Shown: positions 1-64,000 of the stretch, one piece after another | How the letters are laid out: each line of letters starts with the position of its first letter | How positions within the stretch are numbered: the stretch's first letter is position 1 | Assembly (NCBI RefSeq): GCF_902652985.1 | Contig: NC_047023.1 | Coordinates: 5,518,001 to 5,582,000, forward strand | Direction: 5' to 3' | Length of the DNA: 64,000 nt | Origin: Pecten maximus | Taxonomy: Eukaryota | Translations under genes and position numbers: made by a program | Notes under the pieces: generated by a model | Databases searched by the model: none | What the model was told of the DNA's origin: nothing | The model's input: the letters and a program-made list of their open reading frames with translations, nothing else

Positions 1-429
1 TGCATATAGGTCTCTCGCTAGCTATATATAGTGTACGTTGACGTGCAAGCTGCTAAACTGACTAGCGATGTATGTACATATATCATTTTCTAGCTAGCTA
101 TATGTTGACTTGAATCTTGGATCATAGGCGCTTCAATTGTATCTGGTAATTGACACCAAGATTTTAACTCTTGTGTGATAATTACTAGATACATCAGAGA
201 CATATATACAGATATATGTCTCTGGATACATGTACAATGGAAGTGCCTACTTAGATAAAGTGAAAAAAAATCCTCTGAATAAAATAGATTAATTCGTTGA
301 AATATAGAGAACAAAATACAAACTTCGAAACTGATTCTGTAACATAACATTCCAATACCACAAAAGTGAAGACTGTAATATCCATGAACCCCGCTTTGTG
401 CCTCACATATTTACAAACGAACTCTCCTG

Positions 430-475
430 TATGTAAACTTCCGGACTCTTCGCATCCGGTTTTCAGCAGGCACGG
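430..475 (+). promoter_or_regulatory. Probable TBCA proximal promoter with ETS-type sites
   Basis: ACTTCCGG (437-444) and a nearby CATCCGGT lie about 70-95 bp upstream of the ATG in a locally CpG-richer patch, typical of housekeeping promoters. The TSS cannot be determined. Confidence 0.4.
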
Positions 476-531
476 TTTTAAGTGGAGCAACAAGATCTTG
501 ACATCAAAACAATTTAGCACCGGACTTAATC

Positions 532-584
532 ATGGCTGATCCAAGAGTAAGACAACTGACAATCAAAACAGGAGTAGTGAAAAG
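532..584 (+). CDS. TBCA: TBCA coding exon 1
   Basis: ATG at 532, MADPRVRQLTIKTGVVK(R), donor AG|GTAAGG at 585. Confidence 0.96.
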
Positions 585-3500
585 GTAAGGTGGTTTGATT
601 TTGACATTGAGAATACAAGGCGTTATACGATACGACACCGGTCATTAGTCCACTTCAGACTCGTTGCCAAGCTTGGGGCTTTTCCTTTTGGACATGAAAT
701 TACATGTACGTGCAACTTGTGAGCATACTTTGTTTTACAATTTTAGTCTCCCATCGTATGTTTATATTTTGAATGCTTAAATGTGTTTCCTTTTCATTTA
801 TGTCGTATGACATCATTCACAGCTGCAACAGGACACATGCAATTTGTATCATCGATATTTATAGCATGTAGTTGATGTACCTGGTACAGTAGACTTGTAC
901 AAGCCCCAGACTGAATTTTGGCTGGCTGGCATAAATAGACTTTTTTTTTTTTGTTAAGAATTGCTCATCTAAATTATAATACTAGCTTGAAACTCTAGAA
1001 TCAGACATGTCTTAGAGACCGATATCATAAAGGCCAATCTTGTAATTTTATTAGTTTAGAGACACTGAGACAGGGTCATACTAGAAAGAATATCCATACC
1101 CTGTCTACACTTCTCTCCAGCAGACAACACACTACCATCTGTCTGAAATTGTCCATCGTCCTGATCTATCGCAGCTAACCTTAGGGTCATGGCATCATAT
1201 GGACCATCAGCTGCCAATCTTAAATCAATTATTTGACATGATTTCACAAATTGAATGAATGGATCATAGGCCTATTAGACTGACTAAGTTTGAATTTAGG
1301 AAGTACAAATTCAACCAATAATAAACCATAAAAATAAAATCAACTGTGATGGCAGTGAATAGAATACTGATGGACAATAACTGTCAATTACTGAATAAAA
1401 AAATATGGAAAATCATTTAAATGACAACTTAAAAAAAAAATCATGTGAATCCTAAATAACAGATATTGAAGATCTTTGAGTTCACAAAAAACCATGATCA
1501 CGAAGATTCCACATCTGCTTTTTTTCAGAATGAATGTTAAAAACTTTATTCTATTTTTTCAATGACTTGTACCACAGACACACAGAATGCTATAAATGTA
1601 ATTAGTTACTTATCCTTTGTTATGTATAATGGTAATTACTGGTCTGGGAACTGTGGTAAGGGCGATAACTCCCAACTTGCAGTTTGGAGGTTTGTTGAAC
1701 TCTTTTGTGTTTAGAGGAAAAGAAATAGAGAGAAGGCGATTGTTGAGAGAAAACGAAACACGTGTTACGAGTGTTTTTTTTGATTTTTAAAAGATAATAT
1801 TGAGCTAATTCCCCGGACAAACACTACATGGTGGAGAATTCGAATTGAAAAGAAGGTTTGTGAGTTTTAGCGCGATATGTGACGGATTGTTATGAGTAAG
1901 TGTGTTTTATTTAGCGATTCTCGATTTGCTGGTGCTCATTTGGACGAGTTAACATTGCGAGTATCAAGGGGGTCAACACTTCGAGACCACATAGGTTTAC
2001 TTAGGAACTTCGACCACACCAATTATAAGCTCTATATATTTTGTGTTGGTATCAATGACATCCCTGATGATATAGCTAACTATATTGACCAATGTAAAAC
2101 TAATCTATATGAAAGTCTTGTTTCTACAATTTTGAACATCGAACAACACGTTCAAAATAAAATTCCATCGGCTTTAATACTTTTCGGCACCGTTCCACCA
2201 AAAGATATCAGACGTACAGTTGCCAAATATCCTTCTAAATCACGCTTGACTCTTGCTGAAGTATGTCCAAGATATCAGCAACACTTTGAGGACTTTTTAA
2301 TGGGGCTGAATGACTTCATATCAAATTTCAATACCGCACACACTGGAGTACATTTAGGCCTTCACACTGACCTTCGGATCCATATATCACGTGGCCGCAT
2401 ATCTAGGTTTTCATACTTTAAATTGCATGATGGCCTACATCCACGACAAAGTTTACTTTCTGTGTGGCAGCGCAAAGTTTTGTTTGTATATCATGAACTT
2501 GTCCAATAAAAACTGCTGATTTTGAGTCGAAAGCCCACCGGCCGACTATATCAACGTACAAACTCTACTTGTCTTTTCATTTGCATATTTACTGACCTTA
2601 GTCACATGGTTTTGTTGTTGAAAGCCCACCGGCCGACACAAAATTGTGATATATATGAATTTGTATAGTATACTCAGGCCTACAGTTTGTGTGTGTATAT
2701 AATTGTATGACAAATATTATAAAAGTCACATGTTTTGTTGAAAGCCCACCGGCCGACATACATGTGTGTGTTTCATTGGCTGCATATTATTAATTGCATT
2801 TATTGTCTCGAAATTAACCTGCAGAGTGAAAACTTTCAAATTTTGTTTGATATAAATGTGTTCACTATTTTAAATCTTGAAAGCCTACCGGCCAACATCT
2901 GTGAACTATTCTTCCAAGGATGAAAAACAGAGGTGAAATTTGTAAAATAACTGGTCACATGTCATGAATAGCCTTACACCTCCATTAATTTACAATGTGG
3001 AAAATGAATATGATAGTGATTCGGACATTCTTGATGACAATTTTTTAAAAACAAATCAACTTTTTGAGGACTCATTCAAATTTGAAAATGATAGTTCTTC
3101 ATGTTCCATTATAATATAATGGTAATTACTGGTCTGGGAACTGTGGTAAGGGCGATAACTCCCAACTTGCAGTTTGGAGGTTTGTTGAACTCTTTTGTGT
3201 TTAGAGGAAAAGAAATAGAGAGAAGGCGATTGTTGAGAGAAAACGAAACACGTGTTACGAGTGTTTTTTTTGATTTTTAAAAGATAATATTGAGCTAATT
3301 CCCCGGACAAACACTACACCTTATATTGACCCAAACATCTGCCTATAATAGGAATCCGAGAGTAAGTTGTCAATGATATTGACAGTAGATTGTTAAAAAA
3401 TTGTCTTTCATGTATCAAGATTGCCAAAACTATGATGTGTGTTGATAGTATAGTGATCATGATCATGTTATCATATCATGCTGGATAATTCATTTATAAA

Positions 3501-6500
3501 CCTATGTTCATGGTAAAAGTAGACTAGAGTATAAGGTCATCATACTATAGCTCAAGCTACAAATGTAGCGAGAGTTTTCCTTCAGCTTTCTGTTTTGCGT
3601 CCATAAACAATTTACATTTTCGGCTTCTTCACAGCAACCTCTGAACCAATTTAAATAGAACTTAACAAAAACTTTTCATGGCCAAAAATTTAACAAAATT
3701 GTAAAATCATGACCCTGGAATCTCACGTTTGCTCCTTGGGAGGGAATAAACTTGATATCGTTTATAAATTAGGGAAATCACATTTTTGACTATCATTTTT
3801 ATTTCTGTTGGAATTTCTAATTCTAAATTGGTTTGAATTAGCAGGTTTTGTGGTATATGTTATATTGCCCCTGACTGACACACATGGGGCTGATGGGTGG
3901 GGCTAACAATTACCCTAACAAGGACATGGAGGAATTAAATGTGCAATATTTAGGGTCAATTTAGCTAATTTAATTCTCCTGTAAGATGAATTGCAGGAAG
4001 TTTTCCAAATTTTCTGTATCAACAATTAAAATGGAACTACATACAAATGTTATATCAATATCCCCTTTTACCAACTGGTGAAAGCTACAAGACCCAGAGC
4101 CTCACTTAATTTTTTTTTTTTTCAAACTAGGATATCTTACTATACACATTTCTGTTGGGTATGCAGAAAGTGTTGGTTTAATATTGATCAGGACAGTTAT
4201 TTTACATATATATATAATAATATATATATATATGCTATATAATGTTTTTGTGTGTCATTGTTGTACTTTGTCTTAGCTATTGTAGGTTGAGTCATGACAT
4301 ACAAATTACATTATCATTTTTTTTTTTTACAGATTAACAAAGGAAAAGTTTTCATATGAAAAAGAGGCTATAATGCTAGAAAAAAAAGTAGAGAAGATGG
4401 CAGCTGATGGGAAGGATGAATATGATATCAGGAAACAGGTACATTGATACAAGGTCCACCTTAGTGATATGAAGTATTTATTTAGCTATAAAACAATTTT
4501 TAGAACTTCTGACCCAAAGATGACAAAGTGCTGTTATTTTTCAGCCTCGTAAAATTTTGAACTATTCATTAACTTATCTATTAACAGCCACGACGGCCAT
4601 TTTGTAACATGATTGTGAAATCATGGTTTTCTTGAACAACACCTATTTTTTAAAGTTATATTAAGGATAGAAAATTGAAAGATTTTAATTTTAGAATGTG
4701 ACCATTTTGTACTGATTTTGAGTAATTTCTAAAAATTTCGTGAAGAAATATGTTTTTTTTTCTCTCTCGCGATGCATTCTGTTAGGTATGTGTACCTTTC
4801 TGGCAACAGCTATGGAGGTGACATCTTTAAAAATTAATAGTTTTCTAGATATATATATATGTACATGTATATGGTAAAATCCTCTCAGTACATAGGTTTT
4901 ATTATGATTTTAGCCCTATATTTAACAAAGTACATAGTTTTTATTATGATTTTAGCCCTATATTTAACAAAGTACATAGTTTTTATTATGATTTTAGCCC
5001 TTATATTTAACAAAGTACATAGTTTTTATTATGATTTTCGCCCTATATTTAACAAAGTACATACTTTTTATTATGATTTTAGCCCTATATTTAACAAAGT
5101 ACATACTTTTTATTATGATTTTAGCCCTATATTTAACAGAGTACATAGTTTTTATTATGATTTTAGCCCTATACTTAACAGAGTACATACTTTTTATTAT
5201 GATTTTAGCCCTTTATTTAACAGAGTACATAGTTTTTATTATGATTTTAGCCCTTTATTTAACACAGAGTACATAGTTTTTATTATGATTTTAGCCATAT
5301 ATTTAACAGAGTACATAGTTTTTATTATGATTTTAGCCCTATATTTAACAGAGTACATAGTTTTTATTATGATTTTAGCCCTATATTTTACAGAGTACAT
5401 AGTTTTTATTATGATTTTAGCCCTATATTTAACAGAGTACATAGTTTTTATTATGATTTTAGCCCTATATTTAACAGAGTACATAGTTTTTATTATGATT
5501 TTAGCCCTTTATTTAACAGAGTACATAGTTTTTATTATGATTTTAGCCCTTTATTTAACACAGAGTACATACTTTTTATTATGATTTTAGCCCTATATTT
5601 AACAAAGTACATAGTTTTTATTATGATTTTAGCCCTATATTTAACAGAGTACATAGTTTTTATTATGATTTTAGCCCTATATTTAACAGAGTACATAGTT
5701 TTTATTATGATTTTAGCCCTATATTTTACAGAGTACATAGTTTTTATTATGATTTTAGCCCTATATTTAACAGAGTACATAGTTTTTATTATGATTTTAG
5801 CCCTTTATTTAACAGAGTACATGGTTTTTATTATGATTTTAGCCCTTTATTTAACAGAGTACATAGTTTTTATTATGATTTTAGCCCTATATTTAACAGA
5901 GTACATAGTTTTTATTATGATTTTAGCCCTTTATTTAACAGTTCTTAGCTTACCTGGATACATGAGTTACAACTGCTATCATATGTATAATTGTGTAACA
6001 ACATCTTGCTTGGTTTTTCAATGAAGAAAAACTGCACTTTCTAGAAAGGACTATATTGTCAAAATGTCTTTACTTACAGAAGGAAGTTTTGGAAGAAAGC
6101 CAGAAAATGGTTCCAGATACACAGAGGAGATTGAAAAAGGGTTTAGAAGATTTAGAATCCTACATGGTAACTATATGACAGGATATGATAGAAAATATAG
6201 GATTTAAGTAATTAATGAAAATTTGAATTTCTGATAAACTACTCCTATATATCACAGCTGTATATTCATCACAAAGTGGTCAGTGAAGTGTTATCTAGTT
6301 GGTGTAGGGGTGGCATGGGGTATACTGGAATCAAGTTGTCTGTCCATCTGTCTGTCTGTAGACACAACAATATACATACTACATATGTACATACTCTTCC
6401 AAAACTATTGAGGGAATTTCAATGAAGCTTGCTGGCAATATTCCTTATACATTTTGTTTCCCTTCAATAACTTCAGTAATTTTTAACAGATTAGTTTAGA

Positions 6501-7008
6501 CAGGCCTAGGTTTATTAACACAAGGGTTTGTCACGTTAAGGGTGTGTGGAATGGACCCTTTTTTTCTCTTGATCAGTCAACCAAGATGGCTGCAGCATGT
6601 GTTTCGTTGCCATATAGCCATGGCATTTGCACCTTCAGTATTATTGGAGGCGCCGGATATGGTTTCCCATTACAATTAAAGTTTGTTATATAAATGCAAT
6701 AATCCTTATACCTTGTAGATGTACATGTACATAATCTATAAGAGATATAATCTACCTCCCCATTTTGGAAAGCTAAATTGACCCAGACCCTAGTGTTACA
6801 AGACTACAACTGATAGTGATTAATGTTTTGAAGCTGAATAACACCCACCTATTGTGGTAGAAATTAGTATTCTGTCAAACATGCAAATATTATACAAATA
6901 CATTGTGACATATACACAAATGTATATTCAATTCCCTATATACAATACAATGTACATGTTTTAGCTTGAAGATATTTCTTTTTATGCCCCTGCCATGAAA
7001 TGGGGGGT

Positions 7009-7061
<53 letters not shown>

Positions 7062-8282
7062 GCGGGGGTGATATAGTGTTACCCATGTTGGTCCCGCCCC
7101 ATTCTGTCCTGTTCCTTCCCAACCTGATGCTGCAATGTGCAAGGTTACTAACTAATCTCAGGAACTGCTCAGGTTTGGGTGTCAAGTAGCAGCAGGGGCA
7201 TTTTAGGTTTTAAAAACATTTTCTATTTTTTTTTTTTTTTTGCAAAACCATTTTTAATTCAGAGAAAACATAGTTGAAACATTACAAACATTGTCGCAGG
7301 AGGGCCTTCTTGAAAATATATCAAAAGATTTATTACATAGCCAAAACCTTAAAATTTTGAAATTAACTATTTTTTTTACCGTTATACATGTATATATACA
7401 TTTGTATGTTACATAGTTTCTGTATACTAAGTATTATGTGAATTTTTGATTTGATACTGCGTAAGTTGCTCAGATTTACTTGTCATAAAAATCACAGGTA
7501 TGATACTTTTACAAGACTAAGATCAATATTAATTTCGGTAATCAATAAAAACACTTGAGGAACAGATCTGCATTACTTTGAAGTATTATAGATAGATATA
7601 GCTTCCCATGTATACACGGACCTATGTATTGATGAGATATATTTCATATTTATGTCTTTAGTTGCACAATTTTACAGTCTTACACTGAAATTTGGGCCAT
7701 GATAGCAGCTTATATAATTAGTCGGTTAGAGTGCCACCTACATCCTCATGGGGAAGATCTGAGGTGCCTGTTTTGATGCTAGACCCTACTTGTGTTGGTT
7801 TGTGTTTCTCGGGAAGCTCAGAAAGGGGCTGGTCTATGCTGTTGTGGTTGTGTCCTTGGGCAAGACACTTGACCCTAATTGCTCTGAGTGGATGGCATGC
7901 AAGAGGCCTATTGTATGTGGTTTAATGAGGTAGTCACCAACTACTACAATGAAAACCTGCTTCAAAATGGCCCTGCAATTTTTATTGTCTGTTCATAGAA
8001 CAATAAACCCAACCAAAACAAACCAATTGAAATCTATCTATCTATCTATATATTTGTTAGGTGACGACAGGTCAAATACAATGATACATAAACAATGTAA
8101 TATTCAATCTGTACTGTATTAAAGGAATTCTATTGTTTTTCCTCATCTACATAATGGATTTCTCTTCTTTCAATGCTTTAGTTTGTTTGTTTTTTCAGAA
8201 AGAAGTTGAGGACCTGAAGGACACAGAAAAATACAATGAAGCAATGGAAGTGTATGATGCAGGTGTCAAAGCTAAGGAATAA
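532..8282 (+). CDS. TBCA: Tubulin-specific chaperone A (tubulin folding cofactor A), complete 4-exon gene, 109 aa
   Basis: Exons 532-584, 4333-4438, 6080-6166 and 8199-8282 all have GT..AG introns and consistent phase. They splice to MADPRVRQLTIKTGVVKRLTKEKFSYEKEAIMLEKKVEKMAADGKDEYDIRKQKEVLEESQKMVPDTQRRLKKGLEDLESYMKEVEDLKDTEKYNEAMEVYDAGVKAKE*, recognisably homologous to vertebrate TBCA (MADPRVRQIKIKTGVVKRL...). Confidence 0.97.
1618..1828 (+). repeat. 5' LTR (211 bp)
   Basis: Starts TGTTATG after TSD CCTT, ends CTACA, followed by the PBS. Confidence 0.9.
1829..1842 (+). promoter_or_regulatory. Primer binding site, tRNA-Ala
   Basis: TGGTGGAGAATTCG matches 13/14 of the complement of the metazoan tRNA-Ala(AGC) 3' end (..CGCATTCTCCACCA, recalled from memory). 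Confidence 0.85.
1892..2509 (+). CDS. SGNH/GDSL-type hydrolase (esterase-like), 205 aa, inside the LTR element
   Basis: Uninterrupted ATG-TAA ORF with all four SGNH blocks in order: I LFSDSR (catalytic Ser), II SRGSTL, III VGINDI, V DGLHP (Asp/His). AATAAA overlaps the stop (2505-2510). Confidence 0.85.
   Translation: MSKCVLFSDSRFAGAHLDELTLRVSRGSTLRDHIGLLRNFDHTNYKLYIFCVGINDIPDDIANYIDQCKTNLYESLVSTILNIEQHVQNKIPSALILFGTVPPKDIRRTVAKYPSKSRLTLAEVCPRYQQHFEDFLMGLNDFISNFNTAHTGVHLGLHTDLRIHISRGRISRFSYFKLHDGLHPRQSLLSVWQRKVLFVYHELVQ
2517..2898 (+). other. Array of four conserved stem-loops with core GAAAGCCYACCGGCC
   Basis: Cores at about 2529, 2620, 2740 and 2879, each closed by a stem whose sequence varies while pairing is kept; spacers are mostly unique. 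Confidence 0.75.
3115..3318 (+). repeat. 3' LTR (first ~7 bp altered relative to the 5' LTR)
   Basis: Identical to 1625-1828; followed by TSD CCTT. Confidence 0.9.
4333..4438 (+). CDS. TBCA: TBCA coding exon 2
   Basis: Poly-T tract + ACAG acceptor (4331-4332), LTKEKFSYEKEA...EYDIRKQ, donor GT at 4439. Confidence 0.96.
4887..5941. repeat. Minisatellite, 42-bp unit, ~25 copies, TBCA intron 2
   Basis: Unit AGTACATAGTTTTTATTATGATTTTAGCCCTATATTTAACAG; explains the 14-aa periodic spurious ORFs. Confidence 0.95.
6080..6166 (+). CDS. TBCA: TBCA coding exon 3
   Basis: TTACAG acceptor, KEVLEESQKMVPDTQRRL...ESYM, donor GTAAC at 6167. Confidence 0.95.
6979..7204. mobile_element. Short Helentron-associated (HINE/DINE-1-like) element with a ~51-nt poly-G run
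   Basis: Inverted repeat ATGCCCCTGC (6984-6993) / GCAGGGGCAT (7192-7201) flanked by T runs; G run at 7009-7059. Confidence 0.5.
7694..8025 (+). mobile_element. Degenerate CORE-type SINE
   Basis: Decayed tRNA-like head, CORE-like GTGTCCTTGGGCAAGACACTTGACCCT (~7850-7876), AAACC-type tail. Confidence 0.6.
8199..8282 (+). CDS. TBCA: TBCA coding exon 4
   Basis: TTTTTCAG acceptor, KEVEDLKDTEKYNEAMEV...AKE, TAA at 8280-8282. Confidence 0.93.
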   Translation, partial: KEVEDLKDTEKYNEAMEVYDAGVKAKE

Positions 8283-8515
8283 ACAAACAGTGTGAGGAAG
8301 CGGGTCGAACCAACAACTCCTCTGTAATAGACTCACATTCTCTGTTTAAATAGATTTTCATATATAATTCATGGTTTGATTGCATTGGGTGGGATATGGA
8401 CCAGAAATGACTAAGACTGCCATACATAGGTATCAGGTATTTAAATTAACTATACAATAACGTACAAGGCAAAATGATAGATCTAGGATATTCATTTGTG
8501 CATTGAGGCAGATTC

Positions 8516-9366
8516 CAGCCTAGTTATGTATCAGAGGGCTGTAACATCAGTACAGCCTAGTTATGTATCGGAGGGCTGTAACATCTGTACAGCCTAGTTA
8601 TGTATCGGAGGGCTGTAACATCTGTACAGCCTAGTTATGTATCGGACGACTGTAACATCTGTACAGCCTAGTTATGTGTCGGAGGGTTGTAACATCTGTA
8701 CAGCCTAGTTATGTATCGGACGGCTGTAACATCTGTACAGCCTAGTTATGTATCAGAGGGCTGTAACATCTGTACAGCCTAGTTATGTATCGGAGGGTTA
8801 TTACATCTGTACAGCCTAGTTATGTATCGGACGGCTGTAACATCTGTACAGCCTAGTTATGTATCGGACGGCTGTAACATCTGTACAGCCTAGTTATGTA
8901 TCGGACGACTGTAACATCTGTACAGCCTAGTTATGTATCGGAGGGTTGTAACATCTGTACAGCCTAGTTATGTATCGGACGGCTGTAACATCTGTACAGC
9001 CTAGTTATGTATCAGAGGGCTGTAACATCTGTACAACCTAGTTATGTATCGGAGGGTTGTAACATCTGTACAGCCTAGTTATGTATCGGAGGGTTGTAAC
9101 ATCTGTACAGCCTTGTTATGTATCGGAGGGTACAGCCTAGTTATGTATCGGACGGCTGTAACATCTGTACAGCCTAGTTATGTATTGGAGGGCTGTAACA
9201 TCTGTACAGCCTAGTTATGTATCGGAGGGCTGTAACATCTGTACAGCCTAGTTATGTATCGGAGGGCTGTAACATCTGTACAGCCTAGTTATGTATCGGA
9301 GGGCTGTAACATCTGTACAGCCTAGTTATGTATCGGAGGGTACAGCCTAGTTATGTATCGGAGGGC
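8516..9366. repeat. Minisatellite, 37-bp unit, ~23 copies, just 3' of the TBCA stop
   Basis: Unit CAGCCTAGTTATGTATCGGAGGGCTGTAACATCTGTA. Confidence 0.95.
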
Positions 9367-10059
9367 TTAGTTGAACTTGATTCATATACAATGTACCTGG
9401 AAGTGAGACAAAGTAATAATCATGAGCCTTACATTATCATAGTTAATAATTGTACATCATTCAGATTTCATTTTAATCGTTATAATATGATGTTATTTGC
9501 CAATATCTTGTTGTAGAAGTTGTATTGAATGTGGTGCAGAATTTCCATCATTTTTATAACTTAATGTCTCCTGATCAATTATTTTCCTTTGTCTTGAATC
9601 ACATAATTATTTGAATGCCAGAAGGCTTATCCATTTGTTAGGTGTAAAAGTCAACATTTTGTATTCTTTATTTAAATTAATTGGTAACAAATGGGTTGAA
9701 ATAGTTTCTTTCATTATCGTTTTATATCTAAACTCAGCATGGTTGTGATAGACATTGATATCATGCTATTTTGTATCATTAAGCTGAGAGAACACAATCT
9801 TTGTCATAGCATCATGTTTGTACTGTGAACGGATTGCTTTTAATTTGAAATTATTTAGTTACACATTCAATGTTATACACAATTGAAGATTCCATTAAAA
9901 TGTGCCTGTAATTTCTGATTGTAGAGTCTTTCGTACGACAGTGGTTGGCATTTCATTGTCGTATCCGTGATCTGTCTATAGTACATATCCAGTGCCATCA
10001 TTGTTCAACAAAGGGTTGAGATATCCTTGTTCGCGGAACAGACCCATGATTGATTGTTT

Positions 10060-10472
10060 TTCTCACATACTTGCAACCAAACGCAAGTTTTTATGAAAGT
10101 TTTTCATCGCGCCATCTTCAAATGGTCCTTGGAATGTGCGTCAAAATTTATGACGTCATCATTTACGACTTTGTTACTCAACGTTAAATGATGACGTTAC
10201 GTTATTGTGAGCAGCGTCATATAGCGCGTGCCGACTGTCTTTACGCACCCTGTGTAAGATCGATTTATCTTTTCCCTAGCAACCGCCGGATAACCCTGTG
10301 AAGTATGTGAGAATAGTTAAATCTTTCACTCCCTTGGGGGTGAGACACGGGAATCTCAACCCGAGGGGAAGATTCTTAAGTTGCCAAACACAAGACTTGC
10401 CGAGTGTTTGGCAGCTTAATTATCTTACCCCCGAGGGTTGAGATCCCCCTGTCTCACTTCCATGGGGGTGAA
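10060..10472. mobile_element. Inverted-repeat element(s), probably non-autonomous DNA transposon
   Basis: 13-bp IR TTCTCACATACTT (10060-10072) / AAGTATGTGAGAA (10301-10313), then a ~150-bp imperfect palindrome at 10325-10472. Confidence 0.55.
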
Positions 10473-11213
10473 TGATTATTTTCCTCTTACCCTGTTTACC
10501 TTCTTATGCATCTAATATTGACGTTACATCAATGCAAGGAAATTTTGACGTGACGTGATTTAATTGTCGACGTAACGTCATTGTACTGTTGCCGTGACGT
10601 CATGGTATTGTCATCTTCGCTAGCCAAGGCTTCTGATTACGTTACACTACACGAACCCTTGGCGGATATAGTCGTGTTCAAACCGCCGCGCCCTGGAATC
10701 CCAGGGCACCCAATCAAATCGCGTTTTACGTTCAGGCTTGGTTTCGCAGTAAACAAAAATTGCGGCACCCAGTACAGAGCTACAATGTCGACTATGTCAT
10801 GGCATTTTACCTATATACAGAGACGAACTATTTATAGGGAAACATTCGCAGTGTTTGATCAATCTATTTAAGTCATTGATCACATATCTCATCAAAATGA
10901 CACAAGCCTCCATGTGTGTTTGTAAACATGCATGCGATATTCTTATTGTGTCAAGTTTGGAGACGTCAGAGTGTAGTACTGCGATGGACGAAGGATTTCC
11001 GGATAGTTTTTTTTAAGGTGCTGGGAAACAGCAACCTTAAGAGGTCATCGCCAAATTTCGCTAGAACAGATTAATTCGGAACTCTCGGGGGAATCAAAAT
11101 GGGGCTTATTTCAATGATAAATCCCGATAAGTTCAGATGAAACGCTGACAACACACTAAACAATCTTGTCTACTTTCGCGAAGTATTTGTTAGCCTATAT
11201 TGGTTAAGTAATA

Positions 11214-11337
11214 TGATTCAACCTTTTATATGTTTGAATACATTTGTTGAATTTAAATAAATTATAGAAGGATTTTTTCCCTTCTTTGATTTATTTAAAT
11301 TCATCAAATGTATTCAAACATATAAATGGTTGAATCA
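11214..11337. repeat. 124-bp near-perfect palindrome (MITE-like hairpin)
   Basis: Arm TGATTCAACC...AGAAGG is the reverse complement of CCTTCT...GGTTGAATCA, with a short spacer. Confidence 0.8.
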
Positions 11338-12220
11338 AACAGCTTAAATCGTACAAGATGACCTGTTTTATCCCCGAGTAATGACGCTTGCTTACTGGTT
11401 TGTATGAGGGGAGGTAACTCGAATACACTCTAGTTAATGCGACAATGGAAAGTCGCCTTGGGCTCTATCTTGGGTTGCTAAAAATGGCCCGGCCTCGCCT
11501 ACAGTCGAATACTGTTTTTAGTTTCGAATTTTCCAATTGGAAATCGATAAGTAAAATCTCCGATTGCTTTTACATTCGATACTTAAAATGAAAGTAGAAT
11601 ACTTCCGATTACAATGTATAGTTCATCCTTTCCGAGTAAAAGGCCAAACAAAAATCGCAAAGTATACAACATGAACGTGCGATTCAACAAGTCACCGGAA
11701 CAGATAATGTAGGCCTTTTCATCGTGAACAAATTATACTTCCCAGAAGAGTTTCTTCTAACGAAAGTTGTCACGTTCTAATAAGGATACAGATCAGTTAT
11801 TACACGAAGAGAAAAGGGCAGTAAATGGAGTGCAATTTAAAAACCTAGGAAAGTAAACCGTGGGAGAGTAATTCACAGGAATCATATATAGAGAATCGCA
11901 AAAAACATGACCGACATCATACATTAATCGATCTAAGAATTAAACTTAGTCATAGTATGCCAATTCAGGTTAGGTTTAAAAACGTAATTCTTCGCTGTTC
12001 ATCACAACTATAACACAACCACGGCCTTTTAAAAGTAAATAAATTCCTGAGAATGACATAGGATAATCATCAGTAAAACAATCAGGAATGCACTTAAAAA
12101 AACAATAAAAACGTCTTATTATAACATGCCATTTTATATTCATATACATGTAATAGTTTTGTTTCTGTATTTCAATCCCCCATGCACAGCACATTTGAGT
12201 CGCCTCGACACTTTGATTTT

Positions 12221-13005
12221 CTGTATACAGTCACACTCCATTTGATTTCTATATATACAGTCACACTCCATTTGATTTCTTTATACAGTCACACTCCATT
12301 TGATTTCTATATATACAGTCACACTCCATTTGATTTTCTGTATACAGTCACACTCCATTTGATTTCTATATATACAGTCACACTCCATTTGATTTTCTGT
12401 ATACAGTCACACTCCATTTGATTTTCTGTATACAGTCACACTCCATTTGATTTTCTGTATACAGTCACACTCCATTTGATTTCTATATACAGTTACACTC
12501 CATTTGATTTTCGGTATACGGTCACACTCCATTTGATTTCTGTATACAGTCACACTCCATTTGATTTTCTGTATACAGTCACACTCCATTTGATTTTCTG
12601 TATACAGTCACACTCGATCCATTTGATTTTCTGTATACAGTCACACTCCATTTGATTTTCTGTATACACTATACAGTCACACTCCATTTGATTTTCTGTA
12701 TACAGTCACACTCCATTTGATTTCTATATACAGTCACACTCCATTTGATTTTCTGTATACAGTCACACTCCATTTGATTTTCTGTATACAGTCACACTCC
12801 ATTTGATTTCTATATACGGTCACACTCCATTTGATTTTCTGTATACAGTCACACTCCATTTGATTTCTATATACAGTTACACTCCATTTGATTTTCTGTA
12901 TACAGTCACACTCCATTTGATTTTCTGTATACAGTCACACTCCATTTGATTTTCTGTATACAGTCACACTCCACTTGACTTTCGGTATACGGTCACACTC
13001 CATTT
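12221..13005. repeat. Minisatellite, 28-30-bp unit
   Basis: Unit CTGTATACAGTCACACTCCATTTGATTTT. Confidence 0.95.
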
Positions 13006-13100
13006 GCTTCTTTTAAAACAATATCATATCTAAATTTTCATAAACTGATAAATTCCATAGTTACCTAGTGTATTAAGGAACTGAAACAGTACATTGTATT

Positions 13101-13245
13101 TAAGCATTGGGCTGCTTTTAGTTGGCAGTTACATTTGTATGTCAGTAAATCGGCCAATTGGACAAAGGCAAATGAAATGAAATTTACCTTTGTGTAGTTG
13201 GCATTTTCAGCCAATAAGTGCCAACTAAAAGTAGTCCAATGCTTA
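13101..13245. mobile_element. Small MITE with ~31-bp TIRs
   Basis: TAAGCATTGGGCTGCTTTTAGTTGGCAGTTA / TAAGTGCCAACTAAAAGTAGTCCAATGCTTA, with TA ends. Confidence 0.65.
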
Positions 13246-13666
13246 TATTTACCACTTACGGTTTAAAAAAGAAAAATACAATGCAATGTAAAATTAACGG
13301 AATGCATGTTTCCGCGCCATTCTCGGCTGTGAGCTCTGCCATGTTATTTCGCGTAAAAAATGTAGTGCGTAAGTCTGGATAATAGAAAACCAGACAATAA
13401 TAATCTGTGTAATACAAATATTTCATATAAATTGATATTATGAAATGCAAAATATAAACTGTCCGTCAAGTGTCTCTAAAGGAAAATGTGTAATGATAGA
13501 TAGGCCTAGTGTACGCTGACGTGTAAGCTGCTAAACTTACTATAGCGATGCATATACAAATGTACGGTAGTCCCCCGTTAAACCGCCATCTTTTGTCCAG
13601 GGAAATGGGCCGGGGTTTGGCGGTATTTAAAACCCGGGTGCCGGGTTGACAAACGGGGGGTTTTTC

Positions 13667-14166
13667 NNNNNNNNNNNNNNNNNNNNNNNNNNNNNNNNNN
13701 NNNNNNNNNNNNNNNNNNNNNNNNNNNNNNNNNNNNNNNNNNNNNNNNNNNNNNNNNNNNNNNNNNNNNNNNNNNNNNNNNNNNNNNNNNNNNNNNNNNN
13801 NNNNNNNNNNNNNNNNNNNNNNNNNNNNNNNNNNNNNNNNNNNNNNNNNNNNNNNNNNNNNNNNNNNNNNNNNNNNNNNNNNNNNNNNNNNNNNNNNNNN
13901 NNNNNNNNNNNNNNNNNNNNNNNNNNNNNNNNNNNNNNNNNNNNNNNNNNNNNNNNNNNNNNNNNNNNNNNNNNNNNNNNNNNNNNNNNNNNNNNNNNNN
14001 NNNNNNNNNNNNNNNNNNNNNNNNNNNNNNNNNNNNNNNNNNNNNNNNNNNNNNNNNNNNNNNNNNNNNNNNNNNNNNNNNNNNNNNNNNNNNNNNNNNN
14101 NNNNNNNNNNNNNNNNNNNNNNNNNNNNNNNNNNNNNNNNNNNNNNNNNNNNNNNNNNNNNNNNNN
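13667..14166. other. Assembly gap (500 N)
   Basis: Fixed-length N run; true size unknown. Confidence 1.
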
Positions 14167-15478
14167 AAGTTTGGACTGGCATACTACAATGTGTTCTTTT
14201 GGATGAATTCAAGCCAAACAGGCGGTCGATTGCTGCCCAAATTCCGGTTTGATCTTCCTGATTTTGTTTATTACGTCGCTTCATGCCAATATGAGATGTG
14301 GGACGAAACAGGTCGTGTCTGTCACACTGACCGGTAGTCCTGTTCAGTTTGAATCCCATTCGGCACTGACACGTATAAGAACCAACGTCATTACGGCAGA
14401 TTTTGTCACTTGAACAATTTGCCACGCCATCATAACATTCGTCTTGGTCAATACAGATGCTATACTTAGGGGACCATATGAAGCCTTTTCGTTCATTTTT
14501 ACAATTACACGTGTAGTTTATTCTGTTCCTTTGAAGATAATCAAAGACAGTGTTTTTTCCAGTCTCCCAAAAACAGGCTTTGTCTTTCAACCGCGAGCAC
14601 GGATTAAGAAGGTCGGCCACGCCTGACCTGAAGTCTTTAAAGTTACCAGAGTCATTCTTTCCATAACACGGATCAGGGCAAAACCATATATAGGCACACG
14701 TAAAAGGTGAAACATAGTTGGCTCTTTTAGCATTAGCTACGTAAATAGACCTTATGTCGTGTATTATATTGCCATTTGCTTCATGGGTTTTTTTCAGGTT
14801 TTCTAGACAGTGTCCCCCTTCGTATGCCAGAAGCTTGCGACGACGATCTGTGAACCAACACATGTAGTAGCTGGCAGTAGTTCGATACTGAAACTGTTCC
14901 AATGCAGAGCTGAACGGATATTCAGGGAGGAGTGCGTCCTTCTTGTAATGTTTATGGAATTTGGCAAGTGATCCGGACATATTGGCAACAGTGGCGATTT
15001 CCGTGATACATTCAAACTCACCTTTATTGCAAGCTTTCTCCACAACCGGATGGAGCTTCTTTAGACGTGGAATTGGGAAATGCTTGTAGAATTTACGATC
15101 TTCATATTTAGTCGTCGAAAACGTGTATCTTCTATCAACTTCGAAGTATTTATGAGCTGCTAGATAGATACCAGCAAGTTTTAAGCTTGCTGCCATCATA
15201 TTTGGAAATATTTTTTCCATCGACTCACTTTTTCTCTTGGCCAATTTCACCCAGCTCACGATGCCGTAAGGTTCAGATTTACGCTTCACACGAAAAAGAG
15301 GCTTTTGTGACACCGGTTTACCATTAGTGATATCCATTACGGAATAGTTTCTGTCTGATTTTTCGATTTGATGCACAAGTAATTGCCGAATATCATTGCT
15401 ACTTAAGCTCACTGCAACATCCGTGAAATAAAGTGCACACAAAAGTATAACCGTAGTTTTCACAGACATATTTCCCAT
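14167..15478 (-). CDS. Secreted cysteine-rich protein with a C-terminal calcium-binding EGF domain; intronless, 3'-partial (>=437 aa)
   Basis: Long clean ORF with a signal-peptide-like N-terminus (VILLCALYFTDVAVS) and basic processing sites (RVKRK). Cys-rich region YYMCWFT..FCPDPCY..NYTCNC; canonical cbEGF DQDEC...CRNDVGSYTCQCRMGF...C at 14324-14449. The stop codon lies in the gap. Confidence 0.9.
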
Positions 15479-17776
15479 GGTAGCATCTACGATGACGTAA
15501 TAATCTTTATATTTACGTCATTGATGAGCAAACTTGCAAATAATGACGTAAGGCATTGGATATTGACGTCACTGTTGTTAATGGGCACGTTCAATTTGGC
15601 AAAGCTTTTGAGTAATATGCATGGAATCAAAAGTGAAAAAAAGGCATTGGAGAATATATAGTACTGAATCTTCTTAATCATTGACTTTGTTAACGCATCA
15701 TGTACAGTATATCTTGTATATTTTATAACAATGCTTTAGTTTTGACAATGTGTTGGTGTTCATCTCATATCGCCAATATTGATCTTGCCCCTTTTTGCCG
15801 ATCGTATTGATACAAGACCTGATATAGACGTACGGCGCCATTGACATGTTTTATGCAAATATTAAATTTGTAATTTGTTTTGTTGTTTATATCCGACGAT
15901 TCTCTGCAATGGCACCTTTACTAGCCACGGATTATCTTGTGAAGAGGATTGGGCGATTAGCATTTCAGACCACACGTGATAATAAAACAACATTGTAACG
16001 AAGGTGAACAGAAACCTATCAGTGTTATTATTTTTAATTATTTTCCTGTCCATTTAGGTTAACAGAGGAGTTCACCACAGCCATCACTTCCCCGAAACAG
16101 ACGACTATCTGTACTGTTACTGTTCGATGTTGATGAGGTCATATGGAGTGCGAGTAGGCGTATTTTGACAAATAGAGCTGTATAAATATTCAGAAGTTTT
16201 AGCTAGTTTGATCACTAGTTAAAATAGACACATTTCAAAAAAGTCTCTGGTTTTACTTTTCTGGTTCACCATTTTACTTTTAAGCTTTGCATTTAGATCG
16301 ATTGTTCAAAATGTACATGTTTTACTTTTACCGAACTTGGCTAAACTGGAATATGATCACGAATTTATGGCCCAGAGACCCTGGAATCTGGATTTTGTGT
16401 TGATCAGCTTCTCAAAAATATTACTTATTCCAACCAAACGTATTGTTGTATGGACATCTTAACCGATCCGAAAGATAAAATTAGTTTTTCCTTTCTTCTT
16501 TTTTTTTCCCCTGTGAATTTTGGGGTTAAATTATATTTTTTATGTGTGTTTGTGTGTGTGATTCTTATGTAGTTATGTATTAAAAATGTCTTTAAAAATA
16601 AAAAAAAATAAAAAATAAAAAAACCAAACTTTTATTTTAATTAATTGACATTCAATTTTAAAGAAGTTATTTATGATATGGGAAGAGTGATTTTTGGGAG
16701 TAAAAATGTCATACAGTACTTATGGGTAATTAGTGAATTAGCGAGATTTCCTATTTTCTTTGCAATACATCAATTTTTACGCATGTTAACTATCACTTCA
16801 TTAACGTAGATTTTTGTTTGACTGTGGTATTCTAGGACAAAAAAGAAAAAAGAAAAAAAGAAAAACAGAATATTTAGCACATTCTTGGTGTTTAACTGGT
16901 TGTGAAATTGCAGTTTTAAAAGTAGAAAGAGAAGATGATGTTTTCACGTCTAGACATTTTATATGCCTATAAAACCCAACATAAAATATCATGTGATAGC
17001 TATTTTCGTCCATTTTCATATAAATAATTTGAATATATCTTTGTTGTAATACAAATGATTTACGACTTTTACTTTATCAAAGACATTTATGTATCAGGAA
17101 GCGATGAAGTATCTTTTCAGCGAACACCTATGAAATCTCGTACTCGAAAAAGTGTTTAATACTTGTCTGTAGAAACCATTCTGATGTGAGAATGACAGAA
17201 AGATTTATAAAGGGGAATGGATTCGTATACGTGTGTAAGTGCATGTTTGTGTTTTTCAGTTTTTAAAAATCGTGCACAAGACAGCTAAATATAACAACGG
17301 GATACGTCCTTGATAAAACGTCTAGTGATATAACAACGAGAAGCTGATCGATGTTGTGATGTATCACATGCTTTGTGAAGTCAACCGTGTATTTGTCAAA
17401 TTGTGTATTACTAAACATCTTGATGACACGAGACCATCTGTTTACCCGTGTCTAACGGGTTTGACCAGGACAGGCCGCGTCGTTTACTATGAAAAGAAAG
17501 GTGTACTGATCGGTCGATCTGTCCTGCTTCGTTGATTAGCATTATTGTACATTTTGTATGTGTCAATCTCCCGCGGTCCCAATTAGCGATATGCACATGT
17601 AACGTTACAGGTGTCAAATAGTCGTACTTGTACGTCCAACAGATACCGTATTATCTAAACCGATATTTCGTTCTACACAAGCACTTTCTTAAATGCAGCA
17701 AATTAACTCTCAAATACTGTAATGGATGTATGTCCTATATGTAAACAAAACGGTGAAGCCTTCCCAAAAGGTTTCT

Positions 17777-18319
17777 TATGGTGGCATGGATCTGCCATCA
17801 CATAACGAGATAATTTTGTCAACATAGCGAGATAAATATACCATATAGCGAGATAATAAAACGACATAGCGAGATAAAACAACCGACATAGCGAGATCAT
17901 TTAATGCGTTTACGAAGTCGCTCTCTCGACATCTCGCCGCATTAGATGCTACTACTGACATGGATTTTTTTCTTGTCAACGTCACGTGAACTCCATTCGG
18001 AAGTTCAGCGCGCCAGTGCACACGAGGCTTGGACAGGAAAGCTGAACGGCCCAACACCTACAACAAACAGGTAAACTAAGTAAAGCATATTGGATACCTA
18101 TGGCGCGCTGAACTTCCGAATGGGGGTCACGTGACGTTGACAAGAAAAAAAGTCCATGTCAGTAGTAGCATCTAATGCGGCAAGATGTCGAGAAAGCGAC
18201 TTCATAAACGCATTAAATTATCTCGCTATGTTGGTTTTATTATCTCGCTATATGGTATATTTGTCTCGCTATAATGACAAAATTATCTCGTTATGTGATG
18301 GCAGATCCATGTCACCATA
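17777..18319. mobile_element. Foldback-like non-autonomous DNA transposon, IS3EU-type termini
   Basis: TIRs of ~220-240 bp with internal ATAGCGAGATA repeats and an ~85-bp spacer; TAT..ATA termini; exact 6-bp TSD GTTTCT (17771-17776, 18320-18325). Confidence 0.85.
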
Positions 18320-18429
18320 GTTTCTAGTCCTAGTTATTCAATTACATTTCATTTTTTTTCCAGTAGCTCCAAATACAGTTGTGTGATCGCACAACGTTCC
18401 AAAAACATCGTGCAGACATCGTGCGCACA

Positions 18430-18560
18430 AAGTTCAAGTTCAAGTTCAAGTTTTATTTTATTTGAGTGTCACATGTCAATACAATACTTGATTAAAAAAT
18501 GTACATAAGAACAATAAAATACATATTGACATCGAGCCATTATTGGCTTATGAGACACTA
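18430..18560 (-). mobile_element. Probable 3' end of a LINE/SINE
   Basis: On the minus strand, AATAAA followed by a (TTGAAC)n tail, preceded by the small hairpin AGCCATTATTGGCT. Confidence 0.45.
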
Positions 18561-19118
18561 ATTACGATTAAAATCGATTAAAAGCTATCAATTATGCTAT
18601 CCGTTATTGTTAAATTATACAATGATTAAAATATATAGATTATCAATGTCACATACAAACCGCACAACTAACGATAGGTTTATAAATATTACGAAATAAC
18701 TAGTTATACGAAAACATATACGAAAAAGGTTAAAATTATGATATTAGATGGTCGCTATTATATATACGTGCTGCATAACAATTGTTTTCATTCATGGAAC
18801 ATGTATGACCTGTTGATTTTTGCCATTTAAGTACCGTCATTTTGTCTCGCAAGTATTCGTGATGTTTTCGACGGCCTGGTGATACATCTACATGTACAGT
18901 ATACATGTACCAGAATGGTAGACGGGCTCCACTACGATTATTTTTCTTACTTAATAAATAAATCACATATATTATGTATTTTCAAACAAAACAGAAATGT
19001 TTCTTTTCAAAACAAGTCGTTTTAACTGTTGTTTAGTTCTACATGTATAAAATATCCCGTATATATAATCTCGTTATTTACACATGGCTTTTGTAGCGAC
19101 TCTGTGTCTTCAGCGACT

Positions 19119-19656
19119 CTGCCCTGCAGGTAGGGCGTAAGAATTGTACCTGCTGCCCCCATTGCATGATCGTAAGAGGCGACTAAATTTGGGATCTTAT
19201 CTTTTCTCTTCTTTCTTAACAACTTTCTTCTTCCTAATGTCTCCCTTGACAATGCCTCACTTTTGGCCTTTAGTTGAGCGTTCGCCCCTGTGAGGAAGGC
19301 TTTGGGTTCTGTCCCCTGGCCGAGACATACCAGAGTCTTTAAAAATGGTAGTTGCTGCTCCTGCTTGGCGCTCGGCGAATTAGGAGTGGGACGACTGGTT
19401 CGCCCGTTGTCAGTATAATGTGACCGGGTGGGGTGTGCTGCTGGGTGTCTTCGGCAGTATGCTTCAGTGAGGTAGCACTGTAAATCGGCAAAAGTTCCGG
19501 CCTATCACAAGGAGACTTAACACGAACATACCGCAGCCTCCCAAAACACACATACGCATTCATCACACTCATACATTTCGCACGCACGGGAGGCCGTCCT
19601 TGGATGACCTTGGCTGTTAATAGGACGTTAAACAAAATAAACCAAACCAAACCAAA
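19119..19656 (+). mobile_element. Meta-domain SINE (BivaMeta/RUDI-like) with ~140-bp 5' extension, copy 1
   Basis: 11-bp TSD CTTCAGCGACT; decayed tRNA A/B boxes (~19260-19320); Meta-like CATACCAGAGTCTTTAAAAATGGTAGTTGCTGCTCC; (AAACC)n tail; highly similar to 48589-49131. Confidence 0.9.
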
Positions 19657-21409
19657 CTTCAGCGACTTAACGTTTTTAAACAAGTTGTACATTACCTTCG
19701 CTAATATACAGTATCATAATCTTCTAACTGAAATCTTGAATTTCTTTTTGGAACACGTGGTTTCCTTTTTTACAGGACTTGAGGTTTCCTTTTTAATAGA
19801 TAGATTTGTGGGAGTTTTTTTTTTTTGTTGAATATGAGTTTTTGACGGACCTAGTTTTTTTCGTAAATTTTGGCGTTTTATTTGATAACCCATTAGTTAC
19901 ATCTTCTCTAAATCTGCAAGCTGGACTGGAGTATCTTATAAGTAGTATATAACTGGCTTTCTAGTTAACTGACATCGACCAGTATAAGCTAATTTGATGA
20001 TTAATTATATTCATCAAGGTGTGAACGAGGCGCCCGTTACCTGGTCATGGTGACCGGTGTATCGTGTAATCCTATTTGTTGTTTTAGTACATTTGTATCA
20101 ATCGGAACTCCTCGGGTATTCTTTTCAATAATCCACGACTTTAATTAGGTGGGTCACAGCAACAGGTTTTACGTGCGGTGGTGATTAGAGGTTACATGAC
20201 AGCCTGTCAAAAGTTTCCTGTCGTGTAAACCTCTAATATTATTGGAGTACCACGATACCTATCGCACATGTACCGTTCCAATCGCCCATCGTGCGCACAT
20301 TTTCCTGCACGATCCGTATCGCACATATCGCACATTGTGCAGACATCGTGCGTGCGCACATCGCACATCGTGGAACGTTGTGCGATCACATATCTGTACC
20401 AATCCCTATCAAAATCTTTTCAAAATGTCACAAAATTCCAAAATATATACATTTTTTTCGTGCCGTGCAAATTAATGACATTCCAATAAGTTCGTAAACA
20501 TGCAGTAGAATGACCTGACATAAAACAAGACTTGCGCCCGCGGATGTATAAAGCTCAAAATGTGTCTCATCGGCGCCACAGATGTAAAATACGAAAATGT
20601 CTCAAAATTTCTATTTAACTAAAACCAATAAATCCAACAAGACTTGATGATGTGAAATATTATCGATAAACTGGGAGATTCATAGTCATTTCGATCGTGA
20701 ACTTTGCTCTAAATATACATAATTCGTGGATTGGGACATCTTTGGTCATACCCACCCCAACTACGTATACGGACGACAAAAATTGAGATGTGTTTTTCCT
20801 GTCCATTATCCTTGAAAATTATAGCCAATTTATCATATTGTTCCGTGGTCGGGTTATTTTCCTCGAAGGAATGCATTATTAGATAAAAAAAAAAAAATGT
20901 TATCCATGTTTTCAGCCCGTTTTCCGTGTTCATCGTTGTCCGGGTGTAAAATCCATCGACGCCCAGGTGTTTGAACCAAGTGTGATTTATCATTGAATAC
21001 ACCGACTCTGTGATCACATACACTGTCTAGTGATGCCTCTTTTAGGTATTTGGGACGATTATTAGCCTGAAGAATGAGCGAACTTCTACTCTATCAAAAA
21101 TCATTGAGATACCGATTCATTATGTAACATCTCTTCCAACTCGGATATTCTTTATGATTGCCCCACAACAAAATCTGACGGGTCTCTAAAATGCAGACTG
21201 GACCGACCGTAACTAGAGTCGTTTAATAACATCCTTCACCCTAGAACGAGTATTCATACCCTGTCTTCACTTGTCTCCGGCACCATCTGTCAGAAATTGT
21301 CCGTCCGTCGTCCAGAGCTACATTATCGCAGCTACCTTCACCCTAACGCAGACTGGTGACCTAGGACTATCCCCTCCCAATATAAATGTTACCAATCATT
21401 TGTCATCCT

Positions 21410-22252
21410 CACTCAAGTATCTGTATGTCCAGACTCTCACGTGGGATAACCACTCAGTGATCTGTATTTCCAGATAAAAACAACCACTCAGTGATCTGTC
21501 TGTCAAGACTGTCCTGTGTGATAAAAAAAATCACTCAGTGATCTGTCTGTCAAGGCTCTCTCGTGCGATAAAAACAACCACTCAAGTATCTGTATGTCCA
21601 GATAAAAACAACCACTCAAATATCTATTTGTCCAGATAAAAAACAACCACTCAGTGATCTGTCTGTCAAGACTGTCCCGTGTGATAAAAACAACCACTCA
21701 AGTATATGTATGTCCAGATAAAAACAACCACTCAAGTATCTGTATGTCCAGATAAAAACAACCACTCAAGTATCTGTATGTCAAGGCTGTCCCGTGTGAT
21801 AAAAACAACCACTCAAGTATCTGTATGTCCAGATAAAAACAACCACTCAAGTATCTGTATGTCCAGATAAAAACACTGTCCTGTGTGATAAAAACAACAA
21901 CTCAAGTATCTGTATGTCCAGGCTCTCCCGTGTGATAAAAACAACCACTCAAATATCTGTATGTCCAGATAAAAACAACCACTCAAGTATCTGTATGTCC
22001 AGATAAAAACACTGTCCCGTGTGATAAAAACAACCACTCAAGTATCTGTTTGTCCAGATAAAACAACCACTCCAGTATCTGTCTGTCCAGATAAAAACAA
22101 CCACTCAAGTATCTGTATGTCCAGATAAAAACAACACCTCAAATATCTGTATGTCCAGATAAAAACAACCACTTAAGTATCTGTATGTCCAGATAAAAAC
22201 AACACCTCAAATATCTGTATGTCCAGGCTCCCCCGTGTGATAAAAACAACCA
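21410..22252. repeat. Minisatellite, 34-bp unit with interspersed longer variants
   Basis: Unit CCAGATAAAAACAACCACTCAAGTATCTGTATGT; variants contain CTGTCCCGTGTGAT. Confidence 0.9.
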
Positions 22253-22884
22253 TTTTACATCCTTTGTACTTAACATAGGACACAGTTCGCAATTAATCAC
22301 TCACTAGAGGGTATCAGTATTGCCGATCAAGATAGTATATAGAGTCATTAAAATACACAGTTTAACATAAGGTACATGCAATAGTGCACCAGTCTACAAA
22401 CTACACTACATATTAACATCATAACTAATACGTCACCAATCGGCCCTTGCGAACCATTTATCACGTGCAGCCCCCATCTTCTCGCAGTCCCCGATAAAAT
22501 GACCAGGGCGATCATAAAACAGACGGTTCCCCTAACCGATTGACCCGTCCCTGCAACGCAATAATTACGGCGATAGTTAAACTGTCCCATTTAGGGATGA
22601 TAGAGAGGCATTGAATCATGTAAGGCATGTGTAATTGTGTTAATGGCCGAGTATATAAACCCACCAGACGGGACTATCTTACCAATAGTTGTAGGGACAG
22701 AGCCCTAGTAACCAAATTGGACGCTTTACCTCCTAATAAATTCAAATAAAATGATGCTACGTCAATTTTGACGCGTTTGAAAAAGCTTGACACTAAATTA
22801 CTTTGTAAACATCAGCAACCTCACAATTAGGTCTCTTTAAAAAACGCAAACTTATTTTACAACAGTTTCGAAAGTAGTTAAATT

Positions 22885-23078
22885 AACTTATATAAATCAC
22901 GCTTGTTGGGCCCGATTGAAGCGCACGAGGGGTCTTAGTGTGTGAGGAAACCAGAGAGCCCGGGGAAATCTCACGTGGTCGGGCAGGTGACCCCATACCT
23001 TTTCACGTCCGATCGGGGAATCGAACCCCGGCCGCCCAGGTGAAAGGCAAGTGTGTTACAACTGTGTCATCTGACCAC
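22885..23078 (-). mobile_element. tRNA-derived V-type SINE
   Basis: Minus strand: tRNA-like head with B box GGTTCGATTCCCC, then V-domain-like TTTCCCCGGGCTCTCTGGTTTCCTC. Confidence 0.75.
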
Positions 23079-23269
23079 TCTAATAACGTCTTTTTGATGT
23101 AATATCTACCAAGCGTCACCAACAAACGAGGAACCCTAGGGTTAGCTTGTGACGCTAAACAACGTATAGTTCTTAATGAAGTTGTACTTCCGCCTTCCCT
23201 TGGGGCTCTAAAGTTCCATGATTTTCAAGGGCCGATGTCATCTCTGTGTTCCTGTCTGAAAGGAGTCGT

Positions 23270-23455
23270 TTGACAAGAGGCTGGACCTCGCTGACCTACA
23301 ACGAACTTTACCCCATGTAGTACTTACCAATCAGTACCCATTTTAATCTGCCGATGTCCCCTTGGAAAAGGGGGCTATTCGGTCAAAAGCAGCATGAATC
23401 ATAGCTGGTGGCCAAGGGACATTTAGAAGACCTCCCGTATTCGAACCGCTCACAA
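23270..23455 (-). mobile_element. Highly decayed SINE remnant
   Basis: Minus-strand B box GGTTCGAATAC, followed by CORE-like GTCCCTTGGCCA and AAAATGGGTAC motifs. Confidence 0.35.
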
Positions 23456-24029
23456 ATTTAAAGGTAGACATATGTCACTGAACGTCTTTCCAACACAATG
23501 ATGGATTAAAACAAATAGACATCAGAGAGATCCTGTCCTGAGGGCTCATTTGTATGGATAACAGCAAAATGCACACGTCTCTATCTGTCATTTCTACCCC
23601 CCCCCCCCCCCCCAAAAAAAACCAAACAAACAAAAACTTCCGTGTCAGCTGTTGGAACCTTTTTGTAAAACAATCCATCTCTATTTCTTTCCACCGGACA
23701 TTCATACGGAGGAGTGCCAACATTGATGGGTTGCCGCTTGTGTGATTTTTCATTTTCTTTATCACAGGGAGAATGTTCTTCCTCCGGAGTAAATTGCGTT
23801 CTTTAATGCCGGCGGGGGAGCCATATCTGAAAAATATAGTAAAATGTCTGGCCAATATAAGCTCAAATAACGGAAGCATCAATGTTGTCTGATAATAACC
23901 ATATACATAAACACCAAACATGTCGTTACTACATAACATCATATCGACTGTAATAAAAACACCGACACGCACGTCAGTCAATTATATTAATATCAGAACT
24001 CTTATTGCTTGAGAAACTCGCATGTGCTA

Positions 24030-26235
24030 AACACTTACCGTCCTTATACTGCTGAACATTTACCGCCCTCATACTGCTGAACACTTACCGCCCCCATACT
24101 GCTGAACACTTACCGCCCCCATACTGCTGAACACTTACCGCCCCCATACTGCTGAACACTTACCGCCCCCATACTGCTGAACACTTACCGGCCCCATATT
24201 GCCGAACGCTTATAATTACCGCCCCTATATACTGCTGAACACTTACCGTCCTCATACTGCTGAACACTTACCGCCCCCATACTGTTGAACACTTACCGCC
24301 CCCATACTGTTGAACACTTACCGCCCCCATACTGCTGAACACTTACCGCCCCCATACTGCTGAACGCTTACCGCCCCATACTGCTGAACACTTACCCGCC
24401 CCATATTGCTGAACGCTTATAATTACCGCCCTATATACTGCTGAACACTTACCGCCCCCATACTGCTGAACGCTTATAATTACCGCCCCCATACTGTTGT
24501 ACACTTACCGCCCCCCATACTGCTGAAAACCTACCGTCCTCATACTGCCGAACACTTACCGTCCTCATACTGCTGAACACTTACCGCTCCCATACTGATG
24601 AACGCTTACCGCCCCCATACTGCTGAACACTTACCGCCCCCATACTGTTGAACACTTACCGCCCCCATACTGCTGAACACTTACCGCCCCCATACTGCTG
24701 AACGCTTACCGCCCCCATACTGCTGAACACTTACCCGCCCCATATTGCTGAACGCTTATAATTACCGCCCTATATACTGCTGAACACTTACCGCCCCCAT
24801 ACTGCTGAACGCTTATAATTACCGCCCCCATACTGTTGTACACTTACCGCCCCCATACTGCTGAACACCTACCGTCCTCATACTGCCGAACACTTACCGT
24901 CCTCATACTGCTGAACACTTACCGCTCCCATACTGATGAACGCTTACCGCCCTCCATACTGCTGAACACTTACCGCCCCCATACCGATGAACGCTTACCG
25001 CCCTCCATACTGCTGAACACTTACCGCCCCCATACTGCTGAACACTTACCGCCCCCATACTGCTGAACGCTTATAATTACCGCCCCTATACTGCTGAACA
25101 CTTACCGCTCCCATAATGCTGAACCCTTACCGCCCTCCATACTGCTGAACACTTACCGCCCCCATACTGCTGAACACTTACCGCCCCCATACTGCTGAAC
25201 GCTTATAATTACCGCCCCTATACTGCTGAACACTTACCGCCCTCATACTGCTGAACACTTACCGCTCCCATAATGCTGAACCCTTACCGTCCTCATACTG
25301 CTGAACACTTACCGTCCTCATACTACTGAACACTTACCGTCCTCATACTGCTGAACACTTACCGTCCTCATACTGCTGAACACTTACCGCCCTCATACTT
25401 CTGAACACTTAACGTCCTCATACTGCCGAACACTTACCGTCCTCATACTGCCGAACACTTACCGTCCTCATACTGCTGAACACTTACCGTCCTCATACTG
25501 CTGAACACTTACCGTCCTCATACTGCTGAACACTTACCGCCCCCATACTGCTGAACACTTACCGTCCTCATACTGCTGAACGCTTATAATTACCGTCCTC
25601 ATACTACTGAACACTTACCGTCCTCATACTACTGAACACTTACCGTCCTCACACTGCCGAACACTTACCGTCCTCATACTGCCGAACACTTACCGTCCTC
25701 ATACTGCCGAACACTTACCGTCCTCATACTGCTGAACACTTACCGTCCTCATACTGTTGAACGCTTACCGCCCTCATACTACTGAACACTTACCGTCCCC
25801 ATACTACTGAACACTTACCGCCCTCATACTGCTGAACACTTACCGCCCCCATACTGCTGAACACTGACCGCCCCCATACTGCTGAACACTTACCGCCCCA
25901 TACTGCTGAACACTTACCGCTCCCATACTAATGAACGCTTACCGCCCTCCATACTGCTGAACACTTACCGCCCCCATACTGCTGAACGCTTATAATTACC
26001 GCCCCTATACTGATGAACGCTTACCGCCCCCATACTGCTGAACGCTTATAATTACCGCCCCCATACTAATGAACACTTACCGCCCCCATACTGCTGAACA
26101 CTTACCGTCCTCATACTACTGAACACTTGCCGCCCCCATACTGCTGAACACATACCGTCCTCATACTGCTGAACACATACCGTCCTCATACTGCTGAACA
26201 CTTCCTGTCCTCAAACTGCTGAACACCAACCGCCC
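24030..26235. repeat. Minisatellite, 25-bp unit (31-bp variant with ATAATT)
   Basis: Unit AACACTTACCGCCCCCATACTGCTG. Confidence 0.95.
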
Positions 26236-26359
26236 TTAAGGACCTTTGCTGATCAAAAAGTAATTGTTTTTTAATGCCATATGGATGAAGGACCGACTAT
26301 ACTTGTATTTATTTAGTATCATAGTCGCGCCACGCATCTATTTCATATTTTTGGATGTT

Positions 26360-26740
26360 TGTAAAATCACAACCGTCCTAAATAAACTCAGGATATAGAA
26401 AGAAAATTTCTAATCATGAAACCGTCTTAATAAGAAAAAAATAAGTTATAGAATGGAAGTTTGTAAAATCATAACCGTCCTAAATAAATATCAAGATATA
26501 GAAAGTCACAACCGTTCTGAAAGTGACAAGATATGAAAAGGAAGCATGGAAAAACACAACCGTTCTTAATAGGTCTTGGGATACAGAAATATTGTTTGAA
26601 ATATCACCACCGTCCTAAATAAATCTAAAGACATAGAAAGGTTGCTTGAAATATCACAACCGTCTTAAATAAATCTAAATATATAGAAAGGTTGTTTGAA
26701 ATATCACAACCGTCCTAAATAAATCTCAATGCATAGGAAA
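26360..26740. repeat. Degenerate ~50-bp tandem repeat
   Basis: Recurrent TCACAACCGTCCTAAATAAATCT..ATATAGAAAG. Confidence 0.7.
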
Positions 26741-27240
26741 GGATTTTGTGTCCAACCAAACACGGAATATATCGCCATTTTGTAGATTACCTGGATTTTG
26801 TTTTAATTTTAGTGCTTTCGTGACGCGAACACGATACGAATTTATTCTGCTCATACTTTTGACTTTCAACGCTAATTATTATTTTTTGTTAAACTACCGA
26901 AATCCCTATATACAATACGTCACACGATGTCGGTTCCACGTCTTGTCACAGGAAGAGGATTTCTCCTCAGTTTATATGTAAAATACTTTTTTAGTACCTA
27001 ATAAAATCATCAAATAAATTGTATGCCGAACAAGATCCGGTATCCGTGGCATGTTGTGTAGTAACGAACAAGTGATTGGGAGTTATTCCGCCTCTTACGT
27101 CGCCAAGAGAAAATATGAAACCAGGTTTCACGGAAACAAACTGATTTCAATATTTTCGAAAATAACTTATTTTCTTAATTATGCTGTACAAATGAGCAAG
27201 TTCAGCGCAATATTCATGGGGATGTACACCAAAAAAGGAT

Positions 27241-30200
27241 CTATATACAGACATTGATAGCTGTATGGTTTGATATAGATATAGACGGTATTGGCTGTGT
27301 GTGACGTGTCTATACAGACATTGATAGCTGTATGGTTTGATATAGATATATACGGTATTGGCTGTGTGTCACGTGTCTATACGGACATTGATAGCTGTAT
27401 GGTTTGATATAGATATAGACGGTATTGGCTGTGTGTGACGTATCTATACAGACATTGATAGCTGTATGGTTTGATGTAGATATATACGGTATTGGCTGTG
27501 TTTGACGTGTCTATACAGACATTGATAGCGGTATTGACTGTGTGTCACGTGTCTATACAGACATTGATAGCTGTATTGGCTGTGTGTGACGTGTCTATAC
27601 AGACATTGATAGCTGTATGGTTTGATATAGATATAGACGGTATTGGCTGTGTGTGACGTGTCTATACAGACATTGATAGCTGTATTGACTGTGTGTCACG
27701 TGTCTATACAGACATTGATAGCTGTATGGTTTGATATAGATATAGACGGTATTGGCTGTGTGTGACGTGTCTATACAGACATTGATAGCTGTATGGTTTG
27801 ATATAGATATAGACGGTATTGGCTGTGTGTGACGTGTCTATACAGACATTGATAGCTGTATTGACTGTGTGTCACGTGTCTATACAGACATTGATAGCTG
27901 TATGGTTTGATATAGATATAGACGGTATTGGCTGTGTGTGACGTGTCTATACATACATTGATAGCTGTATTGACTGTGTGTCACGTGTCTATACAGACAT
28001 TGATATTTGTATGGTTTGATATAGATATAGACGGTATTGGCTGTGTGTGTCGTGTCTATACAGAAATTGATAGCTGTATTGACTGTGTGTCACGTGTCTA
28101 TACAGACATTGATAGCTGTATTGGCTGCATGTGTGCGATGTGTCTATACAGACATTGATAGTTGTATTGATTGTGTGTGACGTGTCTATACAGACATTGA
28201 TAGCTGTATTGGCTGTGTGTGACGTGTCTATACAGACATTGATAGCTGTATGGTTTGATATATATATAGACGGTATTGACGGTGTGTGATGTGTCTATAC
28301 AGACATTGATATTTGTATGGTTTGATATAGATATAGACGGTATTGGCTGTGTGTGACGTGTCTATACAGACATTGATAGCTGTATTGACTGTGTGTCACG
28401 TGTCTATACAGACATTGATAGCTGTATGGTTTGATATAGATATAGACGGTATTGGCTGTGTGTGGCGTGTCTATACAGACATTGATATTTGTATGGTTTG
28501 ATATAGATATAGACGGTATTGGCTGTGTGTGACGTGTCTATACAGACATTGATAGCTGTATTGACTGTGTGTCACGTGTCTATACAGACATTGCTAGCTG
28601 TATGGTTTGATATATATATAGACGGTATTGGCTGTGTGTGACGTGTCTATACAGACATTGATAGCTGTATTGGCTGTGTGTCACGTGTCTATACAGACAT
28701 TGATAGTTGTATTGGCTGTGTGTGACGTGTCTATACAGACATTGATAGTTGTATTGGCTGTTTGTGACGTGTCTATACAGACATTGATAGCTGTATTGGC
28801 TGTGTGTGATGTGTCTATACAGACATTGATAGCTGTATGGTTTGATATAGATATAGACGGTATTGGCTGTGTGTGACGTGTCTATACAGACATTGATAGC
28901 GGTATTGGCTGTGTGTGACGTGTCTATACAGACATTGATAGCTGTATGGTTTGATGTAGATATAGACGGTATTGGCTGTGTGTGACGTGTCTATACAGAC
29001 ATTGATAGCTGTATGGTTTGATGTAGATATAGACGGTATTGGCTGTGTGTGACGTGTCTATACAGACAATGATAGATGTATTGGCTGTGTGTCACGTGTC
29101 TATACAGACATTGATAGCTGTATGGTTTGATATAGATATAGACGGTATTGGCTGTGTGTGACGTGTTTATACAGACATTGATAGCTGTATTGGCTATGTG
29201 TGATGTGTCTATACAGACATTGATAGCTGTTTTGGCTGTGTGTCACATCTCTATACAGACATTGATAGCTGTATGGTTTGATATAGATATAGACGGTATT
29301 GGCTGTGTGTCACGTGTCTATACAGACATTGATAGCTGTATTGACTTTGTGTGACGTGTCTATACAGACATTGATAGCTTTATTGGCCGTGTGTGTCGTG
29401 TCTATACAGACATTGATAGCTGTATGGTTTGATATAGATATAGACGGTATTGACTGTGTGTGACGTGTCTATACAGACATTGATAGCTGTATTGGCTGTG
29501 TGTCACATCTCTATACAGACATTGATAGCTGTATGGTTTGATATAGATATAGACGTTATTGACTGTGTGTGACGTGTCTATACAGACATTGATAGCTGTA
29601 TTGGCTGTGTGTGACGTGTCTATACAGACATTGATAGCTGTATGGTTTGTCTATACGACATATAGATGCTTTGGTGTGTGTGACGTGTCTATACAGACAT
29701 TGATAGCTGTATGTTGATATGATATAACGGATTGGTTACGTGTGAGCTAGGTGTCTATACATACATTGATAGCTGTATTGGCTGTGTGTGACGTGTCTAT
29801 ACAGACATTGATAGCTGTATTGGCTGTGTGTGACGTGTCTATACAGACATTGATAGCTGTATTGGCTGTGTGTGACGTGTCTATACAGACATTGATAGCT
29901 GTATGGTTTGATATAGATATAGACGATATTGAGTGTGTGACGTGTCTATACAGACATTGATAGCTGTATGGTTTGATATAGATATACGGTATTGGCTGTG
30001 TGTGACGTGTCTATACAGACATTGATATTTGTATGGTTTGATATAGATATAGACGGTATTGACTGTGTGTGACGTGTCTATACAGACATTGATAGCTGTA
30101 ATTGGCTGTTGTTGATGGTGTCTATACAGACATTGATAGCTGTATGGGTTGATATAGATATAGACGGTATTGGCTGTGTGTCACATGTCTATACAGACAT

Positions 30201-30872
30201 TGATAGCTGTATGGTTTGATATATATATAGACGGTATTGGCTGTGTGTGACGTGTCTATACAGACATTGATAGCGGTATTGGCTGTGTGTGACGTGTCTA
30301 TACAGACATTGATAGCTGTATGGTTTGATATAGATATAGACGGTATTGGCTGTGTGTCACGTGTCTATACAGACATTGATAGCTGTATTGACGGTGTGTG
30401 ATGTGTCTATACAGACATTGATAGCTGTATTGGCTGTGTGTGACGTGTCTATACAGACATTGATAGCTGTATGGTTTGATATAGATATAGACGGTATTGG
30501 CTGTGTATGATGTGGCTATACATACATTGATAGCTGTATTGACGGTGTGTGACGTGTCTATACAGACATTGATAGCTGTATTGGCTGTGTGTGACGTGTC
30601 TATACTGACATTGATAGCTGTATGGTTTGATATAGACATAGACGGTATTGACTGTGTGTGACGTGTCTATACAGACATTGATAGCTGTATTGACGGTGTG
30701 TGATGTGTCTATACAGACATTGATAGCTGTATGGTTTGATATAGATATAGACGGTATTGGCTGTGTGTGATGTGTCTATACAGACATTGATAGCTGTATT
30801 GGCGGTGTGTGACGTGTCTATACAGACATTGATAGCTGTATGGTTTTATATACATGTAGATATAGACGGTAT
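27241..30872. repeat. Compound minisatellite of 42-bp and 67-bp units
   Basis: Core GTGTGACGTGTCTATACAGACATTGATAGCTGTATTGGCTGT, with or without the 25-bp insert GGTTTGATATAGATATAGACGGTAT. Confidence 0.95.
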
Positions 30873-32204
30873 TACAGAACGAAAACAGTGCATTGAGCAT
30901 TTTTCAAATTCCTCTTGTTTACTTAGACCGTTGAAAAACGTAAGCCGTAACAAAACCAAAGGCAAATATTGATTTCTAAAATCTACACTGTAACCAAATG
31001 ATGTCAATAGTAAGTTACTAATTTCCCCTATGCTCAAAAACGTCCCATGGACTTATCTCAAGGCTGCAAAGTAGTTTTGACACATAGGGGTATCAGTACA
31101 CTGCCCGATCGATAGAGCATTGTTTATGGTTCCTCAGACCGCCAGGTTTCGGCTGGAAGCTTGGTACCCTAACGTGAAGACCATTGTACGGTGGTTCTGT
31201 AGGCAAATGTACTCTCATGTCGTTATGGCATCGAACAAGTCGACTCGCTTCCTGATGGCTTTGTTTTAAATATGTTTTAAACCTTAGATATCCTCGGGAG
31301 GTTGGTATATAGCCTTATCACAATCTGGACTAGTGTAGGAACAACCCTTTTTTCATGGCCAGTCGGGAATGCATGTTTCTTCCCGAAACTATACAACCAA
31401 AAGATGTAACCAAAAGATATATTTAGAGTCATATATATTGTAAAATCTTAGCGACGCAAAACGATATCGGAGAATTCCAGGTTTTCCATATAGAAGAGCT
31501 CTCTGGCCCTAAACCAGACATGGTTTCAGAGCCAAACGGAACTCGGCCTTATCATAATGATATCCTCATTTTGTTCAGGTTTAGCCATCAGAATATATTT
31601 TTAATTATAAGAGTGCTAAACAAGAAATATCTTTAAAAAAGATAAACGGCATAGTTTTAATGCTGGTAGTTATAATGTAAAACTGATTGTGAAATAAATT
31701 AAAGAACTAAAGCGTTTTAGCACGAATAACAGCATTATATCAGTTTGAATCATTTTTGGTAATAATAAGACTGCATTTGAATCAGGAATATGATTTTATT
31801 AATATGTCTTTTAAAAAGATAATTTACTTATTCAGGTTGCATTCAATCTTATCTTTGTTTCGTTTTTAACTGCATACCTGCATTTTGCATTTACCGCTAC
31901 ATTGACCAATCACATACTTCATCTTGACCAGTAACGCCACCTGTCGCGTCATATCCGGGGCCAAAAGAAAATTATACGGCTATGCCGAAAAAGGTGAATT
32001 GAAAATTGGTTAACGATTTAAACATTTTGTGAAGACGTAAGACGTAATACAACTCATAAGCAAGCAACCACAATATTTAAGGAATACAGATGAAAATATA
32101 TGTGATTGGTTTTACCATCGCGAATTGACGGATATCATAGTAACTAATTGATCTGCATTATTGTCAAATGCTTGATGATTATAAGGTGTCATGTATGAGT
32201 GACA

Positions 32205-32575
32205 ATGTATGGTCATATTTCAGTATTGTTATTAATACAATGTATTGTCATACACCAGTCTTGTTATTAATACAATGTATTGTCATACACCAGTCTTGTT
32301 ATTAATACAATGTATTGTCATACATCAGTCTTGTTATTAATACAATGTATTGTCATACACCAGTCTTGTTATCAATACAATGTATTGTCATATCTCAATC
32401 TTGTTATCAATACATTGTGTTGTCATCTATCAATTTTGTTCATAATACAATGTATGGCCACATCCCAGTCTTGTTAGCAATATAATGTATGGTCATATAT
32501 AAGTCTTTTTATTAATACAGTGTATTGTCATATATCAATTTTGTTCTTAATACGATGTATCGTTATATACCAGTA
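32205..32575. repeat. Minisatellite, 35-bp unit, ~10 copies, diverging
   Basis: Unit TATTAATACAATGTATTGTCATACACCAGTCTTGT. Confidence 0.85.
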
Positions 32576-33239
32576 CTAAAAACTGTATTTTCCCAATGGC
32601 GTTTTAGAATGAGTTTTTTTTTTTTTAGAAAATGAGAACTAATACCGCGATTAAACTTACTCTGTCTTTGAACAACTGGTCCCTGAATGTCGCTGCAACG
32701 TGAAGGTTTTGTTAGATTTTAATTCAATAATAAGACAAACCTCCTTCTGACATGCAGTTATCCGCAGGGTATTTACCCGACTCAATGGCAATTAATAGTC
32801 AAACAACATGCACAAACAAAAAAGCATTTGAGAAGGCGAGTTTTATTAGGTTTGTCAAGCTAGCAGTCAGCCTGGATGGTTTGATGGTTCAATAAGTGAC
32901 GAAATTTAAACAGACTTAGGCAATGCCTGAGATGATCACCAATTAAGAGCTCGAGTTATCTCTAATTTGACTTGTCGGTGTTGATGCTGCAAGACGTAAA
33001 GGAACATATATATCCCAAGGTTGCCGATTTAAAATAATCAAGTGTACTTAAACAAGTACTCCTCAATTAATAGCTTTTTACCCCAATTTACTCTATTTAA
33101 CATCTCCATGGGCGTCCATTAAACCTTAGAGGTGTTTAAATTAGTTAGTTTAATTATTTTACTAATCAACACCTTCCGATATTCTGATTGTTAAAGTATA
33201 AAACGTGGCGCTGTGACTCAGTAATTCGTCTACAATTTG

Positions 33240-34947
33240 AACATTATGTAGTATCATGATGGGTAACAATATGTAGTATCATGATGGGTAACATTCTGTA
33301 GTATCATGATGGGTAACATTATGTAGTATCATGATGGGTAACATTCTGTAGTATCATCATGGGTAACAATATGTAGTATCATGATGGGTAATAATATGTA
33401 GTATCATGATGGGTAACATTCTGTAGTATCATGATGGGTAACATTCTGTAGTATCATGATGGGTAACATTCTGTAGTATCATCATGGGTAACATTATGTA
33501 GTATCATGATGGGTAACATTATGAAGTATCATGATGGGTAACATTCTGTAGTATCATGATGGGTAACATTCTGTAGTATCATGATGGGTAACATTCTGTA
33601 GTATCATGATGGGTAACAATATGTAGTATCATGATGGGTAACATTCTGTAGTATCATGATGGGTAACATTCTGTAGTATCATGATGGGTAACATTATGTA
33701 TAGTATCGTGATGGGTAGCATTCTGTAGTATCATGATGGGTAACATTCTGTAGTATCATGATGGGTAACATTCTGTAGTATCAGGATGGGTAACAATATG
33801 TAGTATCATGATGGGTAACATTCTGTAGTATCATGATGGGTAACATTATGTAGTATCGTGATGGGTAGCATTCTGTAGTATCATGATGGGTAACATTCTG
33901 TAGTATCATGATGGGTAACATTCTGTAGTATCATGATGGGTAACATTCTGTAGTATCATGATGGGTAACATTCTGTAGTATCATGGTGGGTAACATTCTG
34001 TAGTATCATGATGGGTAACATTATGTAGTATCATGATGGGTAACATTCTGTAGTATCATGATGGGTAACATTCTGTAGTATTACCATAAGTAACATTATG
34101 TAGTATCATCATGGGTAACATTCTGTAGTATCATGATGGGTAACATTCTGTAGTATCATGATGGGTAACATTCTGTAGTATCACCATAGGTAACATTCTG
34201 TAGTATCATGATGGGTAACATTCTGTAGTATCATGATGGGTAACATTCTGTAGTATCATGATGGGTAACATTCTGTAGTATCACCATAGGTAACATTCTG
34301 TAGTATCATGATGGGTAACATTCTGTAGTATCATGATGGGTAACATTCTGTAGTATCATGATGGGTAACAATATGTAGTATCACCATAGGTAACATTCTG
34401 TAGTATCATGATGGGTAACATTCTGTAGTATCATGATGGGTAACATTCTGTAGTATCATGATGGGTAACATTCTGTAGTATCATGATGGGTAACATTCTG
34501 TAGTATCATGATGGGTAACAATATGTAGTATCATGATGGGTAACAATATGTAGTATCATGATGGGTAACATTCTGTAGTATCATGATGGGTAACATTCTG
34601 TAGTATCATGATGGGTAACATTCTGTAGTATCATGATGGGTAACATTCTGTAGTATCATGATGGGTAACATTATGTAGTATCATGATGGGTAACATTCTG
34701 TAGTATCATGATGGGTAACATTATGTAGTATCATGATGGGTAACATTCTGTAGTATCATGATTGGTAACATTCTGTAGTATCATGATGGGTAACATTCTG
34801 TAGTATCATGATGGGTAACATTCTGTAGTATCATGATGGGTAACATTCTGTAGCATCATGATGGGTAACATTCTGTAGTATCATGATGGGTAACATTCTG
34901 TAGGATCATGGTGGGTAACATTCTGTAGTATCATCATGGGTAACATT
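33240..34947. repeat. Minisatellite, 25-bp unit, ~68 copies
   Basis: Unit ACATTCTGTAGTATCATGATGGGTA. Confidence 0.95.
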
Positions 34948-35393
34948 TTATATTGATAACAATAGTTTGGGTATTTAATGTATGCCGAATGTTCAGACTA
35001 ATTTTCGACGACTAATCGTCACTGTTGTAGAATACCGCGTATTTATGAAATGTTGAAAACAATATTTTAAAGTTTTGATAATCAAGCAAACCCCAGTTAC
35101 ATATTCTGGAGGCAATATTTACATCAATTAGGGGAATTAATTACGTTATTTTGAGTGGCTATACTGTCGATTACAACAAAAAAATTGGTTTGAACTCCAG
35201 ACCGAAACGTCTCGTGTTGTATTTAAATCAGAAAAAAAGATAAAGAATGGAAAATAAAAAAACGGAAGGGTGAGACGAGTGACATATGTATATGCACATC
35301 GAACCGACATAAAATCTGTTTCTTTCATCTGCATGTGGAAACTGTCATTTATCTTGTTGTTTTGTTACTTCTCCATTTCAAGTTGTTTTTAAT

Positions 35394-35586
35394 CATTTCA
35401 GAAATTACCCCTCCAATATAGGTCTGTTCTCATTTCAGAAATTACCCCTCCAATGTAAGTTTGTTCTCATTTCAGAAATTACCCCTCCAATATAGGTCTG
35501 TTCTCATTTCAGAAATTACCCCTCCAATATAAGTTTGTTATCATTTCAGAAATTACCCCTCCAATGTAAGTTTGTTATCATTTCAG
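35394..35586. repeat. Tandem repeat, 37-bp unit, ~5 copies
   Basis: Unit CATTTCAGAAATTACCCCTCCAATATAGGTCTGTTCT. Confidence 0.9.
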
Positions 35587-36170
35587 AGACTATTTCTCCA
35601 ATGAACGTTTGTTACCAGTCCAGCTACGCCACTCGGCCATTTTAAAGAAGGACTTATGAAGATGACGAACTCATTGCCTTGTCTCAAAGCCCATCGAAAG
35701 CAGGGACGTTTTAATGAAAATAATTTTTATTTGCTTTAATATATGAAGATGAGAAATTCATCATTGTACGGCATAACTTTTCTTGTTGGATGTAAACGCC
35801 ACTTGTATGTATGTTCAAGAACCACTTTTCTGTCGCCCGATCAGTTGAGACAAGGTTCTACAGCCATACAATATATAATGCTTTCATGAACTTACATGTA
35901 ATTGAATTGGTTTTCACGTCTGTGTTTTCATTTCATATTTGTTTACCTCTCGTTGTTAAACCGTAGTCTCGCTGTATATAGAAACTAATTATGCAAACTA
36001 TAGTTCCTGGTCGTTATTTCCTGCCTGTTTGTCGCCTCCTGTGACAGGCAGCATTTTCCTCGAGTGTTAAACGGAAGTAGTTTGGTTTAGAGATTATTTC
36101 TAATCAGGTCCATTCAGGGTTTTGATTTGACGCATACACATAATTGTACGTTAGGTACGTATATACACTT

Positions 36171-36356
36171 CGCTATTACGATTGAATTCGTGAGCCGACG
36201 GTCACGTGTTTCAACTCCCGCTATTACGATTGAATTCGTGAGCCGACGGTCACGTGTTTCAACTCCCGCTATTACGATTGAATTCGTGAGCCGACGGTCA
36301 CGTGTTTCAACTCCCGCTATTACGATTGAATTCGTGAGCCGACGGTCACGTGTTTC
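36171..36356. repeat. Perfect tandem repeat, 48-bp unit, ~3.9 copies
   Basis: Unit CGCTATTACGATTGAATTCGTGAGCCGACGGTCACGTGTTTCAACTCC. Confidence 0.95.
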
Positions 36357-37382
36357 GTCCCTTTTAGCTGGGATGACTTTGTATTTTAGTTAAACTTTAT
36401 ATTAAATGGGGATTATCAACAATTAGTGACATGTTGCGTCGTCTCAAAGGTTGCTTGTTATGTGTTGATTGTCATGTTCACGAGTTGACTTTTACCGCTG
36501 CGGCAGGTATCCGTTATACTATTGTATCCGGTCACTGTCCTTCCTTGTCATTGTTGATAAATTCATGTTAAACGTTTATATATGTCTTAGGCCATTGTTA
36601 CCTCGCGTCAATAGTATAAACAATAACTCAATTCGAACCTGGGTTGGTCCGGTAACGCCGGACAGTTCACATCAGTACACCCATCCCGTTACAGACAAAA
36701 ACGTATCGGCTGCAGATTTATTCATCTTCAAGTTCATGGCCCCCACCGATGTACCACAAACACGTAATGTTAAAATACCAAGTACACATACCTTTCTACC
36801 TTTCAGCAGGAATAACGCGAGTGAACACCACAGAAAGTGACGTCACCACTAGTCAGCTCTCTCGAGGCATCAACTCCATACACGATGTCACTTCAACAGT
36901 CTAATGGATAGTCTGAGAAGATCGTAAAGGGAATACTAACAAATCAAGGTAAATAAAAAAAAACAGTTTTTGTTGTCTTGATATACCACGGTACTACTGC
37001 TGAAATTGGATAATACGTCGCTTTCAATGTACGTTCCAACTTTTCCCCTTTAACAGCATGCTGTCTCAATCATATACAGAAACAAATAAGCATGTTCTCA
37101 AATCTGATGAGAGGAACAGGCGGTGTATCATATTGACCCTTGATTGTTTTTCCCTTGTACATCTCTAAGATGTTGAGTATCAACCTTTGCCCGTCTAGTT
37201 AATTAAGAAGGAACTAGATATATCTTGGCCTTGGGGACAGAACCCAGAAAGCTTTCATTACAAAGTCAAGCCTAAACTTTAGAACAAACGTAAGGCAATG
37301 GCGAGGAAGACAAGAAATTGCTCTCTGAAAGATATCATCCACTAGGCAAATTAACAAGAATCAGACACGTCTGGCTGCATAT

Positions 37383-37689
37383 CACATAAGGACATAGAAC
37401 ATTCCAAATGACATACTTCTGTCGACTATAAAACGTCACAAAAGGACATAGAATATTCCAAATGACATACTACTGTCGACTATAAAACGTCACATAAGGA
37501 CATAGAATATTCCAAATGACATACTACGTAAGCTAAATCAACATTCCAAATGACATACTTCTGTCGACTATAAAACGTCACATAAGGACATAGAATATTC
37601 CAAATGACATACTACTGTCGACTATAAAACGTCACATAAGGACATAGAATATTCCAAATGACATACTACGGTCGACTATAAAACGTCAC
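37383..37689. repeat. Tandem repeat, 54-bp unit, ~5.5 copies
   Basis: Unit CACATAAGGACATAGAATATTCCAAATGACATACTACTGTCGACTATAAAACGT. Confidence 0.9.
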
Positions 37690-38261
37690 CATGGGTTTCA
37701 GCAACATGAATTGTCCATCAGTAGTCTGAATCTGTCACGGAAATCATGATGATAACAACTAGCACTTGGCTACTCAATCATCTCGGAAATGTTAAAACCT
37801 TAGATATGGGATTGCAGGAATGCTACTATCTAGAAAGGGAAAAATGGAAATTGAAACATCACGCTTATCATAAAGCTTCGTTGTAAGCTGTCTTTTTGCT
37901 TTCATTGTAAGTAAAAATCGAGGTGCATGACTGATGGTAAAGAATCTGCATCGTTCTTGGTTCCAAGTTATATCCAATCGCATTGATCGATAAAGGCTTA
38001 GTTTTTTAATGATAACACGTGGTCAATATACCTTTAGGTGAAAATGAAGGACTATACCTGTTCTGATTAGCACTTCAATATAATCAGCTTTTTCTGAAAA
38101 AAGTCAGCCAACAGAGGGGAACAGTTTGCTCCCATGGATATGCCAATACCGTTGTCTGTTGGACGATCTGGTCACCAAACTTAACAAAGATGTCGTCGAT
38201 CAGAAATTCAATTTTACGCATGAGTACATATTGTTTATTTTATATGGCCGTTTTTTGCATT

Positions 38262-38432
38262 TACAGTAAAACCTGTCTATTACGAACCCGTTTGATACGA
38301 AAATTCGCTTATTACGAACAAAATAATTATCCCCAGCAATCTCCTTCTTTGTTCTTACCAAATAAATATGCTTGATACGAAATTGCCTGTAGCGAAAATT
38401 TGTTTTTAACGAACATATTTTGTGGTCCCAGG
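38262..38432. mobile_element. Left end of a pogo/Tc1-like DNA element
   Basis: TA|CAGTAAAACCT terminus followed by repeated TACGAA subterminal motifs; the matching right end was not found. Confidence 0.5.
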
Positions 38433-39062
38433 AGTGATTTTTCACCGGATGTTACGTACTCGGCACTTCTCGGGTGTGTTCGTAAGGCAATGATCGGAAA
38501 AGTAGGAGGCCCGTGACGGGTGATTTCATAAGTAACAATAAGTATACACAACTCGTGAACACTTATCTTCTGAATAGTGTTCGTATTTATTTCATTAAAC
38601 ACACATTGTAAACGGGCATTCTGGTAGTCAGTGTTGTTTTTTACCGACATGGATACACCTCGGAATATGCCTCCGTATAATTCACTTTGTACGTATATCA
38701 CCAATCGAGGGAAAGAAAGTTCTAATGACAAGAGAATGAAGGCATTCCTTAAGTTGAAAATGGTGAACGGTAGTGTAAAGGGTAGACAAATCAAACTTTT
38801 AATGGAACAATCAAAAGATCTCTGTGTTTTACAAAATCCACATTCTAAATTCCAATTCTGGAGCGAACAGCATCTCATTAGGACTGTTGCCCGAACTAAT
38901 TGTTCAAATATACGAAGTACATCCGAATCCTTCTGACTATTTGAGATTTTGAAATATTTTAATACTGAAGAATGCTTGGACACTATTTCGTTTTTACTCG
39001 GACATTGTCCATTTAATGTTACCCTGAATGTCAAGGAAGCGTAGTTACGCAGGAAATATAAT

Positions 39063-42000
39063 AGTGTTTATAGACGAGGATCAAAGAAATGTAAGTGTTT
39101 ATAGACGGGGATCAAGGAAATAGAACAGTGTTTATAGACGAGGATCAAGGAAACGTAACAGTGTTTATAGACGAGGATCAAGGAAATGTAACAGTGTTCA
39201 TAGACGATGATCAAGGAAATTTTAAGTGTTTATAGATCAGGATCAAGGAAATGTAACAGTGTTTATAGACGAGGATCAAGGAAATGTAAGTGTTTATAGA
39301 CGAGGATCAAGGAAATGTTACAGTGTTTATAGACGAGGATCAAGGAAATGTAACAGTGTTCATAGACGATGATCAAGGAAATTTTAAGTGTTTATAGATC
39401 AGGATCAAGGAAATGTAACAGTGTTTATAGACGAGGATCAAGGAAATGTAACAGTGTTTATAGACGAGGATCAAGGAAATGTAACAGTGTTTATAGACGA
39501 GGATCAAGGAAATGTAAGTGTTTATAGACGAGGATCAAGGAAATGTAACAGTGTCTATAGACGAGGATCAAGGAAATGTAAGTGTTTATAGACGAGGATC
39601 AAGGAAATGTAACAGTGTTTATAGACGAGGATCAAGGAAATGTACAGTGTTTATAGACGAGGATCAAGGAAATGTAAGTGTTTATAGACGAGGATCAAGG
39701 AAATGTAACAGTGTTTATAGACCAGGATCAAGGAAATGTAACAGTGTTTATAGACGAGGATCAAGGAAATGTAAGTGTTTATAGACGAGGATCAAGGAAA
39801 TGTAACAGTGTTTATAGACGAGGATCAAGGAAATGTAAGTGTTTATAGACGAGGATCAACGAAATGTAACAGTGTTTATAGACGAGGATCAAGGAAATGT
39901 AAGTGTTTATAGACGAGGATCAAGGAAATGTAACAGTGTTTATAGACCAGGATCAAGGAAATGTAACAGTGTTTATAGACGAGGATCAAGGAAATGTAAG
40001 TGTTTATAGACGAGGATCAACGAAATGTAACAGTGTTTATAGACAAGAATCAAGGAAATGTAACAGTGTCTATAGACGAGGATCAAGGAAATGTAACAGT
40101 GTTTATAGACGAGGATCAAGGAAATGTAACAGTGTTTATAGACGAGGATCAAGGAAATGTAACAGTGTTTATAGACGAGGATCAAGGAAATGTAAGTGTT
40201 TATAGACGAGGATCAGGGAAATGTAAGTGTTTATAGACGAGTATCAAGAAAAGGTAACAGTGTTTATAGACGAGGATCAAGGAAATGTAAGTGTTTATAG
40301 ACGAGGATCAAGGAAATGTTACAGTGTTTATAGACGAGGATCAAGGAAATGTTACAGTGTTTATAGACGAGGATCAAGGAAATGTAACAGTGTCTATAGA
40401 CGAGGATCAAGGAAATGTAACAGTGTTTATAGACGAGGATCAAGGAAATGTAAGTGTTTATAGACGAGGATCAAGGAAATGTAAGTGTTTATAGACGAAG
40501 ATCAAGGAAATGTAACAGTGTTTATAGACGAGGATCAAGGAAATGTTACAGTATTTATAGACGAGGATCAAGGAAATGTAACAGTGTTTATAGACGAGGA
40601 TCAAGGAAATGTAACAGTGTTTATAGACGAGGATCAAGGAAATTTAAAGTGTTTATAGAAGAGGATCAAGGAAATGTAACAGTGTTTATAGACAAGAATC
40701 AAGGAAATGTAACAGTGTTTATAGACGAGGATCAAGGAAATGTAACAGTGTTTATAGACGAGGATCAAGGAAATGTAAGTGTTTATAGACGAGGATCAAG
40801 GAAATGTAACAGTGTTTATAGACGAGGATCAAGGAAATGTTACAGTGTTTATAGACGAAGATCAAGGAAATTTAACAGTGTTTATAGACGAGGATCAAGG
40901 ACATGATACAGTGTTTATAGACGTGGATCAAGAAATGTAACAGTGTTTATAGACGAGGATTAAGGAAATGTAACAGTGTTTTATAGACGAGGATCAAGGA
41001 AATGTAAGTGTTTATAGACGAGGATCAAGGAAATGTAACAGTGTTTATAGACGAGGATCAAGGAAATGTAAGTGTTTATAGACGAGGATCAAGGAAATGT
41101 AAGTGTTTATAGACGAGGATCAAGAAAAGGTAACAGTGTTTATAGACGAGTATCAAGAAAAGGTAACAGTGTTTATAGACGAGGATCAAGGAAATGTAAG
41201 TGTTTATAGACGAGGATGAACGAAATGTAACAGTGTTTATAGACGAGGATCAACGAAATGTAACAGTGTTTATAGACGAGGATCAACGAAATGTAACAGT
41301 GTTTATAGACGAAGATCAAGGAAATGTAACAGTGTTTATAGACGAGGATCAAGGAAATGTAACAGTGTTTATAGACGTGGATCAAGAAAATGTAACAGTG
41401 TTTATAGACGAGGATCAAGGAAATGTAACAGTGTTTTATAGACGAGGATCAAGGAAATGTAAGTGTTTATAGACGAGGATCAAGGAAATGTAACAGTGTT
41501 TATAGACGAGGATCAAGGAAATGTAACAGTGTTTATAGACGAGGATCAACGAAATGTAAGTGTTTATAGACGAGGATCAAGGAAATGTAACAGTGTTTAT
41601 AGGCGAGGATCAAGGAAATGTAACAGTGTTTATAGACGAGGATCAACGAAATGTAACAGTGTTTATAGACGAGGATCAACGAAATGTAAGTGTTTATAGA
41701 CGAGGATCAAGGAAATGTTACAGTGTTTATAGACGAGGATCAAGGAAATGTAACAGTGTTTATAGGCGAGGATCAAGGAAATGTAAGTGTTTATAGACGA
41801 GGATCAAGGAAATGTAACAGTGTTTATAGACGAGGATCAAGGAAATGTAACAGTGTTTATAGACGAGGATCAAGGAAATGTAAGTGTTTATAGGCGAGGA
41901 TCAAGGAAATGTAACAGTGTTTATAGACGAGGATCAAGGAAATGTAACAGTGTTTATAGACGAGGATCAAGGACATGTAACAGTGTTTATAGACGAGGAT

Positions 42001-42199
42001 CAACGAAATGTAACAGTGTTTATAGACGAGGATCAACGAAATGTAAGTGTTTATAGACGAGGATCAAGGAAATGTAACAGTGTTTATAGGCGAGGATCAA
42101 GGAAATGTAACAGTGTTTATAGACGAGGATCAACGAAATGTAACAGTGTTTATAGACGAGGATCAACGAAATGTAACAGTGTTTATAGACGAGGATCAA
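39063..42199. repeat. Minisatellite, 33-bp unit (31-bp variant), ~96 copies
   Basis: Unit GTGTTTATAGACGAGGATCAAGGAAATGTAACA; the variant lacks CA. Confidence 0.95.
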
Positions 42200-45111
42200 A
42201 TTAGGCTTGATCTGCAGACACAACCACAATCCTGTCATGCTATTCGTGTATTGTGATTTTGACAACTGGATCGATCAAGAAATGTAGACTTCACTTTTGA
42301 TAATAAGCTGTTCATTCTTTTAAGAATGATAGAATTAATCCGTTCGTTTCATCTATTCTCTGCCATATCGTTGGACAGAATCTATACATGTTTTGAAAAC
42401 AAATTTCATTTAAAAGAAGGATTCTCTAGATAATTCTCCATGAAAAATTCTGATAAAAGTGATGTTACTTTTAACCAATCAAAGTGATCATACCACACGA
42501 TGTATGGATGTATATGGTGAGTGTTTTAGAAAGATTTTTCTGACGAAAATAAAGAGATATTTCGAGGCCGGGTATAAGCCTCAGTGTGTCATTGGGCTAA
42601 CTCTATCGTGCAGGCTTAATTCTGATTCCCAGTCAAAATTTGTAGTTGCAGTGAAAAATACACCAGGTAACGATATACGAATAATACGTCATCGAGGCGA
42701 AATTACCTTCACCTTACTTTGTAAAATCTCCCCCCCCCCAAAAAAAAAAAAAAAAAAAAAATATATATATAGTATCTATCTTATCTGAAGCCTACAACAA
42801 ATCTTTTGATTTCCTTTTGACATTGTTAGTATGCTACTGGGTAAGACAGCCACACTATACCAGTCATGAGAACTAACCAGGAATAGGATGCCAACGCCAT
42901 TTCCAGACCGAATAGTTTAGTAATTTACACGTGGTGAATACGTTGAGAGGTATGTTGCTATTAGATCTGTTTAACATAAACTGACATATTCTGATAGATA
43001 GTATTAAGGTGACACCCATTTAACTCTAGTAGGGTTTGTGTAGATATGGTCATAATGTCACTCATTCGATGTAACTTGTTGTCTAGGCAACTTTGTTGCA
43101 ATTGATCAATGCCCGCTGAAAGAGCATGCGATAATTTCTATTGATATTTGCAAACATATTTAATATAAACATTCCATACATATATATATATACATTTTAC
43201 CACGGGTTAGATCCACATTGCTTGCATACTGGAAGTGATGTACCCCTCATATATATCCAGTCAATTAATCTCTTCAAAGAAAATTACGTAAAACTCAATT
43301 CATCATAACAAATTGTGGTCGATTTCTCAGAGGATTGAGACCAGTGATGTTAAAAGCCTAAATGCATGTATGCAGAATGCGAAACTGCATTTATGACGAA
43401 TTGGTTATCACTTTTGATACATGTATAAGGAACAATCGGTGCCAAAGTCGTCTTTCTTTTTAAAAGCATTCGTTAAATTGTCCGATACATTACCGTGTAA
43501 ATTGTTACAAGTGTACACATGGGTAGGCGATTCAATTGTCCCAGTATGTATCGTGTTTCATGGCTGTCGCAAATGCTTTCACATTTGTAGATCACAGTTG
43601 ACATAACGCCGCTTTCATTTTGTCTATTTAACGTTCAACCTGATGGGTTAAAAGCAGAAGTCAGCATTCAAGAAGAAATCATCCCTGGCGAACAGCGTGG
43701 ACAAGAGAACTGATGATTGACTTTAATCGTGTAAGACATATCGAACCACTATGTCACTGTTAACCCTCGTACTATCGTCAAAATCAGCACGGTTATTGAT
43801 GAAAACATTCCAAACGATTCTCAAGGGACGTCACTCTCGTGGTTTTCTGTGCAAAACTCATTAGATCAACTTGAGTCGTTTTGACTGGAATCCTTCCATT
43901 TCTAGCCATACTTCACTCCGATGTGACAGTAGCATTTGACACAAACCTATAGAGGGGTCCGTTGTTTTCATATTTGTAAAAGTTAGGTAAGCTTCGAGGA
44001 TGTATTTTCTTTTAATACAATATTAAGTGATGTGTTGCCCAAACATTTTACTAACCAAGATCACCCGCCCTGCTGTGTTCTGTCACAACATCTTGATTTG
44101 TATATGTATCCTACCTTTCTTAGTGCCTGGCTGTTTCTATGTCTACCCATGTGTAACGTCTTGACAAGCATACCTTCCTTAACCACCATCCTGTACGCCA
44201 ATACAGTAATGCAGTAACGGCGACGTGGAATACATACTAGCATGATAAAGATATGTGTTTTACTAATGCTTCATTTTAACTCTCCTGGTGTGTTAGTATG
44301 GCTACTTTTTATATTTCGATCGGAATTTGAGTCTAGTGAGTCTATTGCGCTACATTCTATGTACATATATCATGAACCATGTACTGGAAACCATTTTTTG
44401 CCAGGTGTCAGGAGAGAAATTCTTTATTTTTAAATGGAGTGACACATGTGTATTAAATGATCTCATGATCGCAAAAAAAAAAAAAAAAAAAAAAATCTGG
44501 TGGAATGTTTTAGCACAACAGCCCATATTCGCTATTGAATTAATGTTGTATGGAATACGTCTGTACCAACTATATCATTGCAGGCCAATGTAGGGGGCTA
44601 TACATTCTATACTGGCTACTAACAAGAGAGTAATGGCTTATGAATTCCACGTGTTTGTTAATATTGAATTGATGTAACTACTTGTAGCTATTTATTAATA
44701 AAATAATCATACCAGATTAACAATTATGGTTTTGTTCTCTCAATAGTTTATTTGCCTGGACCGAAGTGTAAGTTTAAACAAAGAAGGATTCAGATAGTTG
44801 TCCTGTTCCAGTGTATTACACAATTTATCCTATAACAGTCACGGATCGTCAATTCCTTGATAACTGACATTATCGTCTGTTCGGCGATATTGTTGAATTA
44901 ACAGTCGGATTTTTCGGATTTTATCCAAGTTCCTTGCAAATACTTCCGCAGTAATTACGTCATCGGGTAACCACTGATTGACCAATCAGAGAAAATGACG
45001 GGAAGAAATTGATATAGAATCCTCAGCTCGCCTAGAATGTTATTCCTCCCAACCTTAAGTTGAGTTACTGACGAACGCTCAATCTGCAGTGATACACTAT
45101 TTAAAATGTAC

Positions 45112-45322
45112 TACTGTAAACGTACTTATTTTAGCGCAATCAAATTTTAGCGCATTTGCAGATTTTAGTCAGTTAGCGCAATGATGAATTAGCGCATCCA
45201 CAGAACTTTCTATAGAAATAAAACGTACAAAAAGTAATTAGCGCAATCATAATTTAGCGCAAGGCTTCCAGCGCGAAAAGCGCTAAAATAAAATTACCGC
45301 TAAAATATGTACGTTTACAGTA
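45112..45322. mobile_element. MITE with TA TSD
   Basis: TA|CTGTAAACGTAC ... GTACGTTTACAG|TA; internal TTAGCGC repeats. Confidence 0.85.
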
Positions 45323-45394
45323 TTCCAAAAGTATCAGTTATTGGCCGGTTGTTAATTATCACACTTCATTTTCAACGTTAATCGTCAACAATAG

Positions 45395-45844
45395 TGTCAA
45401 TGATAGGCAGATGTAGGGCACATTTGTTAGCTACTTTGTAAAAACAAATTGTGAATTATGTAAAAATAGTTAATAAAAATGCAAATTCTGATTCACCGGG
45501 GGTTACGTTTTACTAATCAAGTGACGAAACCGAGTTTACCATAGACCGGGAGCAGACGAACCCCGTGCACGTCGAATATGAAAGTTTTATCATATAATGA
45601 CTACATGTTACGCGCCATCGGTATCGAAATTTCAACAAAGGCCGTCTATGTAAAGGGATTTAAAAAGTACCACGACTGGCATAAAGGTTATAGATTGGTT
45701 AAAAACGTCTATATGCTGTGTCGTATCAACCGTGTAAGAAAAAAATACCAAATTTGTGCGAATGCCTTGAGTATAAAATACAAAGACTTTATACAGGATT
45801 TACATGAACACTAATGACCTGACAATTTGGTGGCAGCGGTGGGA
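45395..45844 (+). mobile_element. Orphan 5' LTR (~430 bp) plus tRNA-Leu PBS of a truncated LTR retrotransposon
   Basis: TGTCA (45395)...TGACA (45824) inverted termini, a 3-nt spacer, then TGGTGGCAGCGGTGGGA (45828-45844), complementary to the tRNA-Leu 3' end (..TCCCACCGCTGCCACCA, recalled from memory). The left boundary is inferred from the termini only. Confidence 0.7.
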
Positions 45845-46199
45845 CTCCATTAAACTAATTACATATTAGGATTCCAAGTAGATTTAATGTGTTAACTTCA
45901 TAAATCCCATACACCTCCTTTCGGATAGTAAAGGGAATTGATATTTACGATATAAAGTGGAAGTTGACACACGTATTTAACAAATATCTGGAATCGGTGG
46001 CGCACTTAATAATTAAATGAAATAAAATATCATGGACGACGCAGGTGTTGCTGGTTTTATAGCCTTACATTTGGTGGAGAGATGTGATGTAAACGGCTGA
46101 CAATGAAGTATATGAGAGAAACCAAGCTTTAGGATAAAGTACTGGAGTGTTATCGAGAATCAAATAAAAATCCTGACTTCTAAACTCCAGATAAGTATG

Positions 46200-46735
46200 G
46201 ATAATGTTGAAAGTAAAATGTCGTAGGTGTTGTATTGCTGGCAGCCAACAGTCCTTGTAATTATATTTACACTGAATATGTGTTATAATGCTGGTAACCA
46301 ATTGTCTAGGTATTTCTATAAATTTCTATGTATTGAATAGATGTTGTACTGTAGGTAACTAAATGTTCATGTAGGTATTGATATCTACATTGAATAGGTG
46401 ATGTACTACAGGTAACCAACAGTCCAGGTATTTACACTTACATTTAGCAGGTGTTGTACCACAAATAACCAATTGCCCAGGTATTTGCGTTTACATTAAG
46501 TAGGTGTTGTACTACAGATAGCAAATTGTCCAGGTATTTGTGTTAACATTAAGTAGGTGTTGTACTACAGATAGCAAATTGTCCAGGTATTTGTGTTTAC
46601 ATTAAGTAGGTGTTGTACTACAGATAGCAAATTGTCCAGGTATTTGTGTTAACATTAAGTAGGTGTTGTACTACAGATAGCAAATTGTCCAGGTATTTGT
46701 GTTTACATTAAGTAGGTGTTGTACTAGATAACCAA
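46200..46735. repeat. Tandem repeat, 53-bp unit, degenerate at left
   Basis: Unit CAGGTATTTGTGTTTACATTAAGTAGGTGTTGTACTACAGATAGCAAATTGTC. Confidence 0.85.
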
Positions 46736-47984
46736 TTATTGGGAATTCTACAACCATTTCCCAATTTCGCGGTTTTGATTTTATTAATATATATTGCCAG
46801 TTGCTTCGCATTGTCACTATCTAACCATTTCAAACAAAATTGAAAGTTAGGGGATCATACTTGTCGCATTATTTCCATCGGTGTAGTGATATGAAGAATG
46901 CTCGTGACGTCCGCACTAAATGACGTCACTTTGTCTGACGTCAACATATATTAAGTGTATAATTGACGTTACGTTACCGAAGCAAACCACCCGATTCATC
47001 GATGTCTCCTTTGGAAAGATATGGACCAATAATTCTCACACAGGATTGCAGACAAATTGATCATAATGCTTAAATAATTTCTGTTATACCTATGATCCAC
47101 GGCAGAGCTACTGAAGCCTCAGGAACATATGGAGTTGTCAGGTTCTGATCAACATACGGGTTTTGTAAATGGGGGAGACGAACGCATACAAAGAATTGAA
47201 ATGTAATCACATATTTATAAAACTTTAAATGATGTTCTTATGCAGTTGAATTATCTGAAATTGAATGAAATCCGTCATGTTTTGACTTTTTCGATTTACC
47301 CAGGAGAGACAGTCAGGCGCCGTGGTCTAAAGAAAATAAAGGACTACGCCTGAGGGCTGATACAGCTGAAACATCAAATCGATAAGGACAGGTTTATCGT
47401 GACATCATCAATATAAATATTCATAGATTACTTTTCCCCTCCTTTTGTGAAGCTGTCTTATCAAAATGTATACATGTATATACATGTTGGAATTATTGAC
47501 ACTTTACAATGTTACAGTGACAGGTAGAATAATTATACACATGTATCAAAACAGCTGTAATATACTTCATCCCAGGAGGGAGTACAGTGCTGACATTGAA
47601 ATTAATTCAAATATCAAATACATGATAAGGAGTATGTAGATATAATACTCCACGTGAAAACATAACAAAAATAACTTACAACAAATCTGTAGATATCTCG
47701 GGCACATTTCGCAGCGGTTCAAATGCTACTCTTTAGGGGAACTGAATTTTATAACGTATATATATTATGACGTTACAGCGTTATGACGTCATAATATCAA
47801 GAAAGACAGTATTATTCATTGTACATGTCTAAGGTAAATTGTGGGTATACATTTCAACACTGACAGGTCAGCATGAGCTCCGTTATATGGCAATAATAAT
47901 CCAATCGTCTACCTATACCGCTGAGGTTGATGTCTGACATTTGGACTTTAAAAGCAATCGAAAGAAAGTAAGATATACATTTAA

Positions 47985-48141
47985 ACATGTACTGTGATGA
48001 GAATGTTGTTTCCTCCATTATACATGTACTGTGATGAGAATGTTGTTTCCGTCCACCTCCATTATACATGTACTGTGATGAGAATGTTGTTTCCGTCCAC
48101 CTCCATTATACATGTACTGTGATGAGAATGTTGTTTCCGTC
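47985..48141. repeat. Tandem repeat, 44-bp unit, ~3.5 copies
   Basis: Unit ACATGTACTGTGATGAGAATGTTGTTTCCGTCCACCTCCATTAT. Confidence 0.85.
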
Positions 48142-48437
48142 TTACCACCATATTTGCTGGGCTAAAGAAAATGAATTAGTATAACTCGTTTGTTGTTAGT
48201 CTCGATTGGGTAAAAACCTTACATATCTCCCCGATAAAGATCGGGGGTTATAGTCAGAAATCCACGATGTCCTTAACCTTTCGACCCAAATTACCTTGAC
48301 CTTTGACCAATTCACCTTGATATTTGGTCAGTTGAAATTCGTGTTTTCCATCTAATCTCGTTACTTTTAGACCAAACGATAAACTTTCGTTATAGGTTGC
48401 ATGAAATCGCGAGGTGAAGCAAGCTTTTTTTATATTG

Positions 48438-49935
48438 ATAACAACATTCTTGAAAGGTCGACAACAGAAGGTAACAGTAAATGACAGACACGGAATGGGC
48501 GGAGGTAACATCCGGGGACTATCTAGGTACAGTGCTAGGACTTTTATTTGATTTATTTATAAATTATATTCCAAGATCTTTACAGTCACTGCCATGCAGG
48601 TAGGGCGTAAGAATTATACCTGCTGCCCCCATTGCATGATCGTAAGAGGCGACTAAATTTGGGATCTTATCTTTTCTCTTCTTTCTCAACAACTTTCTTC
48701 TTCCTAACGTCTCCCTTGACAATGCCTCACTTTTGGCCTTTAGTTGAGCGTTCGCCCCAGTGAGGAATGCTTGGGGTTCTGTCCCCTGGCCGAGACATAC
48801 CAGAGTCTTTAAAAATGGTAGTTGCTGCTCCTGCGTAGCGCTCAGCATACACGGAATGGGACGACTGGTTCACCCGTTGTCAGTATAATGTGACCGGGTG
48901 GGGTGTCCTGCTGGGTGTCTTCTGCAGTATGCTTCAGTGAGGTAGCACTATAAATCGGCAAAAGTTCCGGCCTATCACAAGGAGACTTAACACGAACATA
49001 CCGCAGCCTCCCAAAACACACATACGCACTCAACACATGCATGCATGTCGCACGCACGGGAGGCCGTCCTTGAATGACCTTAGCTGTTATTAGGACGTTA
49101 AACAAAATAAACCAAACCATAAACCAAAATGTACAGTCAAAGATGTTTCTATTTGCTGACCAATACCAAAATATTTAGAATAATAAAATGCATTGATGAT
49201 AATAATTACACCCAGAAAGACCTTACAAACATCAACAAAAGAGAAAGATGTAGGAGTAATAATTTATTCAAATTTAATATTTGAAGACCATATGCCGACC
49301 AAAGTAAAACAAGGCCAATTCAATATCTGCACTTCTCAGAGCATTTCAGTTTAAAAACATTAAGTCATTAGATCACAACTGGACGATGTCGGTCCTTTAT
49401 GGGCTCCATATCTACAGAAGAATATATTGATAGTACAGGAGACTGTTCAACTTAGAGCAACCAAATGCCTTCCCGGAACAGAGAATTTAAATTACAGACA
49501 CATGTTGCAGAAGCTGAAACTACCAACGCTAACTTATGGAAGAATTAGGGGCCATGATTGAGCTATACAAGAAAATTAATGGAATGTATGACAAGGAATG
49601 CTACATTATGGAGATGCTGCCGAAATACAGATTCCAGGGACATTCTAATAAAAATATACTCTAAATACTCTATGAACCTGTTAAGCTAGAACTTGTTTTC
49701 AATACTATGTGCATCAGAATGGAATATTTTACAAGTCTCGGCATCTCATATATACGTGCTTAATCAGCTAGACAAACACTGGAACAACCAAAAACTATTC
49801 CGTCATTACAAAGCCTGTATCAAACCCTGGATTACGGTATAGCAGAAGTTAGTGCATCTTATCAAAATATTGTATTATCACGAGTCTGGTAAAGAGGACT
49901 TTGTTTTCACTCACGAACCAGACTAAACTTAGCTT
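48438..49935 (+). mobile_element. Decayed CR1-type LINE, RT and C-terminal portion, interrupted by a SINE
   Basis: Fragments translate to FLKGRQQKVTVN..WAEVTSG..GTVLG..FINYIP..LQS|KMFLFAD-TKIFR and WAPYLQK..VQLRATKCLPG..LKLPTL..RIRG-MIELYKKINGMYD, which are CR1 ORF2 motifs; frameshifted. Confidence 0.85.
48589..49131 (+). mobile_element. Meta-domain SINE with 5' extension, copy 2
   Basis: 8-bp TSD TACAGTCA (48581-48588, 49132-49139); same structure and same 5' start (CTGCC) as copy 1. Confidence 0.9.
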
Positions 49936-51348
49936 CGATTTGATGCTCATTTCATTTCCGGATCCTTGCCTTGGGCTGATAGGACATGTTTGTGATTAAA
50001 ATATGTTTTTTTCAGTTGCGTACTATTTTAGTTTTAGATTTTTTTTGCGGTTAAAGAAAACGCCTAACCAGAGATTTTGTAGATAGTCAATGCATTGTGT
50101 CACTGTACATAGAGTGATGATATGTTAAACGACAAGTGCAAAAGCGAAAGTAGACTATTCAAATTGGTCATTAAACTCTGATCATTGTTTGAATTTTTTC
50201 TAAAATTTCTTTCATTTATACTAAACACATGCGCCGAAGCATCTTTATATTGTTATAAGCCGGTCATTTGGTCTTTTTTGATATTGTAAAATAGTAAAAA
50301 TTACTACATATGTACATTGAAAGTAAACTTTCCATCTAACACACCGATTTCAGTTGATGTTAATTAGCGGCTAGAACATTCGAATTCCGTCGTATTTAAC
50401 GCATTCACAAAAAAAAAAAAAAAAAAAACTGTTCACATCAAGACATCGGATTTTCTGAAACGTTCTAGTATCTTGAGTGAGAACTTGGGAGAGATTGCGA
50501 GATTTTCTAAAGAAGCGTCTCAATGCTAAGGCATAGTATTCTAGGTAGTATTTTTTTTGCGTTTTTTGGGTGAGTTTCGGTACAGCTGTGTTTATACCGA
50601 TCTCGGTTATATTCTCGATTTCTTGTCGGTTTTTTGCATATTGTCCCGGCTCAATGAAGCCATGTCAGCCATGACAGCCATGACAGTGAGTCAGTGTTGG
50701 AGTTGCCGAGCGGCACATAACGATTTCTGACTGCGGTGGTAGTGGAAATTGGATTTTTCTTAGAAGTGCTTCACAATGTATCTCAGTTTGACACAACTGG
50801 CGCGATGTATTCGTAAATTTCTTTCTTGAAATAGTTTTTATGTTGTTTTTGTCCGGGCCGGGGATGACTTGATTTGTCAGGTTTTTGATTGCAAAACCGT
50901 CGTTTTTTGATCGGCCGTCTGAAGGTCAAGGACGCAGATTTTCAGGTCAGTGCCTGCCCATGTGTATAGTAAAGCTAGGTGTTTTTTTAATGAATGTGTT
51001 AAAAACAACAACAAATATTAATTCAGTAGAACTGATTATTACTAGAAAACCGATTTCCCTTCCTATGAAAAAGATAACATTGTATACCTGCCATGATAGC
51101 AACTGGAGTTTACGTTTATTTAAAGTGCAGATATTTATTTTTTTAGAATCGACAGACATATACTGACTATTGTGCTGATAGATAAGCACACTGTTAAAAT
51201 TGTTCAAGCTATATGATAGGATTGTGGCTAAGGAACTAACAGAAACACCCACGTGACCAGTACTGTAGCAAGGTTGAAAAAGGACCAACTGTTGGGCAGT
51301 TACAAGGTTGAAGAACTTTAAGCAGAATTTCGTATGCTGACTTGGTAG

Positions 51349-51571
51349 AGGCCGCGGTGGCCGAGTGGTTAAGGTGTCCCGACATTTTATCACTAGCCCT
51401 CCACCACGGGGTTGCGAGTTCGAAACCTACGTGGGGCATGTTGCCAGGTACTGACCGTAGGCCGGTGGTTTTTCTCCGGATACTCCGGCTTTCCTCCAAC
51501 CTCCAAACCTGGCACGTCCTTAAATGACCCTGGATGTTAATAGGACGTTAAACAAAAACAAACCAAACCAA
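51349..51571 (+). mobile_element. tRNA-derived V-type SINE (BivaV-like)
   Basis: A box TGGCCGAGTGG, B box AGTTCGAAACC, V-domain GGTTTTTCTCCGGATACTCCGGCTTTCCTCC, (AAACC)n tail, imperfect ~17-bp TSD GTATGCKGACTTGGKAG. Confidence 0.9.
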
Positions 51572-51847
51572 GTATGCGGACTTGGGAGGAACTGATGCAG
51601 CTACTTTCTGTAGCAGAATAAAACGGCCAACATCGGACAGGTCATCCATGCGGTATTTCGGCAATTTTTACATATACCATTTTAGTGACGATGCCTTAAG
51701 TTAGAAGCATTATAACATTATCAAGTGTGTTAATATATTTCAAATAACAACCACACTAGTCTATTACCACAATGATCTAAGTATACTGGTGTTTTATGGA
51801 AAAGTATAATTGTATTAAAACACAAAAATGTAGGTTTGTGATATCAG

Positions 51848-52084
51848 GGCCCAGTTGTTCAAAAGGTGATTAGCTTAATCACTTGATTAGTGAAAATGTC
51901 ATTTCTCCCTTGTTGAAAAACCTGTGAGTATATCGTCTTTAAATTATGCCAGTTGAAAGAGAATTAAGAATTACAGAATTTCATTACGTTTTGTCAAGTT
52001 AGCTCTACCAGAAATTTTTATATCGGGATTTGAAAAATGTTGTTAAAATGTGATTAGCCTAATCACCTTTTGAACAACTGGCCC
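51848..52084. mobile_element. PIF/Harbinger-like MITE
   Basis: TIRs GGCCCAGTTGTTCAAAAGGTGATTAG / CTAATCACCTTTTGAACAACTGGCCC; 3-bp TSD CAG. Confidence 0.85.
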
Positions 52085-52229
52085 CAGGTGGTTATGTTTT
52101 ACTGGCAAATAGTGCTGGCACACCAGGGTTGTCATCATTCCTTCGGGACCCCCCTCCCCCGGGCAACATAAAGTATGATAGTAGTGGTACGGTGTCCGTG
52201 GACGTCATACAGCGGTCCCCACACAGACG

Positions 52230-54390
52230 GCAGCAGCAGTTAGTACTATATCCCCAGATTTAGAAGATAGAATGTAAATTTTGGAAGATGACTGGGCGTC
52301 ATATCACAGGTAGAGAACTCCGAGAATACTCTCTCAAATATCTGATAAATACTTACAAAAACTAGATAATATCAGAGGCAGTTTGAGGATCACCAAAATC
52401 TGTGTGGCCTGTGCCTTAACGTCTTGGCTCTAGTTATGATAAGATATTTACAATTGGTGTAGCCGAGAGGTTGAAAACTTCAAGAAAATCTGATAGAGAG
52501 AAAGGAGCAGCTGCTAATAAACGGGAACCCTGAAAACCCCCATCATGTGTACAGTCTTATCAAGGTTTACCTTATTCTGTCACATCCTATGGGAGCATTT
52601 CAATGCCATGCCATAAACGGGTCCATTTGGCCCAGGTTTTCCTTTTAAAAGCCTTTCCTGCCAATTCTTTTTAACCAAGGTGAACCTAGACATAAAACTC
52701 CTAGGAAGAAATATCCAATTTTTTATGTTTAAATTAGAAAAAAAAATGTACTGGTTTTTTTTTGAATTTGTTAATTAAGCACTGCTAATTTCCTAGTTGT
52801 TCCTGTCACAGGGTTGCTAACCCGTCAGTGCCTTGATGTCACGCCTGCCACGGAGTTTTTTCTCTAAAACTTAGTTTGTGTTTGACATTATCCAAGTTTG
52901 GCTTAGGTAGTGTTAAAACCAAACAACAACCTTTTTACCTAACATAAAACTAAACTTGAATCCTGCTTTTGATATGGGTGCTTCATTGCTTATTGTGGGT
53001 CAATAACAGAGGAAATCCATGCCAGTCCTCCAGTTATCTAAGAGCGGAAGAGTTCGCTGATGTCGGGAGGATAGTTTCGATAGGTTGACATTCAGGGTAC
53101 CTAATGATTATGTAGCTGGCAATTTAAGGAAATCTCCTTAGGGAACGAACATAACTACGGGCTACCAAGGAAGTACGTGAAGATATTGAGCATGGTGAGG
53201 ACATGGTTTCCCTCCCTGATGTTCCAGCAGGACAATGCTACTTGTAAAGGTCTCAAAATATTTATTGTGGAACCGCTGATTGAGAGAGTGCGCAATGGGC
53301 TATGTCAGTTTTAGGGAGAGCTGGAGAAGTGGACCCTCCTAACCTTATCATTTCTTTTACTATAGACCCGTCAAGCCTAATCACTGTCATGATGAGCGGT
53401 TTCTTAACCAACAGGTAATATTTGCTCTCTGCTTGAGACACTTAAAATGATGTTTCAAAGGGTTACTCCCCCTGAATCGTATATGACAACTGTAGGCGGT
53501 GCGTCTGGGTAGGACTACATTTTGCTATCTTTAGAATCCCGTAAGCAGCATATTTATGCCCAGTTTGCAGATACTTTGTGTATAATCCTTTCGGGGTCAA
53601 GTATATATATATATATTGTATATATATACCATTGTACGTACTACATTGGATGCTTCAGGACACTATAGCGTCCCTGGGGTGTTCATCATCCAATACATTT
53701 ATGACAGATTAATAGGGGAGCACATGTCTGGGGGATTTACAGGTGTAGCTCAATCTGAGCTGTATGTTTTCTGTCAGGTTCTTCTCAAATTCAGTTGGGT
53801 TGGAGATACCAACATTAACTTCCAGTCAAGTCAGACAAACTCTTTGGTCCTCTGATAGATTCAGCGAGACAATATTTTATTGTTCCGGAGGAGAAAACAT
53901 ACTTTTGCTTTGCTGAGGGTTTCTATTTTGACAAGCAGTACATTGAATCGCAGTCACTTCATGCTTACAGCTCTCGCTGCAAAGCTGTTTATCAGTGAGG
54001 GAAACAAGGCCATTAAGTATAACCTCAAAAATGGCCGGTCTATCGAAATCTTTGAAGAGGTTTATAGACGATTGGTAGGGTTTGTCCCTGGAGACAGGAA
54101 TATATCTACAAATTGAATTAGCCTTCGCTGCTTCGGTGCTTTTCGGTGTGGAGCCATTGCAGGAATCACGAAGGGCGTTGGATATTTCTTTGGTGGAAAT
54201 GACTATCGCCCTTATCTGTCCTAGGGGACAGTGTGTACACTGGCCAATACATTGGAGAAGTACAGGGTGGATGCACATATTGATAACCAAGCCGTTGTTG
54301 CTGCTTGGGAGTTGTAGATGTTCGGAGTTGAACAATTATGTTAAAAACATTTTTCACATAACTCAAAGGATACTATTGACCTTGCGCTAA
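52230..54390 (+). mobile_element. Decayed DIRS-type (tyrosine-recombinase retrotransposon) pol remnant: RT + RNase H
   Basis: Frameshifted fragments in the expected order: YVAGNL, KP..CHDERFLN, SG*DYILLS.ESR, YFVY..PFG, QYIYDRLIG (decayed YIDD), AAKLFISEGNKAI, RVDAHIDNQAVVAAWE..SELNNYVKNIF. A possible zinc knuckle lies at ~52605-52640. Best supported between 53100 and 54375. Confidence 0.75.
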
Positions 54391-56779
54391 GAAATCCAAA
54401 CAATTGTGAGAATCAGTAGGCTTATAAATTGGTAACAATATTGTCACCAATAAGTTCAACTAAATGTCCAAAAATGGAGTTCTACTTTAACTGAATTATG
54501 TTTTATAATTTAAATCAAGTTGTAGGATCCTTATCAGAAGGCCAAATTATAAAGAAATAATCAAGAAATCTTAAAACTTTTTTTTTTCTTTTAATATTTT
54601 GGTAAAGTTTTTCTTCTAAACATCAAAAAACAAGCTCGCAAATGTCGGAATCACTTTTGTACCCATCGCTGAATCTTTACATTTTGGAAAAAAATGACCA
54701 TTAAAATAACAAAGCATTCTTTTCCAAAACAATTTTCAATGTTTCAATATCTCTCAAATCTTGAATACAGCTTTTCATGGCATTACGCAAACAATAGCTG
54801 ATGATATACATCCATAAAGTGTGTGATATATTATAATATAGGCGTGTAACACGAAATGCAATTAGTTTACATTCCTTCCAACATGTTTTGGCAATTGCGA
54901 TAAACTAAACTTTCGAAAAAAAGATGCATACTAGTAAATTAAGAAAATGACTCAAATGCTGAGTAAGGCTTTTCGGACCCCCAACCATAGCTCTAAATTC
55001 AAGATTACTTTGAGATTTTCAGCAAATATATTCAGAATCTTGTTTCTTAATAGCTGTTGAAATCATTTGACTTAGGACGTCCGTAAAAATAACACGATTG
55101 GTATTCAAATTCTATCGAAATCACGTGTTTAGCATATATTTTATTGACGTCATTGTGAATTCACATTGATGGTGTAATTTGAATAAATATGCCTAGTGCT
55201 AATCGCACCTTTCTCGTTAGGAGGATTAGTGTTATGATGAAGCGCTTCTAGTTTTGTCAAAACATCAACAAAATCAATAGATCTCGAGAAATGATTATAA
55301 ATGTATACATATCTTCAAGCTTAAATGCACAGAAAAAAAGTTTCCCTATAATATTCCAAATACAGAACATTGAAATGAAAATGGGTTCTTCATGTTCGTC
55401 TTACCACATTTCAAATACGACTGGGAAATACTTGATGAGGTTGTAATCGTGTGTGTGTGTTATTCCCCACCATCATGGAAGTTAGTCTAGCCCATTACCT
55501 TTATTAGCTTACATACAAAGATGATAATGGCTTTTAACACGCTATCATATCAATACAGCGAAGGGAAATGATCAAATCAAAATGTATTCAAATGACTTCA
55601 CACGGGAGATTTCTTTAACTCAACAAACACACGAACAATCAAACACCACGAGACGCGTGTGTTGTTTCGTTCTCCGTAATTTGAAATTAACAATTTCATA
55701 ACTGTAATATAGAGATCTTAGGCATGATATATCGAGTGATTTTCTTGATTTATCCGTAAATAGGACAAACAATTAAATATAGAACAACATACTCTGACCA
55801 CCTGATGTACACGTTTATCTACCAGATAATCGATTCAATTCCTTGATGTGAACCCCTTAATTACGGTTATCTAGGATATTAACTCAATTGTTTTCATCTT
55901 GATGGTCATCTCGTAATCGAGATTAAGAGAGATAGGTTTAACAGATTGTACCAGTAATTCCACCAGATGTTAAAATAAAAAAGTGAATAGACATCGATTA
56001 AAATATCATGAGCAAACTATTTTGAAATTGATTGGAAAATAATGGTATATTAGCGATTCCATAACTTAGTGAAGAGCGCCTAGGGAGACAATCAGGCAAA
56101 GCGACGTTTTGATGTCGGAGCTTCACGTACAATTACGAAAACAACAATGAAATACAAGACTATTGATATCAAACTAGATCAATAATTATTCTATTTAGTT
56201 TCCATAATTGATTTATCTTTATAATGTATTTTGATTAAACAACATACTCTGAACATAACTCAATCAAAGCGAGCGACTATTCAACATCGGACAAATAGTC
56301 ACGAGACAAGCTGCATCTTATCAGATTATATGCACTTTGCCAATGACACTGATCCTTGTTCGACATAAATAAATTCATAACTGATCACATATCTTCCGCT
56401 TTCATTTACCACGGTCACGACATAGATAGGAACGTCGCAGTGCGTGATGGACTTGCTTGGATGTATAAGAACAGATCCACTGATAGTTAGCTAAGGGCAA
56501 CCTTTGTTATCTAATTATACTTCATCTAGGATTTTTATCAAAACAAAAATTTGTCATTATGAAATATCAGTATTCCGAACTTCAGTCAGTATAATGCTAT
56601 AAGGGGATAGTAGAAAGCCGGCATCAATAATACAGACACTGATATAAATAAACAGTAAACTGATGTCAGCTGAAAATGTCTAGTCTACAGCGAAATCTGC
56701 AATACTGAAGTTCCATGGCAAATGTTAGCGCTAGGGATAATGGTATTATGTTAACAAACAGGGCGAGATCGGTTCTAAA

Positions 56780-59700
56780 ATTACTAACGGGTGGGTATCG
56801 GTAGTATGTTTACTGACGGGTGGGCATCGGTTGTATGTTTACTGACGGATGGGTATCAGTACTATGTTTATTGACGGGTGGGTATCAGTATTATGTTTAC
56901 TGACGGGTGGGTATCCGTAGTATGTTTACTGACGGGTGGGTATCGGTACTATGTTTACTAACGGGTGGGTATCGGTACTATGTTTACTAACGGATGGGTA
57001 TCAGTACTATGTTTATTGACGGGTGGGTATCAGTATTATGTTTACTGACGGGTGGGTATCCGTAGTATGTTTACTGACGGGTGGGTATCGGTAGTATGTT
57101 TACTGACGGGTGGGTATCGGTAGTATGTTTACTGACGGGTGGGTATCGGTACTATGTTTACTGACGGGTGGGTATCGGTAGTATGTTTACTGACCGGTGG
57201 GTATCAGTACTATGTTTACTGACGGGTGGGTATGGGTAGTATGTTTACTGACGGGTGGGTATCGGTAGTATGTTTACTGACGGGTGGGTATCGGTAGTAT
57301 GTTTACTGACGGGTGGGTATCGGTACTATGTTTACTGACGGGTGGGTATCGGTAGTATGTTTACTGACCGGTGGGTATCAGTACTATGTTTACTGACGGG
57401 TGGGTATGGGTAGTATGTTTACTGACGGGTGGGTATCGGTAGTATGTTTACTGACGGGTGGGTATCGGTAGTATGTTTACCGACGGGTGGGTATCGGTAG
57501 TATGTTTACTGACGGGTGGGTATCGGTAGTATATTTACTGACGGGTGGGTATGGGTAGTATGTTTACTGACGGGTGGGTATCGGTACTATGTTTACTGAC
57601 GGGTGGGTATCAGTGATATGTTTACTGACGGGTGGGTATCGGTAGTATATTTAGTGACGGGTGGGTATCGGTAGTATGTTTATTGACGGGTGGGTTTCGG
57701 TATAATGTTTACTGACGGGTGGGTATCGGTAGTATGTTTACTGACGGGTGGGTATCGGTACTATGTTTACTGACGGGTGGGTATCGGTACTGTGTTAATG
57801 ACGGGTAGGTATCGGTAGTATGTTTACTGACGGTTGGGTATCGGTAGTATGTTTACTGACGGGTGGGTATCGGTAGTATGTTTACTGACGGTAGGGTATC
57901 GGTAGTATGTTTACTGACGGTAGGGTATCGGTACTATGTTTACTAACGGGTGGGTATCGGTACTATTTTTACTGACGGGTGGGTATGGGTAGTATGTTTA
58001 CTGACGGGTGGGTATCGGTAGTATGTTTACTGACGGGTGGGTATCGGTGGTATGTTCAATGTCGGGTGGGTATCGGTACTATGTTTACTGACGGGTGGGT
58101 ATCGGTACTATGTTTACTGACGGGTGGGTATGGGTAGTATGTTTACTGACGGGTGGGTATCGGTAGTATGTTTACTGACGGGTGGGTATCGGTACTATGT
58201 TTACTGACGGGTGGGTATCGGTAGTATGTTTACTGACGGGTTGGTATCGGTAGTATGTTTATTGACGGGTGGGTATGGGTTGTATGTTTACTGACGGGTG
58301 GGTATCGGTAGTATGTTTGCTGACGGGTGGGTATCGGTACTATGTTTACTGACGGGTGGGTATCGGTAGTATGTTTACTGACGGGTGGGTATCGGTAATA
58401 TGTTTACTGACGGGTGGGTATCGGTAATATGTTTACTGACGGGTGGGTATGGGTACTATGTTTACTGACGGGTGGGTATCGGTAGTATGTTTACTGACGG
58501 GTTGGTATCGGTAGTATGTTTACTGACGGATTGGTATCGGTATTATGTTTACTGACGGGTGGGTATTGGTACTATGTTTACTGACGGGTGGGTATCGGTA
58601 GTATGTTTACTGACGGATGGGTATCGGTACTATGTTTACTGAAGGGTGGGTATCGGTACTTTGTTTACTGACGGGTGGGTATCGGTAGTATGTTTGCTGA
58701 CGGGTGGGTATCGGTACTATGTTTACTGACGGGTGGGTATCGGTAGTATGTTTACTGACTGGTGGGTATCGGTAGTATATTTACTGACGGGTGGGTATCG
58801 GTACTATGTTTACTGACGGGTGTGTATCGGTACTATGTTTACTGACGGGTGGGTATCAGTACTATGTTTACTGACGGGTGTGTATCGGTACTATGTTTAC
58901 TGACGGGTGGGTATCGGTACTATGTTTACTGACGGGTGGGTATCGGTACTATGTTTACTGACGTTTGGGTATCGGTAGTATGTTTACTGACGGGTGGGTA
59001 TCGGTAGTATGTTTACTGACGGGTGGGTATCGGTAGTATATTTACTGACGGGTGGGTATGGGTAGTATGTTTACTGACGGGTGGGTATCGGTATTATGTT
59101 TACGTACGGGTGGGTATCGGTACTATGTTTACTGACGGGTGGGTATCGGTAGTATGTTTACTGACGGGTGGGTATCGGTAGTATGTTTACTGACGGGTGG
59201 GTATCGGTAGTATGTTTACTGACGGGTGGGTATCGGTAGTATGTTTACTGACGGGTGGGTATCGGTAGTATGTTTACTGACGGGTGGGTATCGGTAGTAT
59301 GTTTACGTACGGGTGGGTATCGGTACTATGTTTACGTACGGGTGGGTATCGGTACTATGTTTACTGAAGGGTGGGTATCGGTAGTATGTTTACTGACGGG
59401 TGGGTATCGGTAGTATGTTTACTGACGGGTGGGTATCGGTACTATGTTTACGTACGGGTGGGTATCGGTAGTATGTTTACTGACGGGTGGGTATCGGTAC
59501 TATGTTTACTGACGGGTGGGTATCGGTAGTATGTTTACTGACGGGTGGGTATCGGTAGTATGTTTACTGACGGGTGGGTATGGGTACTATGTTTACTGAC
59601 GGGTGGGTATCGGTAGTATGTTTACTGACGGGTGGGTATCGGTACTATGTTTACTGACGGGTGGGTATCGGTAGTATGTTTACTGACGGGTGGGTATCGG

Positions 59701-59814
59701 TAGTATGTTTACTGACGGGTGGGTATCGGTAGTATGTTTACTGACGGGTGGGTATCGGTAGTATGTTTACTGACGGGTGGGTATCGGTAGTATGTTTACT
59801 GACGGGTGGGTATC
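56780..59814. repeat. Minisatellite, 29-bp G-rich unit, ~104 copies
   Basis: Unit GTTTACTGACGGGTGGGTATCGGTAGTAT. Confidence 0.95.
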
Positions 59815-61202
59815 AATGATGAGTGGATATTAGTAGTTATTCTTCGTTTGAAACTGTAGTGAGATGCTATCGAAGAGGACATAAGTAAATTCACCAACCA
59901 GTTAGTCCGATCTGTGCCTTTAATTAGAAAATGTCTCCCATGAACACTTTTTTGATCATTATGAGGCATGAATTGTCATGCATTTAATGGATATTTTAAT
60001 AATGAAAACAATCCCTCTTTTAACAAACTATGATGTTGTCTCAAAGTACTGAAAGTTAAAATGTGTTTTATACAATGAACTCAGCTTCAACTGAATACAA
60101 TGACAGTAACAACATCATTCACCAAGCACCATTTAAGATGATTTTACTGTCATACAGTTTAAAAGTTTAATATATATTTCTATTTTTTGTCCATTTTCTG
60201 TCTTATGTTTACTTGTGTACATGTCGTATTAAGGGAATAATTTAAGTGAATGATGATTGATTGAGAGGTGTTTATTCACCCAAAGTTTGTTTAATTGAAT
60301 GTAAATTGTTTTCTACAAGTGTCCACCAATCATTTCGCCACTATGACATAAAATAGAGTAAAACTTGTTGAGGTTTGAAATAAGTGGGTCGTGTATCTGC
60401 ATTTCCATTACAAGGTAAATCTCGTATGGAATGGAAGTCAGCTAAATATAATGAAGCTTGGATTATTCAAGGATTTTAATGATTTACGAATCGAGATATT
60501 GTCCCTCTTTCTTTTAATAAGACTGTGCAAAACAGACAGCTAGTCATACTAGATAACGGCTCTCGGTACATTATTTTACGTGATTTACAGGCTGAGGAGA
60601 GAATACTGAAGCGTCATTTGGAAGCCGGGTCCCCACGCTGTTCTGTTGTAGCCTTTGAACGACTACCTGATTATCGTCCTAAGATCCACCAGTGTAGAAT
60701 GATTGTTTTTTCTTTGCTGTAGTTTCTAGAAGGTTTGTCGACAGATATTAGGGTCAGTGCCAGATTTGATTGCGTGAATTGTAGGGAATTGCTTTACGCT
60801 GACTATTGAAGGGCGGGATCAATTGACACCATTGTAAACGTATATATTTTAACCCGATACACTGTATTTTTAGCTCAACGTCTCGCTCGCTAATCAGAAA
60901 AAAACGGAATATTTTAATGATATCAAGATATATTCATATATACAATCACTATCGTTTCGGTTTAATTAACACTAGTCCTGTTAATTAACACTAGAACGTT
61001 GTGTGAATCCTGGCCGGTGGGTGCGCGGGAATAGGAGTGATCTTCTTCAAGTCATAATGGACAGTTGTTTTTTTCACATGCCGTATTTCGATTTGTGATG
61101 TCAGTACTGATTTGAGCTGACATTTTCACAAGCCTCGAAATACACAATGTACAATCTAAAAATGTCGGAAATCTACGGTTCTTCAAATGTCAGCGGTAGG
61201 CG

Positions 61203-62255
61203 GACTGATGACAGGCGGTATATAAGGTGTAGTATGTTAGCTGTAGTTCATAGTTGACTGATGACAGGCGGTGTGTTAGCTGTAGTTCATAGTTGACTGA
61301 TGACAGGCGATATATTAACAATAGTTCATAGTTGACTGATGACAGCCGGTGTGTTAGCTGTAGTTCATAGTTGACTGATGACAGCCGGTGTGTTAGCTGT
61401 AGTTCATAGTTGACTGATGACAGGCGGTGTGTTAGCTGTAGTTCATAGTTGACTGATGACAGGCGGTGTGTTAACTGTAGTTCATAGTTGACTGATGACA
61501 GGCGGTGTGTTAACTGTAGTTCATAGTTGACTGATGACAGGCGATATATTAACTGTAGTTCATAGTTGACTTATGACAGGCGGTATATTAGCTGTAGTTC
61601 ATAGTTGACTGATGACAGGCGGTGTATTAGCTGTAGTTCATAGTTGACTGATGACAGGCGGTATATTAGCTGTAGTTCATAGTTGACTGATGACAGGCGG
61701 TATATTATCTGTAGTTCATAGTTGACTGATGACAGGCGGTATATTAGCTGTAGTTCATAGTTGACTGATGACAGGCGGTATATTAGCTGTAGTTCATAGT
61801 TGACTGATGACAGGCGGTATATTAGCTGTAGTTCATAGTTGACTGATGACAGGCGGTATATTATCTGTAGTTCATAGTTTACTGATGACAGGCGATACAT
61901 TAGCTGTATTTTATAGTTGACTGATGACAGGCGATACATTAGCTGTATTTCATAGTTGACTGATGACAGGCGGTATATTAGCTGTAGTTCATAGTTGACT
62001 GATGACAGGCGATACATTAGCTGTATTTTATAGTTGACTGATGACAGGCGATACATTAGCTGTATTTCATAGTTGATTGATGACAGGCGATACATTAGCT
62101 GTATTTTATAGTTTACTGATGACAGGCGATACATTAGCTGTAGTTCATAGTTGACTGATGGCAGGCGGTATATTAGCTGTAGTTCATAGTTGACTGATGA
62201 CAGGCGGTATACATGTATTAGCTGTAGTTCATAGTTGACTGATGACAGGCGGTAT
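61203..62255. repeat. Minisatellite, 38-39-bp unit, ~26 copies
   Basis: Unit TAGCTGTAGTTCATAGTTGACTGATGACAGGCGGTATAT. Confidence 0.95.
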
Positions 62256-64000
62256 GTGTAAGCGGTGAGCGAGCTAATGGAAGGCGGAACATTTTTGCAT
62301 GTAATGTATAAATTGTTGGCGGACTGATTACCGGCGGTATTTTAAATGCATGTTGTAGGCGGACTGTATTTAAGGGGTGTTGAGATTGGAAGATGTATTC
62401 CAACGTCTCCCCATGAAACATTAACTATTGTGATATGCTGCACGAACACAATAAGTAATTAAAATATTGTACATGGTTTTAAGGTAGACAAATAGGTTTT
62501 TTTTTGTTTCCTACCAACGTGCTATTCATTGGCCAATTCTAGCGTATAACATGCACTACATCACTGTTCTAAAGGGAGATGGCTGCTTTAACTCTCATGG
62601 ACAGGAACAATATGTCTTTGATGTTGTATCGTCGAAGTGAGTGGCTGGTGTTTAAGACGGATGCACGCACAGCTCGGGTGGTTGATGTGTTAATGCTAAT
62701 AATCTTCTCTCAGACGGCATACGGTTCCTCTTTAAAGTTAGAACACCCATTTCTCACGTGTACGTTATTTCTGTTTTCTTTACAGACATGATCACTCTTA
62801 ATAAAAAAAAAAAAAAAAAAGTGAAAACGAACGATAACTCAACTGCGTCGAATATTCTGACGAATTGTTTTGGAGAATTTCCCTCCGCTACTGAATTAGT
62901 CTAGATATATTTACAGGTATTTGGTAAATGGTATTTGGAAAATATTTTTCAATTATAAATGTATATGCATTGATTTTGTAACATTAGGCGACCTCGTCGA
63001 TATGATCTCACGGGTTTCTATACAAATCCTAACGTTGCCCATCGTATATGTCCCAGTATATGGGAAGGGAGTGTTCGTTTTTTGAAGTATTAGCAATTTG
63101 TTACATATTTTTGTCATTCTGTATGGATTATGTAATCAAAATTTGGAAAGAAGATTGCTTATGGCAAAAATCTTTATTTTGCAATACGTTCATTTGTAAT
63201 TATTAGAGACCGTTGACTAATTACCCTTCCTTCGTTTCGAGGTAATATTTCATACAAATAATCAAAGACTATTTGTTACTAAAGAAAGGATTTTTTCCAG
63301 AACATGATTTAGAATAATATCTGAATCATTTCTCTTATGAACCATTATAGTCTACCAATGGTCGGGTTGAGGTGGTATTGGTTGACGACGAGGGCACTAG
63401 TTTTTCTTTAAGGAGATATTGCAATCTTTAGAAATCGATTTATCTAACACGGCCAAATGTTAAAGGTAAGGCTCCACGTCACACGATTGTTTTTCCACCT
63501 TAACCTTCAAATTAAAAACAAATAAAAAGTTTTTCTCTTTTTTTACCCAAGCGAGTGACACTCAGGATCGAGATTATTGGCAGACCAGACCTTGAGCGGG
63601 AACTAAGGTTCCTTGTCTGAAATTGACACTGAAAACTAATTAGAAATGTTCTCATTTCTTGCAAGCGCAGCGCTTCTCATTAGGAAAACGTGCTTACCTG
63701 AGCCGTAAATTTGTCTGCGACTGTCTGTAGCGTTAATACCGGACACGTTCACTAACAAAAACACATTTATTCGTGCTACACAATTCCACTTTAAACACAT
63801 TCAAATTTTTAAACATTATCTTTTTCCAATCTAGTTTTCGTCGTTTGAAATCCCCATTCGTTTCTAATGGATCAACATCTAGCAAGTGCACTGTAGAAGT
63901 TTCAACAGAACATTTAGGTGATAATACAATAATCTTAAATGAAATTGAAAGACATCTATCCATTTTCATCAGTGTTACGGAATTGGCATTTTCAGTGACA

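Follow-up and report, generated by a model that had tools for sequence, protein, structure and literature searches.

Why should the end of a long terminal repeat (LTR) carry the complement of the 5′ end of a tRNA, when the primer-binding site (PBS) that follows it is complementary to the 3′ end of the same tRNA? The question is raised by a retrotransposon in a 64,000-nucleotide stretch of Pecten maximus DNA, referred to here as the window. A 15-mer at positions 1800–1814 of the forward strand, repeated at 3290–3304, is the exact complement of nucleotides 1–15 of the host tRNA-Ala(AGC), and its first copy lies 14 nt upstream of the PBS, as a first-pass annotation had claimed. We call this 15-mer the box. 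What kind of element carries it? Is the match peculiar to this copy, or is it found in other elements that use the same primer? Which part of the tRNA is matched, and in which form? What might the box do? We consider these issues in turn.

The element and its box

The window copy occupies positions 1618–3318 of the forward strand between 4-bp target-site duplications (TSDs) at 1614–1617 and 3319–3322. The insertion is polymorphic. Contigs of four runs were examined and those of runs X2 and X3 contain an empty site that joins 1613 to 3319, with four letters in common. The 5′ LTR (1618–1828) is 211 bp long, beginning with TG and ending with CA. The 3′ LTR (3115–3318) lacks the first 7 nt and is otherwise identical, which indicates that this deleted copy is very young. 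The deletion extends from early gag to 7 nt inside the 3′ LTR; a 5′ remnant of gag (2946–3114) is left, and the remaining gag, pol and the purine run (PPT), which a full-length copy has upstream of its 3′ LTR, are gone. Full-length relatives measure 8.4–8.6 kb and have 211-bp LTRs, an SGNH-like ORF, gag and a pol that by Pfam has the order PR-RT-RH-IN, an arrangement that identifies the element as Ty3/gypsy. The 4-bp TSDs and 211-bp LTRs are common to the window copy and seven full-length copies, and the closest named reverse transcriptase (RT) relatives of the family are from bivalves.

Between the PBS and gag is an open frame of 208 amino acids (1883–2509) that resembles SGNH/GDSL proteins, with a Pfam Lipase_GDSL match (E value 0.0042) that falls short of the curated cut-off. 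Sister families have such an ORF at the same place (loci L060–L097, L213, L237 and L247; 63, 55, 55 and 38% identity), and weak relatives of 21–30% identity are found behind Lys PBSs. GDSL ORFs have been described in LTR elements of rotifers, as ORF3, and in non-LTR elements, where their position is gag-like. Four direct repeats of about 22 nt, spaced 91–139 nt apart, are present in the spacer between the SGNH ORF and gag (2527–2898). Elsewhere the window contains two long tandem arrays of approximately 29-nt units, at about 4890–5940 and from about 56600, and an inverted-repeat element at 17777–18319.

The PBS (1829–1842) is the complement of tRNA-Ala nucleotides 76–63. In the window copy it comprises 11 matches, a G·U pair at 1840 and two further matches, whilst in most family copies it is 14 nt. 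The spacer between box and PBS (1815–1828) would be the template copied before RT reached G1 of the tRNA itself. The first-pass annotation had described the start of tRNA-Ala and let its claim stand or fall by it; the host tRNA-Ala(AGC) genes identified with ARAGORN do start with the complement of the box, and they end with the complement of the PBS. Exact matches to the 15-mer number 44 in the genome, 22 at tRNA-Ala(AGC)-type places and 22 in LTR copies of the family to which the window element belongs; the reversed pattern, used as a control, has no exact match in the genome. Shuffles of the window lead to an expectation of 0.08 matches with two or fewer mismatches, and none yielded two.

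Within the family two of the 15 box columns are variable as against 31 of 196 in the rest of the LTR, a comparison of low power in which the box is conserved no better than its surroundings. A single box variant is common to several family copies (4/24) and retains a G·U pair.

The poly(A) signal is likely at 1720–1725, where 20 of 24 other copies have the canonical hexamer and the window copy one change. The location of this hexamer, 109 nt before the PBS, suggests that the box is in U5, in which case genomic RNA would carry it at the 5′ end alone.

Recurrence of boxes and the parts of the tRNA that they match

A search for an LTR-end CA followed by an Ala PBS identified 217 genome sites compared to 8 for controls, and clusters were drawn from 100 of the 217. 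Pooling 56 newly fetched regions with loci from an ORF search gave 30 Ala-PBS clusters. Eighteen have independent element evidence, five have weak evidence, six are likely chance and one (L068, a copy without an LTR end) was dropped. The last 60 nt before each PBS were compared with tRNA-Ala nucleotides 1–18 using shuffles as the null, and z < −1.65 was taken as a pass. Twelve of the 18 clusters pass (mean z −2.46); so do one of the five weak and one of the six likely chance clusters left out of the sample. When the same 18 are set against seven other host tRNAs between 0 and 3 pass, and the windows flanking the 60 nt, upstream and downstream, each give a single pass in 18 against the tRNA-Ala 5′ end.

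Control clusters were defined by PBS motifs, not each a confirmed element and with one Leu cluster a tandem repeat, and against the tRNA-Ala 5′ end they pass in 2/20 (Lys-CTT), 0/7 (Lys-TTT) and 1/18 (Leu) cases, 3/45 overall. Against their own tRNAs the numbers are 1/20, 0/7 and 0/18, respectively. The Fisher p value for 12/18 versus 2/20 is 5 × 10⁻⁴, which, like the other Fisher values, is too small since related clusters are counted separately and are not independent. The prediction that the motif would be kept in diverged families with an Ala PBS and not with other PBS types is borne out: among the elements tested the box is specific to those primed by tRNA-Ala, and it is widespread among them.

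Two diverged families are of particular value. The RT of L137 shares about 60% identity with that of the window family and the sole blastn match between the LTRs is the 12-nt box, which matches at 12/12 positions and is separated from the PBS by the same 14 nt. L164 has all 15 box bases, split by a 7-nt insert. In an RT tree, from which L240 was omitted as too short, a branch with support of 98/100 separates both from the window family. Across families the box and the PBS are separated by anything between 7 and about 39 nt.

Six of the 18 clusters fail the test. One of them is the autonomous L203, near whose PBS no antisense helix to tRNA-Ala reaches 6 bp. The Leu-PBS clusters have equally short PBSs (12–14 nt) and no box, so a short PBS does not require a box and the idea that it does is weakened. 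L126, a further LTR relative at 74%, seems to be the window family LTR in a read of poor quality and was left out.

Several other loci are worth recording. Loci L128–L165 and L198–L216 include many non-autonomous Ala-PBS elements of 0.9–3.5 kb, with paired LTRs of 190–250 bp and no gag/pol match. In the LTR of L144 the tRNA-Ala 3′ end is reproduced exactly at two places, one of them within a hairpin, and both are therefore complementary to the PBS of that element. L003, L005, L006 and L012 are tRNA-Ala genes with tandem partial duplications of the 5′ half upstream. At L038, L085, L223 and L350 there are tRNA-Thr-like sequences and Lys-PBS elements with short LTRs, which look similar to Helenus TRIMs.

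The matches are not confined to the tRNA 5′ end. A helix of at least 7 bp to tRNA-Ala 26–48 is found in 9 of the 18 clusters; the null from 300 shuffles has a mean of 1.4 and does not exceed 6. No helix of that length to nucleotides 49–62 is found in any of the 18. Coverage of the tRNA by the 18 U5 segments is accordingly uneven, with 10–12 at nucleotides 1–6, mostly 5–8 at 27–43, 0–1 at 16–26 and 0 at 49–58. In five clusters a C is placed opposite A34; a T, the complement of the gene-encoded base, does not occur there in the same heptamer in any of 23 clusters examined, with T at helix ends in two. Eukaryotes convert A34 to inosine by deamination (PMC10275265). RT reads inosine as though it were G, and m1I37 is a further modification of tRNA-Ala (PMC4446420). 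The C opposite I34 suggests that anticodon-arm boxes match the mature tRNA-Ala, whether via selection or via RT copying, if the modifications are those of other eukaryotes. The anticodon-arm boxes of L128, L144, L145, L146, L160 and L201 are one base short opposite tRNA position 37/38, where eukaryotic tRNA-Ala has m1I37.

A metagenome scan for a 5′ box with a PBS, and thus selected on the 5′ box, gave 25 loci in nine groups, reduced to eight by removal of L264, a bacterial tRNA tandem. Two of the eight have gag behind the PBS and one has a paired LTR; the others are known by the motif alone. Upstream of the searched motif five of the eight show further tRNA-Ala helices of at least 7 bp (null 0.57), and one of the eight does so for tRNA-Lys. 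L257 contains a near-colinear antisense stretch of tRNA-Ala nucleotides 33–1. In L262 (about 1075–1122) two 156-bp LTR stretches are separated only by some 36–40 nt of antisense tRNA-Ala that continues the PBS and ends near nucleotides 38–41, close to the m1I37 site; this is likely a read-through product, judging from the arrangement. Long read-through PBS copies were also sought in the host genome and one, a 19-nt PBS (L313), was found. Among viral contigs 36 matches to the PBS pattern look like chance by eye.

Proposed role and alternative explanations

We consider it probable, on the complementarity described, that the 15-mer serves as a second primer contact beside the 14-nt PBS, the two constituting a multi-part site that captures the released 5′ strand of tRNA-Ala. 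The PBS would take the tRNA 3′ end first, and the 5′ acceptor strand thereby released would be bound by the box along with half of the D stem. A single tRNA would then be held at both ends, with A76 at 1829 facing G1 at 1814 across the 14-nt gap. The first-pass annotation envisaged a two-part site for both acceptor strands and the D arm; a two-part site is supported, which would take the 5′ acceptor strand and the 5′ side of the D arm. The 14-bp PBS helix is calculated at −25.4 kcal/mol with a cost of 11.1 for opening the tRNA, and the box helix adds −25.0 kcal/mol for 4.2 of extra opening, before the costs of opening the box–leader stem and closing the loop. In this arrangement the acceptor stem would be prevented from re-closing and ejecting a short PBS, the selection or packaging of tRNA-Ala(IGC) might be tighter, and RT would have to displace the 5′ end of its own primer after 14 nt, creating a pause or checkpoint. 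Shorter 5′ boxes, anticodon-arm boxes or a combination of the two likely fulfil this role in sister families. The predicted tRNA-free folds, which differ among nine families, count against the two-ended hold in one respect. In the window family the box is mostly paired with, and so buried in, a leader stem involving 1867–1878, a pairing also predicted for L137 and not general.

How did the boxes arise? They probably originated when RT read through and copied the primer, and were then retained by selection. The same origin leads to the first alternative, that the boxes are a neutral footprint, produced when RT repeatedly reads through the primer and the fragments land in U5 by template switching, with no function. 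Read-through capture does happen, as L262 demonstrates with its LTR, PBS plus antisense tRNA-Ala, LTR arrangement; L257 is near colinear with the tRNA and L160 retains colinear spacing. A C is the base that RT would place opposite I34; the inosine signature would thus arise from copying of a mature tRNA even if the boxes had no function. A run-off copy would likewise end at G1. However, read-through copies the T arm first, yet that is where coverage in the 18 U5 segments is nil, nucleotides 16–26 are almost as bare and the 5′ terminus is covered best. Moreover the order of boxes is permuted in several families, perfect boxes persist where the LTRs no longer align, and Lys- and Leu-primed elements have none. 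The biased coverage, permuted order and persistence favour retention by selection. Against selection are the families without a box, the box-less Leu elements with PBSs just as short, the variable gaps and the uninformative comparison within the family. On this balance we regard a purely neutral origin as unlikely.

A second alternative accepts a function but not the same partner. The box might bind a tRNA-Ala other than the 5′ end of the priming molecule, for example a second tRNA, a bridge between two genomic RNAs, 5′ tRNA halves or a pre-tRNA, in packaging or regulation. The same complementarity data speak for this, and the L257 box spans the entire tRNA 5′ half. There are also precedents: tRNA bridging is shown for Drosophila Gypsy and proposed for Ty3, and in flies silencing is recruited by a PBS-bound pre-tRNA. 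The 5′ boxes, however, keep within their short range of the PBS and do not appear in the flanking windows, as expected for one tRNA bound in cis, a sequence that was purely a silencing target would tend to be lost, and no second tRNA site is seen near the PPT of a full-length copy. We judge this explanation improbable.

Could U5 pair with the PBS itself when the tRNA is absent? Such an intramolecular hairpin switch, raised in the first-pass annotation, would make the tRNA match a by-product of acceptor-stem symmetry. In L135 the box is indeed predicted to pair with the PBS, at 6.7 of 9 bp. The tRNA-Ala cloverleaf has a G3·U70 wobble, with the consequence that the complement of the tRNA 5′ strand and the complement of the PBS differ at one position, and there the boxes fit the tRNA and mismatch the PBS: 14 of 18 Ala clusters carry the anti-5′-strand pentamer (0/20 Lys clusters) and 2 of 18 the anti-PBS pentamer. 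The box–PBS duplex in the window family is worth −4.9 kcal/mol, with fewer than one base pair expected, and the expectation is 0–1.1 bp in eight of nine folds. The pentamer bias and the weak duplex leave the switch unsupported. It would not, in any case, explain the match to tRNA nucleotides 8–15, and we hold it to be very unlikely.

Those same nucleotides overlap the A box of Pol III promoters. The box might then be, as in Helenus, a fragment of a tRNA-derived promoter located on the minus strand, and bivalves do have Helenus TRIMs. Against this there is no B box, coverage of tRNA 49–58 being zero, the conserved part is nucleotides 1–7, which are outside the promoter, and the box matches the isotype of the element's own primer and occurs in autonomous elements. 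The available text on Helenus describes tRNA-like parts without complementarity to the PBS, and gives no Ala primer for the bivalve members (PMC10886601). We find this explanation scarcely credible. Chance is rejected as the source of the box, the probability of an exact 15-mer within 60 nt of the PBS being about 8 × 10⁻⁹ at the LTR base composition.

The second primer contact remains the explanation that we prefer. A wider proposal, which we put forward only tentatively and on sequence grounds, is that in a marine-animal clade of Ala-primed gypsy elements U5 may be built from RT-made antisense pieces of the mature primer, inosine included. These pieces might be used as a modular, padlock-like clamp on both primer ends from which minus-strand synthesis must peel the tRNA, and the clamp could be refreshed from the tRNA.

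Why might this matter? What is known of extended primer–template contacts comes from a small number of model elements, and their importance in HIV is still debated. The Ala-primed clade offers natural variants of one contact, namely helices of 15, 12, 9 or 7 bp, a split form, a shift to the anticodon arm and complete absence, and this series makes a role of the contact in primer choice and in the switch from initiation to elongation testable. It also points to a way in which primer copies could give rise to cis-elements, and may tie replication to the I34 modification of tRNA.

Comparison with known systems

We found no description of a 5′-end box in Ala-primed gypsy elements in the literature searched, which excluded most subscription journals and Repbase. 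Besides the sources cited below, the comparison draws on PMC3185550, PMC11181671, PMC3159445, PMC4139406, PMC6934838, PMC5408684 and PMC13537249. The box does not belong to the Helenus, Ty3 or Ty1 types.

Helenus, or TRIMp3 (Kojima 2024, PMC10886601), also has tRNA-related sequence inside the LTRs of bivalve elements and a 4-bp TSD. Its tRNA-like LTR parts are a probable Pol III promoter that keeps the A and B boxes, and it is described as non-autonomous, less than about 1.3 kb, and without complementarity to the PBS. The window family, in contrast, is approximately 8.5 kb with gag and pol, neither short nor non-coding, and A plus B boxes of the Helenus type are not retained in the U5 segments, as judged by coverage over the 18 clusters.

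Ty3 and Drosophila Gypsy share with the window element both membership of Ty3/gypsy and a second tRNA site. In Drosophila Gypsy that site is at the 3′ end and binds the anticodon and T stems (PMC1635307). The second sites of Ty3 and Gypsy are at the far 3′ end, bridging the genome ends, whereas the box here adjoins the PBS. In one full-length copy the sole antisense match of at least 8 nt after position 6229 is the 3′ LTR box, which would lie beyond the predicted poly(A) site.

The multipartite PBS of Ty1 is similar in that nearby boxes supplement the PBS, and in Ty1 they aid primer packaging and initiation. The first-pass annotation had cited Ty1 and Ty3 as established cases of extended primer contacts. 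Such contacts do exist, but in both elements they target the T and D arms, and in the Ty1 complex the 5′ end of tRNAi-Met is unpaired, free to mediate dimerization (PMC4974528, PMC5371799). The Ty1 boxes are 3′ of the PBS, in GAG. Those of the Ala elements are mostly 5′ of the PBS and target the tRNA 5′ end and the anticodon arm, never the T arm; in the 18 clusters T-arm coverage upstream is zero and the downstream window is not enriched for the tRNA 5′ end.

A closer analogy is provided by feline immunodeficiency virus (FIV), in which the 5′ end of tRNA-Lys3 pairs with a U5 stem-loop (reviewed in PMC3230847; also PMC5371799). Here too the sequence that precedes the PBS is complementary to nucleotides at the primer 5′ end. 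In FIV, a lentivirus, there is a single contact, located in a stem-loop. The window family differs in being a gypsy retrotransposon primed by tRNA-Ala, with a PBS of 11–14 nt and a perfect 15-bp box that reaches into the D arm, and the Ala-PBS clade differs in having alternative boxes distributed over many families. Miller et al. (2001), who described the FIV pairing, reportedly also observed that RT pauses 14 nt before the end of U5 is left behind the PBS. By analogy the box most likely works like the FIV 5′-end contact, and the complementarity described would then extend a contact of this type to retrotransposons.

Follow-up and report, generated by a model that had tools for sequence, protein, structure and literature searches.

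A bulged 23-nt hairpin, repeated in a group of Ty3/gypsy retrotransposons, is a real and selected RNA structure. Its copies probably serve as multivalent docking sites for a protein on the genomic RNA of the element, a putative function. Four copies lie in the window (the whole stretch of DNA that was analysed, 64,000 nucleotides), within a deletion derivative of an 8.5-kb parent element with the order LTR, SGNH esterase ORF0, hairpins, gag, pol, LTR.

Hairpins in the window

The motif GAAAGCCYACCGGC was found in four copies in the window, all on the forward strand and starting at 2529, 2620, 2740 and 2879. The spacing of 91, 120 and 139 nt and the copies themselves agree with an earlier note on this DNA, and no occurrence was obtained in 100 shuffles. 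Each copy can fold into a lower stem, an AAA bulge and a GCC/GGC mini-stem with a 4-nt loop. Hairpin 1 (2525–2547; lower stem AGTCG/CGACT, AAA bulge, GCC-CACC-GGC) is located 15 nt 3' of the ORF0 stop. Hairpins 2 (2601–2650, core 2616–2638) and 3 (2727–2766, core 2736–2758) were delimited by motif match and folding; the former has a long outer stem and the latter the outer stem CACATGT/ACATGTG. Hairpin 4 (2875–2897) is weak, with a predicted apical stem only. Folding z-scores of copies 1 to 4 were -3.15, -3.06, -2.20 and -0.09, respectively. When the whole intergenic region was folded, copies 1 to 3 formed at a probability of at least 0.96, and the apical and lower stems of copy 4 at 0.50 and 0.04. 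Folded alone, copies 1 and 4 were better in antisense than in sense. The differing lower stems and the series C-G, U.G, U.G and U-A at one stem position were as the earlier note had written them. The spacers, described there as largely unique, are not entirely so, as copies 2 and 3 have a 39-nt stretch in common (87%).

Searches of Rfam yielded no family that matches the hairpins. For window positions 1600–3400, three weak snoRNA matches were obtained (E at least 1.5), none of them over the hairpins, and for loci L044 and L081 nothing was returned at E ≤ 0.5. Among the curated models in Rfam (SECIS, hammerhead, IRE, histone stem-loop and others) none was matched. A SECIS element and a hammerhead, suggested by the AAA bulge and GAAA, were rejected on this ground and by eye, as the respective quartet or core is absent.

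The parent element and its window copy

In the genome, 12 further copies match most of the first 1500 bases of the element, and those fetched were mostly 8.5-kb Ty3/gypsy elements. Pfam searches on three of them (L032, L044, L034) identified gag followed by pol in the order PR-RT-RH-IN. The elements have TG...CA LTRs, a tRNA primer site, a purine tract and short target site duplications (TSDs), which are 4 bp around full-length copies too. In these, the gag frame spans 453 codons and matches Retrotrans_gag and a CCHC knuckle.

The window copy lies on the forward strand between two TSD copies, CCTT at 1614–1617 and the same four bases at 3319–3322. Its 5' LTR (1618–1828, 211 bp, TG...CA) has no mismatch to the 3' LTR over 204 bases. 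The primer-binding site (1829–1839) complements the 3' end of host tRNA-Ala(AGC) genes, with 11 matching bases here and 14 in copy L031. It is followed by ORF0 (1892–2509), identified as an SGNH/GDSL hydrolase of 205 aa by alignment and structure model. About 49 codons of gag are left (2964–3111), which in full-length copies continue as the 453-codon frame. At the junction (3109–3114, TTA microhomology) approximately 6.8 kb are deleted, comprising gag, pol, the 3' UTR and the purine tract, the last of which is kept in full-length copies. By LTR comparison, the 3' LTR (3115–3318) lacks its first 7 bases. A short upstream ORF (2920–2967) ends in a TGA that overlaps the gag ATG (ATGA); similar overlaps were seen by eye in two of the families described below (F2, F6).

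A search of the genome gave a single occurrence of the deletion junction, which was also present in contigs of runs X1 and X3. An amplified gag-less parasite (TRIM/LARD-like) was rejected, given this single-copy junction and the missing purine tract and first 7 LTR bases. Likewise, the proposal that a gag-less RNA hijacks helper particles does not hold, since the parent is a gag-pol element. The array had been assigned to a 3' UTR, which it resembles here because the copy lost about 6.8 kb. It is placed between the SGNH ORF and gag in full-length relatives and in 6 of 6 families, and the 3' UTRs of representatives are without a core match. Given the size of the loss, the single junction and the full-length layout, the array is therefore the spacer that precedes gag in a gag-pol element. 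The copy in the window, a single deletion derivative, is a dead intronic fragment.

The enclosing gene is TBCA (tubulin cofactor A). Its first two exons are at 532–584 and 4333–4438, and the element is in sense orientation in intron 1 between them (585–4332, forward strand). Positions 4334–4438 match Pfam TBCA, and a GT..AG splice joint skipping 3748 bases was seen in 4 of 4 runs. Low-depth run contigs cover parts of the element; as it lies in the TBCA intron and the flanking intron is covered as well, this coverage is uninformative on transcription of the element, and the run data gave no expression specific to it. Elsewhere, the window contains minisatellites at 4842–6069 and 8405–9465 (42 and 37 bases, respectively), pieces of an abundant repeat with many contig matches in RNA-type runs (3592–3800 and 4523–4554), and long inverted repeats at 10320–10477 and 11204–11347 (nested 49/30-base arms; 68-base arms).

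Conservation in six families

Searching the genome with ORF0 gave 72 matches, and the loci fetched represent five families (F1–F5) with ORF0 proteins 37–62% identical to that of the window. A degraded sixth family (F6) was found through a motif-pattern match. A 21-base pattern had 116 matches in the genome vs 0 for a control pattern, and the 100 of them listed have ORF0 matches as neighbours, as judged by eye. Among 100 pattern matches listed separately, 12 were isolated, and one of the latter led to F6. All six families carry 3–8 copies of the 23-nt hairpin between ORF0 and gag. Identity between families is 87% over the 23-nt core vs 32% over the 20 bases on each side (24 hairpins, 234 pairs). 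The earlier note had named a decayed tandem repeat with equally conserved spacers as the contrary case; for the core, this reading is therefore refuted. The arrays do expand by duplication, as seen from 43–47-nt units in the F2 array and the common flanks of window copies 2 and 3.

Four F2 copies (L046, L048, L049, L050) have one 1591-base pol deletion in common, ending directly before the second pol hairpin, and kept ORF0 and the array; they are an amplified non-autonomous subfamily. A second short derivative, from F5 (L100, G000:C3922), has ORF0, two hairpins and both LTRs, along with small pieces of gag and pol.

A word-based protein search of other species found no ORF0 homolog. A profile search with ORF0 retrieved 163 proteins at E ≤ 0.001, 11 of which had E ≤ 1e-30. 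Viral contigs gave neither a protein nor a motif-pattern match. Scanning metagenomes with the pattern gave four loci (L101–L104). L101 and L103 closely copy F2 and F3, hence they are not independent; L102 and L104 are single motif matches on GC-rich contigs with no gag or pol.

Covariation and strand

For covariation analysis, 21 selected hairpins were aligned (20 from spacers and 1 from pol). Near-duplicate or degenerate copies were left out (F2 copies 4–6, F4 copies 2 and 5, F6 copy 4). Pairs were formed in 92.1% of cells vs 86.7% after shuffling (0/500) and 45% or less in slid controls, and covariation was 0.210 vs 0.103 (0/500); these shuffle counts are not probabilities, because the copies are related and kin sequences can beat such shuffles. 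Changes on both sides were found in 4 of 9 pairs (14/500 shuffles). All covariation resides in the lower stem, in which 4 of 6 pairs are altered on both sides. The apical pairs do not vary except for one mismatch and, being invariant, give no covariation support. Hairpin copy 3 of F6 has the lower stem TATTG/CAATA in three copies.

The variable pair was counted at 40 loci as C-G 63, U.G 55, U-A 38, G-C 2, U-C 1 and C-A 1, so that it can form in 158 of 160 cases. The excess of U.G (55) over C.A (1), drawn from few independent lineages, favours the sense strand. In the outer flanks, own partners gave better pairing than those of others (p 0.002 at n 21 and p 0.02 at n 16); the test is about equally strong for the antisense strand. 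Core matches were in sense orientation in 30 cases and in antisense in none. Together, the six families with unrelated flanks, the lower-stem covariation and the predominance of U.G over C.A bear out the earlier proposal of a multi-copy structure under selection at the RNA level.

Copies within pol

Eight variant copies were located in pol, in all five families with long pol frames (1, 2, 2, 1 and 2 in F1 to F5, respectively). None of this type was found in three degraded F6 stretches. They are spread over three or more regions and two reading frames, and have other lower stems (e.g. ACTGG/CCAGT) and mostly one-base bulges. The mini-stem was part of the best fold in 7 of 8 and was lacking in one. 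In four pol frames, 6 of 11 P-[T/P]-G tripeptides are written with the codons of the motif; for the P-T-G form, about 0.012 would be expected from codon usage. Of these 8, model R1 recovered only 2, including one that was a member of its training set; therefore, the pol copies are looser relatives of the spacer form.

ORF0 and its association with the array

The window ORF0 (205 aa) has a pI of 9.1 and an Arg-rich loop before block V; across the families, pI is 9.1–9.7 and a basic loop is conserved. Pfam PF00657 matched the window protein at E 0.004, below cut-off. S10, G27, N55, D180 and H183 are present in at least 90% of 21 aligned sequences, and the structure model (pLDDT 95) has a fold matching GDSL/SGNH structures. 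By alignment and model, ORF0 is classed as an SGNH/GDSL hydrolase that has kept the S-G-N-D-H catalytic set, with putative activity.

An RT search retrieved sister elements at 59–64% identity that have the same primer site. ORF0 was found inside the element in 0 of 18 sister stretches, and the hairpin core had no match in 128,713 bases from 13 sister stretches. A GCC-N4-GGC mini-hairpin recurs in 5 of 5 ORF0 elements, and none of the 10 sister elements tested had a mini-hairpin recurring three times. In the RT tree, one branch separates the ORF0 families from the sisters (91/99; root unsure). As ORF0 and the hairpins share this single branch, their association amounts to one event.

A distant gypsy lineage (L094; G000:C8:402700-412600, minus strand) also has an SGNH ORF before gag, together with a PNMA-like gag and a different primer site, so that SGNH-first gypsy elements are present in two lineages of the genome. 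L094 has no hairpin array, though its SGNH ORF0 has a pI of 9.3; a pyrimidine tract plus AG is located directly 3' of the SGNH ORF stop. Two further loci (L092, L093) have distant SGNH-like ORFs with no nearby gag or pol. Both contain a similar GC-rich stretch with inverted repeats, approximately 250–500 bases 3' of the ORF and with no convincing Rfam match.

Probable docking of a protein on the genomic RNA

A bulge, mini-stem and loop that stay fixed on a free stem, together with the variable copy number and the occurrence in both spacer and coding regions, suggest repeated docking. A copy number of 3 to 8 fits additive binding. Protein docking is supported by the layout, the conservation in six families, the lower-stem covariation, the pol copies and the absence from sisters without ORF0. 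The hairpins would fold in vivo on the sense RNA, and the fixed A bulge, the GCC/GGC mini-stem and the C-rich loop would be read by one protein. Several bound copies would label the RNA for transport or for assembly into particles. Bound hairpins may also tune the translation of ORF0 vs gag.

The leading candidate partner is ORF0, as it is basic and was gained together with the array, and as RNA binding is reported for the SGNH-like OSK domain of Oskar (PMC5785220). The assignment itself is tentative. Of the two partners named in the earlier note, Gag and the SGNH protein, the latter is somewhat favoured by the comparison with sister elements. ORF0 keeps its catalytic residues, unlike OSK, which counts against an RNA binder. 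So does the esterase of the ZfL2-1 retrotransposon, for which binding of phospholipids and not of oligo(A) RNA is reported (PMC3905857). A link of the hairpins to SGNH is further weakened by the single evolutionary event and by L094, which has SGNH without hairpins. Other possible partners are Gag, with its CCHC knuckle match, which is an unlikely one, and a host protein, slightly less likely still. A bolder version, which is speculative and a little less probable than ORF0 as the partner, is that capture of an SGNH esterase gave a gypsy clade an RNA-binding trans-factor of its own. Such a factor would read a cognate array of bulged hairpins in the manner of Rev or Tat and tie the RNA to membranes or assembly sites.

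Alternatively, the array could have come with ORF0 as a device for translation or splicing, a rather unlikely function, in which it would provide internal entry or reinitiation to gag or mark unspliced RNA. Its position speaks for the translational variant: the array is present only where ORF0 precedes gag, the first hairpin follows the ORF0 stop by 12–15 nt in F1, F3 and F5, the bulge of the first F4 hairpin is the ORF0 stop codon, and a degenerate F4 copy adjoins the gag ATG. However, copies in pol cannot serve gag initiation, and in L094 gag stands behind an SGNH ORF with no array. As to splicing, donor-like GT sites 3' of the primer site and acceptor-like AG in the array were noted by eye, but donor-like sites are found in sister leaders as well. 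Moreover, the low-depth run contigs contained no splice joint inside the element, and of 11 internal deletions listed among 34 copies, in a survey in which some match chains start inside the array, none had GT..AG ends.

That the motif acts as DNA is improbable. In one form of this reading, the motif would be a repeated site at which a host factor for transcription or insulation binds, as in the leaders of gypsy, ZAM, Tirant and accord in Drosophila. Over the apical 10 bases the sequence is fixed and palindromic, and the GCC-N4-GGC palindrome looks like an AP-2 site. Leader repeats that bind a protein as DNA are also known (TERM/RpL22; PMC8872304). Against a DNA site stand lower-stem changes on both sides (three F6 copies with TATTG/CAATA, and ACTGG/CCAGT in pol), the one-sided bulge, the ratio of U.G to C.A (55 vs 1) and the strictly sense orientation (30 to 0). 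Even less probable is a role of the hairpin as single-stranded DNA in reverse transcription, as a pause or strand-transfer aid. Under DNA parameters, several copies retain a fold on the sense strand, but sense folding as DNA is mostly weaker or no better, and sisters with the same primer site and 59–64% identical RT replicate without the hairpin. A neutral tandem-repeat remnant is hardly credible at all. The 43–47-nt units of F2 and the common flanks of window copies 2 and 3 are in its favour, whereas the core at 87% and flanks at a background of 32%, between families with 37–62% identical ORF0, and the separate copies in pol are not. The repeat reading holds for how copies multiply and is refuted for the core.

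Comparison with known systems

For protein docking on RNA, the MS2 operator, HIV TAR and dispersed viral packaging signals provide models that combine a short stem, a purine bulge, a mini-stem and a fixed loop. In hairpins of this type, sequence is fixed at the bulge and loop and free in the lower stem, as here. The scallop hairpin differs from them in sequence, has no Rfam match, and has an enzyme fold as candidate partner. A repeated 5'-UTR motif that was tested as a DNA site is known from the Su(Hw) array of Drosophila gypsy. TERM of ZAM, Tirant and accord is likewise a short motif repeated 5' of gag and common to related families (PMC8872304). Unlike TERM, which was tested as a DNA site, the scallop motif shows the covariation of a bulged hairpin, and on one strand.

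The cis packaging sequences of Ty1 and Ty3 are similar in being structured RNA near the 5' end that is read by an element protein (PMC4974528). These signals are described as 'not clearly defined', with several sites expected to be scattered outside the main region (PMC4974528). The present case differs in that one 23-nt unit is used in 3–8 copies, with further copies in pol, and only in families bearing ORF0. How LTR retrotransposons select their own RNA is, by the same account, poorly defined (PMC4974528), and the role of captured esterases in retroelements is regarded as an unsolved question (PMC5408684). A 23-nt unit with natural variants, a candidate partner of 205 aa and sisters without both would allow a direct binding test for both questions.

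Among captured enzymes, the GDSL/SGNH ORF3 of bdelloid Vesta is similar in being a hydrolase with intact catalytic residues in an LTR retrotransposon (PMC5408684). Here, unlike in Vesta, SGNH is the first ORF and directly follows the primer site. The main text of PMC5408684 contains neither the word hairpin nor the word stem-loop. ORF1p of ZfL2-1 is an active SGNH esterase encoded first on a retroelement RNA, as is ORF0 with its putative activity, and a function in the assembly of RNPs and in membrane targeting was proposed for it (PMC3905857). It differs in belonging to a non-LTR element, in its coiled coil and in its phospholipid binding, and the abstract contains no hairpin array (PMC3905857). 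In the literature searched, nothing was found on a gypsy clade of molluscs in which an SGNH ORF precedes gag, or on the hairpin, and Repbase and supplements may hold such families; PMC6238403 makes no mention of an esterase, hydrolase, PBS or additional ORF. An enzyme-plus-operator module in LTR retrotransposons was likewise not described in the literature searched. Particular to this element are the conservation of the hairpin in six families, its copies in pol and its tie to a captured enzyme.

What the first reader, a model, noticed from the sequence alone, without database searches (positions are those of the whole stretch)
1618..3318. Young miniature LTR retroelement whose only gene is an SGNH hydrolase
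Seen: a 1.7-kb unit bounded by a CCTT TSD and TGT..ACA ends, with LTRs identical over 204 bp and a PBS. About 60 nt after the 5' LTR, where gag would start, is a single intact 205-aa SGNH/GDSL ORF, then AATAAA and a hairpin array. No gag, RT, RNase H or integrase motifs. Known: SGNH esterase domains occur in ORF1 of non-LTR elements (CR1/L2 group) and in some Penelope-like elements, while TRIM/LARD-type non-autonomous LTR elements are normally non-coding. Inference: this is a recently mobile, trans-mobilised LTR cassette carrying an enzyme cargo, an architecture I do not recognise as described. It sits in sense orientation in intron 1 of an essential housekeeping gene.
Basis: partly seen in the sequence, partly recalled or inferred. 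Interest (0 to 1): 0.87.

Follow-up and report, generated by a model that had tools for sequence, protein, structure and literature searches.

The report
Deleted copy of an esterase-carrying Gypsy retrotransposon
The 1.7-kb "mini element" is a single, very recent insertion of an ordinary 8.5-kb Gypsy-type jumping gene that lost 6.8 kb of its interior. The more interesting point is that the whole Gypsy lineage carries a conserved esterase gene in front of gag.

Summary
Two 204-bp repeats are 100% identical, the outer ends are TGT…ACA, CCTT is duplicated, there is a primer-binding site and an intact 205-aa SGNH ORF followed by AATAAA and four hairpins, and the unit sits in sense orientation in intron 1 of TBCA.

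The interpretation does not hold. The same LTRs bound about ten 8.5-kb Ty3/Gypsy elements with the layout LTR, PBS, SGNH ORF0, hairpins, gag-PR-RT-RNase H-IN, PPT, LTR. Most have their own 4-bp duplication.

The window copy is one of these with about 6.78 kb deleted, from gag codon 49 to nucleotide 7 of the 3' LTR. The PPT is gone, and the 3' LTR start is truncated while the 5' LTR is complete. The junction occurs once in the genome. It is therefore a one-off dead-end derivative, not a trans-mobilised miniature family.

An empty site with a single CCTT lies 13.5 kb upstream on the same scaffold, so the insertion is real and recent.

At least four Gypsy families in this genome keep the ORF0 esterase (dN/dS about 0.1 between the three families compared). 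I confirmed the SGNH fold with a model of pLDDT 95.6.

This scan had already noted such a Gypsy ORF0 on other DNA of this genome (s1-784584). GDSL ORFs in LTR elements are published for bdelloid rotifers. Reads and RNA data could not be reached.

The parts
1614..1617 (.). 5' target-site duplication CCTT
   Evidence: The empty-site copy in L066 has a single CCTT.
1618..1828 (+). Complete 5' LTR, 211 bp, TGT...ACA
   Evidence: Matches over positions 1-211 the LTRs of about ten full-length elements at 93-98% identity.
1800..1814 (+). 15-nt stretch near the LTR end complementary to positions 1-15 of host tRNA-Ala(AGC)
   Evidence: Chance expectation is about 1e-5 (my estimate). This was also noted in scan note s1-792194.
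1829..1842 (+). Primer-binding site, complementary to the 3' end plus CCA of tRNA-Ala(AGC)
   Evidence: The tRNA-Ala genes were found in the own genome. Complementarity is 14/14 in most copies. Here it is 11 perfect, then one G-U position, then 2 more.
1892..2509 (+). ORF0: intact 205-aa SGNH/GDSL-type esterase
   Evidence: - Intact ORF.
- Pfam Lipase_GDSL E=0.004, below the cutoff. Relatives P0003 and P0008 pass the cutoff.
- AlphaFold model pLDDT 95.6.
- Foldseek top hits are GDSL lipases, sialate O-acetylesterases and PAF-AH.
- Blocks DSR, G, GIND and DGLH are conserved.
- dN/dS is about 0.1 between families.
2505..2510 (+). AATAAA overlapping the ORF0 stop codon
   Evidence: Read from the sequence. 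Its use as a poly(A) signal is not tested.
2525..2897 (+). Four spaced hairpins (2525-2547, 2616-2638, 2736-2758, 2875-2897) with an 18-nt conserved core
   Evidence: - Located.
- The first three fold at -8.6 to -9.3 kcal/mol as a 5-bp stem, AAA bulge, 3-bp stem and CACC loop. The fourth forms only the inner 3-bp stem (-3.5 kcal/mol).
- The same core occurs in families B and C.
- 95.5% of cells are paired and 2 pairs show compensatory change.
- No Rfam family matches.
2964..3111 (+). Remnant of gag: first 49 codons
   Evidence: In full-length copies the same ATG opens a gag-pol frame of about 2,020 codons. Identity to gag ends at 3111.
3112..3114 (+). Deletion junction: 3 nt (TAA) assignable to neither side
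   Evidence: The 91-nt stretch across the junction occurs only here in the genome.
3115..3318 (+). 3' LTR lacking its first 7 nt (LTR positions 8-211); no PPT upstream
   Evidence: Full-length copies have a purine-rich tract ending GGCGGGGA immediately before TGTTATG.
3319..3322 (.). 3' target-site duplication CCTT
532..584 (+). Host gene TBCA, coding part of exon 1 (donor GT at 585)
   Evidence: The translation is MADPRVRQLTIKTGVVK, then the splice donor. Assignment to TBCA rests on exons 2 and 3 and on my memory of the TBCA N-terminus.
4333..4438 (+). Host gene TBCA exon 2 (approximate 3' end); the element therefore lies in intron 1, same strand
   Evidence: Pfam TBCA 41.5 bits against a cutoff of 30.3. 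Acceptor AG is at 4331-4332 (repeat D5). Exon 3 lies within the stop-free stretch 5999-6175 and scores 31.9 bits.

Best explanation
**What it is.** Window 1618-3318 is one recent insertion of an autonomous Ty3/Gypsy LTR retrotransposon of about 8.48 kb, here called family A. Its layout is a 211-bp LTR, a tRNA-Ala PBS, the SGNH esterase ORF0, AATAAA, a hairpin array, one gag-PR-RT-RNase H-IN frame, a PPT and a second LTR.

**The deletion.** This copy lost about 6.78 kb by a non-homologous or microhomology deletion. The deletion runs from gag codon 49 to nucleotide 7 of the 3' LTR.
- The 5' LTR has the complete U3 start, while the 3' LTR and the PPT are truncated.
- The deletion must therefore have happened on DNA after both LTRs had been made. 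It most likely happened after integration into TBCA intron 1.
- The copy is a dead end. It has no PPT and no complete U3 end to pass on.
- It may still express the esterase from its 5' LTR.

**ORF0 (inferred).** The esterase ORF0 is a selected accessory gene of this Gypsy lineage and is cytosolic. By analogy with the esterases of CR1/L2 elements, it probably acts on lipids or acetylated substrates during particle assembly or trafficking. It may be expressed from a short transcript ending at the AATAAA, with read-through giving the genomic gag-pol RNA.
For: **Shown**
- The same LTRs occur in pairs about 8.3 kb apart at ten or more loci. The window's 1,286-bp interior follows each 5' LTR at 93-99% identity.
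- Eight of the nine LTR-pair copies read at both ends have their own 4-bp duplication (GGTT, GAAT, CATG, ATAT, CCGT, TGGT, ATAG, GGGT). So does a solo LTR (CTAT), and the C17 5' end and C1147 3' end share CCTG. All 3' LTRs read are preceded by the same purine-rich PPT.
- The one copy I read through in overlapping pieces has a single open gag-pol frame. It carries Retrotrans_gag, aspartic protease, RVT_1, RT_RNaseH, Integrase_H2C2 and rve, in Ty3/Gypsy order.
- Junction anatomy: gag identity ends at 3111, then 3 unassigned nt, then LTR position 8 onward.
- The junction is unique in the genome. All other copies split the 91-nt probe at position 55/56.
- An empty site with a single CCTT lies 13.5 kb upstream.
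- The LTRs show 0 mismatches in 204 bp, against 0-5 in other copies.

**ORF0**
- It is intact in 11 of 13 family-A copies.
- The same 205-aa ORF followed by the same hairpin core precedes gag in families B and C. A fourth family sits at the same distance from RT.
- Between-family dN/dS is about 0.08-0.12, with no indels.
- The SGNH fold and catalytic blocks are confirmed.
Against: - The deletion has therefore not been verified independently of the assembly.
- Transcription, poly(A) use and esterase activity are all untested.
- The timing of the deletion (before or after integration) is inferred from LTR asymmetry only.
- The empty-site copy may be a retained second haplotype or a true paralogous duplication. 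It begins right after a 500-N gap.
- Within-family dN/dS is uninformative because there are too few changes.
Confidence: 0.85

Rival explanations
1. It is a non-autonomous, trans-mobilised miniature LTR element (TRIM/LARD-like) whose cargo is the esterase.
For: It is bounded by identical LTRs, with a duplication, a PBS and an intact ORF. Autonomous relatives that could supply proteins exist in the genome.
Against: - There is only one copy. No other LTR pair has the 1,490-bp spacing and the junction is unique.
- The PPT is absent.
- The 3' LTR lacks nt 1-7 while the 5' LTR has them. In reverse transcription both LTRs copy the same U3, so a short RNA could not have given this asymmetry.
Confidence: 0.03
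2. The insertion is a full-length element, and the internal deletion is an assembly error.
For: The region lies near scaffold gaps and near a duplicated, possibly haplotypic block. That shows the local assembly is imperfect. Reads could not be examined.
Against: - Assemblers collapse between long repeats, which here would give a solo LTR.
- This junction instead joins gag codon 49 to LTR nt 8, with at most 3-4 nt of microhomology and 3 unassigned nt. That looks like a biological end-joining event.
Confidence: 0.06
3. The copy was 'born deleted'. The 6.8-kb deletion arose late in reverse transcription, by a plus-strand template jump on a full-length minus strand, and the defective DNA was then integrated.
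For: - The outer ends and the duplication are normal.
- The LTRs are identical and the insertion may still be heterozygous, so there has been little time for a second event.
- Short microhomology (TTA/TTAT) is present at the junction.
Against: - Nothing distinguishes this from a deletion after integration.
- It needs a heteroduplex with a 6.8-kb loop to be integrated and resolved.
- A jump during minus-strand synthesis is excluded, because the 5' LTR would then also lack nt 1-7.
Confidence: 0.2

Closest known systems
Ty3/Gypsy (Metaviridae) LTR retrotransposons and their internally deleted copies
   Same: - LTRs with TG...CA ends and a 4-bp duplication.
- tRNA-complementary PBS and a PPT.
- gag, two CCHC knuckles, PR, RT, RNase H and IN order in the full-length relatives.
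- Internally deleted single copies are commonplace.
   Different: An extra esterase gene and a hairpin array lie between the PBS and gag. The LTRs are very short at 211 bp.
GDSL esterase ORF3 of bdelloid rotifer Vesta LTR retrotransposons (Rodriguez, Kenefick and Arkhipova 2017, PMC5408684)
   Same: A stand-alone SGNH/GDSL esterase ORF with intact catalytic residues and no transmembrane or coiled-coil part, carried by an LTR retrotransposon. The same module is also shared with other transposon classes of the host (scan notes).
   Different: In Vesta the ORF lies downstream of pol, in the env position. Here it lies upstream of gag. The host phylum differs. Sequence relatedness to Vesta was not tested because no Vesta sequence was at hand.
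Esterase domain of ORF1p of CR1/L2/RTEX non-LTR retrotransposons (ZfL2-1, PDB 4c1b; Schneider et al. 2013, PMC3905857)
   Same: An SGNH esterase encoded in front of the polymerase gene of a retroelement. There is a weak profile match (E=6.7e-4 over about 65 residues) and a fold match (rank 34).
   Different: In those elements the esterase is a domain of a multimerising ORF1p with a coiled coil, and they have no gag. Here it is a separate 205-aa protein beside a normal gag. Bacterial GDSL lipases, sialate O-acetylesterases and PAF-AH are closer by fold.
MDG1-group Drosophila Gypsy elements (412, mdg1) with small ORFs upstream of gag and a premature poly(A) site (bioRxiv 10.1101/2025.03.14.642691)
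   Same: Accessory ORF(s) lie between the 5' LTR and gag. A poly(A) signal before gag gives short and long RNA isoforms. That is the expression mode I infer here.
   Different: Their ORFs are about 70-110 aa and one is a FAST-like membrane protein. None is an enzyme.
SGNH ORF of Ngaro (tyrosine-recombinase) retrotransposons (PMC9210276, citing Goodwin and Poulter 2004)
   Same: A retroelement-borne SGNH hydrolase ORF of unproven function.
   Different: Ngaro elements have split direct repeats, a tyrosine recombinase and no integrase, and their ORF follows the recombinase. Here the LTRs are true LTRs, a duplication is present and the enzyme is an integrase.
TRIM/LARD non-autonomous LTR elements
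   Same: Short and LTR-bounded, with no polymerase.
   Different: Those are multi-copy families with an intact PBS and PPT. This is a single copy without a PPT and with a truncated 3' LTR.

Membership tests
LTR retrotransposon, Ty3/Gypsy | Direct LTRs ending TG...CA and flanked by a short target-site duplication | tested here: met
   The empty site has a single CCTT. Eight of nine other copies read at both ends have their own 4-bp duplication.
LTR retrotransposon, Ty3/Gypsy | PBS complementary to the 3' end of a host tRNA, directly after the 5' LTR | tested here: met
   The host tRNA is tRNA-Ala(AGC), with genes in the own genome. Complementarity is 14/14 nt in most copies and 13/14 here.
LTR retrotransposon, Ty3/Gypsy | Polypurine tract directly before the 3' LTR | tested here: not met
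   It is absent in the window copy, where gag sequence abuts the LTR. It is present in all full-length relatives. The window copy is therefore a defective member.
LTR retrotransposon, Ty3/Gypsy | gag and pol with the order PR-RT-RNase H-IN | tested here: met
   Met in the full-length relatives. In the window copy only 49 gag codons remain.
Non-autonomous LTR family (TRIM/LARD-like) | Several copies of the same short form at different sites with different duplications | tested here: not met
   The junction probe matches once in 918 Mb. No other LTR pair has this spacing.
Non-autonomous LTR family (TRIM/LARD-like) | Both LTRs complete, and cis signals (PBS and PPT) retained | tested here: not met
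   The 3' LTR lacks nt 1-7 and the PPT is deleted.
SGNH/GDSL hydrolase superfamily | Conserved blocks with Ser (I), Gly (II), Asn (III) and Asp-x-x-His (V) | tested here: met
   S10 lies in (S/T/A/G)DSR, G27, N55 in GIND, and D180/H183 in DGLH. All are invariant in families A-C and nearly invariant across 28 relatives.
SGNH/GDSL hydrolase superfamily | Sequence-profile membership (Pfam Lipase_GDSL at the gathering score) | tested here: inconclusive
   - The window protein scores 17.7 bits against a cutoff of 23.6.
- Relatives P0003 (25.2 bits) and P0008 (30 bits) pass.
- The 28-sequence profile hits GDSL lipase 3p94 at 2.7e-5.
SGNH/GDSL hydrolase superfamily | Flavodoxin-like alpha/beta/alpha SGNH fold | tested here: met
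   The model has pLDDT 95.6 and pTM 0.91. Foldseek gives probability 1.00 and TM 0.63-0.68 to GDSL lipases, sialate O-acetylesterases and PAF-AH.
SGNH/GDSL hydrolase superfamily | Esterase activity | not testable with these tools
   Needs recombinant protein and an assay.
CR1/L2-type ORF1p esterase | Esterase fused to the coiled-coil or RNA-binding parts of ORF1p, in an element without gag | tested here: not met
   The 205-aa protein is the SGNH domain only. The element has a normal gag.
Vesta-type GDSL ORF3 | ORF located downstream of pol | tested here: not met
   Here the ORF lies between the PBS and gag in all four families.

The most novel reading that the evidence does not exclude
The parent lineage may be an undescribed clade of Ty3/Gypsy elements in bivalves, represented by at least four families in this genome. 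In that reading it has three linked features:
- An SGNH esterase ORF0 is an obligatory, selected accessory gene. It would be expressed as a short LTR-driven transcript that ends at the AATAAA.
- A conserved array of sequence-invariant hairpins lies between ORF0 and gag. It would serve packaging, dimerisation or translation of gag.
- A two-part tRNA-Ala binding site is present.

Defective copies such as this one would then add esterase expression in trans.
Probability: 0.3. Interest if true: 0.55.

Novelty: new variant of a known kind. Interest (0 to 1): 0.35.

Why it matters
As posed, the finding is ordinary. A single internally deleted retrotransposon copy is not a new class of element.

The parent lineage is worth keeping in view for four reasons:
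- It adds an "esterase in front of gag" layout to the few cases where LTR retrotransposons carry an enzyme beyond gag-pol.
- The esterase is under clear purifying selection across families.
- The same genome carries 147 or more mostly open copies of this esterase family. Unchecked scan notes place some of them on other transposon classes.
- That recurrence bears on the open question of why unrelated retroelements (CR1/L2, Penelope-like, Ngaro, Vesta) repeatedly acquire SGNH esterases.

The filled and empty site pair in TBCA intron 1 is also a ready marker for very recent transposition in this animal.

Tried and rejected

I read the full-length copy in overlapping loci from three walking searches and did not join them.
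There is therefore no read support, no RNA evidence and no read laying.
The genomic context of the esterase relatives in other organisms is unknown.

**Searches that found nothing useful**
- The search for homologous proteins found nothing for the 205-aa protein.
- The three-sequence profile found nothing real in the PDB.
- Rfam gave no family for the hairpins or anything else in the element. They are not histone stem-loops, a possibility raised by scan note s1-787418.
- The bacterial promoter/terminator scan is irrelevant here.
- The first tRNA pattern, with a TTCRA T-loop, gave only chance hits and no tRNA. The second pattern found the tRNA-Ala clusters.
- No Pfam domain was found in the pol C-terminus, so the chromodomain-like look is unconfirmed. 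None was found in the 320-aa spacer between RNase H and IN either.
- Literature searches found no description of an SGNH ORF upstream of gag in Gypsy elements or in bivalves. The library is incomplete and Repbase could not be consulted.

**Ideas considered and dropped**
- The GTAAGT just after the ORF0 start codon could be a splice donor. It is not conserved in families B and C, so I dropped it.
- Within-family dN/dS is too noisy to use.
Full report
**Observation**

Window 1618-3318 is bounded by direct repeats 1625-1828 and 3115-3318, which are 204 nt and 100% identical. The 5' repeat extends 7 nt further left, to TGTTATG at 1618. Both repeats end in ACA, and CCTT flanks both sides. The only long ORF is 1892-2509, 205 aa. 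AATAAA at 2505-2510 overlaps its stop codon. Four copies of an 18-nt core follow, at 2529, 2620, 2740 and 2879.

Two details differ. The small ORF starting at 2964 is the start of a gag gene. The 3' repeat lacks the first 7 nt of the LTR.

**What the genome shows**

A search of the window's own assembly with the LTR found it in pairs about 8.3 kb apart on C2 (twice), C4, C6, C10, C11, C13 (twice), C3764 and C17/C1147, plus an older copy on C8. There is also a solo LTR on C3 and some fragments.

The 1,286-bp interior of the window element matches, end to end at 93-99% identity, the sequence that follows the 5' LTR of each of those long elements. Contigs C3895 and C759 repeat the C2 and C4 loci with the same flanks, so they are probably second-haplotype contigs.

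Eight of the nine LTR-pair copies read at both ends have their own 4-bp duplication: GGTT, GAAT, CATG, ATAT, CCGT, TGGT, ATAG and GGGT. The solo LTR has CTAT, and the C17 5' end and the C1147 3' end share CCTG. The second C2 copy has no matching duplication. Every 3' LTR read is preceded by the same purine-rich tract ending GGCGGGGA.

I read one long copy in overlapping pieces, without joining them. Three overlapping stop-free stretches cover it, and I read them as one frame. The ATG that corresponds to window 2964 opens this frame of about 2,020 codons. It holds Retrotrans_gag/Ty3 capsid, two CCHC knuckles, an aspartic protease, RVT_1, RT_RNaseH, Integrase_H2C2 and rve. That is the Ty3/Gypsy order. 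The full element is 8,480 bp.

**What the window copy is**

Identity to gag runs to 3111, which is codon 49. Three nucleotides (TAA) follow that belong to neither side, and from 3115 the sequence is LTR position 8 onward. About 6.78 kb is missing, including the rest of gag-pol, the PPT and the first 7 nt of the 3' LTR.

A 91-nt probe across the junction matches only this place in 918 Mb. Every other copy matches either its gag half or its LTR half. No other LTR pair has the 1,490-bp spacing.

In reverse transcription both LTRs receive the same U3. A short RNA lacking the U3 start would therefore give two truncated LTRs, yet here the 5' LTR is complete. This step rests on the established mechanism of LTR retroelement replication.

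- The deletion therefore happened on DNA after the LTRs were made. It was either after integration, which I favour, or late in plus-strand synthesis.
- A jump during minus-strand synthesis is excluded by the same argument.
- Without a PPT and a complete U3 end, the copy cannot yield integration-competent progeny even in trans.

**Empty site and age**

The 5' flank has a second copy 13.5 kb upstream on the same scaffold, at C9:5505610-5506055. It continues directly, after a single CCTT, into the sequence that follows the element in the window. Identity is 99.6% over 447 nt and 98.5% over 1,510 nt, falling to 92% further on.

That copy starts right after a 500-N gap. The sequence before the gap resembles window 10.9-11.9 kb. 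The arrangement looks more like a retained second haplotype than a clean tandem duplication, but I could not decide this without reads. I did not try to fill any N stretch.

Either way it is the unoccupied target, and it proves insertion with a 4-bp duplication. With zero differences between the LTRs, against 0-5 in other copies, the insertion is very recent.

**Host gene**

Window 532-584 encodes MADPRVRQLTIKTGVVK, followed by a GT donor. The stretches 4298-4444 and 5999-6175 hold exons that match Pfam TBCA above its cutoff, at 41.5 and 31.9 bits against 30.3. The acceptor of exon 2 is at 4331-4332.

**The primer site**

The own genome has clusters of tRNA-Ala(AGC) genes. The 14 nt after the 5' LTR are complementary to the 3' end plus CCA of this tRNA in most family copies, and to 13 of 14 here. 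Window 1800-1814, inside the LTR, is complementary to tRNA positions 1-15. This confirms scan note s1-792194.

**The esterase**

- Pfam gives only a sub-threshold Lipase_GDSL match for the window protein.
- A full scan of 1.8 billion representatives with a three-family profile found 91 relatives, mostly stand-alone proteins of 200-270 aa. Two of the ten I scanned pass the Pfam cutoff.
- A 28-sequence profile hits the GDSL lipase 3p94 at 2.7e-5 and the ZfL2-1 ORF1p esterase 4c1b at 6.7e-4.
- The AlphaFold model has pLDDT 95.6. Its best structural matches are GDSL lipases, sialate O-acetylesterases and PAF acetylhydrolase, at TM 0.63-0.68. ZfL2-1 is at rank 34.
- The four catalytic blocks are conserved.
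- The protein starts directly with the first strand of the fold, so it shows no sign of a signal peptide. This is read from the model and was not tested with a predictor.

**Is ORF0 a real part of the element?**

It is. The ORF is intact in 11 of 13 family-A copies. Two further Gypsy families in the genome, B and C, are about 33-40% diverged in DNA. Both have the same 205-aa ORF, with no indels, followed by 3 to 7 copies of the same hairpin core and then gag. A fourth family has the ORF at the same distance from RT.

Between families dN/dS is about 0.08-0.12, with dS saturated. Within the family the few changes are uninformative. The genome holds at least 147 matches to this esterase family, most of them open. 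Scan notes place some of them on Mutator-like, Ngaro and other elements (unchecked by me).

**The hairpins**

In three of the four window copies, the core folds as a 5-bp stem, an AAA bulge, a 3-bp stem and a CACC loop, at -8.6 to -9.3 kcal/mol. The fourth window copy forms only the inner 3-bp stem, at -3.5 kcal/mol. Over 14 copies from three families, 95.5% of cells pair and two pairs show compensatory changes (C-G, U-G, U-A). Only 7 of 500 shuffles reach that score.

The bulge, inner stem and loop are nearly invariant in sequence. I read that as pointing to sequence-specific recognition. No Rfam family matches. Their position, between the PBS and gag, is where retroviral packaging and dimerisation signals lie. 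That is an analogy, not a result.

**How it probably works (inference)**

The LTR drives a transcript whose first ORF is the esterase. AATAAA at the ORF's end may terminate part of the transcripts, giving a short esterase mRNA, while read-through RNA serves as genome and gag-pol mRNA. This is as shown for the small upstream ORFs of the Drosophila MDG1 group.

The enzyme may act on lipids or acetylated substrates during particle assembly or trafficking, as proposed for the ZfL2-1 esterase and for the Vesta ORF3. None of this could be tested here.

**Comparison and novelty**

GDSL esterase ORFs in LTR retrotransposons are published for bdelloid rotifers, but downstream of pol. SGNH ORFs are also known in CR1/L2/RTEX, Penelope-like and Ngaro elements. 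Accessory ORFs upstream of gag are known in the MDG1 group.

I found no paper describing an SGNH ORF upstream of gag in a Gypsy element or in bivalves. The library is partial and Repbase was not available.

This scan had already noted such a Gypsy ORF0 on another piece of this genome (s1-784584). My results agree with that note and extend it.

The animal is called a scallop in a follow-up note of the scan. The assembly size and contig number match my memory of the Pecten maximus assembly, but I could not verify this.

**Verdict**

The proposed new class is not. The parent lineage is a new variant of a known kind and is moderately interesting.

Noticed in passing
L066 (G000:C9:5504110-5507555) against window 1171-6800 and 10929-11901: A second copy of part of the TBCA locus lies 13.5 kb upstream on the same scaffold. 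It begins right after a 500-N gap and lacks the element. The sequence before the gap resembles window 10.9-11.9 kb at 94.7%. This is probably a retained second haplotype, but it could be a real duplication.
   Followed up: partly
window 1800-1814 and 1829-1842: There is a two-part complementarity to host tRNA-Ala(AGC). The PBS pairs with the 3' end plus CCA, and 15 nt inside the LTR pair with tRNA positions 1-15, 14 nt upstream of the PBS. I verified this against tRNA genes from the own genome. Its role is unknown.
   Followed up: yes
window 4859-6024: A long minisatellite of AT-rich tandem units lies between TBCA exons 2 and 3. It gives spurious repetitive ORFs on both strands.
   Followed up: no
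window 13466-15478, minus strand: A 670-codon open frame with cysteine-rich, EGF-like stretches is interrupted by the 500-N run at 13667-14166. I did not examine it further and did not fill the Ns.
   Followed up: no
window 24000-26000 and 27200-30000: Two blocks have strong and opposite GC skew, about -0.5 at GC 0.5 and then about +0.4. They are probably satellite or repeat arrays. I did not examine them.
   Followed up: no
G000:C10:22018791-22021313 (L027, L030): The 5' LTR of the C10 family-A copy is split by an insertion of about 2.3 kb. LTR positions 143-149 are present on both sides, which suggests a 7-bp duplication made by another mobile element.
   Followed up: no
G000:C2:39227472-39235828 (L015, L018): This family-A copy has no matching 4-bp duplication (tacc against acgg). 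Its 5' LTR starts AGTT instead of TGTT, its ORF0 is frameshifted, and it has the most LTR differences, 5. It is an older or rearranged copy.
   Followed up: no
L044-L053 (family B), for example L044:2187-2540 against L046: The number of hairpin-core copies between ORF0 and gag varies among copies of one family (7 in L044, 5 in L046) and between families (4 in A, 3 in C).
   Followed up: partly
own genome: At least 147 matches to this esterase family occur in the genome. Many have open frames of 238-286 aa that are not next to these Gypsy families. Scan notes assign some of them to Mutator-like, Ngaro and TIR elements.
   Followed up: no
L063:248-1204 (minus strand), about 320 aa between RNase H and the integrase zinc finger: This long stretch of the pol frame has no Pfam match, and neither do the last 204 aa of pol. 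The content of both regions is unknown.
   Followed up: partly
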